A stretch of DNA of 64,000 nt from Obrimoposthia wandeli (lineage: Eukaryota), in NCBI GenBank assembly GCA_977020255.1, contig CDROCS010000122.1, forward strand, positions 434,001 through 498,000, in the 5' to 3' direction. Below the pieces are notes generated by a model. It saw only the letters and a list, made by a program, of their open reading frames with translations, did no database searches and had not been told where the DNA came from. This document shows, piece by piece, positions 1-64,000 of this stretch (within the stretch, counting starts at the first letter, position 1; each line of letters begins with the position of its first letter). The position numbers and the translations under genes were made by a program.

Positions 1-210
1 TATATCTTTTATGATTATTTCTCCAGATCTTTTTTCAATCAAAGCATGACGGCCAGAAATAACTCGATCAGGATCAGGTAAACACCACTGACACAACTCA
101 GAACGCCCAATATAATAAGGGTTACTTTCAGTGATTTTTATTAACGGCAGTACAACATCTAATCCAGAAGTATAACGATGATAACTTATAACTGAAAGGT
201 TAAAACTCAT
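1..210 (-). CDS. FHA-domain protein, T6SS-associated TagH/Fha-like; 5' part only, runs off the left edge
   Basis: Manual translation from ATG at 210: MSFNLSVISYHRYTSGLDVVLPLIKITESNPYYIGRSELCQWCLPDPDRVISGRHALIEKRSGEIIIKDI. The IGR and ISGRHA motifs are FHA signatures, and LPDPDRVISGRH is typical of T6SS Fha. Not in the ORF track. Confidence 0.85.
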   Translation of the reverse strand, partial: MSFNLSVISYHRYTSGLDVVLPLIKITESNPYYIGRSELCQWCLPDPDRVISGRHALIEKRSGEIIIKDI

Positions 211-473
211 AATATTACTCACTTCTTTAAGCACTTAAAACTTAAAAATAAACACCATAATTGAAATTATTTACACATTAAAACAACCAAATTTTTCAGC
301 AATATAAATTATCGGGGTTTTAAAACATTTGAGAGTCACGGTTTGTTTTTACATATATCAATTACATTACTTTCAATAATTATAGGAGCGAACACAAAAT
401 ACAATAAAAACACTATTGCACAAGATCCTTTTGAATATATTATTCTTTTTCAACTACTATTGGAGAAACTCTC

Positions 474-2540
474 ATGGAAAAACAACCTCAGGAAAATAAT
501 AACCAACCTCAACATTCAAAATCCCATGAGATATCAAACCAAGAAGATGATAATAACAAAACAATTATTAACACATCAAAAGCATCTGCGCCAAAGAGTA
601 CCAAAGGTAACGATAACGGTTCAGATGACATAAATAGTGATCTTTTAAATACAGTAATAAAAGGCAGGTATCGTATTGAATCACGTATTGGCCATGGTGG
701 TATGTGTGATGTTTATCGTGCAACTGATTTATTACTTGAGGCAGCTGGCGCATCAAGTCCTTTCGTCGCAATTAAAGCGCTACAAAATGAGTTCATTAAT
801 CAACCGGAAGCAGCAAAGGTATTGATAAATGAAGCTCAAACAACTCAGAGATTAAGCCACCCCAATATCATCCGTGTTTATGACTTTGGCATTGATAAAA
901 AAATATACTATTTAGTCATGGAATACCTTGATGGTGAAACCTTAGATGTTGTGATTCAACGCTCTCGCCCCCATGGTTTACCCTACAAACGTGCCATTCC
1001 GTTACTCGACCAAATGTTATCTGCATTAAAATATGCTCACCAAAACGGTATTGTTCATGCTGATTTAAAACCAAGCAACATCATGCTAACTCGAGATGGT
1101 GAAATTAAAATTTTTGATTTTGGTGTTGCTAAAAAGTTAGGTGAAAATAACGATCAATACGCTGCAATACAAGAAGAAACACTATCGGAACTCGGTGGTT
1201 ATACCCCTAATTACGCCTCAATTAATCTGTTAGAGGGTAACGTCCCTGAGATTAAGGATGATATTTTTGCATTTAGCTGCATTAGTTATGAGCTCTGTTC
1301 AAGTAAGCATCCTTTTAATCGCAAACCTGCTGATGTAGCCCAAAAGGAAAAAATTCAACCAATAAAACCAAAGCATTTAAATTCATCTAAATGGCGTATT
1401 ATTCAACAAGGGCTATCATTATCCGCGAAAGAGCGTATCGGTGATGCTGCTTTAATCAGCTCCCAATTACATCGCAAATACAAATCAACAGCCATTATGA
1501 TCACGGCTATTTTGAGCTTAAACTCTGTGGTCGGGTATGTATTGTATCAACAAAAAGAAGCCATCTTAGAGCTAACAACCGACAATCGAAATTTGCACCA
1601 ACACATTGAAGAAAGAGCAAAACTCGCAAATCTCAGTGCACGTGAAATCATTAAACAGCTCCCTGAATTATCAATTGATGCCCCCATTATTGCCAGCGGT
1701 CTACTCAAAAGTAAGCAACGTGACGTTATTGCATTATACGAACACAATATTGACCTTATCTTTAATACACGAGAGAACTATTACCCAAATTATTACGTAA
1801 TAGAAGCTGAATTAGCCGAAGTGAGTAAACTCTACCCTGACTCACATGCTATCAATGTACTGAGCACCGACATTTCAACCAGCTGGCAATCAACTATCGA
1901 TATTTTATCCAATCAGCTCAATACCACTCTAGAAAAGGCACATTATCAAGTATCTGCCGATAGTAATATCTATGAGCTATTAACTAACCTTAAAAATTTA
2001 CGTCATGATATTCAATTTAAACCGACGTCATTGGCAGAAAAGACCTACGTAACCCAGTATAAAAAAGCCGCTAACCAGCAAGATACTGAAACATTAGCAA
2101 CCTTAATTCAGGTGGGAGAAACTTTCTTCTCAACAACAAATGAACATCTCGCTCAGTTACAGCAGACAAAAATTCTACACAAAGCAATTCTTCAACTGGA
2201 TCAGTTCAAAGCAGCTAGAGAAAGCGATAACCCCGCCCCCTTCCCATATGAATCTGCAGAACTTTTATATGCTAATAAATTTGATCAATTTAACCACCAG
2301 CTTAAACGCGTGAACAGCGAATCGAAGTTAGACAAGTTACTCAAACAGGTAGATAAAACCGCTAAAGAGTTACCCGCTGATTTTTCATCACTCATTACCT
2401 TGCGCTTAGCAAGTGCTAATCAGTACCTCAATTTTTCAGAACAATGGCAAAAAAAGAAAAAGCAACGTGCTGCTCGTAATGCAATGAAAAAGGCCACGCA
2501 TCAATTTAGCTTAGTTGAAAAAGCACGTTCACAATCATAA
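474..2540 (+). CDS. Membrane-anchored Ser/Thr protein kinase, T6SS PpkA-like
   Basis: IGHGGMCDVY, VAIK, HPNIIRVYD, HADLKPSN and DFG kinase motifs; hydrophobic segment AIMITAILSLNSVVGYVLY followed by a long helical C-terminal region; divergent from the FHA gene. Confidence 0.85.
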   Translation: MEKQPQENNNQPQHSKSHEISNQEDDNNKTIINTSKASAPKSTKGNDNGSDDINSDLLNTVIKGRYRIESRIGHGGMCDVYRATDLLLEAAGASSPFVAIKALQNEFINQPEAAKVLINEAQTTQRLSHPNIIRVYDFGIDKKIYYLVMEYLDGETLDVVIQRSRPHGLPYKRAIPLLDQMLSALKYAHQNGIVHADLKPSNIMLTRDGEIKIFDFGVAKKLGENNDQYAAIQEETLSELGGYTPNYASINLLEGNVPEIKDDIFAFSCISYELCSSKHPFNRKPADVAQKEKIQPIKPKHLNSSKWRIIQQGLSLSAKERIGDAALISSQLHRKYKSTAIMITAILSLNSVVGYVLYQQKEAILELTTDNRNLHQHIEERAKLANLSAREIIKQLPELSIDAPIIASGLLKSKQRDVIALYEHNIDLIFNTRENYYPNYYVIEAELAEVSKLYPDSHAINVLSTDISTSWQSTIDILSNQLNTTLEKAHYQVSADSNIYELLTNLKNLRHDIQFKPTSLAEKTYVTQYKKAANQQDTETLATLIQVGETFFSTTNEHLAQLQQTKILHKAILQLDQFKAARESDNPAPFPYESAELLYANKFDQFNHQLKRVNSESKLDKLLKQVDKTAKELPADFSSLITLRLASANQYLNFSEQWQKKKKQRAARNAMKKATHQFSLVEKARSQS

Positions 2541-2655
2541 ATGAAAGTTGTATTACTCTTCCTCAAAAATGGGCTGGAGTAATACTTCAAGTATGCAAAG
2601 TCAACCGTTGATGATTAACAAATCTTAGTTACTCTCATTCTAGGTTGTTAGTAGT

Positions 2656-2702
2656 AAAAAAGCCCCGCATCACAGGCTCTTTCTAGTGAATACGGGGCTT
2701 TA
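2656..2702. terminator. Bidirectional intrinsic terminator
   Basis: AAAAGCCCCG...CGGGGCTTTT inverted repeat between convergent genes. Confidence 0.7.
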
Positions 2703-2723
2703 AAATAAATTGAATTGGCTAGA

Positions 2724-4241
2724 TTATTTGTTCAGTTCAATGTCTCCTGGCTTCCACGTTTTGTCGTACCAAGCTTCTTCTGGACCATAAAGCCTTAAGA
2801 GTGTAAACCAACCTTTATTGGGCACGGTTTGAATCCAGTTTGCTTCTTTACCTTTCGGTGCATTAGGGCCAAAAAATAAATCGACAGAGCCATCTGTATT
2901 TTCGATCAACTTATCGCGTTGGTTATTTTTACTCGGCAACGCTTGTTGTGTTTGCAACTCTGAACGCGTTTGCGGATCATAAGCCACGACAGACCAAAAG
3001 TTTTTAGCGGGTACATTGGCTGGAATATTCACCTTATAATTTTTCCCACCATCTAAATATTGCCCATCTTTTGATTTATCCACTAAGGCATATTGTGATC
3101 CTTTCCCGATCATCTTTAACGCCATTGCAGGCGTATTGACTGTCGCCATATAAAAGAAATACGTACGTGCATCTAAGTTGCGCCCGCCTTCGCCCTCATC
3201 TTTTAGCCACTGATAGTCTTTGCCTATAAAGGCGGTTTTCCAACGTCGATCACTGTAGATATAAGCACCATTATCACGGGGTTGGAATATGAGAGTTCTT
3301 GCCGTTGCATTGCCTATTGCGACACCATCTTTCAATAGCTTTTGCATGCGCTCATCGGGGTTGAATGGTTTGCCCTTTTGGACCCCAATGCTTGACATCA
3401 TGCCTCTTATTTCTGGCTCAAGAAACGAGACTGGCTCTTTGTCTAATACGGTTTTAAGTTCACTATAGAAATGTTCATCGTTCGCATGAACCGTATTAAA
3501 TTCTTTACCGCTGCCAGAAATAAAGGTCATTTTTGGTTGGTCGTTTATCTGCGCCAACGGATAGATTTTTAATTTATCTTTATAGGCTTTAACTGCTGCA
3601 TCTGTTTTACCGTCTTTTAAGAATCCACGGGCAATAAACCAGTTTACGTAGCTCGTAGACTGGGACACAAAATACCCTTCAGGCACTTCACTTTGATAAC
3701 CGGGCGGCAAGATTAAATATTTACCCCCTTTACCTTTATCGGGGCCAACAATGCCTAAATCTGTTACAAAGCGGAAGAATGCATCATTTACTGTGGTAGG
3801 GCCCATGCCTTCAGGCACTTCAATTACAGTAGGCCCATCTCGCTCAAGATCTAAAAATGCTGACGCATAAACAGTATCGGTGTTCCCGGTTAAAAATAGA
3901 GAGTTCGAATCCATTAGCTTATCAAACACAATTACTTGGTTAGACATCGTCGCCCCAAGAGTCGCATGACCTAACCTTAATCCCTCAATGGATGCCATCG
4001 GAATCGCATTAAGAAACACTTCCGTCGCTCGTAGCGTATCGAGGTTGTCATAAATTTTTTGACTGGTTTCAATACTTGGCATGCCATCATTAAATGTTAA
4101 TTGCCCAATGCTTGTCTCAACAGTTTGCGGCGTCATTATGCTTTGGGGAATATCAGTATTGTAATTCGGCGTTGAATAGGCGTGACCTGAAATAATCATA
4201 CTGGTCAGTATTACGACCGTTTTCAATTTTGATTTCAGCAT
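2724..4241 (-). CDS. DUF1254/DUF1214 domain exported protein
   Basis: Signal peptide; NTDTVY, GPDKGKGGKYLILPP and FWSVVAYD...LRLYGP motifs typical of this family. Confidence 0.8.
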   Translation of the reverse strand: MLKSKLKTVVILTSMIISGHAYSTPNYNTDIPQSIMTPQTVETSIGQLTFNDGMPSIETSQKIYDNLDTLRATEVFLNAIPMASIEGLRLGHATLGATMSNQVIVFDKLMDSNSLFLTGNTDTVYASAFLDLERDGPTVIEVPEGMGPTTVNDAFFRFVTDLGIVGPDKGKGGKYLILPPGYQSEVPEGYFVSQSTSYVNWFIARGFLKDGKTDAAVKAYKDKLKIYPLAQINDQPKMTFISGSGKEFNTVHANDEHFYSELKTVLDKEPVSFLEPEIRGMMSSIGVQKGKPFNPDERMQKLLKDGVAIGNATARTLIFQPRDNGAYIYSDRRWKTAFIGKDYQWLKDEGEGGRNLDARTYFFYMATVNTPAMALKMIGKGSQYALVDKSKDGQYLDGGKNYKVNIPANVPAKNFWSVVAYDPQTRSELQTQQALPSKNNQRDKLIENTDGSVDLFFGPNAPKGKEANWIQTVPNKGWFTLLRLYGPEEAWYDKTWKPGDIELNK

Positions 4242-4473
4242 AATTTTACCTTTATATTGGTTTCGATGTGGTTCATTTATACTAGGTCATAAAACATATT
4301 TGATATGCGAAAAGATCGCATTTTAATCTGTTGCACTTATTGCATTACTCCAGCACGAACCCTGATGCTGTTTATCTAAAATCTGTATGGCGTCATGAAT
4401 TAACCTTATGTCGACAGCTCCCTCTTTTTCTTATGCTATCTTTAACGAATAATAAAAACATAAGGAGATCAAA

Positions 4474-5094
4474 ATGGAATTTGATTGGGTGGAATGGTTC
4501 GGCTATCTCGCGTCGCTTGTCGTGCTTGTGTCTTTAACGATGACCTCTATCGTAAAGCTAAGGGTGATCAACTTTACAGGTTGCTTACTTTTCGCGGCTT
4601 TTGCGTACTTTATTGACTCTCTTCCCACCATGTTAATGAACCTTGGTATCGCAGGAATTAACGTTTACTTCTTATATAAGATTTATAGTGTTAAAGAACG
4701 CTTTAAGTTAATTACAGCCTCTACGGATTCAGAGTACTTTTTACATTTCATAGAAATGAATAAAAAAGACATCGAACTGCAAGTATCAAGTGACGAACTA
4801 GCATTGTCGAATACGGCTTTTTATATGCTGCGTAATAATAATATTGCGGGGGTGTTAGTGGGTTCTAAAGATGAAAATGGTGTGCTGAACGTTTTATTAG
4901 ATTATGTCACTGAAGAGTATCGTGACTTTAAAATTGGGACTTATTATTTCGAGACGAATCCTGAAGTTATAAAAAGCCGAGGTATTAACACGCTTCATGT
5001 GCGTACAAGTAATGCAGAACATCGTTCTTATCTTGAAACGGTGGGCTTTAAGCCATCTGAAGATGATAGCCAGCTGTATATAAAATTGTTGTAA
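4474..5094 (+). CDS. YgjV-like inner membrane protein with soluble GNAT-like C-terminal domain
   Basis: RBS AAGGAG; three to four TM helices (GYLASLVVLVSLTMTSIVKLRVIN), then LLDYVTEEYRDFKIG and YLETVGF segments that resemble a GNAT fold. Confidence 0.65.
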   Translation: MEFDWVEWFGYLASLVVLVSLTMTSIVKLRVINFTGCLLFAAFAYFIDSLPTMLMNLGIAGINVYFLYKIYSVKERFKLITASTDSEYFLHFIEMNKKDIELQVSSDELALSNTAFYMLRNNNIAGVLVGSKDENGVLNVLLDYVTEEYRDFKIGTYYFETNPEVIKSRGINTLHVRTSNAEHRSYLETVGFKPSEDDSQLYIKLL

Positions 5095-5106
5095 GTCACT
5101 TAGAAT

Positions 5107-5128
5107 ATCAACTTGCGACCAAGTTGAT
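5107..5128. terminator. Hairpin between convergent genes
   Basis: ATCAACTTG-CGAC-CAAGTTGAT, perfect 9-bp stem. Confidence 0.5.
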
Positions 5129-5200
5129 TTACTCATTTAATTAGTTTAACCGAAGCCTATATTAAATCTTGCTGCTTTCTCAGCAACCCTCAAGGATGAT

Positions 5201-6052
5201 CTACGTGCCGAATGGAACATAACCAACATCAAACGTGCCATTCTGAGTTAATGGATCGACAGCAACAGCAATAGATGTGTACGGTTCAAATTCAGATCCT
5301 AAATCACCGTATTCTGGTGTTGAAGCTGGGTAAACGTAAACGAAGGCATCATCGATATTGTTTGTATATTCATTACAGGCAGTACTGCTCACTGTGCCAT
5401 CGATAGCTGCCACATTTTCATTATTAACTAAGCGTACACCCCGTGGTTTTAGCTGATAACCATTGGCATTTTGTACCATACTTTTACGTAAATCGAATTC
5501 GAGCGTATAAGCTTGTGTCGCATCAGCAATAACATCGAAACCGTCTAATTTTAGCTCGCCACTGGGTACTCGAATACCTTCCTTGTTACCAGTATCGGTT
5601 TCGACGACATGGGAATACGGTGTGCCATTGCTATAAGTGCCTTTTTCTAGCACCGATAATCGCATTTGAGTATATTTACCCGATTCCATCAGTTCATCGC
5701 TTAATACTTGTTGCGAATCATTACCTTGATATGCCATCAAGTTAATCACCATAAAATCAGGGTTGCCATTGCTATCAGAAGGTATAGTCAGACCTTCTGG
5801 TACACATTCAGGCGAGCTTTGATCAGCAGCAAAAGATGTTGTGCCCCAGCTAGATTCGCCACCATTAACGTGATGAACTGAAATCTGATCAAAGGCGACA
5901 CAGACTTTACTTAGGCCATCAACAGGTGCATCAGAAAAGGCTAACGAAAAGGTACCTGTATTATTGTTGCTATCTGACGAGTCTGAACCACCACAACCAG
6001 CCAAAGCGACACTGATTACACCCTCTTTATTCAGTAAAGAATAGCGCAGCAT
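5201..6052 (-). pseudogene. DUF4382-domain lipoprotein, probably damaged at both ends
   Basis: Lipobox LAGC plus GGSDSSDS linker; SLAFSDAP, LELDFDL-like (YTLEFDLRKS) and LKPRGVRLV DUF4382 motifs; abnormal signal peptide; ends abruptly at GYVPFGT-TAG. Confidence 0.55.
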
Positions 6053-6097
6053 TCTCAGACAATCCTGACAGTAAAATTACATTCAAAATGCAACTTT

Positions 6098-6150
6098 ATC
6101 TGTTATCTGCCCCACTTACCGTTTATCTGCAATACCGCCCATTCATCGCA
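6098..6150 (+). promoter_or_regulatory. Three direct repeats at 20-bp period, candidate LytTR (AlgR-like) binding sites
   Basis: ATCTGTTATC (6098), ACCGTTTATC (6118), CCCATTCATC (6138), compared with the AlgR consensus ACCGTTCGTC. Confidence 0.55.
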
Positions 6151-6167
6151 TTGATAAGAATAGAGCC

Positions 6168-6872
6168 ATGTTCGTCAGTAACCTTTGTGCATCAACTTAT
6201 AAAAAGGACAGCAACCATGGCGCAGCATTCAGTTGGGCCATTGTTGGCATCGTATTAAGCAGTATTGTTGTTACAACCACGAATCCTGCATTGGCAACCC
6301 CACCACCAGAGACATTAGCACTGTATAACCAAGCCGCTTCGGGCGACGAAAGTAAAGTTGATGAGGCTTATCAGCTGCTAAATGACAACCTGACTCAACA
6401 AGGGGCTACCCCACTGAATTTGGTTTATCTCGGCAGTATACAAACGTTGCAAGGAAGGGATGCTTTCCTGCCATGGAACAAAATGAAGTTTACCGAAAAA
6501 GGGTTGGCAACGATTGATAAAGCGCTGAACTTATTGGGCAACCTTAATACGCCTCTCGCGCAACAAGATATCGTTCAAGGCTTACCAGAGGCTTACTTAA
6601 CCCAAGCCATGGCAGCGGTAACTTATTCTCAACTGCCCGATCTCTTTAATCACTTCGAACGTGGGTACGATCTGTTTATCGGTTTGCTGTCTGAGCCTCA
6701 ATTTGAACAACAACACTTTGCGGCAACAGCGTGGATTTATCACTACGCCATTCAAGCCTCTCTTCGCGCTAACGATCTTGAGCAAGCGACAAAATGGTTA
6801 CAAATCATGGAAAGTAAAGATCCTCAGCATGCCGACACTATCGCCGCAAAAGTGCTAATCAGTAAGGCTTAA
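6168..6872 (+). CDS. Exported helical/TPR-like hypothetical protein, first gene of the operon
   Basis: Hydrophobic N-terminal segment ending in ALA; helical pattern YLGSIQTLQGRDAFLPWNKMKFTEKGLATIDKAL. Confidence 0.7.
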   Translation: MFVSNLCASTYKKDSNHGAAFSWAIVGIVLSSIVVTTTNPALATPPPETLALYNQAASGDESKVDEAYQLLNDNLTQQGATPLNLVYLGSIQTLQGRDAFLPWNKMKFTEKGLATIDKALNLLGNLNTPLAQQDIVQGLPEAYLTQAMAAVTYSQLPDLFNHFERGYDLFIGLLSEPQFEQQHFAATAWIYHYAIQASLRANDLEQATKWLQIMESKDPQHADTIAAKVLISKA

Positions 6873-6951
6873 AATCTAGCACCTAGCACCAGAGCTTAAT
6901 CGCAATGAACATAAGCAGCGAAGTTTAAGCCAAAAGGAAGAGGGAAAAGCG

Positions 6952-7650
6952 ATGATCCAATTTAATCAAATACGAAAAACCTATCAACTAGGCAATCAAT
7001 CCGTTGCTGCTTTACAAGGCATCGATGGGCATATTCAAAAAGGTGAAATGATTGCCCTATGTGGGCCTTCAGGTTCAGGCAAAAGCACCCTACTGAATAT
7101 TCTTGGATTACTGGATATGGATTACCAAGGCGAGATCACGCTTGATGGAAACGCTTACCCAACAGAGCGATTAGCCGCAGCTAAAGTGCGTAGGCAGAAG
7201 CTTGGCTTTGTGTTTCAACGATTCAACTTAGTGCCAGTGATGACGGCATTAGAAAATGTCGCTTACCCGCTGCACCTCAATGGATTCAGTAAGCAGCAAC
7301 AAGACGAACTCGCGCTACAAATGCTAGAAAAAGTGGGACTAGGCGATTTTACTCAACATAGACCCGATAACCTTTCTGGCGGTCAACAACAGCGTGTCGC
7401 GATTGCTCGGGCATTGGTTCATAAACCAACTTTAGTTATTGCTGATGAACCGACCGCCAGCCTAGACAGTCAAAGCGCTAACGTAGTGATCGATATAATG
7501 AAGCAACTGGGGCATGAAATGGGCACCACATTTATCGTCGCAACCCATGATCCTCGAATGGCGACCCGTTGCGATAGAAGCATCGCGTTATTTGATGGAA
7601 TGCTGGCTAATCAAGCAAGTGATATAGGGGGCATGTCATGGGCAAGTTAA
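6952..7650 (+). CDS. ABC transporter ATP-binding protein, LolD/MacB family
   Basis: Walker A GPSGSGKST, FVFQRFNL, signature LSGGQQQRVAIARAL, ADEPTASLD, H-loop ATHD; strong RBS. Confidence 0.92.
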   Translation: MIQFNQIRKTYQLGNQSVAALQGIDGHIQKGEMIALCGPSGSGKSTLLNILGLLDMDYQGEITLDGNAYPTERLAAAKVRRQKLGFVFQRFNLVPVMTALENVAYPLHLNGFSKQQQDELALQMLEKVGLGDFTQHRPDNLSGGQQQRVAIARALVHKPTLVIADEPTASLDSQSANVVIDIMKQLGHEMGTTFIVATHDPRMATRCDRSIALFDGMLANQASDIGGMSWAS

Positions 7651-8990
7651 CAGCACGGTTACCGCATTTTCCGGTATCACTTCGGTTTGCTTGGCTGAAC
7701 CTATTACGCAATGGGCGACGCAGCTTGTTGTCGGTTTTAATTATCGCCATCGCGGTATTCGCCCTCACCAGTGCTGGTGGCTTTGGCTTATACACTTATG
7801 AATCGCTGAAAGAATCGACCGCAAGAGACACTGGGCACCTAACATTAAGCCAACCCGGTTACTTCACCCAAGATGAAGACATGCCGCTCAGTAATGGCTT
7901 GAATAATAGCAAAACGTTGATCAAAAAAATCATCACCGATGAGGCCATACGCGGTATTCAACCGCGTGTTTACTTCAGTGGTTTAGTCTCTAATGGCAGT
8001 AAATCGACCATATTCATGGGCACCGGTGTCAATGAGCGTGAGTTTGATATGAAAGGGCCGTTCCTCGATATCAGAGCGGGTCAAAGCCTGTCTGATGTTA
8101 CCTCTAGCCGTTATGACCCTGCCGAACCACAAGTCATGTTAGGGGTCGATTTGGCCCGTAATCTAAAAGTCGATGTAGGGGATTGGGTAACATTACTCGC
8201 CACCACGAGCGACGGGGCGCTTAACGCATTCGATTTCAATGTACGTGGCATCTATTCAACCGGTGTACCTGATCTCGATAAACGCCAGCTGTACATCCAT
8301 ATAACAAGTGCACAAGAGTTATTAGCCAGCGATAAAGTCAGCACTTTATCGGTATTCTTATTTGAAACGGCGCAAACAAATGCCGTGCACCAACGACTTT
8401 CTCAACAACTGCATCAGCTATCAAATACGTCTGAACCATTATCAAATGCATCAGAAAAATCATCAAAAACATCAAAAACATCAAAAATGTCAGATCAATT
8501 ATCTCAGCCAATTGAAATCACCCCTTGGCAAGATCGTGCATTCTTCTACACAAAAGTAAAAGATTTGTACGACCGCATCTTCGGCATCATGGGAACAGTG
8601 ATGGGCTTAGTGGTATTCGTTTCTCTATTTAACACCATGACCATGACAGTGACCGAAAGAACCCGAGAAATCGGCACCTTGTCGGCCCTTGGTAGTTACC
8701 CATCAGAAATCATTCGAGGGTTTTTATGCGAAGCAGGGTTATTAGCACTAATTGGTAGCATGCTCGGCGCGGTATCTAACGCCTTAATGTGTGTGTTGTT
8801 ACTGTTTGTCGATGTTCAAATGCCCCCTCCACCCGGCAGAAGTGAAGGCTATCCGCTGAATATCTATTTCTCATTTGAGCTGGTCGCATTAACCACTATC
8901 GGCGTGATGTTCATTTGTTTATTAGCTGCATTTTTCTCTGCGCGTAAAGGCGTAAACAAACCCATTACCGAGGCATTAATTTATGTTTAA
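7638..8990 (+). CDS. ABC permease, MacB/FtsX/LolE family
   Basis: TM1, large periplasmic domain, then three C-terminal TMs; ERTREIGTLSALG motif; overlaps the ATPase stop. Confidence 0.9.
   Translation: MGKLTARLPHFPVSLRFAWLNLLRNGRRSLLSVLIIAIAVFALTSAGGFGLYTYESLKESTARDTGHLTLSQPGYFTQDEDMPLSNGLNNSKTLIKKIITDEAIRGIQPRVYFSGLVSNGSKSTIFMGTGVNEREFDMKGPFLDIRAGQSLSDVTSSRYDPAEPQVMLGVDLARNLKVDVGDWVTLLATTSDGALNAFDFNVRGIYSTGVPDLDKRQLYIHITSAQELLASDKVSTLSVFLFETAQTNAVHQRLSQQLHQLSNTSEPLSNASEKSSKTSKTSKMSDQLSQPIEITPWQDRAFFYTKVKDLYDRIFGIMGTVMGLVVFVSLFNTMTMTVTERTREIGTLSALGSYPSEIIRGFLCEAGLLALIGSMLGAVSNALMCVLLLFVDVQMPPPPGRSEGYPLNIYFSFELVALTTIGVMFICLLAAFFSARKGVNKPITEALIYV
8461..8487 (+). repeat. In-frame 9-bp tandem repeat (CATCAAAAA)x3
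   Basis: Three exact copies encoding SKTSKTSK inside the permease periplasmic domain. Confidence 0.85.
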
Positions 8991-9819
8991 CCGAACGCAG
9001 GTTTGCACTGTTTTACTGGCGCTTACATTACCGATATCGTCGTTGGTTTTAGCTAATGAAAGCATCGATCAACTTGAAGGCATCGCACAACCTCCAAAAG
9101 CAGAGCAACCTAAAAACAGAAACCAGCAAGCCGTAACAACAATGATAACCAAAGCCGACAGCTATCGCATTCAACCCGGCGCTGCGAAAGTGGTTTCATT
9201 AGTAAAGCTTTATAAGTCAAACACGTTAGACAAAACGCGTCAGTACAATGTGTATACCCGCCCTAATCGCGAATCACTGGTGGTGTTTAAATCGGCCGTG
9301 GAAGCTGGGCAAAAAATGCTGATGATTGAAGATAATTATTGGTTATTGATGCCAAAAAGTCGTCGTCCTATTCGTATTACCCCCATGCAAAAATTACTGG
9401 GTGAAGCATCCGTTGGTGATATATCAACACTCACTTGGAGTGAAGATTATCAAGGTGAATGGGTAACATCGGCGATCATCAAAACACCTAATGGCGCAGA
9501 AGTAACAACCAACCAATTAAAATTGACCGCCAAAACCAAAGGGGCGAGTTATCAAACCATCGATCTTTGGTTAGATGCCAACAATGATTTCCCAATCAAA
9601 GCGGATCTGTATTTACGTTCAGGAAAAATGGCAAAACAAGCGTGGTTTACTCAAGGTTTGCGTGGAGGGTCAACCAGCGTTGTCGCCATGACTCTACTTG
9701 ATAAAATCCAGCCCCATAAAAAAACGGTCATTGAATATCAAGCGATCTCACAGCAAACGTTAGAAGATAAATACTACAACCCAGCGTATCTATCTCGTAA
9801 TAGTGTGTCAGAGCTATAA
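8983..9819 (+). CDS. LolA-like periplasmic protein (outer membrane lipoprotein-sorting protein family)
   Basis: Signal peptide; GQKMLMIEDNYWLLMPKSRRPIRI and DLWLDANNDFPIKADLY motifs typical of the LolA-like family. Confidence 0.8.
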   Translation: MFNRTQVCTVLLALTLPISSLVLANESIDQLEGIAQPPKAEQPKNRNQQAVTTMITKADSYRIQPGAAKVVSLVKLYKSNTLDKTRQYNVYTRPNRESLVVFKSAVEAGQKMLMIEDNYWLLMPKSRRPIRITPMQKLLGEASVGDISTLTWSEDYQGEWVTSAIIKTPNGAEVTTNQLKLTAKTKGASYQTIDLWLDANNDFPIKADLYLRSGKMAKQAWFTQGLRGGSTSVVAMTLLDKIQPHKKTVIEYQAISQQTLEDKYYNPAYLSRNSVSEL

Positions 9820-9821
9820 TC

Positions 9822-11237
9822 ATGAATAAAAATAAGGCGATTAAAGCATTCAATAACATCGGGGTACTAATGATCCTGATGTTACTGAATACGCCGTATT
9901 CAGCCGCCAGTAATAGTGATTTATCGCTACATTGGGATTGGATGATCAGTGCTGAAAGCATGCAAACAAGAAACTCGCCATTTATTCCGCCACAACCTGA
10001 TAGCCGTCAAACCATTGATGGATTATTAGAGGTGGAAGTGGGATACAAACAATGGCTAGGATTGATTTCGCTTAAAACCACAGATCTGTATTCAGAGACT
10101 CAAGGTAATTCTTCAAGTGTTCACCAGAGTTCGAACCAAAACACCTCTCTATACGATGAGCCTAACAATGATCCAAGCGCTGAATTCATTATTCGAGAGC
10201 TGTATTGGCAAGGCGGTTTTTCCTTGGCGAATGAAGCTCTCGGTGAACAGTACATTGATGTCACTCTGGGGAAAATTCGATTGGATTGGGGCGTAGGTTA
10301 CGGTTATCGCCCTCTTGATATCATTAAGCCATATCGCAGAAACCCCGTGGGAATAGTGGCTGAAGAAGGGGCTGGTGTGGTGGCATTATCTGTTTTCGAT
10401 GCCACAGGTGAATGGACGCTGCTTTACACCGATTCATCATGGACATCGCAATCACTGAATGCCCTAGAACGGCAATCTCAACAGCAAGGCATTGGCGTGC
10501 GTCGCTATAACATGCAGGGCGAGCAAGAATACCAATGGCTCGCTTACTATGACGATGTACGCCATGGGTTAATCGGTGGCAGCGTGGTGTCTGTTTTAGA
10601 TCTCGCTTGGGAATTTCATGGATCCGCCACTTACCAGCATCAAAGCCTAGGTTATGAACTACCAAGTTCGAACCAGCAACCCGTTATTTTAGGTGAGCAA
10701 GGTAACGCTTTTCAAACCCTATTGGGGTTAACGTGGGCTAATGAAGTGGGCAATAGTATTATTTTAGAATACTGGTATGACAGCCGAGCTTGGTCTTCAT
10801 CGCAATGGCAACAAGCTATCGATACCGCCACCCGCCTAAATAAAATGGCTATGCCATCGACGAATTCAACTCAGACTGGAACATCGCAAAACACAGCATT
10901 GAGTGCATCGTATGCGCAAGGTTTTCAGCTTAGCAATATTGTTCAGCATAATATGATGTTGCATTGGTCACTCAATTCAACAGCATGGACACAATGGGAT
11001 TGGAGTCGAGAAATTAATTGGATTCAACACGTAACGCCAACCTTTGATTTGCTTTACTCCCCTCAAGATAATGGGATTATCGCGACACAGTGGCTGAACT
11101 ATGAATGGATAGATACTGGGAGTGCATCTCTCGATTTAGAGCTTGCTGCACGATTTTTGACTGGGAAATCAAATTCAGCTTATGCTAACTTGCCAGATAA
11201 GCATATGATTTTGCTAAACCTGAAAGGGCGATTCTAA
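9822..11237 (+). CDS. Putative outer-membrane beta-barrel protein
   Basis: Signal peptide; alternating aromatic/hydrophobic strands; GKIRLDWGVGYGY; C-terminal LNLKGRF resembles a BAM beta-signal. Confidence 0.7.
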   Translation: MNKNKAIKAFNNIGVLMILMLLNTPYSAASNSDLSLHWDWMISAESMQTRNSPFIPPQPDSRQTIDGLLEVEVGYKQWLGLISLKTTDLYSETQGNSSSVHQSSNQNTSLYDEPNNDPSAEFIIRELYWQGGFSLANEALGEQYIDVTLGKIRLDWGVGYGYRPLDIIKPYRRNPVGIVAEEGAGVVALSVFDATGEWTLLYTDSSWTSQSLNALERQSQQQGIGVRRYNMQGEQEYQWLAYYDDVRHGLIGGSVVSVLDLAWEFHGSATYQHQSLGYELPSSNQQPVILGEQGNAFQTLLGLTWANEVGNSIILEYWYDSRAWSSSQWQQAIDTATRLNKMAMPSTNSTQTGTSQNTALSASYAQGFQLSNIVQHNMMLHWSLNSTAWTQWDWSREINWIQHVTPTFDLLYSPQDNGIIATQWLNYEWIDTGSASLDLELAARFLTGKSNSAYANLPDKHMILLNLKGRF

Positions 11238-12286
11238 TGAGTGATATTAAAATGGACGTAAAAAAAGAAACGAATTACTCATGGGGTAAATCGTTCTTAT
11301 TCACCAGTATTTTTTGTTTTATCATCGCCTTAACCACTCAAGCAGTTTGGTCTGATTCACTTTTAAAACACCTCATTATCAGCTTCGGCTTTGGCTATAG
11401 TGCTATTTTCAGTGCCAAGCTTATTAATTTTGTGTTCCCTACGATGTCACGCCAACGAGAAATTATCTGTACCCTGAGTATCTCGATGATCGTTGGTACC
11501 TTAAATGCACAATATTGGATTAATGATCTCCTTGGTGTAGATGGCTGGAACAACCTAAAGCCTGTCATATTACTGGGGCTTATCTTCACGGGTTTTTGCT
11601 TCTACTTTTTTTATTCAAAAGAACAAAAACTCATTGCAGATAAAGAGCTAGAAACCCTTAAAAGAAAACAAATAGAACAAGAGAAAGTATTGTTAGTCAG
11701 TCAATTGAAGCAACTGCAAAGTCAGATCGAACCGCATTTTTTATTCAATACGCTAGCCACAATCAGTGTGCTGATCGAAACCGACAGCAATAAAGCAAAA
11801 TTGATGTTAGAAAAACTCACAGAGTTACTGCGTGCAACCCTCAATAACACGAGGCACCAACACACCACGGTTGAGCAAGAAGTATCATTGGTTGAGGCAT
11901 ATTTGAAGATCCAACAGATACGGCTTGGGGATAGGTTAGAGTATGCCATCAATATCGACGGCATCTCATCAACTCACGTATTACCACCGCTATTAATTCA
12001 ACCGTTAATCGAAAATGCATTAACACATGGTATTGAACCAATCGCTAAGGGTGGAAAGGTCACACTCGATATAGTCAATCTTGGCGAGAGTATGCAGATC
12101 AGCGTAACGGATAACGGTGCAGGATTCAGCCCCACCCCGCATGCAACTGGGCATGGATTAGGGCTAGAAAATATTCGCCAACGCATAGACATGTTATTTG
12201 ACGGAAAAGCCAGTATATCGATAAAAGAGCTCCGTACTGGTGGCGTCGTTTCAACCTTAACCCTACCCATCGAAATGCATGATTAG
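11237..12286 (+). CDS. LytS/AlgZ-family sensor histidine kinase
   Basis: Four N-terminal TMs; LQSQIEPHFLFNTL H-box; QPLIENALTHG, DNGAG and GLGLENIRQR ATPase motifs; TAATG-coupled to the barrel gene. Confidence 0.92.
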   Translation: MSDIKMDVKKETNYSWGKSFLFTSIFCFIIALTTQAVWSDSLLKHLIISFGFGYSAIFSAKLINFVFPTMSRQREIICTLSISMIVGTLNAQYWINDLLGVDGWNNLKPVILLGLIFTGFCFYFFYSKEQKLIADKELETLKRKQIEQEKVLLVSQLKQLQSQIEPHFLFNTLATISVLIETDSNKAKLMLEKLTELLRATLNNTRHQHTTVEQEVSLVEAYLKIQQIRLGDRLEYAINIDGISSTHVLPPLLIQPLIENALTHGIEPIAKGGKVTLDIVNLGESMQISVTDNGAGFSPTPHATGHGLGLENIRQRIDMLFDGKASISIKELRTGGVVSTLTLPIEMHD

Positions 12287-12330
12287 CGTCAGAAGGTGTT
12301 AGTTAATTAAACAATCTAAGGACAGATAAG

Positions 12331-13143
12331 ATGACACAATTTGCAACCGCGATCATTGCCGATGATGAGCCACTTTTACGCCATCATTTAAATCGTTCTT
12401 TAGCCGAAACATGGCCAGAACTCGACATAGTCGCGAGTGCTGAAAACGGAAAAGAAGCATGGTTGAAAATCAATGAACATCAACCAGACGTTGTATTTCT
12501 TGATATTCGAATGCCAGAATTAGACGGTATGGCACTGGCGAATAAACTCAAAAAAATGCCTACCCCACCCTTGATTGTTTTTATTACCGCGTATGATGAA
12601 TATGCGGTAAAAGCCTTTGAACAAAGTGCGGTTGATTACTTATTAAAGCCCATTAGCGAATCACGCTTACTGACTGCCTGCACTAAATTACAGTGCCAAC
12701 TATCAATGCAGCAATCAGAACAACAGCAACCCTCAAATGCACCATCGCAGCCCGACATATCGGTATTGATCCAGAAAATTCAACAGCTATCGACACAGTC
12801 TGAGCCACAATACCTCACTTGGATAAAAGCCAGCGCGGGTGATGACATTCATTTAATCGCGATATCCGATGTGCTCTATTTTAAAGCGGAAGACAAATAT
12901 GTATCGGTGTTTAAGCGATTACCTAATAACGCCGCTCAAGAATATATTATTCGTACATCACTGAAAGAATTGCTTGCACAGCTCAATCCAGATTCATTTT
13001 GGCAAATACATCGTTCAACAGTCGTTAATGTCGCAACCATTGAAAAAGTGAAGAAAGATCTAACAGGAAGGATGTCAGTGATCATTGATGGAAAAAAGCT
13101 GCCTGTTAGCCGAACAGCACAGAGTTTATTTAAAGGGATGTAA
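12331..13143 (+). CDS. LytTR-family response regulator
   Basis: REC domain (ADDE, FLDIRMP, ITAY, KP) plus LytTR domain ([16 protein letters not shown]). Confidence 0.93.
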
Positions 13144-13909
13144 TAGTTAGTTAGATTGAACCAACAATAAACTGTTATTAATCATACCAAGTCAAAACAT
13201 ATTTATTACTAATAAACAACATCATTTAAACTTTTTGAAGAGCCTAAAATGAGTATAACAACGAAAGAACACCGCCACAGAAAGCCTAATAAGTCAGACA
13301 TTTAAACGGAGGAAGCCCACAAGGTGTATGGTTTTATCATCATCCAGATATAACGCGATAGTATCACCAACTCTCTGCTTATATTCCTATGGGGCATTCA
13401 CTGTTTTACCCATTAAACGCCGAGCAGAATTCTCCATGACGTCTCTTGATAAAACCGTAAATTAAGACGCTATTTTACATGCAACATTTCAAGTAGAAAC
13501 ATCAGTGTCCCCCAACAGAACCATCACTAAAACAGTAACAAACAACCTAGAATCAGATAATAACCATAATAATCATATGATAACAACCATAAATGGCGAC
13601 ATCAATCATACGTAAAATGTATGAATTGTCTTTATCTGACGGTTAAAAAGGAAGTCTTTTATGGGTCTGCACCTTCTCTTTATTTTATAAATCGCTTTCA
13701 CTAAAAACACTTTCTTGATAAAAAACTTAATTCATAGTGTGAATTTTGTTCCATTTTTTACCCATTCTTATTGTAAACTATATTCCTTTAACGAAATCAA
13801 TCGCACTTTTTATACCTTATAGATTCCTTTGATAAGGATATCAGTAGAATTAGGTATGACTTTTAAGAATGCCCTTTGCATTCGTCTAACGAGAGCAGGA
13901 AGCTTTATT

Positions 13910-14548
13910 ATGGGATATTTAGAGAGAATTAAGCAGTTAGCTAAAATCCAAGGAATTAGCCAAAAGCAACTTGGCGAATCTTTAGGTCTTCAGCAAGGAA
14001 CAATGAGCCGTAAATTATCGGGTAAATACGGTATTGAAGTCCGCGAACTAGAAAGAATCGCTGAGGCATTAAAGACATCTATCGGTTACCTCTTAACAGG
14101 GCAAATTGATACCGGCACTCAAGCAACAACAGCCATTACTCATGAGTCTGCACAAGGTTCAACCTGTACTTACATTCCCATTATTCACCGTAAAGATTTT
14201 GGACCTTTCATCGACGGCGAATCAGTCAATGTGGTCAGTAAACGCGTGATACCACAACACCTTGAACGTGATGATTGCTTAGGTTTATTTGTTGATAACG
14301 AAAACATTTCACAATGCGCACCTATTGGCAGCTATGCATTAGCCACCAAGCAAGCGACTTACCGCCCTAAACAACCAGTATTTGCATCGGTACGTGACAG
14401 TGAGCCTGATTTTTATCACATGACTCAATTGGCTGATGGTGTCATCTTTTCGACATCCCAACCCGATTTCCCTAACCTCTTTGTCAATAATGATGAATTT
14501 AAAGTTCACGGTTACATCATCCAATCAGATTGGGCTTACGATCGTTAA
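13910..14548 (+). CDS. XRE/CI-like transcriptional regulator with degenerate S24-like C-terminal domain
   Basis: HTH ISQKQLGESLGLQQGTMSRKLSG...LERIAEAL; AGGA RBS before ATG 13910 (the track start at 13829 is probably too long). Confidence 0.8.
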   Translation: MGYLERIKQLAKIQGISQKQLGESLGLQQGTMSRKLSGKYGIEVRELERIAEALKTSIGYLLTGQIDTGTQATTAITHESAQGSTCTYIPIIHRKDFGPFIDGESVNVVSKRVIPQHLERDDCLGLFVDNENISQCAPIGSYALATKQATYRPKQPVFASVRDSEPDFYHMTQLADGVIFSTSQPDFPNLFVNNDEFKVHGYIIQSDWAYDR

Positions 14549-14577
14549 GATCAGCTTGTAATAAATATGTGATTTAT

Positions 14578-14665
14578 ATACCAACCTATGCTTTTAACTA
14601 GAAAGAGTTTCAAAACAGGCTGCTGCGATTATTTCAACGGGTCTGATACTTGTTTAGGTTGGTAT
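14578..14665. repeat. Internally deleted copy of a dispersed inverted-repeat (MITE-like) element
   Basis: ATACCAACCTA...TAGGTTGGTAT 11-bp inverted repeat; right end matches the 37.5-kb copy at 22/26. Confidence 0.6.
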
Positions 14666-14735
14666 TCACTTTACGACTACGTAGAATAGCGAGGGTAAAA
14701 AACCGTCGATATTATTCTTTAGCTAGTGGTAAATC

Positions 14736-15263
14736 ATGTCAAAAATTATCGTTGCCTCTACCAACCCTGCAAAAATTTCTGCTGTTTCTTCAGCATTCTC
14801 ACAAGCTTTTCCTGAACAATCCTTTACTGTCGAAGGCATTAGTGTCGCCAGTGAAGTAAGAGATCAGCCTTTATGTGCAGACGAAACCTTACTCGGTGCA
14901 AGAAATCGTGTTAAGAATGCACGAAAGTTGCGTACGGATGCTGATTTTTACGTCGGACTGGAAGCGGGAATCGATGGGGATTTTACCTTTGCGTGGATGG
15001 TAATTGAAAACCACAAACAACGCGGTGAAGCACGATCGGCTTCTTTGCCTTTGCCTCCTTTTGCGCTAGACAAAATCCAACAAGGCATTGAACTGGGTGA
15101 TGTGATGGACGATATGTTTAACCAACAGAACGTTAAACAAAAAGGCGGAGCCATTGCAATGTTGACTAACCATACACTCAGTCGTAGTTCGGTCTATCAA
15201 CAAGCCCTGATTCTGGCATTAATTCCGTTTATAAATGAACAATGGTTTCCTAGCCGCGAGTGA
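14736..15263 (+). CDS. yjjX: Inosine/xanthosine triphosphatase
   Basis: VASTNPAK, SEVRDQP, GLEAGI and KQKGGAIAMLT motifs; convergent with trpR. Confidence 0.92.
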   Translation: MSKIIVASTNPAKISAVSSAFSQAFPEQSFTVEGISVASEVRDQPLCADETLLGARNRVKNARKLRTDADFYVGLEAGIDGDFTFAWMVIENHKQRGEARSASLPLPPFALDKIQQGIELGDVMDDMFNQQNVKQKGGAIAMLTNHTLSRSSVYQQALILALIPFINEQWFPSRE

Positions 15264-15265
15264 TA

Positions 15266-15300
15266 AGCAAGGATGATCAAAGAGTTGTCTCGATTGCGAT
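15266..15300. repeat. Fragment of the same dispersed repeat element
   Basis: AGCAAGGATGATCAAAGAGTTGTCTCGATTG matches the element right end at 27/31. Confidence 0.55.
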
Positions 15301-15320
15301 ATATAGCATCTGGCATTAAA

Positions 15321-15368
15321 AAATCCCGTCGCGTGGCTCATTATTGAGTAAGCATCGCGACGGGATTT
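15321..15368. terminator. Bidirectional terminator yjjX/trpR
   Basis: AAATCCCGTCGCG...CGCGACGGGATTT, perfect 13-bp stem. Confidence 0.7.
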
Positions 15369-15400
15369 ATACCTTCAGAGCAACTGACTGATAGCGACGT

Positions 15401-15712
15401 TTATTGCTGTTGCTGCTTGAGTAACGCCGCCAGCCATTCTTTTGTATCGTCGCTCTGGTGCTTCAATTCATTAGATCCTCGGGTAATCGTTGCTACCCCA
15501 ACCCCTAACAATTCACTAATTTTTCGTTGGCTACGCTGCCCATTCATTAGCTCATGAAGAATATTCACGCGAGCCAATAATGCCTCTCTTTCATCGGGGG
15601 TTAGCAATAGCTTCAGCATCACGTCATCTTTCTGCTCTAATGCTGCCTGACGAAGTAAATCGACGACCTGTTGCCACTCGGTAAAATCAGCCGTTTCCGG
15701 AGTTGTTGACAT
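15401..15712 (-). CDS. trpR: Trp operon repressor
   Basis: LLLTPDEREAL and SQRKISELLGVGVATITRGSNELK; start refined to MSTTPE at 15712. Confidence 0.95.
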   Translation of the reverse strand: MSTTPETADFTEWQQVVDLLRQAALEQKDDVMLKLLLTPDEREALLARVNILHELMNGQRSQRKISELLGVGVATITRGSNELKHQSDDTKEWLAALLKQQQQ

Positions 15713-15832
15713 GTAAACCTCATTAAGGCGTTTTGAATCTTCAAGGAATGTTAACCTGTTCTGATCCTGTTTCACACCAATTTGATAAATTCTGCAAGAT
15801 TTCAGCCTTGCAGAATCACCGTCAAACACCCT

Positions 15833-17767
15833 TTAGTAACGAGTTGTTAATTCATTCTTTTTAAGTAATATCGATTTTTTACCCATCAAGTCGCTGTAGT
15901 AAATTTCAAACATTAAAACGTTCTGTACATAGCCACGGGTTTCATTAAATGGAATGGCTTCAATGAAGGTATAAACATCACGAGAGCCGCTATTTTGTCG
16001 CTTCCAGCGATTCACTCGACCAGGGCCTGCGTTATACGCAGCAAACGAATAGACACGGTTATCATCGTAGCGTTCTAACATCATTTTCAGGTAACCACTG
16101 CCAAGGCGTATGTTAACCCCCGGATCAAACAAACTGTTTGTCCCGGTATAATTACGCCCCAGTTTTTTAGCCGTTTCTTTGGCGGTAGCAGGCATCAATT
16201 GCATCAAACCTCGTGCGCCTACGGGTGACTGCGCTTGTGTGTTCCACGCACTTTCCTGACGAGCTAATGCCATCATCGTTGCGGTGGGTAAGTCACGTTG
16301 CTTGCTAAAGAAATCAAACCACCACTTATGAGCCATCGGAAAACGTAATGTAACGTGATCCCACAACTGGCCAGAAATAGTGGCCTGCACTGCTAAATGG
16401 TGCCATTTATGTTTGCCCGCATAAGCCGCCAACATACGCTTTTGCTCAACCGTTTTTCCACTTAATAGGTAATACCATTCACGATTAGCATCAAGCGATT
16501 TATCCAGCGCAATCAACTCTTGAATACGCACCAAGGTTGTCGTGTACTGCTGGCTTTGCTTCGCAATACTTTCCGGCACCGTTTGGGTTGGATAAACGAT
16601 CGGCTTGTTTAACACGGTGGCCGCAGCGGCGCTGTAGAAATCGCGTTGCCCTAAGATCGAGCTGTACAATTTATTCGATTCTGATTTTTTACCGTTACGC
16701 GCAAGAAAGTAGGCTTGCCAGAATGTCCAACGCGTGGTGTCTTTGGCTTCTTGCGGTAAACGATTCACCCACTTTTCAGCTTCCGTGTAATCCCCTTCGC
16801 GTAACGCCAACCGAATACGACGCTCTAGCGCATTAACACTAGAACTGGTTTTCAGCTTATTATCACGCCACTGAATAAGATCGGGCTTATCTGTCGACAT
16901 TAGCCTTAGTGTTGTGTAATCCGCAATATGTTGGGTGCGTGATGGTGTAAAGTGCTGCCCATCAACAGTGCGCTGAAATTGTTTAACCGCTTCTTTTACA
17001 TCATTACGGGCTAAACGCTTATAAGCGGCTTCTGCTATCTGTTGGTTAAACTCGGTGACTTTACTGCGTTTGGCAAAATCAGCGACGTTCTGTGGTTTAT
17101 CTAATAAGCCTAATACATCGTCACCTATCGCTTGGCTCGTACCTGATAATTGTTTATCGAGGTATTTCAGTAAGCCATTGTTGCCTTGCTCGTACGCTAA
17201 TAACATACGATCGAGAATCAGCTGATTAGTCCGTTTACCCGCTTTCGTCCAATCAGACAATAAAGGGTCACACTCGTCGTTGATAGAAATGCCAGTTAGC
17301 CAAAGTGCATTAGCGCCCTGCCAAGCAAGGTCCTTATTGCCTTTTTGGCTTTGCGCATAATAGTAATGACACTTTAGTGTTTGTCCGTTCGGCACGTTTG
17401 GCTGAACAGTTAAAAAATCATTCCAGCGTTCTGTTTTTGCTAGATAATTTAAGTAATGCCCTTTAACTGTCGTATTAAAAGGGAGATCCTTATAATCAGC
17501 AATAAATTCGGTCACTTGCTTGGGTGTTTTCTGACTGAGATTTTTAGAAAAATCATGATAATCTAAGTATGGCGTTAAAGGGTATTCATCTAATTTTTGA
17601 CGTAATTGACGATAACCATCTTCATCTCTCTTATCTAACGCTTTACCTGCTTGTACATACCACTCACGTTGCTGCTCAAGCTTAGAGGCGTGACTTGCTG
17701 GCACACAACTTAAACCGAATATCACCACGGTTACGGTTACTACCTTATGGACTGAAAAACTAAGCAC
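15833..17767 (-). CDS. slt: Soluble lytic murein transglycosylase
   Basis: ARQESAW, GARGLMQLMP, AYNAGPGRV and PFNETRGYVQNV motifs; upstream of trpR. Confidence 0.95.
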   Translation of the reverse strand: MLSFSVHKVVTVTVVIFGLSCVPASHASKLEQQREWYVQAGKALDKRDEDGYRQLRQKLDEYPLTPYLDYHDFSKNLSQKTPKQVTEFIADYKDLPFNTTVKGHYLNYLAKTERWNDFLTVQPNVPNGQTLKCHYYYAQSQKGNKDLAWQGANALWLTGISINDECDPLLSDWTKAGKRTNQLILDRMLLAYEQGNNGLLKYLDKQLSGTSQAIGDDVLGLLDKPQNVADFAKRSKVTEFNQQIAEAAYKRLARNDVKEAVKQFQRTVDGQHFTPSRTQHIADYTTLRLMSTDKPDLIQWRDNKLKTSSSVNALERRIRLALREGDYTEAEKWVNRLPQEAKDTTRWTFWQAYFLARNGKKSESNKLYSSILGQRDFYSAAAATVLNKPIVYPTQTVPESIAKQSQQYTTTLVRIQELIALDKSLDANREWYYLLSGKTVEQKRMLAAYAGKHKWHHLAVQATISGQLWDHVTLRFPMAHKWWFDFFSKQRDLPTATMMALARQESAWNTQAQSPVGARGLMQLMPATAKETAKKLGRNYTGTNSLFDPGVNIRLGSGYLKMMLERYDDNRVYSFAAYNAGPGRVNRWKRQNSGSRDVYTFIEAIPFNETRGYVQNVLMFEIYYSDLMGKKSILLKKNELTTRY

Positions 17768-17899
17768 AAGAAAACTCCATTTCGGTTTTAGGATGATATT
17801 TATTCATAGTAAACGCTAATTATGAACAATGCTGTTAATCTTATGTCTAGATTGGGTAAAATACCTTCTTCATTTTAGATTAGAGATCATAAACTGATT

Positions 17900-19567
17900 A
17901 TGGCTGAATACGTTTATACCATGCAGCGCGTGGGCAAAATTGTTCCACCAAAGCGTCAAATCCTTAAAGATATTTCATTAAGTTTTTTCCACGGCGCCAA
18001 AATTGGTGTTTTAGGCTTGAATGGTTCAGGTAAATCAAGCCTGCTCCGTATTATGGCAGGTATTGATGATGACATTGAGGGTGAAGCACGCCCACAAGCA
18101 GGGCTAAAGATCGGCTACCTACCGCAAGAACCTGTTCTTGATGAAGAAAAAACAGTACGTGAAATTGTTGAAGAGGCAGTCTCTGACGTAAAAAATGCCT
18201 TAACACGTCTTGATGCGGTTTATGCAGCGTATGCTGAACCTGATGCAGATTTCGATGTGCTTGCTAAAGAGCAGGGTGAGCTTGAATCCCTTATCGAAAC
18301 CAAAGACGGCCATAATCTAGAGAATACTCTTGAGCGTGCGGCTGATGCATTACGCCTTCCTGAATGGGACGCACCGATTAAACTACTGTCAGGTGGTGAA
18401 CGCCGTCGTGTGGCAATTTGTCGCTTATTGCTTGATAAGCCCGACATGCTGTTACTTGATGAACCGACAAACCACCTAGATGCTGAATCGGTTGCATGGC
18501 TTGAGCACTTCCTATGTGAGTACTCTGGTACTGTTGTGGCAATTACCCACGACCGTTACTTCCTTGATAATGCAGCAGGTTGGATTCTTGAGCTTGACCG
18601 TGGTGAAGGTATTCCATGGGAAGGTAACTATACATCTTGGCTTGAGCAGAAAGATGCACGTCTACAGCAAGAATCATCTCAAGAAAATGCACGTCAAAAG
18701 ACGATTGCTAAAGAGCTTGAGTGGGTTCGTCAAAATCCGAAAGGTCGTCAAGCGAAATCAAAAGCACGTATGGCGCGCTTTGAAGAGCTTAATACTAGCG
18801 ACCACCAGAAGCGTAACGAAACCAATGAACTGTTTATCCCACCGGGTGAGCGCTTAGGTGACAAGGTTATTGATGTAACCAACCTAACAAAATCATACGG
18901 TGATCGTGTATTGATCGATGATCTATCGTTCAGCATGCCAAAAGGTGCCATCGTCGGCATTATCGGTGCCAATGGTGCCGGTAAATCAACACTGTTTAAG
19001 ATGCTAAGTGGCGCTGAACAGCCTGATTCAGGTACGGTAGAAATCGGTACAACGGTTAGCCTTGCATCTGTTGATCAGTTCCGCGATAGCATGAACGATA
19101 GCAACACCGTTTATCAGGAAATTTCTGAAGGTGCTGAAATTATTCGTATCAACAACTACGAAGTACCCGCACGCGCTTATGTGTCACGCTTTAACTTCCG
19201 TGGCAGTGATCAGCAGAAACGTATTGGCGATCTTTCTGGTGGTGAGCGCAACCGTGTTCACTTAGCGAAACTGCTAAAAGCGGGCGGTAACGTATTACTA
19301 CTCGATGAACCGACCAATGACTTGGATGTTGAAACACTTCGAGCATTAGAAGAAGCATTACTTGAGTTCCCAGGTTGTGCCATGGTTATCTCGCACGACC
19401 GTTGGTTCCTCGACCGTATCGCGACCCATATTCTAGACTACCGTGATGAAGGCAAAGTTAACTTCCATGAAGGTAACTACACCGAATACACCGATTGGCT
19501 GAAGAAGACTCTGGGTTCAAAAGCTGCAGAGCCACATCGCATTAAATACAAGCGTATGATTAAGTAA
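17900..19567 (+). CDS. ettA: Energy-dependent translational throttle ABC-F protein
   Basis: 555 aa, two ABC domains, N-terminus MAEYVYTMQRVGKIVPPKR. Confidence 0.97.
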   Translation: MAEYVYTMQRVGKIVPPKRQILKDISLSFFHGAKIGVLGLNGSGKSSLLRIMAGIDDDIEGEARPQAGLKIGYLPQEPVLDEEKTVREIVEEAVSDVKNALTRLDAVYAAYAEPDADFDVLAKEQGELESLIETKDGHNLENTLERAADALRLPEWDAPIKLLSGGERRRVAICRLLLDKPDMLLLDEPTNHLDAESVAWLEHFLCEYSGTVVAITHDRYFLDNAAGWILELDRGEGIPWEGNYTSWLEQKDARLQQESSQENARQKTIAKELEWVRQNPKGRQAKSKARMARFEELNTSDHQKRNETNELFIPPGERLGDKVIDVTNLTKSYGDRVLIDDLSFSMPKGAIVGIIGANGAGKSTLFKMLSGAEQPDSGTVEIGTTVSLASVDQFRDSMNDSNTVYQEISEGAEIIRINNYEVPARAYVSRFNFRGSDQQKRIGDLSGGERNRVHLAKLLKAGGNVLLLDEPTNDLDVETLRALEEALLEFPGCAMVISHDRWFLDRIATHILDYRDEGKVNFHEGNYTEYTDWLKKTLGSKAAEPHRIKYKRMIK

Positions 19568-19590
19568 TATAGTCACCGTTAATAACGATA

Positions 19591-19620
19591 AAAAAAGAGC
19601 CGATATGTCGGCTCTTTTTT
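19591..19620. terminator. Intrinsic terminator after ettA
   Basis: AAAAAAGAGCCGA-TATG-TCGGCTCTTTTTT. Confidence 0.85.
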
Positions 19621-19850
19621 TATGTGTAAATCTTGTAAAAACGCAAATATAGACCTTTGATATCACTTTTAATTCATAACCATTCGATATAAAACACTCC
19701 GCCTCATCACTCAATTATAGATATAATGCCAATTTCTTTACGTTTGTCTTAATAAGCAACTGGTTTTAATAAATTTGTGATCATATTCCTAGAGATAAAT
19801 CTCTTTTTTCTTTAGACTTATGTGACGATAATCCAAAAAATAAGAAGATT

Positions 19851-20225
19851 ATGGTTGAACGTCGTCATTTCATGCGCATAATTTATCAGTCATCAGCCAC
19901 GCTTTCTCAAGGCAATGATGAATGGACTGCTGCTGTCTGTGATCTCTCGTTGCAAGGGATACTATTAACCCGCCCAACAGATTGGCAGCCTAATCACGAT
20001 ACACAATATAGCGTTCGCTTCTGCTTACATGAATGCGATATCGAATTGGTCATGGACACCCAATTAGTTCGACACTGTAATGATTATTTACGCATGCGCA
20101 TTCATCATATGGATATTGATAGCGCAAGCCACTTAAAGCGCCTAGTCGAATTGAACATCGGAACGGATGAACTATTACATCGCGAGTTAGAACAACTTGC
20201 CGACTTAGAAAGATCTATTAACTAG
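19851..20225 (+). CDS. plzA: Stand-alone PilZ-domain protein (PlzA-like)
   Basis: RxxxR (RHFMR) and DxSxxG (DLSLQG); position next to ettA as in Vibrio. Confidence 0.8.
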   Translation: MVERRHFMRIIYQSSATLSQGNDEWTAAVCDLSLQGILLTRPTDWQPNHDTQYSVRFCLHECDIELVMDTQLVRHCNDYLRMRIHHMDIDSASHLKRLVELNIGTDELLHRELEQLADLERSIN

Positions 20226-20247
20226 CAGTAGAAACGAATTATTCATC

Positions 20248-21240
20248 ATGCCTGATAATATTTGCATCTCGGTTTCAGATAACCGAGGAACCTCACATTA
20301 CCGTATTAACCGTTTTAAAAAACGTTATGTCGTGTTGCTATCAACCGTACTTATCTCTCTTTTAATAGGTGGCGGCTACAGTATTTATGTTCTCTATCAG
20401 CAGGCGCAATCTTCTGATTACCAACTAAGTCTATTAAACGGGCAAGCAGAGCAACTGTCTGAATCACTGACTGCTGAAAACACGACAAATAACGATCTCA
20501 CCAAACAGCTTGCAGATAAGAACGCAGAATTATTGCGCCTTACCCAGCGCGTGGATGATGTCGAGACGATTTTAGGTTTACAAGGCGATAGTCCTGAAGA
20601 CATTACGCTCGATCAGCGTATTGATAGTGCGGCAATTAGTTCTGCCGTTAGAGGCACATTATTTCGCTTGATACCCAACGGGAACCCTACCGATGATGTT
20701 CGCCTATCATCCGGTTTTGGCACCCGTATTCACCCAATAACAGGGAAACGTAAAAGCCATCTCGGGTTAGATTTTGCAGCGAATACGGGGGCGGCAATTT
20801 ATGCACCAGCCGATGCCGTAATAGAGCTTGTTCGCCCAAGTAAAAAAGGCTACGGCAATCATTTAAAATTGAATCACTCCCTTGGTTTTACCAGTTCTTA
20901 TTCTCACATGAGTAAATTCAATGTGAAGCGAGGACAGTTTGTCCGTAAAGGTGATTTAATTGGCTGGACGGGCAATACCGGCATGTCGACAGGTCCGCAT
21001 TTACATTACGAAATCCGCTTCTTAGGGCGAGCGATCAACCCTCGTCCATTTGTCGATTGGACGCCCGATAATTTTGATAATCTGTTTGAAAAAGAAAAAA
21101 CAGTACAATGGGCTGCACTGCTAGAGATGGTTAACAATGTTGTTTCAATGCAAGTGCAACTAACGTACGTGCCCCTGCCTGCAGATCCAATAGATACCGC
21201 GAGTACCCAAGCAGTTTCAAGTGATGAGCAAAAACTGTAG
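20248..21240 (+). CDS. M23-family metallopeptidase with N-terminal TM and coiled coil
   Basis: HLGLD (HxxxD) and STGPHLHYE motifs. Confidence 0.9.
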   Translation: MPDNICISVSDNRGTSHYRINRFKKRYVVLLSTVLISLLIGGGYSIYVLYQQAQSSDYQLSLLNGQAEQLSESLTAENTTNNDLTKQLADKNAELLRLTQRVDDVETILGLQGDSPEDITLDQRIDSAAISSAVRGTLFRLIPNGNPTDDVRLSSGFGTRIHPITGKRKSHLGLDFAANTGAAIYAPADAVIELVRPSKKGYGNHLKLNHSLGFTSSYSHMSKFNVKRGQFVRKGDLIGWTGNTGMSTGPHLHYEIRFLGRAINPRPFVDWTPDNFDNLFEKEKTVQWAALLEMVNNVVSMQVQLTYVPLPADPIDTASTQAVSSDEQKL

Positions 21241-21295
21241 AGGAATGCACGAGACGAACAGGCGGGTGATCAAAACATTCACCAAGAACACATAT

Positions 21296-21325
21296 AAAAA
21301 ACGAGAGCATTTGCTCTCGTTTTTT
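21296..21325. terminator. Bidirectional terminator M23/radA
   Basis: AAAAAACGAGAGC-ATTT-GCTCTCGTTTTTT. Confidence 0.8.
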
Positions 21326-21351
21326 GTTTGGCGCCAACAGCATCAGATAAT

Positions 21352-22731
21352 CTAAGACACGCGTTCAAATGCTTCTAACGCTTCTTGCAAATCTTCTACC
21401 GCAATAATTTCAATACCGTTAATTTTCCGGCTTGCATTCGCCTTAGGCACAATCGCGCGTGTAAAGCCCTGCTTAGCCGCTTCCCGAATGCGTTCCATGC
21501 CATTCGCTGCAGGGCGAATATCGGCATTCAAACCGATTTCACCAAACACCAGTACATCTTGTGGAAGAGGCTGATTCTTGAAGCTCGAGAAGATAGACAA
21601 CAATACTGCCAAGTCAGCAGCAGTTTCTTCAATCTTAATGCCACCGACACAGTTTACGAAGATATCCATATCAGACAGCATGACACCACCGTGCCGAGCT
21701 AATACGGCAATCGACATGGCTAAACGGTTAGAGTCATAACCAACCGATAAGCGACGAGGGTTCTCTGTCACCGAGTTATTACACAATGCTTGGATTTCTA
21801 CCAACAATGGCCGTGAACCTTCCCATAACGTCGTACAGGCTGAACCTGCATGGTTCTTATCTGACCGACTCAAGAAAATAGCGGAAGGGTTTTTAACCTG
21901 CTTCATGCCTTGTTCAGTCATTGCAAAGAAGCACGATTCTGAATCGGCTCCAAAACGGTTTTTAGAGGTACGTAATACGCGAAACTTTTCATCTGATGTC
22001 GAAGATAAAGCAAACAATCCGTCCACGATGTGGATTAACTGCATAGGGCCTGCAACATTCGAATCTTTGTTAATATGGCCAATCATTAAGAAGGTGACGC
22101 CTTCAGTCTTGGCAAAACGCGTTAGGGCTGCCGCAGATTCTTTGACTTGGCTTGGGCTACCAGCCGCTGAATCATTGTGTGCAACCGTCATGGTTTGAAT
22201 CGAGTCAATAATAACGAATTCAGCTTTCAGTTGAGTCACTAAATGCAAGACTTGCTCAACCGAGGTTTCAGCGACAACATTAATTTTATCAATGTTTTGG
22301 GTTTTCAACCGTTCAGCTCGTTGAGAGATCTGATGGATAGATTCTTCACCTGACACATACAATGCCGATTTTATGGCTGCTACCGCCCCAATACTTTGCA
22401 ATAGTAAGGTTGATTTACCCGCCCCCGGATCACCACACAGTAGTAATACTGACCCCGGTACAATACCGCCACCTAACACACGATCAAACTCACCAATACC
22501 TGAACTAAAACGCGGTAAATCTTTGTTTTCGACTTCAGACAACTTCTGTACTTTGGTTGAAGCACCGGCATAGCTGGTTGCTGCGCTAACAGAGCCTATC
22601 GCTGCTTTCGTTTTAGGGACCGTAAACTCTGTAATAGTATTCCATGCTGCACATGCGCCGCATTGTCCTTGCCAACGAGGAAAATCAGCCCCACAGTCAC
22701 TACACACATAAGCGCGCTTCATTTTTGCCAT
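21352..22731 (-). CDS. radA: DNA repair protein RadA/Sms
   Basis: CxxC-CxxC zinc finger, GDPGAGKST, KNRFG; start refined to MAKMKR at 22731. Confidence 0.96.
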   Translation of the reverse strand: MAKMKRAYVCSDCGADFPRWQGQCGACAAWNTITEFTVPKTKAAIGSVSAATSYAGASTKVQKLSEVENKDLPRFSSGIGEFDRVLGGGIVPGSVLLLCGDPGAGKSTLLLQSIGAVAAIKSALYVSGEESIHQISQRAERLKTQNIDKINVVAETSVEQVLHLVTQLKAEFVIIDSIQTMTVAHNDSAAGSPSQVKESAAALTRFAKTEGVTFLMIGHINKDSNVAGPMQLIHIVDGLFALSSTSDEKFRVLRTSKNRFGADSESCFFAMTEQGMKQVKNPSAIFLSRSDKNHAGSACTTLWEGSRPLLVEIQALCNNSVTENPRRLSVGYDSNRLAMSIAVLARHGGVMLSDMDIFVNCVGGIKIEETAADLAVLLSIFSSFKNQPLPQDVLVFGEIGLNADIRPAANGMERIREAAKQGFTRAIVPKANASRKINGIEIIAVEDLQEALEAFERVS

Positions 22732-22877
22732 TTTGTATCCTAATTTATTGATCAAACACTCAATATTTATCGAAATTACGGCAAAAAGACGTTTTTAATC
22801 GATTAATCTCACTACACACTTAAGATTTGCTGCAAAATGCAGATAATAAAAGCACAAGTAATGTATCAGAAAATAAG

Positions 22878-25229
22878 ATGTTACTGGACGAATATAACGG
22901 ACTAATCGAGCAACTCATCCCCGTTTACGATAGTGAAGACTTCGACGATGTCTTTTTAATGCTAACGTATGAGGAAACTGGCCCAACTCGCCTTCAGCTC
23001 AAACTCGAAATAAAGCGTATGATGGCACCTTGCCTGCAAATTGTTGATCTTCGCGGTCGCGTAAAAGGTGAATGCCGCCCGTATGATCTTCATGGTCTCA
23101 TCCATTGGTTAGATGATGTCGCGATCAATACTTATCACAAACGCATAAAAGTATACGGTGGTAAATTTCGGGTCGGACTGTATGAAACATTAATCAATAC
23201 CCGTAATAATTTTCGCGTGCTGCATCATCAAGAAAAACTCAAACCACAAACCACCGAAAAAATAAAACAAGATACTCAGTTTGATGCCAATATGATTCGT
23301 TTTGGTCATTATTTAACGCGTGAAGAAAACCGTCTGCAAATATCGACGCAAGTGAACCTGCGCCTCCCTTTTGGTCAAGCGGTGCATGGGGTAACGTCTG
23401 ATCTCTCCTATTCAGGGGCTAAATTTAAAGTGCCTTCAGCCTTTAAATATAATCTTGGTCAAACGGTGAAAGCCAGCTTTCCGATATTAGCCGAAAAGTG
23501 TAATGATGCCCGCCTAGCGAAAGACATTGAGTACCGCATTCTTGGTATTGATGACAATAAAGATAACGACAGTTTCAAATGGCTACGCTTAACACTATTG
23601 GGTGATAACCAAGTACTGAAAGACACCATCAATCTGAATCAAAATCTGAATACGAGCCGATCTCGAAATAATCATGAAGACAAAGTGATTCAAGCTCGAA
23701 CCAAAGGCTATGAGCATTGCTTTTTAAAACACACCGCTAGCTTGCCATTATTCTTCTCTGGCACAGAATTAAAATACAGCCTGTTAACCGAGCATAACCG
23801 CAATATATGGGAAGACTGGCACGACGAACGCAACCAGCCCGTCATCAACCACCTTCTATCACAAGATCGCATGGCGATCCTTGGTAAAGCTGGGTTGAAG
23901 CAATGTAGTACTCTGATTTACAGCTTTTACCACGAACATAATCATAAAAAGTTTTACTACTCTGCGGCACTGCCAGAGATGAGCCAAGAGCAAAGACAGC
24001 TCTTTTGGCAAATCGGGGCAACACGTAAAAGCTGGCGAGTCACACGTATAACGGTATACCCAATCGGATCGAATGATCTAGAGCGTCTGCAAGATGTTGC
24101 ACCTGAAATGGTGGAACAATTCCAGCATTTAACGCATATCGGGGTCATGCAAAACCTAACCAATGACCAAGCACAGCAAGATTACAGATTAAGCATTAAA
24201 TCGCAATTACCGTCAAAAGCCTTGCATGTGTTTAGACATCAACGCGATCCTATTTGCCAAGCAAAAGGCGTATTTTTCGATCCCAAACCACAGCGAAGTG
24301 AAGATCGCTTTAAATTTAAAACCCCAGTAGAGATCCAACACCCAGAGCTCGGTAATGTGCTCGGGGCCTCTATCGACTTCTCCACTCGCGGGTTAAATCT
24401 CAGTCTTGCCCTGCCACTAGCCGCGAAGAAAGACGACAGTGTCATTGTTAAATTTAGCCAGCTACACAAGTTAGATACAAATTCATCACTAGATAAAATG
24501 CCTTACCGCATCATTAGAATTAGTCCAGACTGTCTCAATATTCAATTAACATCTGGCAGTGGTGAAGACGCTCAAAAAGGCGAGCAATTTTTACGACGAT
24601 TAATCAATCATAATGAAAAAAAACTGCTTTTATCTAAAGAGACTTTACCCAAAGGCCCACTATTATTAGCCATGCACCAAATGCTACTAACACGTCTAAA
24701 TTGTGTGCCTTATTTTGCTGAAAAGATTAATCACAAAGTCACCGTAAAAGCGATTGGGTGTAATTTCCCATTACCCGCCCTCGCGAAGTTGTTTAATCAG
24801 TTAGCAGACGGCAAGGGATTTTCGTTACAGCCTATTTTTAAAAATCGGGTACAACGAATGCTGGCTGAAACCATGCGCCCCATTGAAATTCGTCAACCAT
24901 TTGTGCATGAAGTTTACCTTTGGGTGCAACGTCAAGGTGACTCTGTCCAGCATATTGAGAGTAAATTGTTAGATGAGTTTGATGATTTAGAGCAACGAAT
25001 CAACTTTGTCAAAAAGGCCCGCCAACAAGGTGAGTTCATCGCTATTCGTATCACTGCGGTACCTGTTCTGAATCCAATGACGGCATTAATTGGTGAAGAG
25101 TTAGGGCAGTTGGCACGCTTAACAATGCACCGTGCACGCGCATTAGAAGTCGAGTTTACGTCATTAATTGGCAGTGGTGAAATGTTCGATGTTACGGATG
25201 AAGTACTGGTTAGACTCGAAATTAATTAA
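22878..25229 (+). CDS. plzC: Tandem PilZ-domain protein (PlzC-like)
   Basis: REENR/DLSYSG and RSEDR/DFSTRG PilZ motifs; between radA and serB as in Vibrio; start uncertain (track 22827). Confidence 0.75.
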   Translation: MLLDEYNGLIEQLIPVYDSEDFDDVFLMLTYEETGPTRLQLKLEIKRMMAPCLQIVDLRGRVKGECRPYDLHGLIHWLDDVAINTYHKRIKVYGGKFRVGLYETLINTRNNFRVLHHQEKLKPQTTEKIKQDTQFDANMIRFGHYLTREENRLQISTQVNLRLPFGQAVHGVTSDLSYSGAKFKVPSAFKYNLGQTVKASFPILAEKCNDARLAKDIEYRILGIDDNKDNDSFKWLRLTLLGDNQVLKDTINLNQNLNTSRSRNNHEDKVIQARTKGYEHCFLKHTASLPLFFSGTELKYSLLTEHNRNIWEDWHDERNQPVINHLLSQDRMAILGKAGLKQCSTLIYSFYHEHNHKKFYYSAALPEMSQEQRQLFWQIGATRKSWRVTRITVYPIGSNDLERLQDVAPEMVEQFQHLTHIGVMQNLTNDQAQQDYRLSIKSQLPSKALHVFRHQRDPICQAKGVFFDPKPQRSEDRFKFKTPVEIQHPELGNVLGASIDFSTRGLNLSLALPLAAKKDDSVIVKFSQLHKLDTNSSLDKMPYRIIRISPDCLNIQLTSGSGEDAQKGEQFLRRLINHNEKKLLLSKETLPKGPLLLAMHQMLLTRLNCVPYFAEKINHKVTVKAIGCNFPLPALAKLFNQLADGKGFSLQPIFKNRVQRMLAETMRPIEIRQPFVHEVYLWVQRQGDSVQHIESKLLDEFDDLEQRINFVKKARQQGEFIAIRITAVPVLNPMTALIGEELGQLARLTMHRARALEVEFTSLIGSGEMFDVTDEVLVRLEIN

Positions 25230-25255
25230 GCCTTTAGCCGTATTATATAGAACAT

Positions 25256-25295
25256 AAAATAGGGCCATGAGATGACATCGCATGGCCCTATTTTT
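25256..25295. terminator. Intrinsic terminator
   Basis: AAAATAGGGCCATG...CATGGCCCTATTTT. Confidence 0.75.
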
Positions 25296-25344
25296 CACTT
25301 AAAATGGTGAGCGATTCATGCCGCAATACGCAAGAGTAGCCGCA

Positions 25345-25490
25345 GTACCGTTATAGATAAGTAATACCGTTCTAATATAGGAAAATGTTATAACTAACAG
25401 ATAACTAGTGGCTCTAATTACAAAATTCATAACGACGTTATAAGGCGTTTTAACCAGCAAGAATGATCAAATATTTATGTAGGATGGTAT
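25345..25490. repeat. Near full-length degenerate copy of the dispersed inverted-repeat element
   Basis: Right end matches the 37.5-kb copy at 32/39; shared core TAACTAGT..CTAATTA.AAAATT..TAACG..GTTATAAG. Confidence 0.7.
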
Positions 25491-25495
25491 CAATG

Positions 25496-26461
25496 TTACC
25501 AACTTACATTTTGCGGCATTAACGATGCAGATAAGATACACAGCACCCCACCTAAGTCCGCATGACGAATCGCAACAGGTGCATCGGCTTCGACTTTTGG
25601 TTTCGCATGATAGGCAATGCCCAACCCTGCAGCCGCTATCATCACCAAATCATTCGCACCATCACCAATAGCAACGGTATTGTGCGGTTCAATATCATAT
25701 TCATCAGCAAGTTCATACAGAATATCAGCTTTTGCTTGCGCATCGACCACATCACCTAACACTTTACCGGTCAGCTTGCCGTCAACAATTTCTAGCGTAT
25801 TCGATTGAGCATGAACTAAGTGCAATTCATCTTTTAAGTAATCAGAAAAATAGGTAAATCCACCCGATGCAATAGCGACTTTCCAACCATATCCATGCAA
25901 TGTTGCTACCAACTCTCGCAGTTCAGGCATCATGGGTAATGTTGAACGAACGGTTTCAAGAATCGATTCATCCGAACCTTTTAAAGCCCCAACACGCTGA
26001 CGAAGGCTTTGCTCAAAATCTAATTCGCCCTGCATTGCACGTTCTGTTACTTCTGCAACTTGCTCGCCAACCCCAGCTAGAACAGCAATCTCATCAATAC
26101 ATTCGATTTGAATCGCGGTGGAATCCATATCCATCACTATCAACCCAGGCTCAAGCAGATCGGGCAAATCAGAGGTACGAGAAAAATCCAGCTTTTGGCT
26201 AATAACCGCAGCTGCAAATGCATCGGTTAATTCGTTTCCGATCAGCAATGCATCGTATGAGCCCACTTTCCAGGCTGCAACAACATCCAGCTCTTGTCCT
26301 GCACTGTCTCCTATCTTATCGACATCAAGATCAGTAATATGCCGACCGTACAATAACCATGATGCTTTCTGCTTGGTTGAATTAGGTACCGCCAATATTT
26401 GAGGAAAACGCTTGTTAAGCGAAGTGTGCTTTTTTATTTTAAGTAGTTGTTGCTCATCCAT
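25496..26461 (-). CDS. serB: Phosphoserine phosphatase
   Basis: DMDST HAD motif, ASGGF, GDGANDL. Confidence 0.96.
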   Translation of the reverse strand: MDEQQLLKIKKHTSLNKRFPQILAVPNSTKQKASWLLYGRHITDLDVDKIGDSAGQELDVVAAWKVGSYDALLIGNELTDAFAAAVISQKLDFSRTSDLPDLLEPGLIVMDMDSTAIQIECIDEIAVLAGVGEQVAEVTERAMQGELDFEQSLRQRVGALKGSDESILETVRSTLPMMPELRELVATLHGYGWKVAIASGGFTYFSDYLKDELHLVHAQSNTLEIVDGKLTGKVLGDVVDAQAKADILYELADEYDIEPHNTVAIGDGANDLVMIAAAGLGIAYHAKPKVEADAPVAIRHADLGGVLCILSASLMPQNVSW

Positions 26462-26740
26462 GTTTGTTTCTATCCATTTAATTCAAAAACAGCTTGGGCG
26501 TGATTGTTATTTGTTCATAACCACAGGCTATTTATAATGACACGCTATGCGCAATTACATTCTATTATAGCCCTTGATCGCACTTTCACGCCCAAGTTAC
26601 TCTTTGCCGTTACTATCAAAGTACCCTATTGCAATTTGTTTGGGCAAGCCCCAATATGGCAATCGTTTGATTTTGCAGTGTAGAATAAGAGAATATTCGT
26701 CTTACTCTACCAAGCTTATAACTGAATTACGTTGGTAATT

Positions 26741-27352
26741 ATGAAAATAAAAAAAACACGATTACAGCGAGCATGGCAATTCTTTGTCTTAATTTTCAGC
26801 CTAGGTGGCTTAGTTGCCATGCTGGAGTATGGCTCTGCTGTGAATATACGAAACTACGAGGTACTCAGTGAACAAACACAGTCATTGTCTCGTTTAGTTG
26901 CTCGTCAAGCCGCTGAAAGTGCTTCAAAAGATGTTGTCGATAACAACCAAGACAAATTAAAAGCCCTTGTTCAGCAAGTCTCGCAAGAACCCTTAATTTT
27001 AGATGCCAGTATCTATGATTTAGAGGGCGTTACTCTTGCGAAAACTGAAGATGCCATGCCACTTGAACAAGTTACTGGGCTATCGACACCCTTAGCGATA
27101 GCAAGCTTTGGACGTCAGCAAATTGTGGAGCCCATCTTTTCTGGCGATAACATTATTGGTTTTATGCGCATTACACTGGAACACGGTAAGTTACTCGAGA
27201 ATGCCAATAACCAGATAGAAGAAATGACCAGCATTGTTCGTGGGCTCATTATCGCCGCATTACTTATCGGCTTCTTGCTGGCCTACACCTTCGGGCGTCG
27301 TAAAGATATCTGGCACTTCCCGTTCTTACTGACAGCCAATGCGAAAGATTGA
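26741..27352 (+). CDS. ytjB: Smp/YtjB/AhpA-family membrane protein
   Basis: Two TMs flanking a periplasmic domain (DASIYDLEGVTLA); divergent from serB. Confidence 0.8.
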   Translation: MKIKKTRLQRAWQFFVLIFSLGGLVAMLEYGSAVNIRNYEVLSEQTQSLSRLVARQAAESASKDVVDNNQDKLKALVQQVSQEPLILDASIYDLEGVTLAKTEDAMPLEQVTGLSTPLAIASFGRQQIVEPIFSGDNIIGFMRITLEHGKLLENANNQIEEMTSIVRGLIIAALLIGFLLAYTFGRRKDIWHFPFLLTANAKD

Positions 27353-27398
27353 TGATCAAACAATCTATTTACACCAGAATACTTAGCTTACAGCCATA

Positions 27399-27428
27399 AA
27401 AAAAGACGACCTTGTGGTCGTCTTTTTT
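27399..27428. terminator. Bidirectional terminator ytjB/deoD
   Basis: AAAAAAGACGACC-TTGT-GGTCGTCTTTTTT. Confidence 0.85.
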
Positions 27429-27462
27429 ATATCTGGCTTAATGTTATCGAATCATCGATAAA

Positions 27463-28188
27463 TTATGCTTCGTCTGCATCACCTAGCAATACAGATTCAA
27501 GTGCGATTTCCATCATCTCATTGAACGTTAGTTGACGCTCTTCAGATGTTGTCGCTTCACCACGTAGAATGTGGTCTGAAACAGTACAGATAGTCAGTGC
27601 TTTAGCACCAAACTCAGCAGCTACACCGTAGATACCAGCCGCTTCCATTTCTACGCCTACGATACCGTACTTATCCATCGTTTTGAAAAATTCAAAATCA
27701 GGATTGTAGAACAGATCAGCAGAGAAAATGTTACCCACTTTAACAGGGATACCTTTTGCTTTTGCTGCATCAACGGCATTTTGTACCATACCGAAATCAG
27801 CAATAGCCGCAAAATCGTGGCCGCCAAAACGGATACGGTTTACTTTAGAGTCTGTTGATGCGCCCATGCCGATAACTACATCACGTAGTTTTACATCATC
27901 ACGTACTGCACCACAGCTACCCACACGGATAATTTTCTTAACGCCAAAGTCTTTAATTAACTCTGTTGCGTAGATAGAACAAGAAGGGATACCCATACCG
28001 TGACCCATAACAGAGATCTTACGACCTTTATAAGTACCGGTATAACCAAACATACTACGTACGTTACATACTTCTTTTACGTCTTGTAGAAAAGTTTCTG
28101 CAATGTACTTCGCGCGTAATGGATCACCCGGCATCAGTACTACGTCAGCAAAATCACCCATTTCAGCATTAATATGTGGAGTAGCCAT
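27463..28188 (-). CDS. deoD: Purine nucleoside phosphorylase
   Basis: [35 protein letters not shown]. Confidence 0.97.
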
Positions 28189-28325
28189 AGTTGTGTCCTT
28201 ATTTCGTTTTTATAAACACTAAGTCGCGTTTTCTGTCATTACTAATAGCTGCTATTTCACTAAGGGGCAAGTATAAATAACCCCTTAATCAGTGAAATAG
28301 CAAAATGCGTAATCATTAACCTGAA

Positions 28326-29546
28326 TTACAGGAATGACTTACCGTATTCCATGTCAGATGTACCGTAATACTCTGCAAGGCTTTGACCAATATCTGCAAA
28401 TGTTTCACGGCGACCTAAAGAACCAGCAGGAATCTTAGGACCCGTTACGATGACAGGAATGTGCTCACGCGTATGATCTGTACCTTCCCATGTAGGATCA
28501 CAACCATGATCCGCAGTCAGAATTAACACATCATCTTCTTGAAGAAGTTCAAGCACTTCTGGTAAGCGCTTATCAAAGTATTCAAGTGCTGCAGCATAAC
28601 CTGCAACATTACGACGGTGACCATAAGCTGAATCGAAATCTACAAAGTTAGTAAATACTAAGCTGTTATCACCCGCTTGTTTAATTTGCTCAAGCGTTGC
28701 TTCAAACAGAGCAGGAATACCATTCGCTTTCACTTTTTTCGTGATACCACAGCCTGCATAGATATCTGAAATTTTGCCGATAGAAATAACGTCGCCGCCT
28801 TTCTCATCCACTAATTTCTGCAGTACTGTTATTGCTGGTGGCTCAAGAGATAAATCACGACGGTTACCCGTACGTTCAAATTGCCCTTTACCTGGACCTG
28901 TAAATGGACGCGCAATCACACGACCAATGTTGTAGTCTTCCAGCTCTTCACGTGCTATTTGGCACAGTGTTAGCAAGTTATCTAAACCAAACGTCTCTTC
29001 ATGACATGCAATTTGGAATACCGAATCTGCAGAGGTATAGAAGATAGGCATGCCCGTCTTCATGTGTTCTTCACCCAATGCATCCAATACGTGTGTACCA
29101 GATGCATGGCAGTTACCTAGGAAGCCAGGTAAGTTCGCACGCTTTAGGATGCGATCTGTCAGCTCTTTCGGGAAGCTGTTGTCGTGATCAGAGAAGTAAC
29201 CCCAATCAAACAATACGGGTACGCCTGCAATTTCCCAGTGACCCGATGGGGTATCTTTGCCTGATGATAATTCTTTTGCGTGACCGTAAGCGCCAGTAAT
29301 TTCAACGCTTGGATCTAAGCCTTCAGGGAAGTAACCAGAAGATTCTTCACACGCTTTACCTAAACCCAATTTATTTAAGTTAGGTAGGTGAAGTGGTCCA
29401 CTACGATCACCGTTATCAGCTTCGCCACGTGCACATGCCTGAGCAATGTGACCCATAGTATTTGAACCTACGTCACCAAAGTCAACAGCATCTTCTGTTG
29501 CGCCGATACCGAAAGAATCGAGAACTAGGATAATTGAACGTTTCAT
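28326..29546 (-). CDS. deoB: Phosphopentomutase
   Basis: [25 protein letters not shown]. Confidence 0.97.
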
Positions 29547-29556
29547 TTAAACTCCA

Positions 29557-30888
29557 TTAAATATCTTCAGCGCGAATACGACGGTAAACGTCAGGGGTTG
29601 GCGCAGGCTTTTCATCAGCAATAGTGATATTAGCACGTACAGCGTTTGCCGTTTCTTGCCACTGTGCTTCGCTACGAGCATGAATCACACATAACGCGGT
29701 ATCAGCATTCACTTCATCACCCAAACGGATCATGTCGCTTAAACCTACAGCGTAATCAATGGTATCACTCGCAACACGACGACCGCCGCCCATACCTACA
29801 ACTGCCATACCTAAACCACGGGTATCCATAGCGTAAGCATAACCTGTTGTTTCAGCAAATACTGGCTTAGCAATCTCTGCTTTCTCTAGGTAGTTGTCGT
29901 AGTTTTCCATGAAATCAACTGGACCACCTAAACCTGCAACCATTTTGCCGAAACATGTTGCTGCTTTACCGTTATCTAGAATCGCTTGTAACTGCTCACG
30001 TGCTTGCTCAATATCTGAGGCTAAGCCACTGTTTACAAGCATTTCAGCACACAATGCCATGGTCACTTCAAATAAGCGAGGGTTACGGTATTCACCGGTG
30101 AGGAATTGTACGGCTTCGCGCACTTCCAAAGCATTACCGGCAGTAGATGCCAATACTTGGTTCATGTCGGTCAACAATGCTGTCGTTTTGGTGCCAGCAC
30201 CATTTGCCACAGCCACGATCGATTTCGCCAAGTCTTCAGATGCTTCATAAGTTGGCATAAATGCGCCCGAACCTACTTTCACATCCATAACCAAAGAGCC
30301 TAAGCCCGCAGCCAGTTTTTTCGACAAGATAGAAGCGGTGATCAATGAAATATTATCAACCGTTGCTGTTACGTCACGAGTGGCGTACACACGCTTATCT
30401 GCTGGTGCAAGATCGCCTGTCTGGCCAATAATCGCTACACCTGCATCTTTGGTCACTTGACCGAATACGTCATTGGTAGGAGTGATATTGTAACCAGGAA
30501 TCGATTCTAATTTATCTAGCGTACCGCCAGTGTGTCCCAAGCCTCGGCCTGAAATCATTGGTACGAAACCACCACATGCTGCAACCATAGGGCCAAGCAT
30601 CAAAGATGTTACGTCACCCACACCACCGGTAGAGTGTTTGTCGACGATTGGGCCATCAAAGTTCATGTGGCTCCAGTCGATTACCATGCCAGAATCACGC
30701 ATTGCACAGGTCAATGCTACACGCTCATCCATGGTCATATCATTAAAGTAAATTGCCATTGCAAACGCAGCAATTTGACCTTCAGACACCGTCTCTTTTG
30801 CGATGCCTTGAATGAAGAAGTTAATTTCGTCAGCAGTTAATTCAACGTTATCACGTTTTTTTCTAATTATTTCTTGCGGTAAATACAT
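29557..30888 (-). CDS. deoA: Thymidine phosphorylase
   Basis: [27 protein letters not shown]; start refined to MYLPQE at 30888. Confidence 0.97.
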
Positions 30889-31054
30889 GGTATTCCCCAA
30901 TCAAAAGTTGGTCGTAGGATAGATAACTATTCGATTATTTTTAAATGAGAAATATCAGTTATTCCCCATAATTCGCCGGCATTAAGGCGCAGCGATCCAC
31001 ACAAGTATTGTGTTGTTTTAACAGAAACAATGAATAGTCACAGGTAGTTCTAAG

Positions 31055-31079
31055 ATAAGGTGGCATTACGCCACCTTAT
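31055..31079 (-). terminator. Hairpin after deoC
   Basis: ATAAGGTGGC-ATTAC-GCCACCTTAT. Confidence 0.6.
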
Positions 31080-31089
31080 TTATTCAGAC

Positions 31090-31863
31090 TTAGTAGCCGC
31101 CTTGAGCCGCTTCTTCGCCTTCACCTAAAGTGTGCAATAAGTTTGCAAGTAGGCTTGATGCACCAAAACGGTAGTGCATGTTGTCTGCCCAGTCACCGCC
31201 AAGAATGCGGTCTGCCATAGCAAGGAATGCTTGAGCATCTTCTGCAGTACGAACGCCACCAGCAGGTTTGAAACCGACTGTTTTAGCAACATCCATATCT
31301 TTAATTACTGTCAGCATAATTTCTGCTGCTTCTGGTGTTGCGTTAACAGGTACTTTACCCGTCGATGTTTTAATGAAATCTGCACCGGCTTTAATCGAAA
31401 GCTCAGACGCTTGCTTGATTAACGCTTCAGTTTTAAGCTCACCCGTTTCGATGATAACTTTAAGCAGAGTATCTCCACATGCCGCTTTACATTGCTTAAC
31501 TAGCTCAAAACCAACTTCTGCATTTCCAGCAATCAATGCACGGTATGGGAATACAACGTCAACTTCATCTGCGCCGTATGCAATAGCTGCTTTTGTTTCA
31601 GCAACGGCGATATCGATATCGTCGTTACCGTGTGGAAAGTTAGTAACCGTTGCAATACGCACTTCTGGTGTACCTTGTTCACGCAACTGCTTCTTCGCAA
31701 CAGGAACGAAACGAGGGTAAATACATACTGCTGCTGTGTTGCCTACCGCTGTTTTAGCATTCTTACAAAGCGCGATCACTTTTTCGTCAGTGTCGTCATC
31801 GTTCAGAGTTGTAAGATCCATTAATTTTAATGCACGTAATGCAGCAGCTTTTAAATCGCTCAT
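31090..31863 (-). CDS. deoC: Deoxyribose-phosphate aldolase
   Basis: [35 protein letters not shown]. Confidence 0.97.
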
Positions 31864-32571
31864 GACTATCTCCAGTCCAGTTATTTTCTACCAAGCTTAT
31901 AGAAACTGTTCCATACGCTTAACGATACGTCTTTTCATACCGCCAAACGGCCCGCTGACAGCGAACAGTTAGATAAGCGGACTTGATTCCTTGAAGACTC
32001 AAGTAAACAACGCGAGATCGTTTTACTTGATTGCTATCCTTTTCACCGCGCGAGACGTTATGTTTTTGTCATCTGTAATACTTTTCATCAGTAATACAAA
32101 GACAAATAAACAAACGCCTTGCAAGTTCGTGTTGTTCAGCAAAACCGTGACAGTACTTCCATCATGGTTAGGTAACACTGAAACAACAGGTGCCTTTTTA
32201 TGATGGTGCGCCCTAATAATACCAAGGTCCGATGCACGTCACCATAAAAGTCGTGTTTCCACACGTGGACAATGTGTTTACCTTGGGAACTAACCCTAAG
32301 TAATTAATAAATAATAGTTAAGTTTATTAAGCCACAATGATCGCCACTAAAACATGACTCATTAATTCACCACTTATGAATAAACTACCCTACCGATAGT
32401 GTATTCATGAGTGTAGACCGTCGTGATAAAAGTATTATCTGAATCAATATGCAAGATGCTATCAAAAGAATAGAGCAGAAAACGGAGCGCAATCGATTTT
32501 ATGAAGGAAAGAAATAAGGTGACCGTAGTTTTTACTAAATCTGTTGATCATTAAGATGAACTGGAAACAAT

Positions 32572-32623
32572 GAATGAACAGAGACTTATTTAGGCTGGTA
32601 TAAAACCAGACTGGATAAGTAAA
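32572..32623. repeat. Right end of one repeat element followed directly by the left end of another
   Basis: GAATGAACAGAGACTTATTTAGGCTGGTAT matches the right end at 23/30, then AACCAGACTGGATAAGTAAA matches the left end at 17/20. Confidence 0.55.
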
Positions 32624-32630
32624 CGGGCAT

Positions 32631-32663
32631 AAAAAAACGCCACAGCAAGCTGTGGCGTTTTTG
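32631..32663 (-). terminator. Terminator after nupC
   Basis: AAAAACGCCACAGC-AA-GCTGTGGCGTTTTT. Confidence 0.85.
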
Positions 32664-32682
32664 TGCTGACAGAGTCAGAATA

Positions 32683-33936
32683 TTAAATTGCGCTTAGCGA
32701 GAAGAACAAACCAGCGATAGTTGCAGACATTAGGTTAGATAATGTACCTGCAGCTACTGCACGCATACCGAAACGAGCGATATCGTGACGACGGTTTGGA
32801 GCAATACTACCAAGACCACCCAGTAGGATTGCTACTGAAGATAAGTTAGCAAAACCACATAGTGCAAAAGAAATGATTACTTTCGTTTTCTCAGCAAGGA
32901 TAACTGGAGCCGCATCGCCTAGGTACGGAACGTAACCTAAGTAAGCAACAAATTCATTCAGGATCAATTTCTGACCAATGAAAGAACCAGCAATGTTTGC
33001 ATCTTCCCACGGCACACCGATTAGGAATGCTAGAGGTTGGAATACATAACCAAGAATAAGTTCTAGTGTTAGTTCAGGCATACCGAACCAACCACCAACG
33101 CCACCAAGCATACCGTTAACTAATGCAATTAGACCAACGAAAGCCAATAGCATTGCGCCAACGTTTAGTGCTAGTTGCATACCAGAAGACGCACCACCAG
33201 CTGCCGCATCAATTACGTTAGCAGGCTTATCGTCAGCAGCTTCAGCATCAGATGCTAGTTGCTCGATTGGCTCTTCAGTTTCAGGCTTGATGATTTTAGC
33301 GAACAGTAGACCACCAGGGGCTGCCATGAAAGATGCAGCGATCAAGTATTCTAGAGGAACACCCATTGCAGCATAACCAGCAAGAACACCACCAGCAACA
33401 GATGCTAGACCACCACACATTACTGCAAACAACTCAGATTGCGTCATCTTTGGTACAAACGGACGCACAACAAGTGGCGCTTCTGTTTGACCAACAAAAA
33501 TGTTCGCCGTTGCAGACATTGATTCCGCGTTTGATGTACCTAGTACTTTTCTTAGCCCACCACCAAGAACATTGATTACCACTTGCATAACACCCAAGTA
33601 GTAAAGAACGCTGATTAGTGCAGAGAAGAAAATGATTGTTGGTAGCACTTTAAATGCGAAGATAAAACCAATACCTTCAACAGAAAAGTTAACTAGGTTA
33701 CCGAATAAGAATTCGATACCTGTGTTACCGTAATCAATAACGCTCTGAACACCGCCACTCGCGGCACCTAGAACGTCCTTACCCCAAGGCACATAAAGAA
33801 CAAATGCACCTAAAATAAATTGAATGGCAAATGCGCCACCAACAGTACGTAAATTAATAGCTTTACGGTTATCAGATAATAGAACTGCTAGACCTAGCAA
33901 TACTACCATCCCAACCAGGCTCATAAACATGCTCAT
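32683..33936 (-). CDS. nupC: CNT-family nucleoside transporter (NupC-like)
   Basis: [35 protein letters not shown]. Confidence 0.92.
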
Positions 33937-34004
33937 AGTTTATGGCATCCCTTTATAGTTAAGTTTGGCGTCTCGACAATTTGGCTCATTAAGAGTCCGG
34001 CAGC

Positions 34005-34161
34005 ATTATACTCATCCGGGTAACGATAAAGTAATGCGGACATCACACTTTCTAAGGAAAGGAGATGTAAGTTTAGCGGCAATTGTGACGGCAATCACAC
34101 TAAGCTCGTTCGTTCACGCAAACGTTTCGCGCAAACGTTTCGATCTGAGAGTGATATCACA
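34005..34161 (-). promoter_or_regulatory. nupC promoter: -10, tandem CRP sites 52 bp apart (CytR-type), tandem PurR-like boxes and a third CRP site
   Basis: Minus-strand TATAAT at 34005-34010; TAATG-N6-TCACA at 34032-34047; perfect TGTGA-N6-TCACA at 34084-34099; ACGCAAACGTTTCGCGCAAACGTTTCG at 34116-34142; TGAGA-N6-TCACA at 34146-34161. Confidence 0.7.
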
Positions 34162-34951
34162 ATGAAATACAAAATAATTCAGCGGTAGTTAAGGTTGTCA
34201 CCTCTTCTATCACCAGTTCAGATTCCATTCTAATACTCGCTAAAGTTCGCAATATATTACATATCCTATCAGGGCGATTAGGCTCACCTTGGAACCCTGA
34301 TATCGGCATATCTGGTGCATCGGTCTCTAATATGAGTTCTACCAACGGTAGAGATGCTATTGTATGGCGAGTTTTACTCGCACGGCTATATGTAATCGTT
34401 CCACCAACGCCAATTTTGATACCTAGATCAATAAGTTGCTTTGCTTGTTGGTAGCTACCACTAAATGCATGATAAACACCACCCGCAATGGGTGAATTTC
34501 GTCTCAAAACTGCCATTAATTCAGGAAAAGCTTTGCGGCAATGTAAAATAACGGGTAAATCAAACTGATTGGCTAACGTTATCTGCTCACTAAGCAATTC
34601 TATTTGTTGTTCTTTATCTGCATTAACAATGGCAAAGTCTAGTCCACATTCCCCGATAGCAACGCATTTTTTTCGATAAGCCTCTGAATATTGAGACACT
34701 TTTTGGAGCCATTCTTTCAGTAACGGTAAAGCGTGCTCTGAATGTTCATGGCCAAAGAAAGGGTGTAAACCCAGAGCATAATACAACTCATCAAATTGGC
34801 GACCTAACTGCTCAACTACATGCCAATTCCTCTCCCCTACTGAAGGGATAATAATACGCTTAACCCCCGCATTTTTTGCCAATGTTAAGTAATGTTCTGG
34901 GGCATCGATAAAAGGTGCAAAATCAAAGTGACAATGGCTATCAATCAACAT
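34157..34951 (-). CDS. yjjV: TatD-family hydrolase (YjjV orthologue by synteny)
   Basis: MLIDSHCHFD start at 34951, AIGECGLD, LETDAPD. Confidence 0.88.
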   Translation of the reverse strand: MLIDSHCHFDFAPFIDAPEHYLTLAKNAGVKRIIIPSVGERNWHVVEQLGRQFDELYYALGLHPFFGHEHSEHALPLLKEWLQKVSQYSEAYRKKCVAIGECGLDFAIVNADKEQQIELLSEQITLANQFDLPVILHCRKAFPELMAVLRRNSPIAGGVYHAFSGSYQQAKQLIDLGIKIGVGGTITYSRASKTRHTIASLPLVELILETDAPDMPISGFQGEPNRPDRICNILRTLASIRMESELVIEEVTTLTTAELFCISL

Positions 34952-34967
34952 AAAAACGCTTTTTATC

Positions 34968-35150
34968 CTATAAATCAGAGGTCTTACCGTACTTTTTCTG
35001 TTGAAAATGTGCGGTACGATGTTTAGGGTGTCGCTCGTCATCTTCATCGTAACGAATAGGCGCACAGCAGCGCCTATTTTCAGGCGTCAAGCCCATACGT
35101 TCGCACCACTGATCATACTGAGCGATATATTTTTTCAACCATTCCAGCAT
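34968..35150 (-). CDS. Small Cys-containing protein, DUF5363-like
   Basis: MLEWLKKYIAQYDQWCERMGLTPENRRCC, a pattern I recognise from a Vibrionaceae/Shewanella small-protein family; purine-rich RBS; fits between glgX and yjjV. Confidence 0.65.
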   Translation of the reverse strand: MLEWLKKYIAQYDQWCERMGLTPENRRCCAPIRYDEDDERHPKHRTAHFQQKKYGKTSDL

Positions 35151-35180
35151 CTTCACTTTCTCTTCTTTACTCTAGTATAT

Positions 35181-37301
35181 TCATTTTTTAGCAACCATCA
35201 CCACCATGCTTCGCCCTAAGACCAAAATGCTCTCTTGGTCATAACAGGGGGCATCGTCGATATCAAAAATGTCTAATGGGCTTGCTTGCCCCGTGTTTAT
35301 CAATAAATGCCAATCGCTGTGCTCGCGATTCGGCAGAGTAAACTCAAGCGGATCCCAATACGCATTACAAATGACGTATAACTCATCTTTGGTTAAAGGG
35401 TGGTTCACCGTAAGTGCTAACGTATGTGAATGCTCCGACCAATCGGGTTGATTGGGTTGTACACCATGCCAGTTAATATCAACGTTTTCGATAACCGAGC
35501 TTAATGACATATGCATGTTCCAATCAATAGTGGGTTCCGAACGCCTTATTTGGCTTAGCTGTTTCACGAAACGATGAAGATCTGCATGCTGCTCAACGAG
35601 TTGCCAATCAAACCAACTTAACTCATTATCTTGGCAGTAAGCATTATTGTTACCTTGCTGAGTACGACGAACTTCATCTCCCATATTGATCATCGGTGTG
35701 CCTAAAGACAAAAATAACGTTGTCAGCATGTTTTTACATTGTCGATTCCTGATCGCATCAATTTCAGTAATCTGCGTCGGTCCTTCAACCCCGTAATTAC
35801 AAGATATATTGTGGTTATCGCCATCACGGTTATCTTCCCCGTTGGCATAATTGTGCTTTTGGTTGTAACTCACCAGATCATTTAACGTGAAGCCATCATG
35901 GGCACAGATAAAGTTCACTGAACGATGGGGCGAGTGATGGTGGCTACAATAAATATCAGGCGAGCCTAAAATACGGGAGGCGAATGTTTCTACACTGCCA
36001 CTATCGCCACGCCAAAATGCGCGTATATCATCGCGGTATTTACCATTCCATTCATTCCAGCGATCACCAATAAATGACCCAACTTGGTACAAGCCTGCTG
36101 CATCCCAAGCTTCAGCGATGATCTTGGTACCACTCAAAATCGGATCGGAATCTATCGACCATAATAATGGCGGCTCTTTCATCGGGTGACCTTGGCTATC
36201 ACGTGCCAGCACCGATGCTAAGTCAAAACGAAAGCCATCAACCCGCATTTCAGTTACCCAAAAATGCAATGCATCAATAATCATTCGGCGTAAAACACTG
36301 TGATTAGCGTTACAGGTATTGCCACAACCACTGTAGTTAGCAAACTTGCCAGTATCACCCTCAGTCAAATAATACGCTTTACTCTGCAACCCTTTAAAAC
36401 AAAATGTTGGGCCGTTTTCATCCCCTTCAGCCGTGTGATTAAACACTACATCCAAAATCACTTCGATATCCGCTTTATGCAACTCGCGCACTAGCATTTT
36501 GAATTCATCAATCGCGGCAATGGGATTCTGCTCAACACTGTATTGCGCATGCACCGAAAAAAAGTTTATAGGGCTATAGCCCCAATAGTTCTGCCGCCCT
36601 TCAGGTGCATCATGGATATCAAACTGCTGTACGGGCATTAACTCTACGGCAGTGATACCTAACTCTTTAAGGTACGGTATTTTTTCAATAATGCCTGAAA
36701 ATGTGCCTCGCTTTGCGTCGGCAACGCCAGAAGATGGATGCTTGGTAAAACCAGCCACATGCATTTCATAAATAACGGTATCAGTCAGAGAATAACCGGG
36801 AGCACGTGATTCTTGCCAATCAAAGTGACGATGATCAACCACGATGCTTTTCATACAAGCATCCATGTTTGAGCCCGGATCGATCGCTCGCTGGCGGCTG
36901 TAATTTTCACTAAAGCAAACCGCGTGACTGTAAGGATCGATTAGCACTTTGTCTTTATCAAATCGCAGCCCTTTATCAGGTTGCCAAGGGCCATTAACTT
37001 GAAAAGCATAAACCTGACCATGACCAATATTGCCGACAAACATGAACCAATAATGGCCACGTTTATGAAGAATAGGGTCGAGTTCGAAGGAAATGAAAGG
37101 CGCGTCAGCGTGCTGATGGTTGAACAGATGAAGAGTGACTTTCGTGGCATCTTTTGAATAGAGACTAAAGTTAACGCCGTCGTCTTTGACTGTCGACCCT
37201 AGAGGTGATGCTTCACCAATCCATGTGAAAATATCTCGGGTTGCTACATTAGTATTTGTAACACGACTCTTTTGCTCACCCGCGGGTACTACATTATCCA
37301 T
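35181..37301 (-). CDS. glgX: Glycogen debranching enzyme / isoamylase
   Basis: NYWGYSP, DVVFNHTAEG, DGFRFDLAS, AEAWD and HDGFTL catalytic motifs; RBS AAGGAG. Confidence 0.93.
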   Translation of the reverse strand: MDNVVPAGEQKSRVTNTNVATRDIFTWIGEASPLGSTVKDDGVNFSLYSKDATKVTLHLFNHQHADAPFISFELDPILHKRGHYWFMFVGNIGHGQVYAFQVNGPWQPDKGLRFDKDKVLIDPYSHAVCFSENYSRQRAIDPGSNMDACMKSIVVDHRHFDWQESRAPGYSLTDTVIYEMHVAGFTKHPSSGVADAKRGTFSGIIEKIPYLKELGITAVELMPVQQFDIHDAPEGRQNYWGYSPINFFSVHAQYSVEQNPIAAIDEFKMLVRELHKADIEVILDVVFNHTAEGDENGPTFCFKGLQSKAYYLTEGDTGKFANYSGCGNTCNANHSVLRRMIIDALHFWVTEMRVDGFRFDLASVLARDSQGHPMKEPPLLWSIDSDPILSGTKIIAEAWDAAGLYQVGSFIGDRWNEWNGKYRDDIRAFWRGDSGSVETFASRILGSPDIYCSHHHSPHRSVNFICAHDGFTLNDLVSYNQKHNYANGEDNRDGDNHNISCNYGVEGPTQITEIDAIRNRQCKNMLTTLFLSLGTPMINMGDEVRRTQQGNNNAYCQDNELSWFDWQLVEQHADLHRFVKQLSQIRRSEPTIDWNMHMSLSSVIENVDINWHGVQPNQPDWSEHSHTLALTVNHPLTKDELYVICNAYWDPLEFTLPNREHSDWHLLINTGQASPLDIFDIDDAPCYDQESILVLGRSMVVMVAKK

Positions 37302-37339
37302 TGTTTAGCTCCTTGTCGCCCATATGCACAAAAGGAGTA

Positions 37340-37385
37340 TACACCCAAGCGACCTAAAGATGCAGGATTCAGAGTGATCTCAGGT
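37340..37385 (+). repeat. ERIC-like left-end fragment abutting the 162-bp element
   Basis: TACACCCAAGCGACCTAAAGATGCAGGATTCAGAG resembles the left end of ERIC-type Vibrionaceae repeats (recalled, not searched). Confidence 0.4.
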
Positions 37386-37386
37386 T

Positions 37387-37548
37387 ATACCATTCTGGAT
37401 AAGTAAATGGTCAGATAATTGCGCAGGAAAAATTGATAATAACAAGGCAGAAATTGAAGTAACTAGTTATTCTAATTATAAAATTTCTAACGTAGTTATA
37501 AGCAATTTAAACCAGCAAGGATGATCAGATACTTGTCTAGATTGGTAT
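37387..37548. mobile_element. Full-length ~162-bp non-autonomous inverted-repeat (MITE-like) element
   Basis: Imperfect 27-bp terminal inverted repeats ATACCA...TGGTAT; central AACTAGTT palindrome; further copies elsewhere in the window. Confidence 0.7.
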
Positions 37549-37580
37549 TATTGGTTGATATCAGGACATAAAGCACAAAA

Positions 37581-37606
37581 AAAGCCGTCACAAATGTGAC
37601 GGCTTT
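37581..37606 (-). terminator. Terminator after prfC
   Basis: AAAGCCGTCACA-AA-TGTGACGGCTTT. Confidence 0.8.
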
Positions 37607-37641
37607 CTGAACATGTTACTCGTAGGTGACTCTAATTGTGA

Positions 37642-39222
37642 TTAGTGTTCGCGAGTGGCATGGAATTCAACAGCAGGGAAACGTTCTTTCGCCAAATTCA
37701 AATTAACCATGGTTGGTGCAACATATGCTAAGTTGTCACCGCCATCGAGAGCAAGGTTCTGCTGGTTTTTACGCTTGAATTCTTCTAATATTTTCACATC
37801 ATCACATTCAACCCAACGTGCTGTCGCGACATTAATACCTTCGTAGATTGCTTCTACGTTGTATTCTGCTTTTAAGCGTGCCACAACCACATCAAACTGA
37901 AGCACACCCACCGCACCAACAATCAAATCATTGTTTTGTAACGGACGGAATACCTGTACAGCACCTTCTTCAGATAGCTGTACCAAACCTTTAAGCAACT
38001 GCTTCTGTCGCAATGGATCTTTTAGGCGAATACGACGGAACAGTTCAGGTGCAAAGTTTGGAATACCAGCAAACTTAAGGTTCTCACCTTGGGTGAACGT
38101 ATCACCAATCTGAATCGTACCGTGATTATGCACACCGATTATGTCGCCCGCATACGCTTTTTCAGCTCGAGTACGGTCACCCGCCATAAAGGTTACCGCA
38201 TCAGAAATGCTGACGTTTTTACCAGTACGGACATGGTTCATCTTCATGCCTTGGTTATAAGTACCTGACACGATACGCATAAAGGCGATACGGTCACGGT
38301 GCTTAGGATCCATGTTGGCTTGAATTTTAAAAACGAAACCCGTGAATTTCTCTTCGATGGCTTCTACATCACGCTCATTCGCTTTACGTGTTTGTGGCGC
38401 TGGCGCCCACTGCGTTAAGCCTTCAAGCATGTGGTCAACACCAAAGTTACCCAATGCCGTACCAAAGAATACAGGTGTTAATTCACCTTTCAGGAACAAT
38501 TCAAGATCAAATTCGTGCGCAGCACCAATAACCAGTTCAAGTTCTTCACGCACGCTTGCAGCCAGTGCTTCACCAACGGCGACATCTAACTCAGGGTTGT
38601 CTAACCCTTTAATTATGCGTACTTCTTGAATCTCGTGGCCGTGGCCTGATTCATACAAAATCGTTTCATCACGGTGAATGTGGTAAACACCTTTAAATTC
38701 TTTACCACACCCAATCGGCCATGAAATTGGCGCACAAGCCATATTTAGCTCAGTTTCAACTTCATCTAATACTTCCATTGGATCACGTACTTCACGGTCC
38801 ATTTTGTTCATGAAAGTAACGATTGGCGTATCACGTAAACGGGTTACTTCCATTAACTTACGCGTGCGATCTTCGACACCTTTAGCGGCATCGATAACCA
38901 TTAGACATGAGTCAACAGCCGTTAATGTGCGGTACGTATCTTCCGAGAAATCTTCGTGTCCAGGAGTATCAAGAAGGTTCACGAGGCAATCATTGAATGG
39001 GAACTGCATCACAGAAGTCGTTACTGAGATACCACGTTCTTTTTCCATTTCCATCCAGTCTGATTTCGCGTGTTGGTTAGACCCACGACCTTTTACGGTA
39101 CCCGCTTTTTGAATAGCGTTTCCGAATAACAATACTTTTTCAGTAATGGTGGTTTTACCCGCATCGGGGTGAGAAATGATGGCAAACGTTCTACGTTTAC
39201 CCACTTCTTGTAAAAAAGACAT
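37642..39222 (-). CDS. prfC: Peptide chain release factor 3
   Basis: [28 protein letters not shown]; start refined to ATG 39222. Confidence 0.97.
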
Positions 39223-39441
39223 AAGTGTTGATAATCCTGTGAGAGATTCCAATAGGGGCTGACCCTAGAAAAGTGCCATCGCCTGCGTTGGCAGGGAACT
39301 GCGAAAATTGTGTTATAGCAACAAATTACATGTCGACCTCAATCGTACGCAGGAAATAGATGAAACTCAGGAGCCTAATAATGGCGGAATTATACGCAAA
39401 TCCCACGAAAAGAAACAGAGATAACAAGGGAGATATAGAGG

Positions 39442-39888
39442 CTACATAACCAAATACGTCATAATTAACGCATCTTCACGTCCATTTGCTGATGGGTAAT
39501 ACCCTTCACGGCGGTTTATCTCATTAAAGCCAACCGCTTCATACAGTTTATACGCACGAGCATTACTGGCACGCACTTCTAGCCAGATATCTTCAGCATT
39601 CCGCTGTTGTAATATATCGATAAAGCCTTCTAACAATACTTTACCGTAGCCCTTGCCTTGCTGATTAGGATCAACCGCAATATTCAGTAATGTCGCCTCG
39701 CCTGCAACCAGCTGACCGTAACAATACCCCACCACGATATCATCCACTAATAGGACAAAATTCGTCGCAATCTTGTTAGGCTCTTTACGAATCATCGATT
39801 CTGCCCACGGAAAAGTGTTGGCAGCACATTCTATACGCCAAATAGCATCATGGTGTTGCGCTTCAAGTGAAACAATTTTATTTATCAT
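39442..39888 (-). CDS. rimI: Ribosomal protein S18 alanine acetyltransferase
   Basis: LLNIAVDP..QGKGYG, LEVRASN, REGYY, EDALIM. Confidence 0.93.
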   Translation of the reverse strand: MINKIVSLEAQHHDAIWRIECAANTFPWAESMIRKEPNKIATNFVLLVDDIVVGYCYGQLVAGEATLLNIAVDPNQQGKGYGKVLLEGFIDILQQRNAEDIWLEVRASNARAYKLYEAVGFNEINRREGYYPSANGREDALIMTYLVM

Positions 39889-40279
39889 AAGAACAAATCT
39901 GCTGCCATAGGGCTTTTTTACTTGATGGGTTTGAATGCATTGCTTGCAATGAACTTGAATTCAACACTTGGCAACCAACAGGATGTGCGCCTTGGCAACC
40001 TGCAAACCAACACCACGTTAAATGATGTTCTGCAACTTGCTCTACCGCTTCTAAAGGTAATGATAACGCTTGTTCAGGCTTCAATTTCATACTGCCTAAA
40101 ATACGCCCAAATAGCCAAGCATCATGTTCATTCAGTTCATCATCAGTAATAAACAATAGTTTGCAACTTTCAGGTAGATCTATGACTGGTACTTGCATAT
40201 TAGGGAAGAACTCCGGTTTGCGTACCTGCCAATAGGTTAACCCCATTTCTTGCAATACCTGAATATCACGCTGTTTCAT
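39878..40279 (-). CDS. holD: DNA polymerase III psi subunit
   Basis: LQEMGLTYW N-terminus, KKALWQQIC C-terminus; upstream of rimI. Confidence 0.88.
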   Translation of the reverse strand: MKQRDIQVLQEMGLTYWQVRKPEFFPNMQVPVIDLPESCKLLFITDDELNEHDAWLFGRILGSMKLKPEQALSLPLEAVEQVAEHHLTWCWFAGCQGAHPVGCQVLNSSSLQAMHSNPSSKKALWQQICSYDK

Positions 40280-40467
40280 TCAATACTCACAATAAGCTTT
40301 TAGTAGTGATAAACACTTTGGCTGGCAATCCTATCAAATTCATACCGCACCACCAAGATATACCCAGCATGCGTTTAATATAGCCATCATCAAAAATAAA
40401 AAACCACCTTAAAGGTGGTATTTTATGGTGAATATAAAACAAGCTATATTCCGTTATATTACCGAGA

Positions 40468-40971
40468 TTACAGAGCTGAAAATTCTTCACTGTATTTAAC
40501 GACGCCTGATTTTCCTGCTAGATGCTCAGGTATCACTTCTAAGACCATAAAGGCTTCATCAGGCACTTCCCAAATACATCCAAGACCGTATTCAGACGCT
40601 TTCTCGAAACCCACTTGCGGGTAATACTCACTGTGACCAAGCACAACGACAACAGGGTAACCAAAATCAGCAAGCATTAATTTCGCTTCTTCTATTAATG
40701 CTTTTCCGATACCTTGACGTTGGTATTCAGGTTTTATCGCTAACGGTGCTAAGCCTTGCCAATTGTGATCGACACCATCGATAGTGACAGGGCTAAAAAG
40801 GATATGTCCAATCACCTCGCCGTCATCACTACACGCAACAAGAGATAATGTGCGGTGACTATTTTCACGTAATCTCATTACTAAATCGGCTTCAGCATCG
40901 GTCTCAAATACCGCCTTCAGCAATCGATCTATGGGTAGAATATCCGCAGGTGCTTCAGTTCTAATGAGCAT
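40468..40971 (-). CDS. yhbS: GNAT acetyltransferase YhbS-like
   Basis: LAPLAIKPEYQRQGIG, VVLGHSEYYPQVGF; downstream of ubiT. Confidence 0.85.
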   Translation of the reverse strand: MLIRTEAPADILPIDRLLKAVFETDAEADLVMRLRENSHRTLSLVACSDDGEVIGHILFSPVTIDGVDHNWQGLAPLAIKPEYQRQGIGKALIEEAKLMLADFGYPVVVVLGHSEYYPQVGFEKASEYGLGCIWEVPDEAFMVLEVIPEHLAGKSGVVKYSEEFSAL

Positions 40972-41482
40972 TCATAACCTCTTTTTCAGCATCGGCATCT
41001 TGCATTCCTTTTTGAATGAAGTCTGCCGATTGCTGTAACAAAAATTTGAGCGGCGAAGGTAACGAATCCAGATCAATACTGTCCATCAAGTTCTTTACCT
41101 CTAGCCCCAATTCAGTATCCCCTTCAATACGAAGACGACGTTGAAAAAATAAGGTGTCAGGATCTTCTTTACGTGCGGCAATCAAGACTAAGTCATTACA
41201 TTCGCCACTGAAGCTAACATCTTCTTGCTCGATATGATCAGCGACAACTAGTTTGTCATCTTGGTAGCTAATATACCAGTGCAGTTCTAAATCCCTGACT
41301 TCGACTTTTAGCCAGCGTCCATCAAGAAATTCAAAATCACCATCTTCTAACGCTTCCTTAAAAACAAGCGCTAAGCCTTCTAGCATCATTTTTTTCTGGA
41401 CCGTAAAAGGCGTCAATTTTGCTGGAACGCGTAATAACGCAGGACCATGTTGAACAATGTGCTTTCGAAGTTGGGTTATCAC
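40961..41482 (-). CDS. ubiT: Anaerobic ubiquinone biosynthesis accessory factor (SCP2 domain)
   Basis: EDPDTLFFQRRLRIEGDTELGLEVKNL. Confidence 0.92.
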   Translation of the reverse strand: MITQLRKHIVQHGPALLRVPAKLTPFTVQKKMMLEGLALVFKEALEDGDFEFLDGRWLKVEVRDLELHWYISYQDDKLVVADHIEQEDVSFSGECNDLVLIAARKEDPDTLFFQRRLRIEGDTELGLEVKNLMDSIDLDSLPSPLKFLLQQSADFIQKGMQDADAEKEVMNAH

Positions 41483-41548
41483 TGTATGTATTTTCCTATC
41501 ACTGCCGCATTAATACCTGATTGTATGGCAACCTTGCTAAACAGTTTC

Positions 41549-41562
41549 ATGCCTTGAGTCAA
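41549..41562 (-). promoter_or_regulatory. Candidate FNR-type site upstream of ubiT
   Basis: Minus strand TTGAC-TCAA-GGCAT; same pattern as the site before ubiU. Confidence 0.4.
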
Positions 41563-41745
41563 AAAAAACGCTTCTCTCAACGCAAAATTTAGAATTCTGC
41601 CCTGATCACGGGTTATATTACAGAACACGACGGATGAGATGAAACATAAAAATCATCGTCACTCTTTGTAGTGCTACCCATTATGGTTATTCAACTTGGT
41701 AACCCCGCACTATTTTCAACCTGAATATGGATATACGGTGCTTTA

Positions 41746-43785
41746 ATGCCGACAGAGCAACTTAATTATTGGTTTCCTCTGCTCACAGATAACAGTCCGT
41801 TTCTGTTTGCAGTATTAGATCCTCAACATAACTACTTAGTCGTTAATAATCGTTACTGCGAAATAAGCGGTCTTCAGCGTGACGATCTGGTTGGTCAAAA
41901 CGACAAAGACATTCTAGGGCAAGCCTTTTACCGCTCTCTGCGTCCATTTTATGAGCGTGCCTTTCAGGGAGAATCCGTTGAAGGTGAAGTCGTTCTGGAT
42001 GATAACCGTCATGAAACCAGTATGCATTTTAGCCTATCACCACTGCGAAATAAAACCGGTGATGTTAGCCATATTGTGCTGCATTCAGTCGACACGTCCG
42101 AACGACAAATTTTAGTCAACTCGCTTGAAGAGCTTGAGCATCAATTAAACCAACTGAATGAATTAATCACTGATGGCATGTGTATTGTCGAAGGTGGCAT
42201 CATTATATCGGCCAACCAAGTTGCGGCGAATTTATTAGGATTCGATGATTCTAAAGAATTATTAGGTGAAGAACTCGGCCGTTTGCTGATTGATAGCCAT
42301 AATCAGCGTATTTTAGGTGAGACACTACACCAAATACCGAGTGGCGAACCCCGTAAGTGCCACACTAGCCCACGCTGCTGCACTGAACGTCCATTATTAG
42401 TCACCACATCAGATATTACCTTAATGGGGTCACCCGCGAAGCTGGTTAAGCTTCAAGACGCTGCTGAACATGCCGTGCAGCAAGGACAAGTTGAACAGCT
42501 CATTCATACGGATCCATTAACAGGTTTATACAATCGCCATGGTTTTAGCCGTCGATTAGAAAGTCTAATCACCAATGAAACACCACTGGTTATGCTGTAC
42601 CTCGATATCGATAACTTCAAAAACATTAATGACTCTTTAGGCCATCATATTGGCGATCGGGTACTGCAAGAAATCTCGCAACGCTTACGCCGTTTATTAC
42701 CAGAAAATGCCATTATTGGTCATTTAGGAGGTGATGAATTTGGGATTGTTTTATCTGAACCCGAGCACGATAAAGCGGGCGATCTCGTTGCTCAGCAAGT
42801 TATCTCGTTAATTAATCAACCTTTTGATCTACACCATTTCAGCAAACATTTAGCGTGCTCAATTGGCATGGTGTCTTACCCTGGTAATGGTAATGATGCA
42901 CGTATTTTGCTGCAAAATGCCGATACTGCTATGTATGAAGCGAAAAATCGTGGGCGAAATCGTTTAGTTAAATTCAATGAAGCCATGAATAAAGAAGCGC
43001 GAATGCGCTTATGGTTAGAAATAGAGCTTCAAAAAGTACTGCAAAACAATGGATTAGAAGTCTGGTACCAACCCAAAGTGAATGCCCGTGATTTTGCGAT
43101 TAATGGCGCAGAAGCGTTAGTTCGCTGGAAGCACCCTGTTGAGGGCTATATTAGCCCGGCACAATTTATTCCCGTCGCTGAAAGCTCAGGGTTAATCGAG
43201 CAACTTGGTTTGGTCGTTATGCGAGAAGTGTTCACAACGGTAAAACGCTGGAAACAACAAGGCATCTTGGCTGGACGTGTGGCGATCAATTTATCACCAC
43301 AGCAATTTGGTAATCCGAACCTCATCGATTTTGTGAAAACGCTACTCAAAAGTACGGGCGTAAATGCCACAGATATTACCTTTGAATTAACCGAAAGCGC
43401 CGTAATGAGCGATGGCGAGCACACCATACAAATGTTAAACGCGATAAAAAACCTCGGGTTTGCATTATCGATTGATGACTTTGGTACTGGGTATTCATCG
43501 TTATCTTATTTAGCCCGTTTTCCATTGGATGAGCTAAAAATTGACCGCGCCTTTATTACTGATATCGATACGGTGCCCAAGCAGGTAACCTTGATTGAAA
43601 ATATCATCAACCTAGGTAAAGCCCTTAATATGAGTATCGTCGCGGAAGGGGTTGAAACACGTCAGCAAGCAACTTTGCTGTCAAATCTCAATTGTGACTA
43701 TATTCAGGGGTTCCATTTCTATCGTCCGTTGCCAAAAAATGAACTCGAAGCGATTTTAGTGAAAAACAGCCGCAGTAAAGATTAA
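41746..43785 (+). CDS. rocS: PAS-PAS-GGDEF-EAL c-di-GMP enzyme (RocS-like)
   Basis: GGDEF, EAL and DDFGTGYSS motifs; lies between ubiT and ubiU like V. cholerae rocS. Confidence 0.75.
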   Translation: MPTEQLNYWFPLLTDNSPFLFAVLDPQHNYLVVNNRYCEISGLQRDDLVGQNDKDILGQAFYRSLRPFYERAFQGESVEGEVVLDDNRHETSMHFSLSPLRNKTGDVSHIVLHSVDTSERQILVNSLEELEHQLNQLNELITDGMCIVEGGIIISANQVAANLLGFDDSKELLGEELGRLLIDSHNQRILGETLHQIPSGEPRKCHTSPRCCTERPLLVTTSDITLMGSPAKLVKLQDAAEHAVQQGQVEQLIHTDPLTGLYNRHGFSRRLESLITNETPLVMLYLDIDNFKNINDSLGHHIGDRVLQEISQRLRRLLPENAIIGHLGGDEFGIVLSEPEHDKAGDLVAQQVISLINQPFDLHHFSKHLACSIGMVSYPGNGNDARILLQNADTAMYEAKNRGRNRLVKFNEAMNKEARMRLWLEIELQKVLQNNGLEVWYQPKVNARDFAINGAEALVRWKHPVEGYISPAQFIPVAESSGLIEQLGLVVMREVFTTVKRWKQQGILAGRVAINLSPQQFGNPNLIDFVKTLLKSTGVNATDITFELTESAVMSDGEHTIQMLNAIKNLGFALSIDDFGTGYSSLSYLARFPLDELKIDRAFITDIDTVPKQVTLIENIINLGKALNMSIVAEGVETRQQATLLSNLNCDYIQGFHFYRPLPKNELEAILVKNSRSKD

Positions 43786-43819
43786 TCACTTTTCTAAGTG
43801 TGCATCTACCACTAAAAAG

Positions 43820-43854
43820 TTGTTCTAAATCAGCAAAAACCTGCCTGACATCAA
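43820..43854 (+). promoter_or_regulatory. Two candidate FNR-type sites upstream of ubiU
   Basis: TTGTT-N4-ATCAG (43820) and CTGCC-N4-ATCAA (43841); ubiUV are known FNR targets in E. coli. Confidence 0.45.
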
Positions 43855-43927
43855 AACAAGGGGGCACTAAGCCCCCTACTATTTGCTCTATTAATTATTC
43901 CCATCAAAGACTGGTTGATAAAATAAT

Positions 43928-44935
43928 ATGGAGCTACTTTGCCCCGCTGGTAACCTTCCAGCCTTAAAAACAGCAATTGATAACGGTGCTGACGCGGTAT
44001 ACATCGGCTTTAAAGACGATACGAATGCCCGCCATTTCGCTGGTTTGAACTTTACAGGTCGTAAGCTAGAAAAAGCCGTTCAGTATGTGCAAGATCACAA
44101 CAGAAAGCTGCACGTTGCCCTCAATACTTTCGCCCACCCAGACAGTTTTAACCGTTGGACAAAAGCGGTCGACAATGCGGTCGCTATGGGGGTAGATGCC
44201 CTCATCGTTGCTGATATTGCGGTATTAGAATATGCCGCTACGCGTTATCCTGATCTTGAACTGCACTTATCGGTTCAAGCATCAGCAACCAATACCGCTG
44301 CCATTGATTTTTATAAACAGAACTTCAATGTGAAGCGTGTAGTATTGCCGCGTGTACTGTCGATTCATCAAGTTAAGCAACTTGCACGTAATACCGATAT
44401 GGATCTAGAGGTCTTCGCGTTTGGTAGTTTGTGCATTATGTCTGAAGGTCGTTGTTACTTATCTTCTTACATGACAGGTGAATCACCCAATACGGTAGGT
44501 GCATGCTCACCAGCTAAATATGTTCGCTGGCAAGAAACGGCGCAAGGGCTTGAGTCTCGCTTAAACGATGTGTTAATTGATCGTTATGCCACTGGCGAAA
44601 ATGCTGGCTACCCAACACTGTGTAAAGGGCGTTTCGATGTCAACCTTGATGGTAATAATAAACGCTACCACGCCTTGGAAGAGCCAACGAGCCTCAATAC
44701 GTTAGAGATATTACCAGAACTCTTTGCCGCCAATATTGCATCAGTGAAAATAGAAGGTCGTCAACGTAGCCCAGCTTATGTTGAGCAAGTAACCAAAACG
44801 TGGCGAGCAGCCATTGATCGTTATAAGGCCAACCCTGAAGGCTATAGCGTAGAGCCAGCTTGGAACACGTGCTTAGGCAACGTCTCTGAAGGCAAACAAA
44901 CAACCCTCGGTGCTTACCACCGCAAATGGCAGTAA
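43928..44935 (+). CDS. ubiU: Anaerobic ubiquinone biosynthesis protein UbiU (U32 family)
   Basis: MELLCPAGN, CIMSEGRCYLSSY, GACSP, KIEGRQRS. Confidence 0.94.
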   Translation: MELLCPAGNLPALKTAIDNGADAVYIGFKDDTNARHFAGLNFTGRKLEKAVQYVQDHNRKLHVALNTFAHPDSFNRWTKAVDNAVAMGVDALIVADIAVLEYAATRYPDLELHLSVQASATNTAAIDFYKQNFNVKRVVLPRVLSIHQVKQLARNTDMDLEVFAFGSLCIMSEGRCYLSSYMTGESPNTVGACSPAKYVRWQETAQGLESRLNDVLIDRYATGENAGYPTLCKGRFDVNLDGNNKRYHALEEPTSLNTLEILPELFAANIASVKIEGRQRSPAYVEQVTKTWRAAIDRYKANPEGYSVEPAWNTCLGNVSEGKQTTLGAYHRKWQ

Positions 44936-44946
44936 AGGAGCCAAAC

Positions 44947-45822
44947 ATGAAATACTCTTTGGGCCCTCTTCTTTATTTTTGGCCAAAAACCGACGTTGAA
45001 GATTTTTATCAACAAGCAAAAGAAACAGACACCGATATCATCTATCTTGGTGAGACAATTTGCTCAAAACGCCGTGAAATGAAGCCTGCTCATTGGTTTG
45101 ATATCGCAAAAGATATCTCTTCTACCGGTAAGCAAGTTGTCTTGTCGACCATGGCATTGCTGGAAGCACCTAGCGAAGTCAATATCATGAAAAAGTACAT
45201 CGATAACGGCGATTTCATTATAGAAGCTAACGATGTATCGGCGATTCAACTGGCTTATGAGAAAAAAGTACCGTTTGTAGTCGGCGCTGCCGTTAATTGC
45301 TATAACGCACAAACACTCAACCTATTCTTAAAAAAAGGCATGACGCGCTGGTGTATGCCCGTCGAGCTGTCTAGAGAATGGCTCCAGAATGTTGTGATAG
45401 AATGCGAGAAATTGGGTATTCGAGATAAATTTGAAACTGAAGTATTCAGCTACGGTTATCTGCCGCTGGCCTATTCTGCCCGTTGTTTTACTGCGCGCGC
45501 GGAAGATAAAGCCAAAGATGATTGCGAAACTTGCTGTATCAAGTATCCAACCGGTATTACCGTTAATAGCCAAGAAAACCAGAAAGTCTTTACACTAAAT
45601 GGTATTCAAACCCAATCAGGTTACTGCTATAACTTGGTCAACGATCTGAAAAGTATGCAGGATCTCGTTGATGTCGCCCGCTTAAGTCCACTCAGTATTG
45701 ATACGTTAAGCAAAGTAAACGACTTTAAGTTAAATGAACAAAGCACCACTCGCCATCCGTTAGTAGAGGGTCATCACTGTAATGGTTATTGGCATAACGT
45801 TGCGGGTCTAAATATCGAGTAG
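44947..45822 (+). CDS. ubiV: Anaerobic ubiquinone biosynthesis protein UbiV
   Basis: MKYSLGPLLYFW start at 44947, YLGETICSKRR, SARCFTAR...DDCETCC. Confidence 0.94.
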   Translation: MKYSLGPLLYFWPKTDVEDFYQQAKETDTDIIYLGETICSKRREMKPAHWFDIAKDISSTGKQVVLSTMALLEAPSEVNIMKKYIDNGDFIIEANDVSAIQLAYEKKVPFVVGAAVNCYNAQTLNLFLKKGMTRWCMPVELSREWLQNVVIECEKLGIRDKFETEVFSYGYLPLAYSARCFTARAEDKAKDDCETCCIKYPTGITVNSQENQKVFTLNGIQTQSGYCYNLVNDLKSMQDLVDVARLSPLSIDTLSKVNDFKLNEQSTTRHPLVEGHHCNGYWHNVAGLNIE

Positions 45823-45825
45823 TAC

Positions 45826-45870
45826 TTTTTATTCAAACAATTGTTATTCAAAAAATTGTTATTCAAACAT
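45826..45870 (+). repeat. Three imperfect 15-bp tandem repeats
   Basis: TTTTTATTCAAACAA / TTGTTATTCAAAAAA / TTGTTATTCAAACAT. Confidence 0.75.
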
Positions 45871-45889
45871 TTTTAATCAGATATAAAAA

Positions 45890-45908
45890 AGCCGCGACAA
45901 TCGCGGCT
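45890..45908. terminator. Terminator ubiV/nlpI
   Basis: AGCCGCGA-CAA-TCGCGGCT flanked by A/T tracts. Confidence 0.7.
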
Positions 45909-45946
45909 CTTCTTTATAACGCTATGTAACAATCAATAGAAAGAAA

Positions 45947-46840
45947 CTAGTTAGTCTTTTTTTGTCCATTTTGCGCTTCATAAGCCGCCATAATTCTGCT
46001 GATTTCTAACAATGAGAAACGATGCTCAACAAACTCATACACGTTACCCGCTAAGGCTAACTTGTATAGCATCACAGCCGCAGAAAAATCACCTTGTTGT
46101 TGATACGCCTTCGCAAGGTAGAAGTATCCTTCAGTCAAGTGCTCTGCTAACTGATCGTTACTTTCACTCTCGGTCGCAATCTCATTCAAGAACTGAGTTT
46201 CTGTGATTTCACCAAGATAGAGACGCACAATTTTCCATCCCCAATCTTGCTTATCACTGGCATCATAACGTAGCTTTAATTTTTCAGCTGCCGTTTCAGA
46301 ATTCTGTTCAAATTCAACAAAATACAACCAAATAACACGATAAGGGTCATTCACGCCTTGCTGATAATGCACCAACAAATCATCGTGAGCCAATGCTAAA
46401 CGACCACCATAATATAAAGCAATACCACGGTTACGCTGAGCAAACGGATGCAGAGAGTTTAGCTCTAGCGTTGAATCAAACGCTTCATACGCTGCATCAA
46501 AATGGGCACTTTGAGTAAAATACACACCAAGAATATTAAATACATCAGGTTGATTGGGTTTCAACGAGAGAGACTGGTTAAAATCAAGACGAGCTAAATC
46601 ACGTAAGCCCAAGCTGTCATTCAATAAACCACGCTCATAAAACATTTGTGCTACGGTATCTTTATCGAGATCATTACGCTTTAGTAATTGATCAATACGC
46701 GCTAATTGTATTTGCTGTTGAATCGTAGGCTGAAATGGTACAGCCATCGGCGGATGGGTCCATTTCGATTGAGACGATGCACATCCTGTTAGTACCATCA
46801 CTGCGGCAATACATACGATCTTTAACCTGTTTGCAATCAA
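45947..46840 (-). CDS. nlpI: Lipoprotein NlpI
   Basis: Lipobox LTGC, TPRs (YERGLLNDSLGLRDLARLDF), NVYEFVEHR; downstream of pnp. Confidence 0.93.
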   Translation of the reverse strand: MIANRLKIVCIAAVMVLTGCASSQSKWTHPPMAVPFQPTIQQQIQLARIDQLLKRNDLDKDTVAQMFYERGLLNDSLGLRDLARLDFNQSLSLKPNQPDVFNILGVYFTQSAHFDAAYEAFDSTLELNSLHPFAQRNRGIALYYGGRLALAHDDLLVHYQQGVNDPYRVIWLYFVEFEQNSETAAEKLKLRYDASDKQDWGWKIVRLYLGEITETQFLNEIATESESNDQLAEHLTEGYFYLAKAYQQQGDFSAAVMLYKLALAGNVYEFVEHRFSLLEISRIMAAYEAQNGQKKTN

Positions 46841-46923
46841 TGCTGTTCTCCCTGAAGTACATAATTTAGATATAAAAAAAGGGGCTAATCAGCCCCTTTA
46901 TAACATGCTTTGTGAAGAAAGAC

Positions 46924-49047
46924 TTAGCCTTGTGGCTGTTCGTCTTGTACTGGCGCAGGATTTTGATCTGCAACAGCTTCTTTCATGCTTAGGCGAATAC
47001 GACCCTGACGGTCGATTTCAAGTACTTTAACTTGAACTTCTTGACCCATTTGTAGATGGTCAGATACTTTCTCTACACGCTCTTGAGCGATTTGAGAAAT
47101 GTGTACCAAGCCTTCTTTAGCACCGATAACTGATACGAATGCACCGAAGTCTACGATACGCATTACTTTACCAGTATAGATGCGACCAACTTCAACGTCA
47201 GCAGTGATTTCTTCGATACGACGGATAGCTTCTTTAGCTGCAGCACCTTCAGTTGCTGCAATCTTGATTGTACCGTCATCTTCGATTTCAATTGTAGTAC
47301 CAGTTTCTTCAGTTAGTGCACGGATAACTGCACCACCTTTACCGATAACGTCTTTAATCTTGTCAGAACTGATCTTAATCGTATGAATACGAGGAGCAAA
47401 CTGAGAGATATCATCACGGTGAGAGCCAATTGCATCGTCCATCACGCTAAGGATGTGCTTACGTGCACCTTTAGCTTGATTTAGAGCGATCTGCATGATC
47501 TCTTTAGTGATACCTTCAATTTTGATATCCATCTGAAGTGCTGTGATACCGTCGTCAGTACCCGCTACTTTAAAGTCCATGTCACCTAGGTGATCTTCGT
47601 CACCAAGGATGTCAGAAAGAACAACGAAATCGTCGCCTTCTTTAACAAGACCCATTGCGATACCCGCAACAGACGCTTTAATTGGCACACCAGCATCCAT
47701 AAGCGCTAGAGATGTACCACATACAGAAGCCATTGAAGATGAACCGTTAGATTCAGTGATTTCCGATACAACACGTACTGTGTATGGGAATTCTTCAACA
47801 GAAGGCATTACTGCAGCAATACCACGCTTAGCCAGCTTACCGTGACCAATTTCACGACGCTTAGGTGAACCAACAAAACCAGTTTCACCAACACAGTATG
47901 GAGGGAAGTTGTAGTGTAGAAGGAAGTGATCTTTCTTCTCACCCATGATGCTGTCGATGATTTGTGCATCACGTTGTGTACCTAGCGTAGCAGTAACTAG
48001 CGCCTGAGTTTCACCACGTGTGAACAAAGAAGAACCGTGAGTACGTGGAAGTACACCAGTACGTACGTCTAGCGCACGAACCATGTCTTTTTCACGACCA
48101 TCAATACGTGGGTTACCCGCAATGATACGGCTACGTACAACGTGCTTCTCAAGAGCGCTTAACATGCCACGAAGTTCACGCTCATCAAGCGTTTCGTCTT
48201 CAGCAAGAAGGCTTGCAACAACATCGTTCTTAATAGAACCAACTTCGTCGTAACGCGCCATTTTTTCAGTGATTTGGTATGCATCAGAAAGGCGAGTTTC
48301 AGCTTTATCAGCAACGCGCGCTTTAAGTTCAGCATTAACTACTGGAGCAGTCCAATCCCAAGCAGGAGTTGCTACTTCAGCAGCAAACTCGTTGATTGCA
48401 TTGATAACAACTTGTTGTTGGTCGTGACCATAAACAACAGCTTGCAGCATTGTCTCTTCAGATAGGCGATCAGCTTCTGATTCAACCATTAGAACAGCGT
48501 CTTTAGTACCAGAAACAACTAGGTCTAGACGGCTTTCTACTAGCTCAGTGTTGCTTGGGTTAAGAACGAATTGATCGTTAACAAAACCAACACGTGCTGC
48601 ACCGATAGGACCGTTGAATGGTAGACCTGAAATAGCAAGTGCCGCAGACGTTGCGATCATAGTGATCATGTCTGGGTTTACATCTGGGTTTACAGAAACC
48701 ACAGTTGCAATTACTTGTACTTCGTTTTTGAATGCACTTGGGAATAACGGACGGATAGGACGGTCAATTAGACGTGCTGTAAGCGTTTCACCTTCAGAAG
48801 GGCGACCTTCACGCTTGAAGAAACCACCAGGAATTTTACCTGCAGCGTATGTACGCTCTTGGTAGTTAACTGTTAGAGGGAAGAAACTTTGGCCTTCAAC
48901 AGCCTCTTTCTTACCAACAACAGATACAAACACAGACGTATCGTCCATGCTTGCCATAACAGCAGCAGTCGCTTGACGTGCCATAACACCAGTTTCTAGG
49001 GTAACTGTGTGGTTACCGTACTGGAAAGTCTTTACGATAGGGTTCAC
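46924..49047 (-). CDS. pnp: Polyribonucleotide nucleotidyltransferase
   Basis: [25 protein letters not shown] and S1 domains. Confidence 0.98.
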
Positions 49048-49151
49048 GTGAATTTCCTTAATATTATTCGCATTTTATTTGCGCCATTGAGTATATCTGA
49101 CACAAAGAAAGGCGTCATGTGATGAAACCCACTTTTCGATGATTTTACATA

Positions 49152-49223
49152 TCGCGACTAATGAAAATTATCTATCGAATCAATATTTTCGGTTATTCGT
49201 CAAATAACATTCATTAGCCGCGA
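49152..49223 (-). promoter_or_regulatory. pnp leader RNase III processing stem
   Basis: Minus strand TCGCGGCTAATGAA...TTCATTAGTCGCGA, matching the arms of the E. coli pnp leader stem as recalled. Confidence 0.75.
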
Positions 49224-49331
49224 CCTTAAGGTCGGGAAAACGACTGCGAAATCAGGGTAAAGGTGTATTTCAGTAAATATAGAGCCTAATAAAAAGAAAG
49301 GAGCCATAAGGCTCCTTTCTCGAAAGCAATC

Positions 49332-49601
49332 TTAGCGACGTAGGCCTTGACGCTTGATAAGATCTTGGTAACGATCAAGATTCTTACCTTTAAGGTAGTC
49401 TAGAAGCTTACGACGGCGAGAAACCATACGTAATAGACCGCGACGGCTGTGGTGGTCGTGCTTGTGGTTAGCAAAGTGACCTTGAAGGTGGTTGATTTGT
49501 GCTGTTAAAAGCGCAACCTGAACTTCAGGTGAACCAGTGTCGTTTTCGCATTGTGCGTAGTCAGCAACGATAGCTGCTTTAGTTTCTGCATTCAGAGACA
49601 T
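49332..49601 (-). CDS. rpsO: 30S ribosomal protein S15
   Basis: [25 protein letters not shown]. Confidence 0.98.
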
Positions 49602-49662
49602 AACTCTTCCTAATACTAGATGTTTTTAATTTGTGTCGCCAATCTCTGATTCAGCCGACACC
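49590..49662 (-). promoter_or_regulatory. S15 autoregulatory leader (pseudoknot)
   Basis: GCTGAATCAGAGATTGGCG matches the E. coli rpsO leader; loop AGAGA can pair with TCTCT at the start of the CDS. Confidence 0.8.
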
Positions 49663-49720
49663 CGAACCGCGGATTATACTGGCAGCATAGAGTCGCTGCA
49701 AGAAAAAAGAATAGAAAGAA

Positions 49721-49757
49721 AAACGCGATGAAAATAGTGACTATTTTCATCGCGTTT
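49721..49757 (-). terminator. Terminator after truB
   Basis: Perfect 17-bp stem AAACGCGATGAAAATAG-TGA-CTATTTTCATCGCGTTT. Confidence 0.8.
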
Positions 49758-49807
49758 ATTATTCGAATTTCTGGCGCATAACTGCTCAAATAACAGTTAG
49801 CTAACGA

Positions 49808-50758
49808 TTATGCTTCGTCTTGCTTGTTAGCCATAACACGCTTAGGCGCAACCATATTGTTTTGGTCTATTTCACCAATACCAATGAAGTCACGTTGTTC
49901 CCCAACGGTAATGCGAACCAATGCACCTTGTTCTGGCACTTTGCTCGCGTTTACTGGCTGACCATGCAAAATAGCATCGCCACCTTCAACAGTAACATTC
50001 GCCTCTGGCAAATCTTGTACTGCTGAATCTGTTGGTAACAATAGTGGATCAAGTAATTCGCCAGGCTCAATACCTTGCTCTATTGCTTGATCACGTAATG
50101 CTTGAAGTTGCTCTAAGGTAACAACATTTTCCATCAGGTAGTTAGACACACCAGTACGACGTAAATATACGACGTGTGCGCCACAACCCAACATTTCACC
50201 AAGGTCATCGGTAATAGTACGAATGTAAGTCCCTTTTGAACAATGCACTTCCATCTCAACTTCATGGCCTTCAAAGCGAAGAAGCTCAATAGAGTGAACG
50301 GTGATTTTGCGAGATTCACGAGGAATGTCGATACCTTCACGGGCATATTCATAAAGAGGGCGACCTTGATACTTCAATGCTGAAAACATTGAAGGGATCT
50401 GGTCAGTCGTGCCACGGAACTTAGCAATGCAACGTTCAAGCTGACCACGGTCAACTTTCACTTCACGCGTTTCAACAACTTCACCATCAGAATCAGATGT
50501 ATTTGTACGCTCACCTAATTTTGCAATTACACGGTAGCGCTTATCTGAATCTAATAAAAATTGAGAAAACTTCGTCGCTTCACCAAAACAAATCGGCAGC
50601 ATACCTGTCGCTAATGGATCTAGCGCACCAGTATGACCCGCTTTTTGAGCAAAGAAGATACGCTTTACTTTTTGCAGCGTATCATTCGAAGTAATTCCGG
50701 TTGGTTTATCGAGAAGAATAACTCCATCGATTGGACGACCCTTACGACGACGTGCCAT
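49808..50758 (-). CDS. truB: tRNA pseudouridine 55 synthase
   Basis: [24 protein letters not shown]. Confidence 0.97.
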
Positions 50759-51162
50759 TACTTATCCTCACCTTCTTCTGCGTTATCTTCATCTACGCGA
50801 CGCTTTTCGTCATCACGAACAGCATTAGAAACTAAGTTTGAAATACGCATACCTTCAGTCAACGACTCATCAAAGATAAACGTAAGTTCAGGAGTAACAC
50901 GTAGGCGAATTTGCTTACCAAGAAGTGAGCGAATGTACGGTGCCATTTCACGCAAAACAGCTAGGCTGCCTTTTGCTGTTTGTTCGCCGATAGTGAAGAA
51001 TGTTACAAACACTTTTGCGTAACACATGTCACGTGATACTTCGACACTTGAAATTGTTGTCATGCCAACACGTGGATCTTTAAGCTCACGCTGAAGGATA
51101 ACAGCAAGTTCTTTTTGTAGCTGCTGCGCAACACGTTGGGTACGACTGAATTCTTTAGCCAT
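50758..51162 (-). CDS. rbfA: Ribosome-binding factor A
   Basis: [27 protein letters not shown]. Confidence 0.97.
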
Positions 51163-51219
51163 TTTAACTATCTCTCTTAAAGAAACGGGCTATCTTAAAG
51201 AAGAAAGCGCTCTTGAAAG

Positions 51220-51243
51220 AATGGGGAGCCTAAGCTCCCCATT
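51220..51243 (-). terminator. Hairpin after infB
   Basis: AATGGGGAGC-CTAA-GCTCCCCATT. Confidence 0.6.
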
Positions 51244-51286
51244 GGGTTGTATGTTTACTTAATTAGATAAGTAACAACCTTGATGA

Positions 51287-54022
51287 TTAATCAAGAGTAC
51301 GTTGAATCTCAATGATTTCAAATACTTCGATCTGGTCACCAACGCGAACATCATTGTAGTTCTTAACGCCGATACCACATTCGTAGCCATTCTTAACTTC
51401 GTTAACATCATCTTTGAAACGACGTAGTGATTCAAGCTCACCTTCGTAAATAACCACGTTGTCACGTAGAACACGAATAGGATTGTTACGCTTGATTGTA
51501 CCTTCAGTAACCATACAACCAGCGATTGAGCCGATCTTAGGAGATTTGAATACATCACGAACTTCAGCAAGACCAATGATTTCCTGACGGAATTCAGGAG
51601 CAAGCATACCGCCCATTGCTGCCTTAACTTCATCAATCAATTGGTAAATGATTGAGTAGTAACGTAGGTCAAGGTTTTCGTTATCAATCATACGACGAGC
51701 TGGAACATCAGCACGAACGTTGAAACCAAGAATGATTGCATTAGATGCTGCTGCAAGTACTGCATCAGTTTCAGTAATACCACCAACACCAGAACCAACA
51801 ACCTTCACTTTAACTTCGTCTGTAGACAACTTCATTAGTGAATCAGCGATTGCTTCGATAGAACCCTGTACATCTGCTTTCAGTACAACGTTCAGTTCAG
51901 CGACTTCACCAGCTTCCATGTGTGAGAACATGTTTTCTAGTTTAGCTTTTTGCTGACGTGCTAGTTTAACATCACGGAATTTACCTTGACGGAAAAGTGC
52001 AACTTCACGTGCTTTACGATCATCACGTACAACAGTCGCTTCGTCACCCGATGCTGGAACACCAGAAAGACCTAAGATCTCAACTGGAATAGAAGGACCT
52101 GCACTCTCGATGTCTTTACCATTTTCATCGCGCATTGCACGAACACGGCCATGTTCAAGACCACAAAGAACAATATCGCCCTTACGTAGAGTACCTGATT
52201 GAACAAGTACTGTTGCAACTGGACCACGACCTTTATCAAGACGAGATTCAATAACAACACCGCTAGCCATACCTTCTTTAACTGCTGTCAGCTCAAGAAT
52301 TTCAGCCTGAAGCAAGATAGCTTCTAGCAAACCGTCAATGTTAGTACCTTCTTTAGCAGAGATGTGAACAAAGATGTTCTCACCGCCCCACTCTTCAGGA
52401 ATAACATCGTACTGAGCTAGCTCATTCTTAACGTTGTCTGGGTTTGCGCCGTCTTTATCGATCTTGTTCACAGCAACGATCAAAGGAACACCTGCCGCTT
52501 TAGCGTGCTGGATTGCTTCAACTGTTTGAGGCATAACGCCATCATCTGCTGCTACTACTAGTACAACGATATCTGTCGCTTGAGCACCACGAGCACGCAT
52601 AGCGGTAAACGCTGCGTGTCCCGGAGTATCAAGGAAAGTAATCATACCACTACCGATTTCAACGTGGTAAGCACCGATATGCTGCGTAATACCGCCAGCT
52701 TCGCCAGAAGCAACGTGTGCTTTACGAATGTAATCAAGCGTTGATGTTTTACCGTGGTCAACGTGACCCATGATAGTAACAACAGGAGCACGAGACTCAG
52801 CAGCTTCATTCTCACCGCGGTCAGACATCAGCGCTTCTTCAAGTTCATTTTCTTTACGGAAAATAACTTTGTGACCCATTTCGCCAGCAACAAGTGCCGC
52901 TGTTTCTTGGTCGATTACCTGGTTAATGGTAACCATAGCGCCCATCTTCATCATCGCTTTGATGACTACAGTCGCTTTAACTGACATTTTGTTAGCCAGT
53001 TCAGAAACAACAATGGTTTCGCCAATCACAACATCTGATTTAGCGACTGTCGCTGTTTTATCAAAACCTTGTTGCATTGAAGTAGGCGCATTAACCTGAG
53101 GTTTTTGCTTACCACGTCCACCACGTTGGTTACGACCACCACGACCTTTACGATCATCTGCTTTTTTAGCAGCTGGCTTTTTCTTACGACGAGTACCAGT
53201 GGTTTCTTCTTTACGATCTTGCTCATCTTCCGCAGCACGGGCGTGAGTAGATGTTGTTACGTGGTAATCTGACTTTTCCATACTTGTTGTTGCATTCTGC
53301 TCAGTAGCTGACCAGGTTTTTTCATTTGTTTCTGCCATTTTGCGGGCCTCTTCTAGCTGACGCTGACTATCTTCTTCGGCTTTACGCTTGGCTTCCTCTT
53401 CCCGGCGAAGTTGCAATAACTCAGTTTCACTCTTAGCCTGTTCGACAGCGACGGTGCGTTTAGCTTTCTCTTCGGCTTTACGCTTATCTGTAGCTTCACG
53501 CTTCACCGTATCCTCAGTGTTACATTTAGCCTTATTTTCTTCTTCACGCTTCGCTGTTTCTTCAGCCAAACGTGCGTCTTCTACTTTACGTTTTGCAGCT
53601 TCTTCTGCTTCTCGCTTAGCGTTCAATTCAGCATCTTGCTGAGCTTGAACTTCACGTTGTGCAGTTTCTTCTGCGACACGCTTAGCGTCATCAGCAGCAC
53701 GCTGCTCTTCTTCAAGAGCTGAGCGCTTCACGAAAGTACGCTTTTTGCGTACTTCCACTTGAACACTTTTACTTTTACCACCCGTACCCGACACACTTAA
53801 AGTGCTGTGTGTCTTACGTTGTAAAGTAAGGCGAGTTGGAGTGCCATCAGTACTCTCACCACCGTGCTCTTTTTGCAGGTGTGACAATAGAGACTGCTTC
53901 TCGGTTTGGCTTACGTTATCTTCAGCTTTCTTGCTGATACCAGCATCGGAAAACTGTTGAAGCAAACGGTCAATTGGTGTTCCCACTTCTTCCGCTAATG
54001 CTTTAACTGTAACCTCTGACAT
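51287..54022 (-). CDS. infB: Translation initiation factor IF-2
   Basis: [21 protein letters not shown]; charged N-terminal linker. Confidence 0.98.
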
Positions 54023-54048
54023 ACTGCTCCTCCCTTGCTAATTTTTTA

Positions 54049-55536
54049 TTACGCTTCGTCGCTAAACCAACAAATATTACGCGCAGCCATAATAAGCTCA
54101 CCCGCTTTTGCTTCATCCATCTCTTCGAGGTCAAGCAAATCATCTGTGCCTTGGTCAGCAAGATCTTCCAGCGTACAAATACCTTTCGCAGCTAGCTTAA
54201 ACGCCAATTCACGCTCTAAACCGTCAAGACCAAGAAGATCAGCAGCAGGCTCTACACCTTCAAATGATTCTTCTTGCGCAAGGGCAAGCGTAGTCAGTGC
54301 TTCTTTCGCACGATTACGTAGCTCATTAATCGCGTCTTCATCAAGACCTTCAACATCCATAAGCTCGCTAACAGGAACATAAGCGATTTCTTCTAGTGTT
54401 GTGAAGCCTTCTTGAACCAATAGCGTTGCGAAATCTTCATCGACATCTAGGTGTCTAGTAAACGTATCAATCGATACTTGCGCTTCTTCTTTGTGCTTCT
54501 TCTGTAGATCTTCTACAGTCATTACATTCAGTTCCCAGCCAGTAAGCTGTGATGCTAAACGGATGTTCTGACCATTACGACCAATTGCTTGAGCAAGATT
54601 ATCTTTCTCAACAGCAATGTCCATCGTGTGGTTATCTTCATCAACAATGATTGAAGCAACTTCAGCAGGTGCCATTGCGTTAATAACATACTGTGCTGCG
54701 TTTTCGTCCCAAAGAACGATATCAATACGCTCACCAGCAAGTTCACTAGAAACGGCTTGTACACGTGCGCCACGCATACCAACACACGCACCAACTGGGT
54801 CAATACGTTTGTCGTTCGTTTTCACTGCAATTTTCGCACGTGAACCAGGATCGCGAGCTGCGCCCATTAGTTCAATCAGCTCTTCACCGATTTCGGGCAC
54901 TTCAATGCGGAATAGTTCTAATAGCATTTCTGCCTTAGAACGTGTCATGAACAATTGGAAACCACGCGCTTCAGGACGCACTGCGTATAAAAGACCACGA
55001 ATACGGTCACCTGAACGGAAGTTTTCACGAGGAAGCTGATCATCACGTTGGATTACGGCTTCTGCATTATTACCTAAGTCGATAATTACTGCATCACGGT
55101 TTACTTTTTTAACGATGCCAGTGATTAGCTCACCTTCGTTATCCATAAACTGCTCAACAATTTGCTCGCGTTCAGCTTCACGTACTTTCTGTACGATTAC
55201 TTGCTTAGCCGTTTGTGTTGTAATACGGTCGAATGTTACTGATTCGATTTCGTCTTCAACAAACCCACCAAGTTCGATGGTTTCATCATCGTACTGTGCC
55301 GCTTCAATCGTCATTTCTAATGTCGGTTGAGTAACTTCAGCTACAGCAATCCAACGACGGTATGTTACAAATTGGCCCGTCTTACGATCGATAGCAACAC
55401 GAACATCAATTTCTGCTTCATGTTTTTTCTTAGTAGCTGTTGCCAGTGCGATCTCTAGTGCTTCAAAGATACGCTCACGAGGAACAGCTTTTTCATTGGA
55501 TACCGCTTCAACGACAGCCAAGATTTCTTTGTTCAT
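54049..55536 (-). CDS. nusA: Transcription termination factor NusA
   Basis: [37 protein letters not shown]. Confidence 0.98.
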
Positions 55537-55558
55537 TTCTAATGCCTCTGCTTAGCGG

Positions 55559-56014
55559 TTAGAATTTTGGAATCAGGTTAGCTTTGGAAATATTGCTAAG
55601 TGCGAATGTTTCATCATTACCGTCTACTTTTAGAGTGATTAGCTCACCCTCAACAGTAACAATGTCACCTTTCCACTTACGACGATTATTCATCGCCATT
55701 TTCAATACCAAGTTGACCTCGTGACCAACAAATTGTTGGTAATGTGCAGCTTTGAACAGCGGCCTCTCGAGACCAGGGGAAGACACCTCCAGGTGATAAG
55801 CCACAGTGATAGGATCTTCTACGTCCATAACTGCACTGATTTGACGGCTTGCTTCGGCACAATCTTCCACATTAATACCATTTTCATGATCCACGAAAAC
55901 GCGTAATGTAGAATGTTCGCCTGCACGAATAAATTCCAAGCCTACCAGTTCATAACCTGAAGCATTGACAGACGCCTCAAGTAGTTCGGTTAATTGCATC
56001 TCTAAAGCTGTCAA
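55559..56014 (-). CDS. rimP: Ribosome maturation factor RimP
   Basis: [12 protein letters not shown]; TTG start; upstream of nusA. Confidence 0.96.
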
Positions 56015-56080
56015 GACAACCCCCTGAAAACAAAAAAAGGGCCAAAAGCCCAGTAAATATCTGAATTGTCGTATTTCAGA

Positions 56081-56114
56081 TAATAAAAAACCCCGAATAC
56101 GGGGTTTTTTATTA
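56081..56114 (-). terminator. Terminator between tRNA-fMet and rimP
   Basis: Perfect 15-bp stem TAATAAAAAACCCCG-AATA-CGGGGTTTTTTATTA. Confidence 0.85.
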
Positions 56115-56192
56115 CTGGACCCTGATTACCACAGCAAGCTGTGATAGAAAAACAACATAGCTATTAAATAGAATAGTCGTTTTTCGGGAAAG

Positions 56193-56218
56193 TGGTTGCG
56201 GGAGCTGGATTTGAACCA

Positions 56219-56252
<34 letters not shown>

Positions 56253-56269
56253 AACTGCTCCATCCCGCG
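56193..56269 (-). tRNA. tRNA-fMet (CAT), initiator
   Basis: 77 nt CGCGGGATGGAGCAG...CCCGCAACCA; C1:A72 mismatch, three consecutive G-C pairs in the anticodon stem; metY position. Confidence 0.97.
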
Positions 56270-56327
56270 TCCGAAATCTAAACGTATTATATCGTTCAGA
56301 TGTTACTATTACAAGTAACCAGTATAA

Positions 56328-56412
56328 TGGTGCCGAGAAGGGGACTTGAACCCCTACACCTTGCGGCACTAGCACCTCATGCTAGCGTGTCTACCAATTT
56401 CACCATCTCGGC
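56328..56412 (-). tRNA. tRNA-Leu (GAG)
   Basis: 85 nt GCCGAGATGG...CTCGGCACCA; anticodon loop ATGAGGT; long variable arm; leuU position after secG. Confidence 0.95.
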
Positions 56413-56423
56413 TAAATCTTTTA

Positions 56424-56759
56424 TTACTGAGGAATGTCGCTATTTACAGGCGCAGTCTCAGTTTTTTCTACAACTTGCTCTGAGTTTACGTTGCCACTCA
56501 GATCTTCCCAGCCACTTTTTTCAGATGCTTGCTTAGCACTCATGTTGCCAAGAACAAGACTAATAACGAAGAAAATTGCCGCACAAACTGTAGTCATTCG
56601 GGTCAGAAAGTTTCCAGAGCCGCTAGCGCCAAACAGAGTTCCTGATGCACCAGCCCCAAATGAAGCTCCCATATCCGCGCCTTTACCTTGTTGAACCAGT
56701 ACTAGGCCAATAACACCAAGCGCAGCCAACAGATAAATCACAAGTAGAATTTCGTACAT
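56424..56759 (-). CDS. secG: Preprotein translocase subunit SecG
   Basis: QQGKGADMGASFGAGASGTLFGASGSGNFLTR; start refined to MYEIL. Confidence 0.96.
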   Translation of the reverse strand: MYEILLVIYLLAALGVIGLVLVQQGKGADMGASFGAGASGTLFGASGSGNFLTRMTTVCAAIFFVISLVLGNMSAKQASEKSGWEDLSGNVNSEQVVEKTETAPVNSDIPQ

Positions 56760-56986
56760 GGGTTCCACCTATTGTCAATTTTGCTGTGCCGGCTTTTGTT
56801 GTAGTACTGCCAGCGCACTCCCATCACTAAGGAGCGGGAGAATACTAGCGAATGCATGTAGATGTGACAAGCACTATTTCATCAAATAGTTATTAAGGCG
56901 AGCCACTTGTACAACATTTAAACAAAAACCAACGCGAACTATTAAATATCACCTAAAAATTAAATTTGATGATAACCGAATATAGC

Positions 56987-58324
56987 TTAACAGTTATCTT
57001 TAACTGCTTGAGCGATTTCAAGTGCGTATTGCTGCACTAAATCTGCATTTTCGCCTTCAACCATAACGCGAATCAAAGGTTCAGTACCAGACTTACGTAG
57101 TAAGACACGACCAGTATCACCCAACTTAGCTTCAACCGCTTTCTGTGCAGCAATAACAGCGTCAGACTCTAATGGATTACCTTCGCCTTTAAAACGAATA
57201 TTTTCGAGCACTTGCGGAAACATTGTCATGCCATCGGTAAGTTCTTTCAATGTCATTTTACTACCAACAATTGATGCCATCACTTGCAAGCCAGCAACAA
57301 TGCCGTCACCTGTCGTGATTTTATCTAATAAGATAACATGACCTGAATTCTCGGCACCAATTAACCAATTATGCTTCTGCAGTTCTTCCATCACATAACG
57401 ATCGCCTACTTTTGAGCGAACAAATGGAATGCCTAAATTTTTCAGGGCGACTTCCATACCAAGGTTAGTCATTAATGTACCAACAACCCCACCTTTTAGT
57501 TCACCACGACGTAATGCATCGCGGGCAACAATATAAGCGATTTGGTCACCATCAACTTTGTTGCCTTCATTATCAACCATGATCACGCGATCGCCGTCAC
57601 CATCAAGAGCAATACCAAAGTCGGCTTTCTCTTCTAGTACTTTAGCTTGTAATGCACGTACATCGGTCGCACCAACTTGGTCATTAATGTTTACACCGTT
57701 TGGCTCACAACCAATAGTAATCACTTCAGCACCAAGCTCTCTGAATACATTAGGGGCAATATGGTATGTCGCACCATGGGCGCAATCGACAACGATTTTG
57801 TACTCAGAAAGATCATATTGAGAAGGAAAAGTACCCTTACAAAATTCGATGTAACGACCAGCAGCATCATTGATACGGTAAGCCTTGCCTAACATTGCTG
57901 ATTCTACGCAAGTAAGTGGCTTGTCCATTTCAGCTTCAATCGCCAATTCAATTGCATCAGGTAATTTTTTACCTTCCGATGAAAAGAATTTAATACCATT
58001 ATCATAATACGGGTTATGCGATGCTGAAATCACAATGCCCGCTTCAGCACGGAAGGTACGCGTAAGGTATGCAACAGCAGGTGTTGGCATTGGCCCAGTA
58101 AATGCAGCTTGCAAGCCTGCCGCAGCAAGACCGGCTTCTAATGCAGATTCAAGCATGTAACCAGAAATACGCGTATCTTTACCAATCAATACTTTCTTGG
58201 TGCCTTGCTGAGATAGAACACGCCCAGCAGCCCAACCCAATTTCAGTACAAATTCAGGTGTAATCGGACCTTCGCCAACCAACCCACGAATACCATCAGT
58301 ACCAAAAAACTTACGTTCCGCCAT
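56987..58324 (-). CDS. glmM: Phosphoglucosamine mutase
   Basis: [28 protein letters not shown]. Confidence 0.97.
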
Positions 58325-58424
58325 TATATGCTCCTAGCAATTTTTTTTATTTTTTAACATGACTCTATAAATATCAGTCTTTTTATATCAAGCACCGTTA
58401 TCTACATTGAAATCATGCTTAGTC

Positions 58425-59255
58425 TTATTCTTGTGCCAGCGTCATACGGCACACTTTTAGCGCATCAACAGTTTCTTGCGCATCATGAACGCGAATTATT
58501 TGCGCGCCTTTCATTGCTGCAATTGTCGCACATGCCAAACTACCCACAAGGCACTCATTTGGCTGTTTATTCAACAATTTTGAAATCATTGACTTTCGAG
58601 ACATCCCCACTAAAAGAGGGAGTCCGAATTGGTGAAATTTATCTAAATGCGCCAGCAATTGATAGTTATGTTCCAAGCTTTTACCAAAACCGTATCCTGG
58701 ATCCAATAACAATTGTTCACGGGCTATTCCCGCTTTTTCACATGCGCTTATACGTTCAACAAGAAACTCACTCACATCAGTAATCAAATCACCATAATGT
58801 GGTTGAGCCTGCATTGTACGCGGCTGACCTTGCATATGCATTAAGCAAATCGGAACATTGGCTTTTGCGGCGGCCTTTAACGCACCTTCTTCACGTAATG
58901 CTCGCACGTCATTGATCAAATCGGCACCAGCATTAACCGCTTCTGTCATCACAAGCGCTTTACTCGTGTCTATTGATATCCAACAATCAAATCGCTGTCG
59001 AATAGCCTCAATAATAGGTACAACACGCTCAAGCTCTTGCTCTTCTGCAACATCTGCAGCACCTGGGCGAGTCGATTCACCACCTATATCTAGAATACTG
59101 GTTCCAGCCTCTAGCATTGCCTCAACATGTCGCAGCGCATGATCAAATTGATTGAATTCCCCCCCATCTGAAAATGAATCAGGGGTAATATTTAAGATCC
59201 CCATCGTATGAGGGTAAGACAAATCGAGGGTTTTTTCTTTGCTTGTCAAAATCAC
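58425..59255 (-). CDS. folP: Dihydropteroate synthase
   Basis: GILNITPDSFSDGG, GGESTRPG, DPGYGFGK, SRKS, RVHD. Confidence 0.96.
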   Translation of the reverse strand: MILTSKEKTLDLSYPHTMGILNITPDSFSDGGEFNQFDHALRHVEAMLEAGTSILDIGGESTRPGAADVAEEQELERVVPIIEAIRQRFDCWISIDTSKALVMTEAVNAGADLINDVRALREEGALKAAAKANVPICLMHMQGQPRTMQAQPHYGDLITDVSEFLVERISACEKAGIAREQLLLDPGYGFGKSLEHNYQLLAHLDKFHQFGLPLLVGMSRKSMISKLLNKQPNECLVGSLACATIAAMKGAQIIRVHDAQETVDALKVCRMTLAQE

Positions 59256-59282
59256 GAATCATTGCTCCATGATAATTTAGAT

Positions 59283-59312
59283 AAAAAAAACCCCGACACA
59301 AGTTCGGGGTTT
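59283..59312 (-). terminator. Terminator after ftsH
   Basis: AAAACCCCGA...TCGGGGTTTT. Confidence 0.75.
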
Positions 59313-59329
59313 TAATATTCGAAAGGCAA

Positions 59330-61306
59330 TTAAGCTTGAGGCTTATCGTCTTCTTTTGGTGCTTGTTCTGCTTTTGGCTTTAGCTCTTCACTGTCAGCTT
59401 CAACTGGCTTTTCTTCAGTTTCAACTTTAGTTTCTGCTTTCGCTTCTGGCTCTGATGATGACTTCATTACATCGTCAGTATCGTCCCAACCTTTCGGTGC
59501 ACGGATTTCTGTTTTACGCGCCATCAAATCATCGATTTGAGCAGCATCAATCGTCTCATACTTCATCAATGCATCTTTCATTGCATGCATGATATCCATA
59601 TTTTGAGCCAGAATTTCACGAGCACGTTCATAGTTACGGTCGATAAGAGCACGAACTTCCGTATCAATAGCGCGAGCAGTATCATCAGACATGTGTTTAG
59701 TCTGTGTAACTGAACGACCTAAGAATACTTCGCCTTCATCTTCAGCGTAAAGTACTGGACCCATCTTTTCAGAGAAGCCCCACTGAGTAACCATCTTACG
59801 TGCAATCTCAGTAGCACGTTCAATATCGTTAGAAGCGCCAGTAGACACTTTATCAACACCGTAGATTAGTTCTTCAGCTAAACGTCCGCCGTAAAGGCTT
59901 GAAAGCATAGATTCAAGGAACTCACGAGAGTGACTAACACGATCCTTCTCAGGTAAGTACATAGTCACACCCAACGCACGACCACGTGGAATAATTGATA
60001 CTTTGTACACTGGATCATGATCCGGTACCAAGCGACCAATAATTGCATGACCTGCTTCGTGATATGCCGTTGATTCTTTTTGGTCTTCAGACATAACCAT
60101 TGATTTACGCTCTGCGCCCATCATGATTTTATCTTTCGCCAATTCGAACTCTTTCATTGAAACAACACGCTTGTTACCGCGAGCTGCAAACAATGCAGCT
60201 TCGTTAACAAGGTTAGCCAAATCAGCACCAGAGAAACCAGGTGTACCACGAGCAATCAAAGATGGTACTACATCTCCTTCAAGCGGTACTTTACGCATGT
60301 GAACTTTAAGAATCTGTTCACGACCACGTACATCTGGTAAGCCAACCACAACCTGACGGTCGAAACGACCCGGTCGAAGTAATGCAGGATCCAATACATC
60401 AGGGCGGTTTGTCGCAGCAATAACAATGACACCTTCATTGCCTTCAAAACCATCCATTTCAACAAGCAACTGGTTCAATGTCTGCTCACGTTCATCGTGA
60501 CCACCACCAACACCAGCACCACGTTGACGACCTACTGCATCAATTTCATCGATAAAAATAATACAAGGCGCTGCTTTTTTTGCTTGTTCGAACATGTCAC
60601 GTACACGAGATGCACCTACACCAACGAACATTTCAACAAAGTCAGAACCGGAAATAGTGAAGAACGGTACTTTCGCTTCACCGGCAATTGCTTTTGCCAA
60701 CAGCGTTTTACCCGTACCAGGAGGACCAACCAACAAAATACCTGTTGGAATTTTACCACCTAGCTTTTGGAAACGGCTTGGATCGCGTAAATAATCAACC
60801 AGCTCTTTAACGTCTTCTTTAGCCTCATCACAACCTGCAACATCTGCAAACGTTGTTTTGATTTGGTCTTCACTCATCATACGTGCTTTAGATTTGCCGA
60901 ACGACATGGCACCTTTGCCACCGCCGCCGCCTTGCATCTGACGCATAAAGAAGACCCAAACACCAATAAGAAGTAACATTGGGAACCACGAGATGAAGAT
61001 TGTAGCAAGGAAACTTTGCTCTTCAGGTGGTGTACCCAACACTTTTACATTCGCATTGATAAGATCGTCTAGTAGTTTCTGATCATTAAAAACAGGCAGA
61101 TAAGTGACGTATCGCGTGTTGTCACGCTTAAATACGGTGATTTCACGCTCGTTGAATCGTGCTTCCCTTATCTGATCCTGACCGATTTCACGGACAAACG
61201 TCGTATAATCGACTTGACGGCCAGCGCTATCACTAGGACCGAAGCTCTGAAAAACAGACATCAGAACCACAGCGATAACCAACCACAAAATCAAGTTTTT
61301 TGCCAT
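59330..61306 (-). CDS. ftsH: ATP-dependent zinc metalloprotease FtsH
   Basis: [24 protein letters not shown]; start refined. Confidence 0.98.
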
Positions 61307-61355
61307 GTCACTCAAGGTGTTAGCCCCGCAATAACTTAAAGATGAATGTAGAATA

Positions 61356-61985
61356 CTACAGTTTGTAACCTGTAGCCACAATATAGACCTCACGAGAGCG
61401 ATCTCGAGAAGAATCCGGTTTTCTTATTTTTACTACTTTGAACATGTTACGAATTTCAGCTAAATAGTCATCAAAGCCTTCACCTTGGAAAACTTTAACA
61501 GCAAAGCTGCCATTCGGAGCAAGAACTTGTCGACACATATCTAATGCTAGTTCAACAAGATACATTGCTCTAGGTTGATCTGAAGCAAGGTTACCGCTCA
61601 TATTTGGTGCCATGTCTGAAAGTACGACATCAACCATGTCTGGTTGAATGCGTTCTAACAATGCACTTAACACCGCCTCTTCGCGAAAATCCCCTTGCAA
61701 GAAACTGACGCCCGGTAATGAATCCATCGACAAAATATCGCATGCGATAACTTGTCCTTCATCACCAACCACTTCAGCGGCGTACTGTGACCAACCGCCA
61801 GGTGCAGCACCAAGGTCAACCACTGTCATGCCAGGTTTTAATAATTTATCTTTCTTTTGAATCTCTTCAATCTTAAAGATGGCACGAGAGCGATAACCCC
61901 TTTTTTGTGCCTCTTGGACGTATTTATCATCAAAATGTTCTTTTAGCCAACGACCAGAGCTGGCCGATTGTTTATTTCTACTCAT
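61356..61985 (-). CDS. rlmE: 23S rRNA Um2552 methyltransferase
   Basis: [33 protein letters not shown]. Confidence 0.97.
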
Positions 61986-62123
61986 ACTAAACCTAATGAG
62001 TTGATGTATTTATCCAGTATACTGCGTTGAAAATGTTCTGCGTATACTAAACAAATTAGTCTTCTAGTCTAGATGGCGTTAGAATGTCGTGTTTTCAACC
62101 CTAATTCACAAAATAGAGTCATC

Positions 62124-62420
62124 ATGAATCTAAGCACCAAACAGAAGCAACACCTTAAAGGCCTTGCTCATAATCTAAAACCTGTTGTTCTTATGGGCTC
62201 AAACGGTTTAACTGAAGCAGTAATCGCTGAAATCGAAATTGCGCTTAATCACCATGAGCTAGTCAAAATCAAGGTTGCGACGGAAGACCGCGAAACCAAA
62301 ATATTGGTTGTTGATGCAATCATTCGCGAAACGAAAGCGGAAAAAGTTCAAGTCATAGGTAAAACACTCGTTCTTTACCGCCAAACGGAAGAACGAAAAA
62401 TCGAACTTCCTCGCAAATAA
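62124..62420 (+). CDS. yhbY: Ribosome assembly RNA-binding protein YhbY
   Basis: MNLSTKQKQHLKGLAHNLKPVV, HELVKIK; start refined. Confidence 0.95.
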   Translation: MNLSTKQKQHLKGLAHNLKPVVLMGSNGLTEAVIAEIEIALNHHELVKIKVATEDRETKILVVDAIIRETKAEKVQVIGKTLVLYRQTEERKIELPRK

Positions 62421-62445
62421 AAAAGGCCGCCAATGCGGCCTTTTT
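62418..62445 (+). terminator. Terminator after yhbY
   Basis: AAAAAAGGCCGC-CAAT-GCGGCCTTTTT. Confidence 0.8.
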
Positions 62446-62557
62446 TACATCTACTCATTTTGAAATTGTAACATCTACGCTATAAATAGCCGTCCGAATG
62501 TAACATTTACTAACAGTTAAATTTGATTACAGCCTTTCTTGCTCAAACCACTACCAA

Positions 62558-63031
62558 TTAAATGTATTGAACTTGCTCGATTTCAAATTCTTTAACGCCA
62601 CCCGGTGTATGAATAGACACTTCATCACCTTCAAGCTTACCGATTAACCCACGAGCAATCGGCGAGTTAACGGAAATCAGGTTTTTCTTAATATCGGCTT
62701 CATTATCACCAACGATACAATACGTCAATTCATCATCAGTATTAATATCAATAAGTTTAACAGTCGTACCGAAAATTACTTTGCCGGTATTTTCCATTTT
62801 AGTGACATCAATAACCTGAGAGACAGAAAGCTTATATTCGATATCTCGAATCTGTGCTTCACAAATACCTTGTTCTTCACGCGCTGCGTGATACTCAGCA
62901 TTCTCTTTTAAGTCACCCAATTCACGAGCCTCACCAATCGCCTTAGAAATAATAGGGCGACGCTTTAACAATACATCCAGTTCTTCACGTAGGGTTTGTT
63001 CACCACGCACAGTCATTGGAACCTTTTCCAT
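62558..63031 (-). CDS. greA: Transcription elongation factor GreA
   Basis: [24 protein letters not shown]; start refined to MEKVPMT. Confidence 0.97.
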
Positions 63032-63079
63032 AAATATTACTACCTCAGTACACCCCAAGACGCTCGTCACTCTTAGGGT

Positions 63080-63104
63080 AAAAAAAGCCAGACCAGCATT
63101 GGCT
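63080..63104 (-). terminator. greA leader terminator (GraL-like attenuator)
   Basis: Minus strand AGCCA-N9-TGGCT followed by a T tract ~50 nt upstream of greA; E. coli greA has a leader terminator. Confidence 0.5.
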
Positions 63105-63409
63105 GAACCAGCAGGGTTTAAAGGGTTACTGTCATTTTAAACAAAGATGGCAAAGAGATCACCTTCGAAAATCATTATTATTGAACTCTTACAAAAGTCA
63201 GCCTGTAACACAACCAAGCAGCATAAAGATGTGTTAAACCTCACAATTTAATCAACAGTAGTGATTTAAACATCAGAAAAGATGTCAACAAAACTCTAAA
63301 TACAACTAAATCAACACGATAGCATCGAACTTTTTTACAATTAAATAAAGCACTGAAAAATAAGAAGATAATAACAAATATAACTTTAAAATTATCCTTA
63401 TGTAGTATT

Positions 63410-63424
63410 TTTCAGTTTTTTTTA
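63410..63424. promoter_or_regulatory. Candidate ToxR box upstream of the porin
   Basis: TTTCA-GTTTT-TTTTA equals TNAAA-N5-TNAAA on the minus strand; the AT-rich context lowers specificity. Confidence 0.4.
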
Positions 63425-63516
63425 CTAACAAAAATCAAAATAGACAAGTAAAAAGAACACCATGCATTTGGGATTTAAATGTACATAAATAAAATAATTT
63501 TAAAAAGGATTCGGCA

Positions 63517-64000
63517 ATGAACAAGAAACTGATTGCTTTAGCAGTAGCAGCAGCATCTATCTCTTCTGTAGCAACAGCAGCAGAAGTTTACTCAGACGAA
63601 ACATCTAGCCTAGCAGTTGGCGGTCGTTTTGAAGCACGTGCAGTACTAGCTGATGTAGAAAAAGACAACAGCAACAAAACAAGCAGCGAAGTGTCTGATA
63701 ACAGCCGCGTACGTATTAACGTTGCTGGTAAAACAGACATCACTGACGATTTCTACGGTGTTGGTTTCTTTGAAAAAGAATTCAGCAGCGCTGACAGCGA
63801 CAACGACGAAACTCGTTACGCATACGCAGGTGTTGGCAGCCAATACGGTCAGCTAGTATACGGTAAAGCTGACGGTTCTCTAGGCATGATCACTGACTTT
63901 ACAGATATCATGGCATACCACGGTAACGAAGCGGGTAACAAACTTGCTGCTGCTGACCGTACAGACAACAACCTTAGCTACGTGGGTTCTTTCGACATCA
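63517..64000 (+). CDS. ompL: Porin, OmpL/OmpU-like; 5' part only
   Basis: Manual translation MNKKLIALAVAAASISSVATAAEVYSDETSSLAVGGRFEAR...SRVRINVAG...RYAYAG...YGKADG; RBS AAGGA; divergent from greA like ompU. Not in the ORF track. Confidence 0.85.
   Translation, partial: MNKKLIALAVAAASISSVATAAEVYSDETSSLAVGGRFEARAVLADVEKDNSNKTSSEVSDNSRVRINVAGKTDITDDFYGVGFFEKEFSSADSDNDETRYAYAGVGSQYGQLVYGKADGSLGMITDFTDIMAYHGNEAGNKLAAADRTDNNLSYVGSFDI

Follow-up and report, generated by a model that had tools for sequence, protein, structure and literature searches.

A self-regulated seven-gene cassette of Vibrionaceae encoding a putative envelope route built from a MacB-type ABC transporter, a LolA-fold protein, and a dedicated beta-barrel

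Results

Layout of the cassette

The window, i.e., the whole stretch of 64,000 nucleotides of DNA that was analyzed, contains seven plus-strand genes between positions 6168 and 13143, which are preceded by a repeat array and a conserved leader (Table 1). An initial annotation had described these genes as tightly coupled, and the open reading frames agreed exactly with the positions and overlaps it gave: g2 and g3 overlap by 13 nt, g3 and g4 by 8 nt, and g5 and g6 by 1 nt, while g4 and g5 are separated by a 2-nt gap. Pfam and NCBIfam searches also recovered the domains that it had named (ABC ATPase, MacB-type permease, LolA-like protein, kinase core, and LytTR regulator). As had been noticed before, a membrane-fusion protein (MFP) and TolC are missing: profile searches of the seven cassette proteins and seven neighbors yielded no match to the HlyD/MFP or TolC/OEP families, and BNR and RND genes were likewise absent from the cassette and its flanks. 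In its anatomy, the cassette joins a MacB-type ABC transporter to a soluble protein of LolA fold, a barrel of its own, and a two-component system, and it has neither MFP nor TolC; a duct might still be encoded elsewhere in the genome. No second LolA/LolB-fold gene or lipoprotein gene was found inside the cassette. A gene for a DUF4382 lipoprotein with a lipobox adjoins the cassette in the window.

Table 1. Genes and regulatory features of the cassette (positions in the window)
Feature	Position	Strand	Basis
Operator, three direct repeats, 20-bp period	6099..6147	+	Promoter comparison
g1, exported TPR-like helical protein	6168..6872	+	AF2 model, no Pfam
Conserved leader before g1	6179..6219	+	Alignments with relatives
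g2, ABC ATPase, LolD/MacB/DevA/FtsE group	6952..7650	+	PF00005
g3, single MacB-type (type VII) permease	7638..8990	+	MacB_PCD + FtsX
g4, soluble periplasmic LolA-fold protein	8983..9819	+	PF17131
g5, outer-membrane beta-barrel, small family outside Pfam	9822..11237	+	AF2 model
g6, membrane histidine kinase, PF06580 type, AlgZ/FimS-like	11237..12286	+	His_kinase + HATPase_c
g7, response regulator	12331..13143	+	Response_reg + LytTR

Conservation and distribution

A genome scan detected the cassette in about 120 species. The best 80 loci, which were the ones fetched, all belonged to Vibrionaceae or close marine relatives (genera Vibrio, Aliivibrio, Photobacterium, and Ferrimonas); carriers include V. 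parahaemolyticus, where the cassette corresponds to VPA0015-VPA0021, V. vulnificus, V. harveyi, V. anguillarum, V. coralliilyticus, and A. fischeri. Order and strand of all seven genes were kept in 77/80 species loci, which places conservation far above chance; the remaining three loci are contig ends. The genes flanking the cassette were unrelated between genera, while the seven genes stayed collinear. The seven genes are inherited as one unit. Comparison of the flanks across loci revealed no cargo or biosynthetic gene travelling with the cassette and no conserved enzyme gene within or beside it, and the DUF4382 gene was present beside the cassette in the closest Photobacterium loci only.

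In distant metagenomic relatives, the cassette families were still linked, in permuted order (loci L082, L083/84, and L086). In two short contigs (L081 and L085), the sequenced stretch shows barrel, kinase, and regulator but no complete ABC/LolA-like pair next to them; across loci, these three genes form the most constant trio. All cassette-specific parts are annotated as "hypothetical," and no functional study of the Vibrionaceae operon was found in the open literature searched, in line with the initial annotation, which knew of no functional characterization of this architecture in the family. The same annotation had suggested phylogenetic profiling of the seven genes and had named three outcomes that would speak against its proposal (a Lol fold or barrel not predicted, no co-occurrence, or a substrate already assigned); the genes were found to co-occur as described above, and none of these outcomes was encountered.

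A phased operator and an AlgZ/AlgR-like two-component system

Upstream of g1, the promoters carry two to four direct repeats spaced by exactly 20 bp. In the window, these repeats lie at 6099-6107 (weak), 6119-6127 (CCGTTTATC), and 6139-6147 (CCATTCATC). Among 78 orthologous promoters, CC[AG]TT[CT] sites occurred 185 times versus 29 times in shuffles, and exact 20-bp spacings 90 times versus 0.12; all phased sites were on one strand, 80 to 130 nt ahead of the start codon. The operator is specific to the cassette: when 1.63 Mb of loci was scanned, 94/100 paired sites fell in cassette promoters, and a motif phased in the same way also stands before the cassette in the distant loci L082, L085, and L086. 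In many species, the sequence of the promoter-proximal repeat is ACC(A/G)TTCGTCGCA (ACCGTTCGTCGCA in L004, L025, L049, and L067; ACCATTCGTCGCA in many others), and the repeat core agrees with that of AlgR sites, CCGTTCGTC (PMC4064291). The repeats presumably represent the binding array of the LytTR regulator, and we infer that it is g7 itself that binds them. Self-regulation, as claimed initially, is well supported by the phased array and its near confinement to cassette promoters.

The kinase g6 matched His_kinase (PF06580; 3.4e-26) and HATPase_c (3.3e-10). Its membrane N-terminus is short (about 130 residues), and neither a LytS sensor (5TM-LYT) nor a GAF domain was found in a domain search; this layout is that of AlgZ/FimS and not that of LytS, the class to which the gene had first been assigned. 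A hydropathy scan showed two strong membrane helices within the first 125 residues of g6. Two weaker helices between them, read by eye from the translation, would likely bring the number to four, as in AlgZ (PMC4064291). The start of g6 overlaps the g5 stop codon, and this 1-nt overlap was kept in 65/79 loci. The regulator g7 matched Response_reg (1.5e-25) and LytTR (2.4e-24); its best NCBIfam models, BtsR and LytR, both scored under the cut-off. By domain layout and operator core, g6/g7 resemble the AlgZ/AlgR system of P. aeruginosa, with which they share the short membrane-embedded kinase N-terminus, the PF06580 core, the receiver plus LytTR regulator, and the core CCGTTCGTC. They differ in their targets, and the cassette sites form a tight array of 20-bp period directly before one operon that encodes g6/g7 too.

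Barrel g5 and TPR-like protein g1

AlphaFold2 (AF2) modeled g5 as a large beta-barrel of the 18-strand class (pLDDT 84, pTM 0.81), into which helices are inserted at residues 326-342 and 356-369. The protein ends in G-R-F, and G[RK]F was found in 80/80 orthologs; this C-terminal Phe is a typical barrel signal, and the earlier description as a barrel ending in Phe held. The family is small: g5 matched just 267 representatives among 1.84 billion proteins and no family in Pfam or NCBIfam. Its top Foldseek matches were AlgE, OprD/Occ channels, and chitoporin (E down to 3e-12, TM about 0.48). Fold class and Foldseek neighbors are the same as those of DUF1302, an 18-strand barrel predicted to bind DUF1329 with an ipTM of 0.84 (PMC13499233). 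At the sequence level, similarity to DUF1302 (PF06980) is local (about 100 residues) and under the Pfam threshold: 3/35 orthologs matched profile positions 80-175 of 541 (best E 1.2e-4, 21.7 bits, cut-off 23.2), and no match was obtained for g5 of the window or for ten distant family members.

For g1, an all-alpha, TPR-like fold of ten helices was modeled (pLDDT 87.5). PDB matches were to generic TPR folds only, and no Pfam or NCBIfam family was matched. Orthologs carry signal peptides, and the mature part of g1 begins at about residue 44, in agreement with its original designation as an exported helical protein. A homolog was linked to the cassette in the permuted locus L086 (hhalign 98%, E 9e-14), and none was detected in L082.

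The conserved leader before g1 contains a TAACCTTT box (6179-6186), within which CCTTT (6182-6186) pairs with AAAGG (6203-6207) to form a short stem covering the Shine-Dalgarno sequence AAGGA (6204-6208). Compared with the four closest relatives (L001-L003 and L087), 43 bp were lost near the g1 start in the window by deletions of 9 bp and 34 bp that are absent from all four. Because of these deletions, the conserved start ATG (6217-6219) is out of frame; the frame from 6217 comprises 13 codons, followed by a stop. The sole start from which g1 stays open is an atypical ATG farther upstream, at 6168, which falls within leader or promoter DNA of the relatives. Judging from this alignment, g1 has lost its normal start in this genome, where it appears to be dispensable or damaged.

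The features of g1, g5, and the operator could together suggest an exopolysaccharide-type secretion port, in which g5 would act as AlgE, g1 as the TPR protein AlgK, and g6/g7 as AlgZ/AlgR. AlgE is the top Foldseek match of g5, g1 is TPR-like, and the operator agrees with the AlgR core. However, g5 has its AlgE match (TM about 0.48, 10% identity) in common with every 18-strand barrel, DUF1302 included. Nor is g1 a lipoprotein, and genes for a synthase, a glycosyltransferase, polymer modification, or a c-di-GMP receptor are lacking from the cassette and its flanks. We consider such a port highly improbable.

ABC parts and LolA-fold protein

The ATPase g2 matched ABC_tran (PF00005) at 1.5e-35, and its best NCBIfam matches, LolD, MacB, and DevA, were all under the cut-off. 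Against the LolD model TIGR02211 it reached 225.2 bits (cut-off 307.75) and against NF008639 210.5 bits (cut-off 360). The permease g3 matched MacB_PCD (6.7e-16) and FtsX (3e-15) and reached 88.4 bits with the LolC/LolE model TIGR02212 (cut-off 362). Its PDB sequence matches YtrF, MacB, LolF, LolE, and LolC are similarly distant (1e-11 to 1e-6), the three Lol proteins being weaker, at about 1e-7, than YtrF and MacB. A hydropathy scan of g3 gave five hydrophobic stretches, two of which abut (358-376 and 377-395) and were read as one helix, resulting in four as in the FtsX fold; the periplasmic core domain comprises about 230 residues. The cassette encodes this single permease, presumably a homodimer. 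Median identities to other genera were 71% for g2 and 70% for g3. The ABC parts classify as generic MacB-type proteins and not as LolCDE orthologs, with scores far under the LolD and LolC/E equivalog cut-offs.

The protein g4 matched PF17131 (LolA_like/TP_0789-like; E 5.6e-35) and PDB 3buu, a LolA-superfamily protein (6.8e-19). A type I signal peptide was present in 71/71 orthologs and a lipobox in 0/71, which agrees with the LolA-like periplasmic protein of the initial annotation; g4 is a soluble periplasmic protein with a LolA fold. Its family is neither LolA proper nor DUF1329 (PF07044). The term "Lol-like" used for the whole system was therefore upheld at the level of fold and superfamily and not beyond it, given the low LolD and LolC/E scores and the PF17131 membership of g4. 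The median identity of g4 to other genera (69%, versus 70% for the permease) is consistent with a conserved partnership or cargo.

Discussion

Comparison with known systems

The nearest system with wet-lab data is AmeABCD of Castellaniella defragrans, in which a pump of the RND type is combined with a LolA-like protein (DUF1329) and a barrel of the DUF1302 family. AmeABCD is inducible, and its role in exporting hydrophobic compounds is supported by deletion mutants, which tolerate monoterpenes less well and accumulate more Nile Red (PMC6394551). Like AmeABCD and the DUF1302/DUF1329/BNR/RND clusters of Pseudomonas and Shewanella, the cassette combines an inner-membrane pump with a LolA-superfamily protein and a barrel of the 18-strand class, without TolC, and barrels of that type have the same Foldseek neighbors as g5, AlgE and Occ channels (PMC13499233). 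In contrast, the motor there is an HAE3 RND protein and here a MacB-type ABC transporter, the carrier is DUF1329 there and PF17131 here, and the cassette barrel reaches DUF1302 only under threshold. The cassette also lacks a BNR propeller protein, and its TPR-like protein and the two-component system resembling AlgZR are additions. The AmeABCD precedent points toward small hydrophobic molecules being effluxed and away from the sorting of lipoproteins, and a small hydrophobic cargo (a xenobiotic or a self-made lipid-like compound) is favored here over a lipoprotein.

With LolCDE-LolA-LolB, the cassette shares a type VII ABC extractor and a soluble LolA-superfamily periplasmic carrier. It differs in having one permease instead of LolC plus LolE, Lol equivalog scores under the cut-offs, a carrier from another family, and a barrel in place of LolB; moreover, the Lol system is housekeeping, whereas the cassette is inducible. 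A second, specialized Lol pathway, in which g2/g3 would extract a class of lipoproteins, g4 would carry them, and g1 and g5 would insert them or flip them to the surface, has to be weighed, and we regard it as unlikely. The LolA-superfamily fold of g4, the presence of LolC, LolE, and LolF among the PDB matches of g3, and the adjoining DUF4382 lipoprotein gene in the window are in its favor, and so is the pairing of a TPR protein (g1) with a barrel (g5). Slam translocons consist of a TPR part and a barrel and offer a likeness to this lipoprotein route. On the other hand, the equivalog scores are far under their cut-offs, g3 is at least as distant from Lol proteins as from YtrF or MacB, and a conserved lipoprotein neighbor is lacking, the DUF4382 gene being confined to the closest Photobacterium loci. 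A Lol-type pathway has been proposed in silico for the Borrelia BBJ23-BBJ29 cluster, which likewise has seven genes and combines a MacB-like ABC transporter with a LolA-like protein and an outer-membrane barrel; this purely computational case differs by its Omp85 (BamA/TamA-like) barrel, its chaperone-like proteins, and the absence of a two-component system (PMC13078400).

The MacB_PCD plus FtsX permease fold and the ATPase subfamily are shared with MacAB-TolC, PvdRT-OpmQ, DevCBA-HgdD, and AatPABCD. Those pumps form a continuous tunnel, whereas the cassette has a soluble carrier and a porin-like barrel, no membrane-fusion protein or TolC-like duct, and an ATPase that is not fused to the permease. 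More distant parallels exist for single aspects. In BceAB-BceRS of Firmicutes, an FtsX-family ABC transporter is coupled genetically to a kinase without a sensory domain, and transporter load is the signal; unlike the cassette, this system has a ten-helix permease, an OmpR-type regulator, and no outer membrane. Mla provides a functional analogy, in which an ABC complex works with a soluble lipid carrier of the periplasm and a barrel complex in the outer membrane, but it uses MCE and MlaC folds and OmpC/F.

Type VII ABC proteins also include nontransporting members, such as FtsEX. By analogy, ATP hydrolysis by g2/g3 might reshape g4 and g1 and thereby activate an enzyme or open the barrel in an envelope stress response, without any transport. 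The FtsX/MacB fold of g3 and the dedicated stress-type two-component system would suit such mechanotransduction, as would the LolA-fold protein GerS, which is reported to be an allosteric activator of CwlD. Since no enzyme gene is conserved in or beside the cassette and, in AmeABCD, the partnership of LolA-fold protein and barrel is tied to export, we rate this reading as quite improbable.

A proposed envelope route

Taking the observed gene content, folds, co-inheritance, and operator together, we infer, with a probability of roughly 0.55, that the cassette encodes an inducible, self-amplifying envelope route for a hydrophobic or amphipathic molecule that operates without a membrane-fusion protein or TolC. 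In this model of transport, a homodimeric MacB-type g2/g3 complex would use ATP-driven movement of its periplasmic domains to lift the substrate from the outer leaflet of the inner membrane or from the periplasm and load it into the cavity of soluble g4. The carrier would hand the substrate to the DUF1302/AlgE-resembling barrel g5, which would put it into the outer membrane or free it outside, with periplasmic TPR-like g1 acting as an adaptor or scaffold. The AlgZ/AlgR-like pair g6/g7 would turn on the whole operon, including its own genes, via the three 20-bp-phased repeats before g1. The kinase g6 has almost no periplasmic part; it probably responds to a signal carried in the membrane or to the load on the transporter itself. 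Autoregulation of the operon suits a substrate that is encountered under certain conditions only.

The opposite direction was considered as well. Here, g5 would admit a hydrophobic nutrient or signal, g4 would bind it and present it to the kinase or feed it into catabolism, and the ABC transporter would recycle g4 or gate g5. The Occ/OprD channels and chitoporin, which are structural neighbors of g5, are uptake channels. In addition, g5, g6, and g7 are the three genes most constantly found together, and translation of g5 and g6 is coupled. However, we know of no importer among type VII (MacB/FtsX-fold) ABC proteins, and no catabolic genes were linked to the cassette in the flanks compared. Phenotypes on Tween 20 and on fatty esters have been described for DUF1302/DUF1329 mutants (bioRxiv 10.1101/2020.07.04.188060), and LolA-like/MMPL and porin proteins of Thalassolituus are induced on long-chain alkanes (PMC6304351), both of which would agree with inward traffic or sensing. 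On balance, this direction seems improbable to us.

Returning to the outward route, it is conceivable, though we advance it only tentatively, that the cassette represents a distinct class of envelope-spanning ABC exporters, in which a MacB-type motor would pass a hydrophobic substrate to a free LolA-fold shuttle that docks, aided by a TPR adaptor, on a dedicated DUF1302-like barrel, and an AlgZR-like kinase would read the load of the transporter. If true, this would constitute a shuttle-based alternative to the MFP/TolC tunnel and a case of flux sensing in the Gram-negative envelope. If the model holds, MacB-type motors would be able to cross the envelope without an adaptor or TolC, relying instead on a LolA-fold carrier and a barrel of their own, and the poorly understood PF17131 and DUF1302-like families would be tied to a testable function. 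The clean operator, with its three repeats 20 bp apart, lends itself to a reporter for the inducer and therefore for the likely substrate. The identity of that substrate could explain how marine vibrios tolerate hydrophobic compounds from their hosts or environment.

Anatomy of the cassette

All seven forward-strand ORFs matched the coordinates of the initial annotation exactly, including the overlaps and the 2-nt gap that it had described. Its assignments of an ABC ATPase, a MacB-type permease, a LolA-like protein, a kinase and a LytTR regulator were borne out by Pfam and NCBIfam matches. As it had also stated, neither a membrane-fusion protein (MFP) nor TolC was present: neither family was matched in the cassette or in the seven neighbouring genes. 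A sequence search showed homology of g4 to 3buu, a LolA-superfamily protein with a solved structure (6.8e-19), which identifies the g4 product as a predicted LolA-fold protein, and a lipobox was absent from g4 in 71/71 orthologues. The window belongs to the Photobacterium profundum group; g5 shares 92 to 95% identity with its counterparts in P. profundum, P. indicum and P. frigidiphilum.

Features of the cassette and associated elements (window coordinates unless a locus is named; identity, median to other genera)
Feature	Position	Strand	Description	Identity
g1, TPR-like	6168-6872	+	no Pfam or NCBIfam family	54%
g2, ATPase	6952-7650	+	ABC ATPase, LolD/MacB/DevA group (Pfam, NCBIfam)	71%
g3, permease	7638-8990	+	MacB_PCD and FtsX permease (Pfam, NCBIfam)	70%
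g4, LolA-like	8983-9819	+	PF17131 LolA_like (TP_0789-like)	69%
g5, barrel	9822-11237	+	no Pfam or NCBIfam family	50%
g6, kinase	11237-12286	+	PF06580 histidine kinase	50%
g7, regulator	12331-13143	+	receiver and LytTR regulator	60%
Conserved g1 start	6217	+	ATG, Shine-Dalgarno upstream; now opens a 13-codon frame, then stop
Operator repeats	6119-6127, 6139-6147; weaker 6099-6107	+	motif match
Conserved leader	6179-6216		TTAAYCT...CATCAA box; 60 nt before g1 in L004-L080
M16 peptidase example	L013:13370-16141	same as g7	downstream neighbour

Within the permease, residues ∼262 to 290 (window ∼8420 to 8510) form a low-complexity, Ser/Thr/Lys-rich linker that joins the periplasmic domain to the second membrane helix. 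The protein has 450 amino acids, six more than the 444 of L087, the closest metagenomic relative. Downstream of the cassette, the region 13144 to 14548 comprises an AT-rich stretch (G+C, 0.34 to 0.38) and, after it, a Cro/C1-type HTH gene with a TTG start (13829 to 14548).

The barrel g5 and the TPR-like protein g1

The initial annotation had proposed a beta-barrel with a terminal Phe. A structure model of g5 built from an alignment of 35 orthologues (A1) indeed showed a large beta-barrel with two helical inserts (pLDDT, 84; pTM, 0.81), and the protein ended in G[RK]F in 80/80 orthologues. Its best structural matches in the PDB were the 18-strand barrels AlgE, OprD/Occ and chitoporin (E down to 3e-12; TM ∼0.48), while sequence searches of the PDB with g5 and g1 gave nothing useful. 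An alginate-like reading, in which barrel, TPR-like protein and two-component system would correspond to AlgE, AlgK and AlgZR, was rejected, as genes for polymer synthesis were lacking and the match of the barrel was generic; that g5 serves as a polysaccharide port is highly improbable.

The g5 family is small: when 1.84 billion representative proteins were searched with a profile, 267 reached E values of 1e-3 or lower. Of 35 g5 orthologues, three touched one and the same stretch of the DUF1302 profile; the best of them scored 21.7 bits (cut-off, 23.2), and none of ten distant family members matched the profile. Because of these sparse, subthreshold matches, homology of g5 to DUF1302 is plausible, but not established. 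DUF1302 itself is an 18-strand barrel according to a 2026 paper, in which AlgE and Occ proteins are, as for g5, its top Foldseek matches; the paper also predicts, with an ipTM of 0.84, that DUF1302 binds the LolA-like DUF1329 (PMC13499233).

For g1, annotated initially as an exported helical protein, a model based on alignment A3 was all-helical and TPR-like (pLDDT, 87.5), and orthologues carried type I signal peptides. PDB similarity of the model extended to generic TPR proteins only. Compared with four relatives (P. frigidiphilum, P. indicum and P. profundum [L001 to L003] and L087, whose barrel is 95% identical and which is likewise free of the deletions), the window is missing 9 bp and 34 bp just 3' of the conserved g1 start (6217 to 6260). 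The long g1 ORF is open only from the ATG at 6168, a position that is noncoding in other genera; the sequence around it shows no coding conservation across Vibrio species, and in P. profundum it starts no more than a short upstream ORF. Given the lost conserved start and this unusual ATG, g1 would in this strain be either re-initiated at position 6168 or not made. The remaining six genes are intact.

Control of the cassette

In 78 loci, g1 is preceded by two to four direct repeats that share the core CC[AG]TT[CT]. These 78 promoters contained 185 core sites, versus 29 in shuffled sequence, and 90 neighbour spacings of exactly 20 bp, versus 0.12 in shuffles. All repeats lay 80 to 130 nt upstream of the start codon, on the coding strand, with the extended consensus A-CC-R-TT-Y-R-Y-Y-S-C. 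The promoter-proximal repeat reads ACC(A/G)TTCGTCGCA, and its core equals CCGTTCGTC, the published AlgR binding site (PMC4064291). Across 1.63 Mb of fetched loci, searched on both strands, 94/100 paired sites fell in g1 promoters and 6/100 elsewhere. The 20-bp-phased motif also precedes the cassette in the distant relatives L082, L085 and L086, and in L086 it stands ahead of both the barrel-first and the g1-first unit. Direct repeats are a known type of target of LytTR regulators. Since the operator is, in addition, confined to this operon, positive autoregulation through presumed binding of g7 is the best reading, in keeping with the self-regulation proposed at the outset.

The operator pattern was also searched for a regulon or cargo gene. 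One extra pair in the window (4472 to 4497, minus strand) was read as a probable chance match because it overlaps a start codon and departs from the extended consensus; 0.2 such pairs are expected by chance per window. The start codon is that of a plus-strand membrane-protein ORF (4474 to 5094), and the pair sits 230 nt upstream of a DUF1254/DUF1214 gene on the minus strand (2724 to 4241).

A sigma-70 scan upstream of g1 found no convincing promoter, which fits an activator-dependent one. In several clades the conserved leader can form a hairpin whose 3' arm covers the Shine-Dalgarno sequence, the stem varying by clade (CCUUUCAA/UUGAAAGG in the V. splendidus group; 14 to 15 bp in Aliivibrio). 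This suggests translational control through the hairpin. An Rfam scan of window 5000 to 14800 returned a single subthreshold snoRNA match due to chance, so the leader is not a known RNA family.

The kinase had been called LytS-type, an assignment that did not hold: g6 has neither a LytS sensor nor a GAF domain, only a short membrane N-terminus, the same layout as in AlgZ/FimS (PMC4064291). Its start overlaps the barrel stop codon by one base in 65/79 loci.

Inheritance as a unit

A barrel-profile scan with one genome per species yielded 123 relatives. The best 80 loci, which were fetched, came from Vibrio, Aliivibrio, Photobacterium, Ferrimonas kyonanensis and a few broadly labelled metagenome-assembled genomes. 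Among these best 80 of 123, all seven genes co-occurred in identical order and orientation in 77, and the three incomplete loci were cut by contig ends. The flanks of the window (DUF4382, HTH gene, trpR, slt) were common only to the three closest Photobacterium species; elsewhere, recurrent neighbours (LysR regulators, amylase, YebC, M16 peptidase and others) varied by genus. As gene order is kept while flanks differ, the cassette moves, or persists, as a unit. Because of the same flank differences in these loci, a conserved neighbour as cargo or enzyme was rejected.

In 22/77 loci, a gene for an M16 (pitrilysin-type) peptidase of 924 residues follows g7 on the same strand after ∼200 bp; common descent within one clade or a functional link may lie behind this. 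Divergent from g1, the DUF4382 gene (5201 to 6052, minus strand) encodes an N-terminal lipobox, L-A-G-C, and its product is probably a lipoprotein. It was rejected as a general cargo, as only members of the P. profundum group (L001 to L003 and L087) have it beside the cassette.

Distant metagenomic barrel relatives kept the same partner genes. L082 carries ATPase, permease, PF17131, barrel, kinase and regulator; in L083 and L084, a convergent regulator and kinase come after permease, PF17131 and barrel. L086 is permuted (barrel, kinase, regulator, g1 homologue, ATPase, permease), its g1 homologue being recognized by hhalign at 98% probability (E, 9e-14). Barrel, kinase and regulator were seen on the short contigs L081 and L085. 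In L081 this trio (1759 to 4678) is flanked by a Fur gene and a ParDE pair, and the 5.3-kb contig has no ABC or LolA-like gene; the barrel and two-component system may function, or travel, independently of the ABC part. Named members outside the Vibrionaceae were Shewanella, Aliagarivorans, Psychromonas and Ferrimonas.

Relation to known systems and proposed function

In open-access papers and preprints, we found no functional study or assigned substrate in Vibrionaceae, consistent with the initial annotation. Among these sources, the V. parahaemolyticus orthologues VPA0015, VPA0018 and VPA0021 were found only where infected macrophages had been studied by expression and STRING analysis (PMC10469919), and nothing relevant turned up on PF17131, TP0789 or LolA-like proteins with FtsX.

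The designation as a Lol-like system stood for the LolA-superfamily carrier; membership in LolCDE did not, because its equivalog models were missed by a wide margin. Despite the carrier, a specialised lipoprotein route is unlikely. YtrF, MacB, LolF, LolE and LolC all lie at an equal distance from the permease. FtsEX-like mechanotransduction without transport is likewise unlikely for the cassette. The MacAB-TolC pump, unlike the cassette, has an MFP and TolC, so the cassette is not such a pump.

Among systems studied experimentally, AmeABCD of Castellaniella defragrans comes closest. It consists of a DUF1302 barrel, a LolA-superfamily protein of the DUF1329 family, an HAE3 RND pump and a BNR protein; the system is inducible, and strains in which it is deleted tolerate monoterpenes less well and accumulate more Nile Red (PMC6394551). 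Related DUF1302/DUF1329/BNR/RND clusters show cofitness in Shewanella and Pseudomonas, and export of an envelope component has been proposed for them (bioRxiv 10.1101/072470; 10.1101/2020.07.04.188060). A Borrelia MacB-like/LolA-like/Omp85 cluster has been given the same interpretation, in silico only (PMC13078400). The cassette is not a bona fide DUF1302/DUF1329/RND cluster; by analogy, it would work in outline like LolCDE, MacAB-TolC and DUF1302/DUF1329/RND systems.

In the mechanism that we propose, g2 and g3 would form an inner-membrane type VII ABC motor, g4, having no lipobox, a soluble LolA-fold carrier, g5 a private outer-membrane barrel and g1 a periplasmic TPR-like adaptor, all four elements being induced by the cassette's own two-component system. 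Cargo and direction are inferred from the parts list and from AmeABCD, the DUF1302/DUF1329 clusters and the Borrelia cluster, which therefore favour an export or efflux route; inward traffic or sensing would be an unlikely use of the same parts. On these grounds, with a probability of roughly 55%, the cassette would provide ABC-powered, shuttle-based export or efflux of a hydrophobic molecule, its kinase sensing a membrane-borne signal or transporter load.
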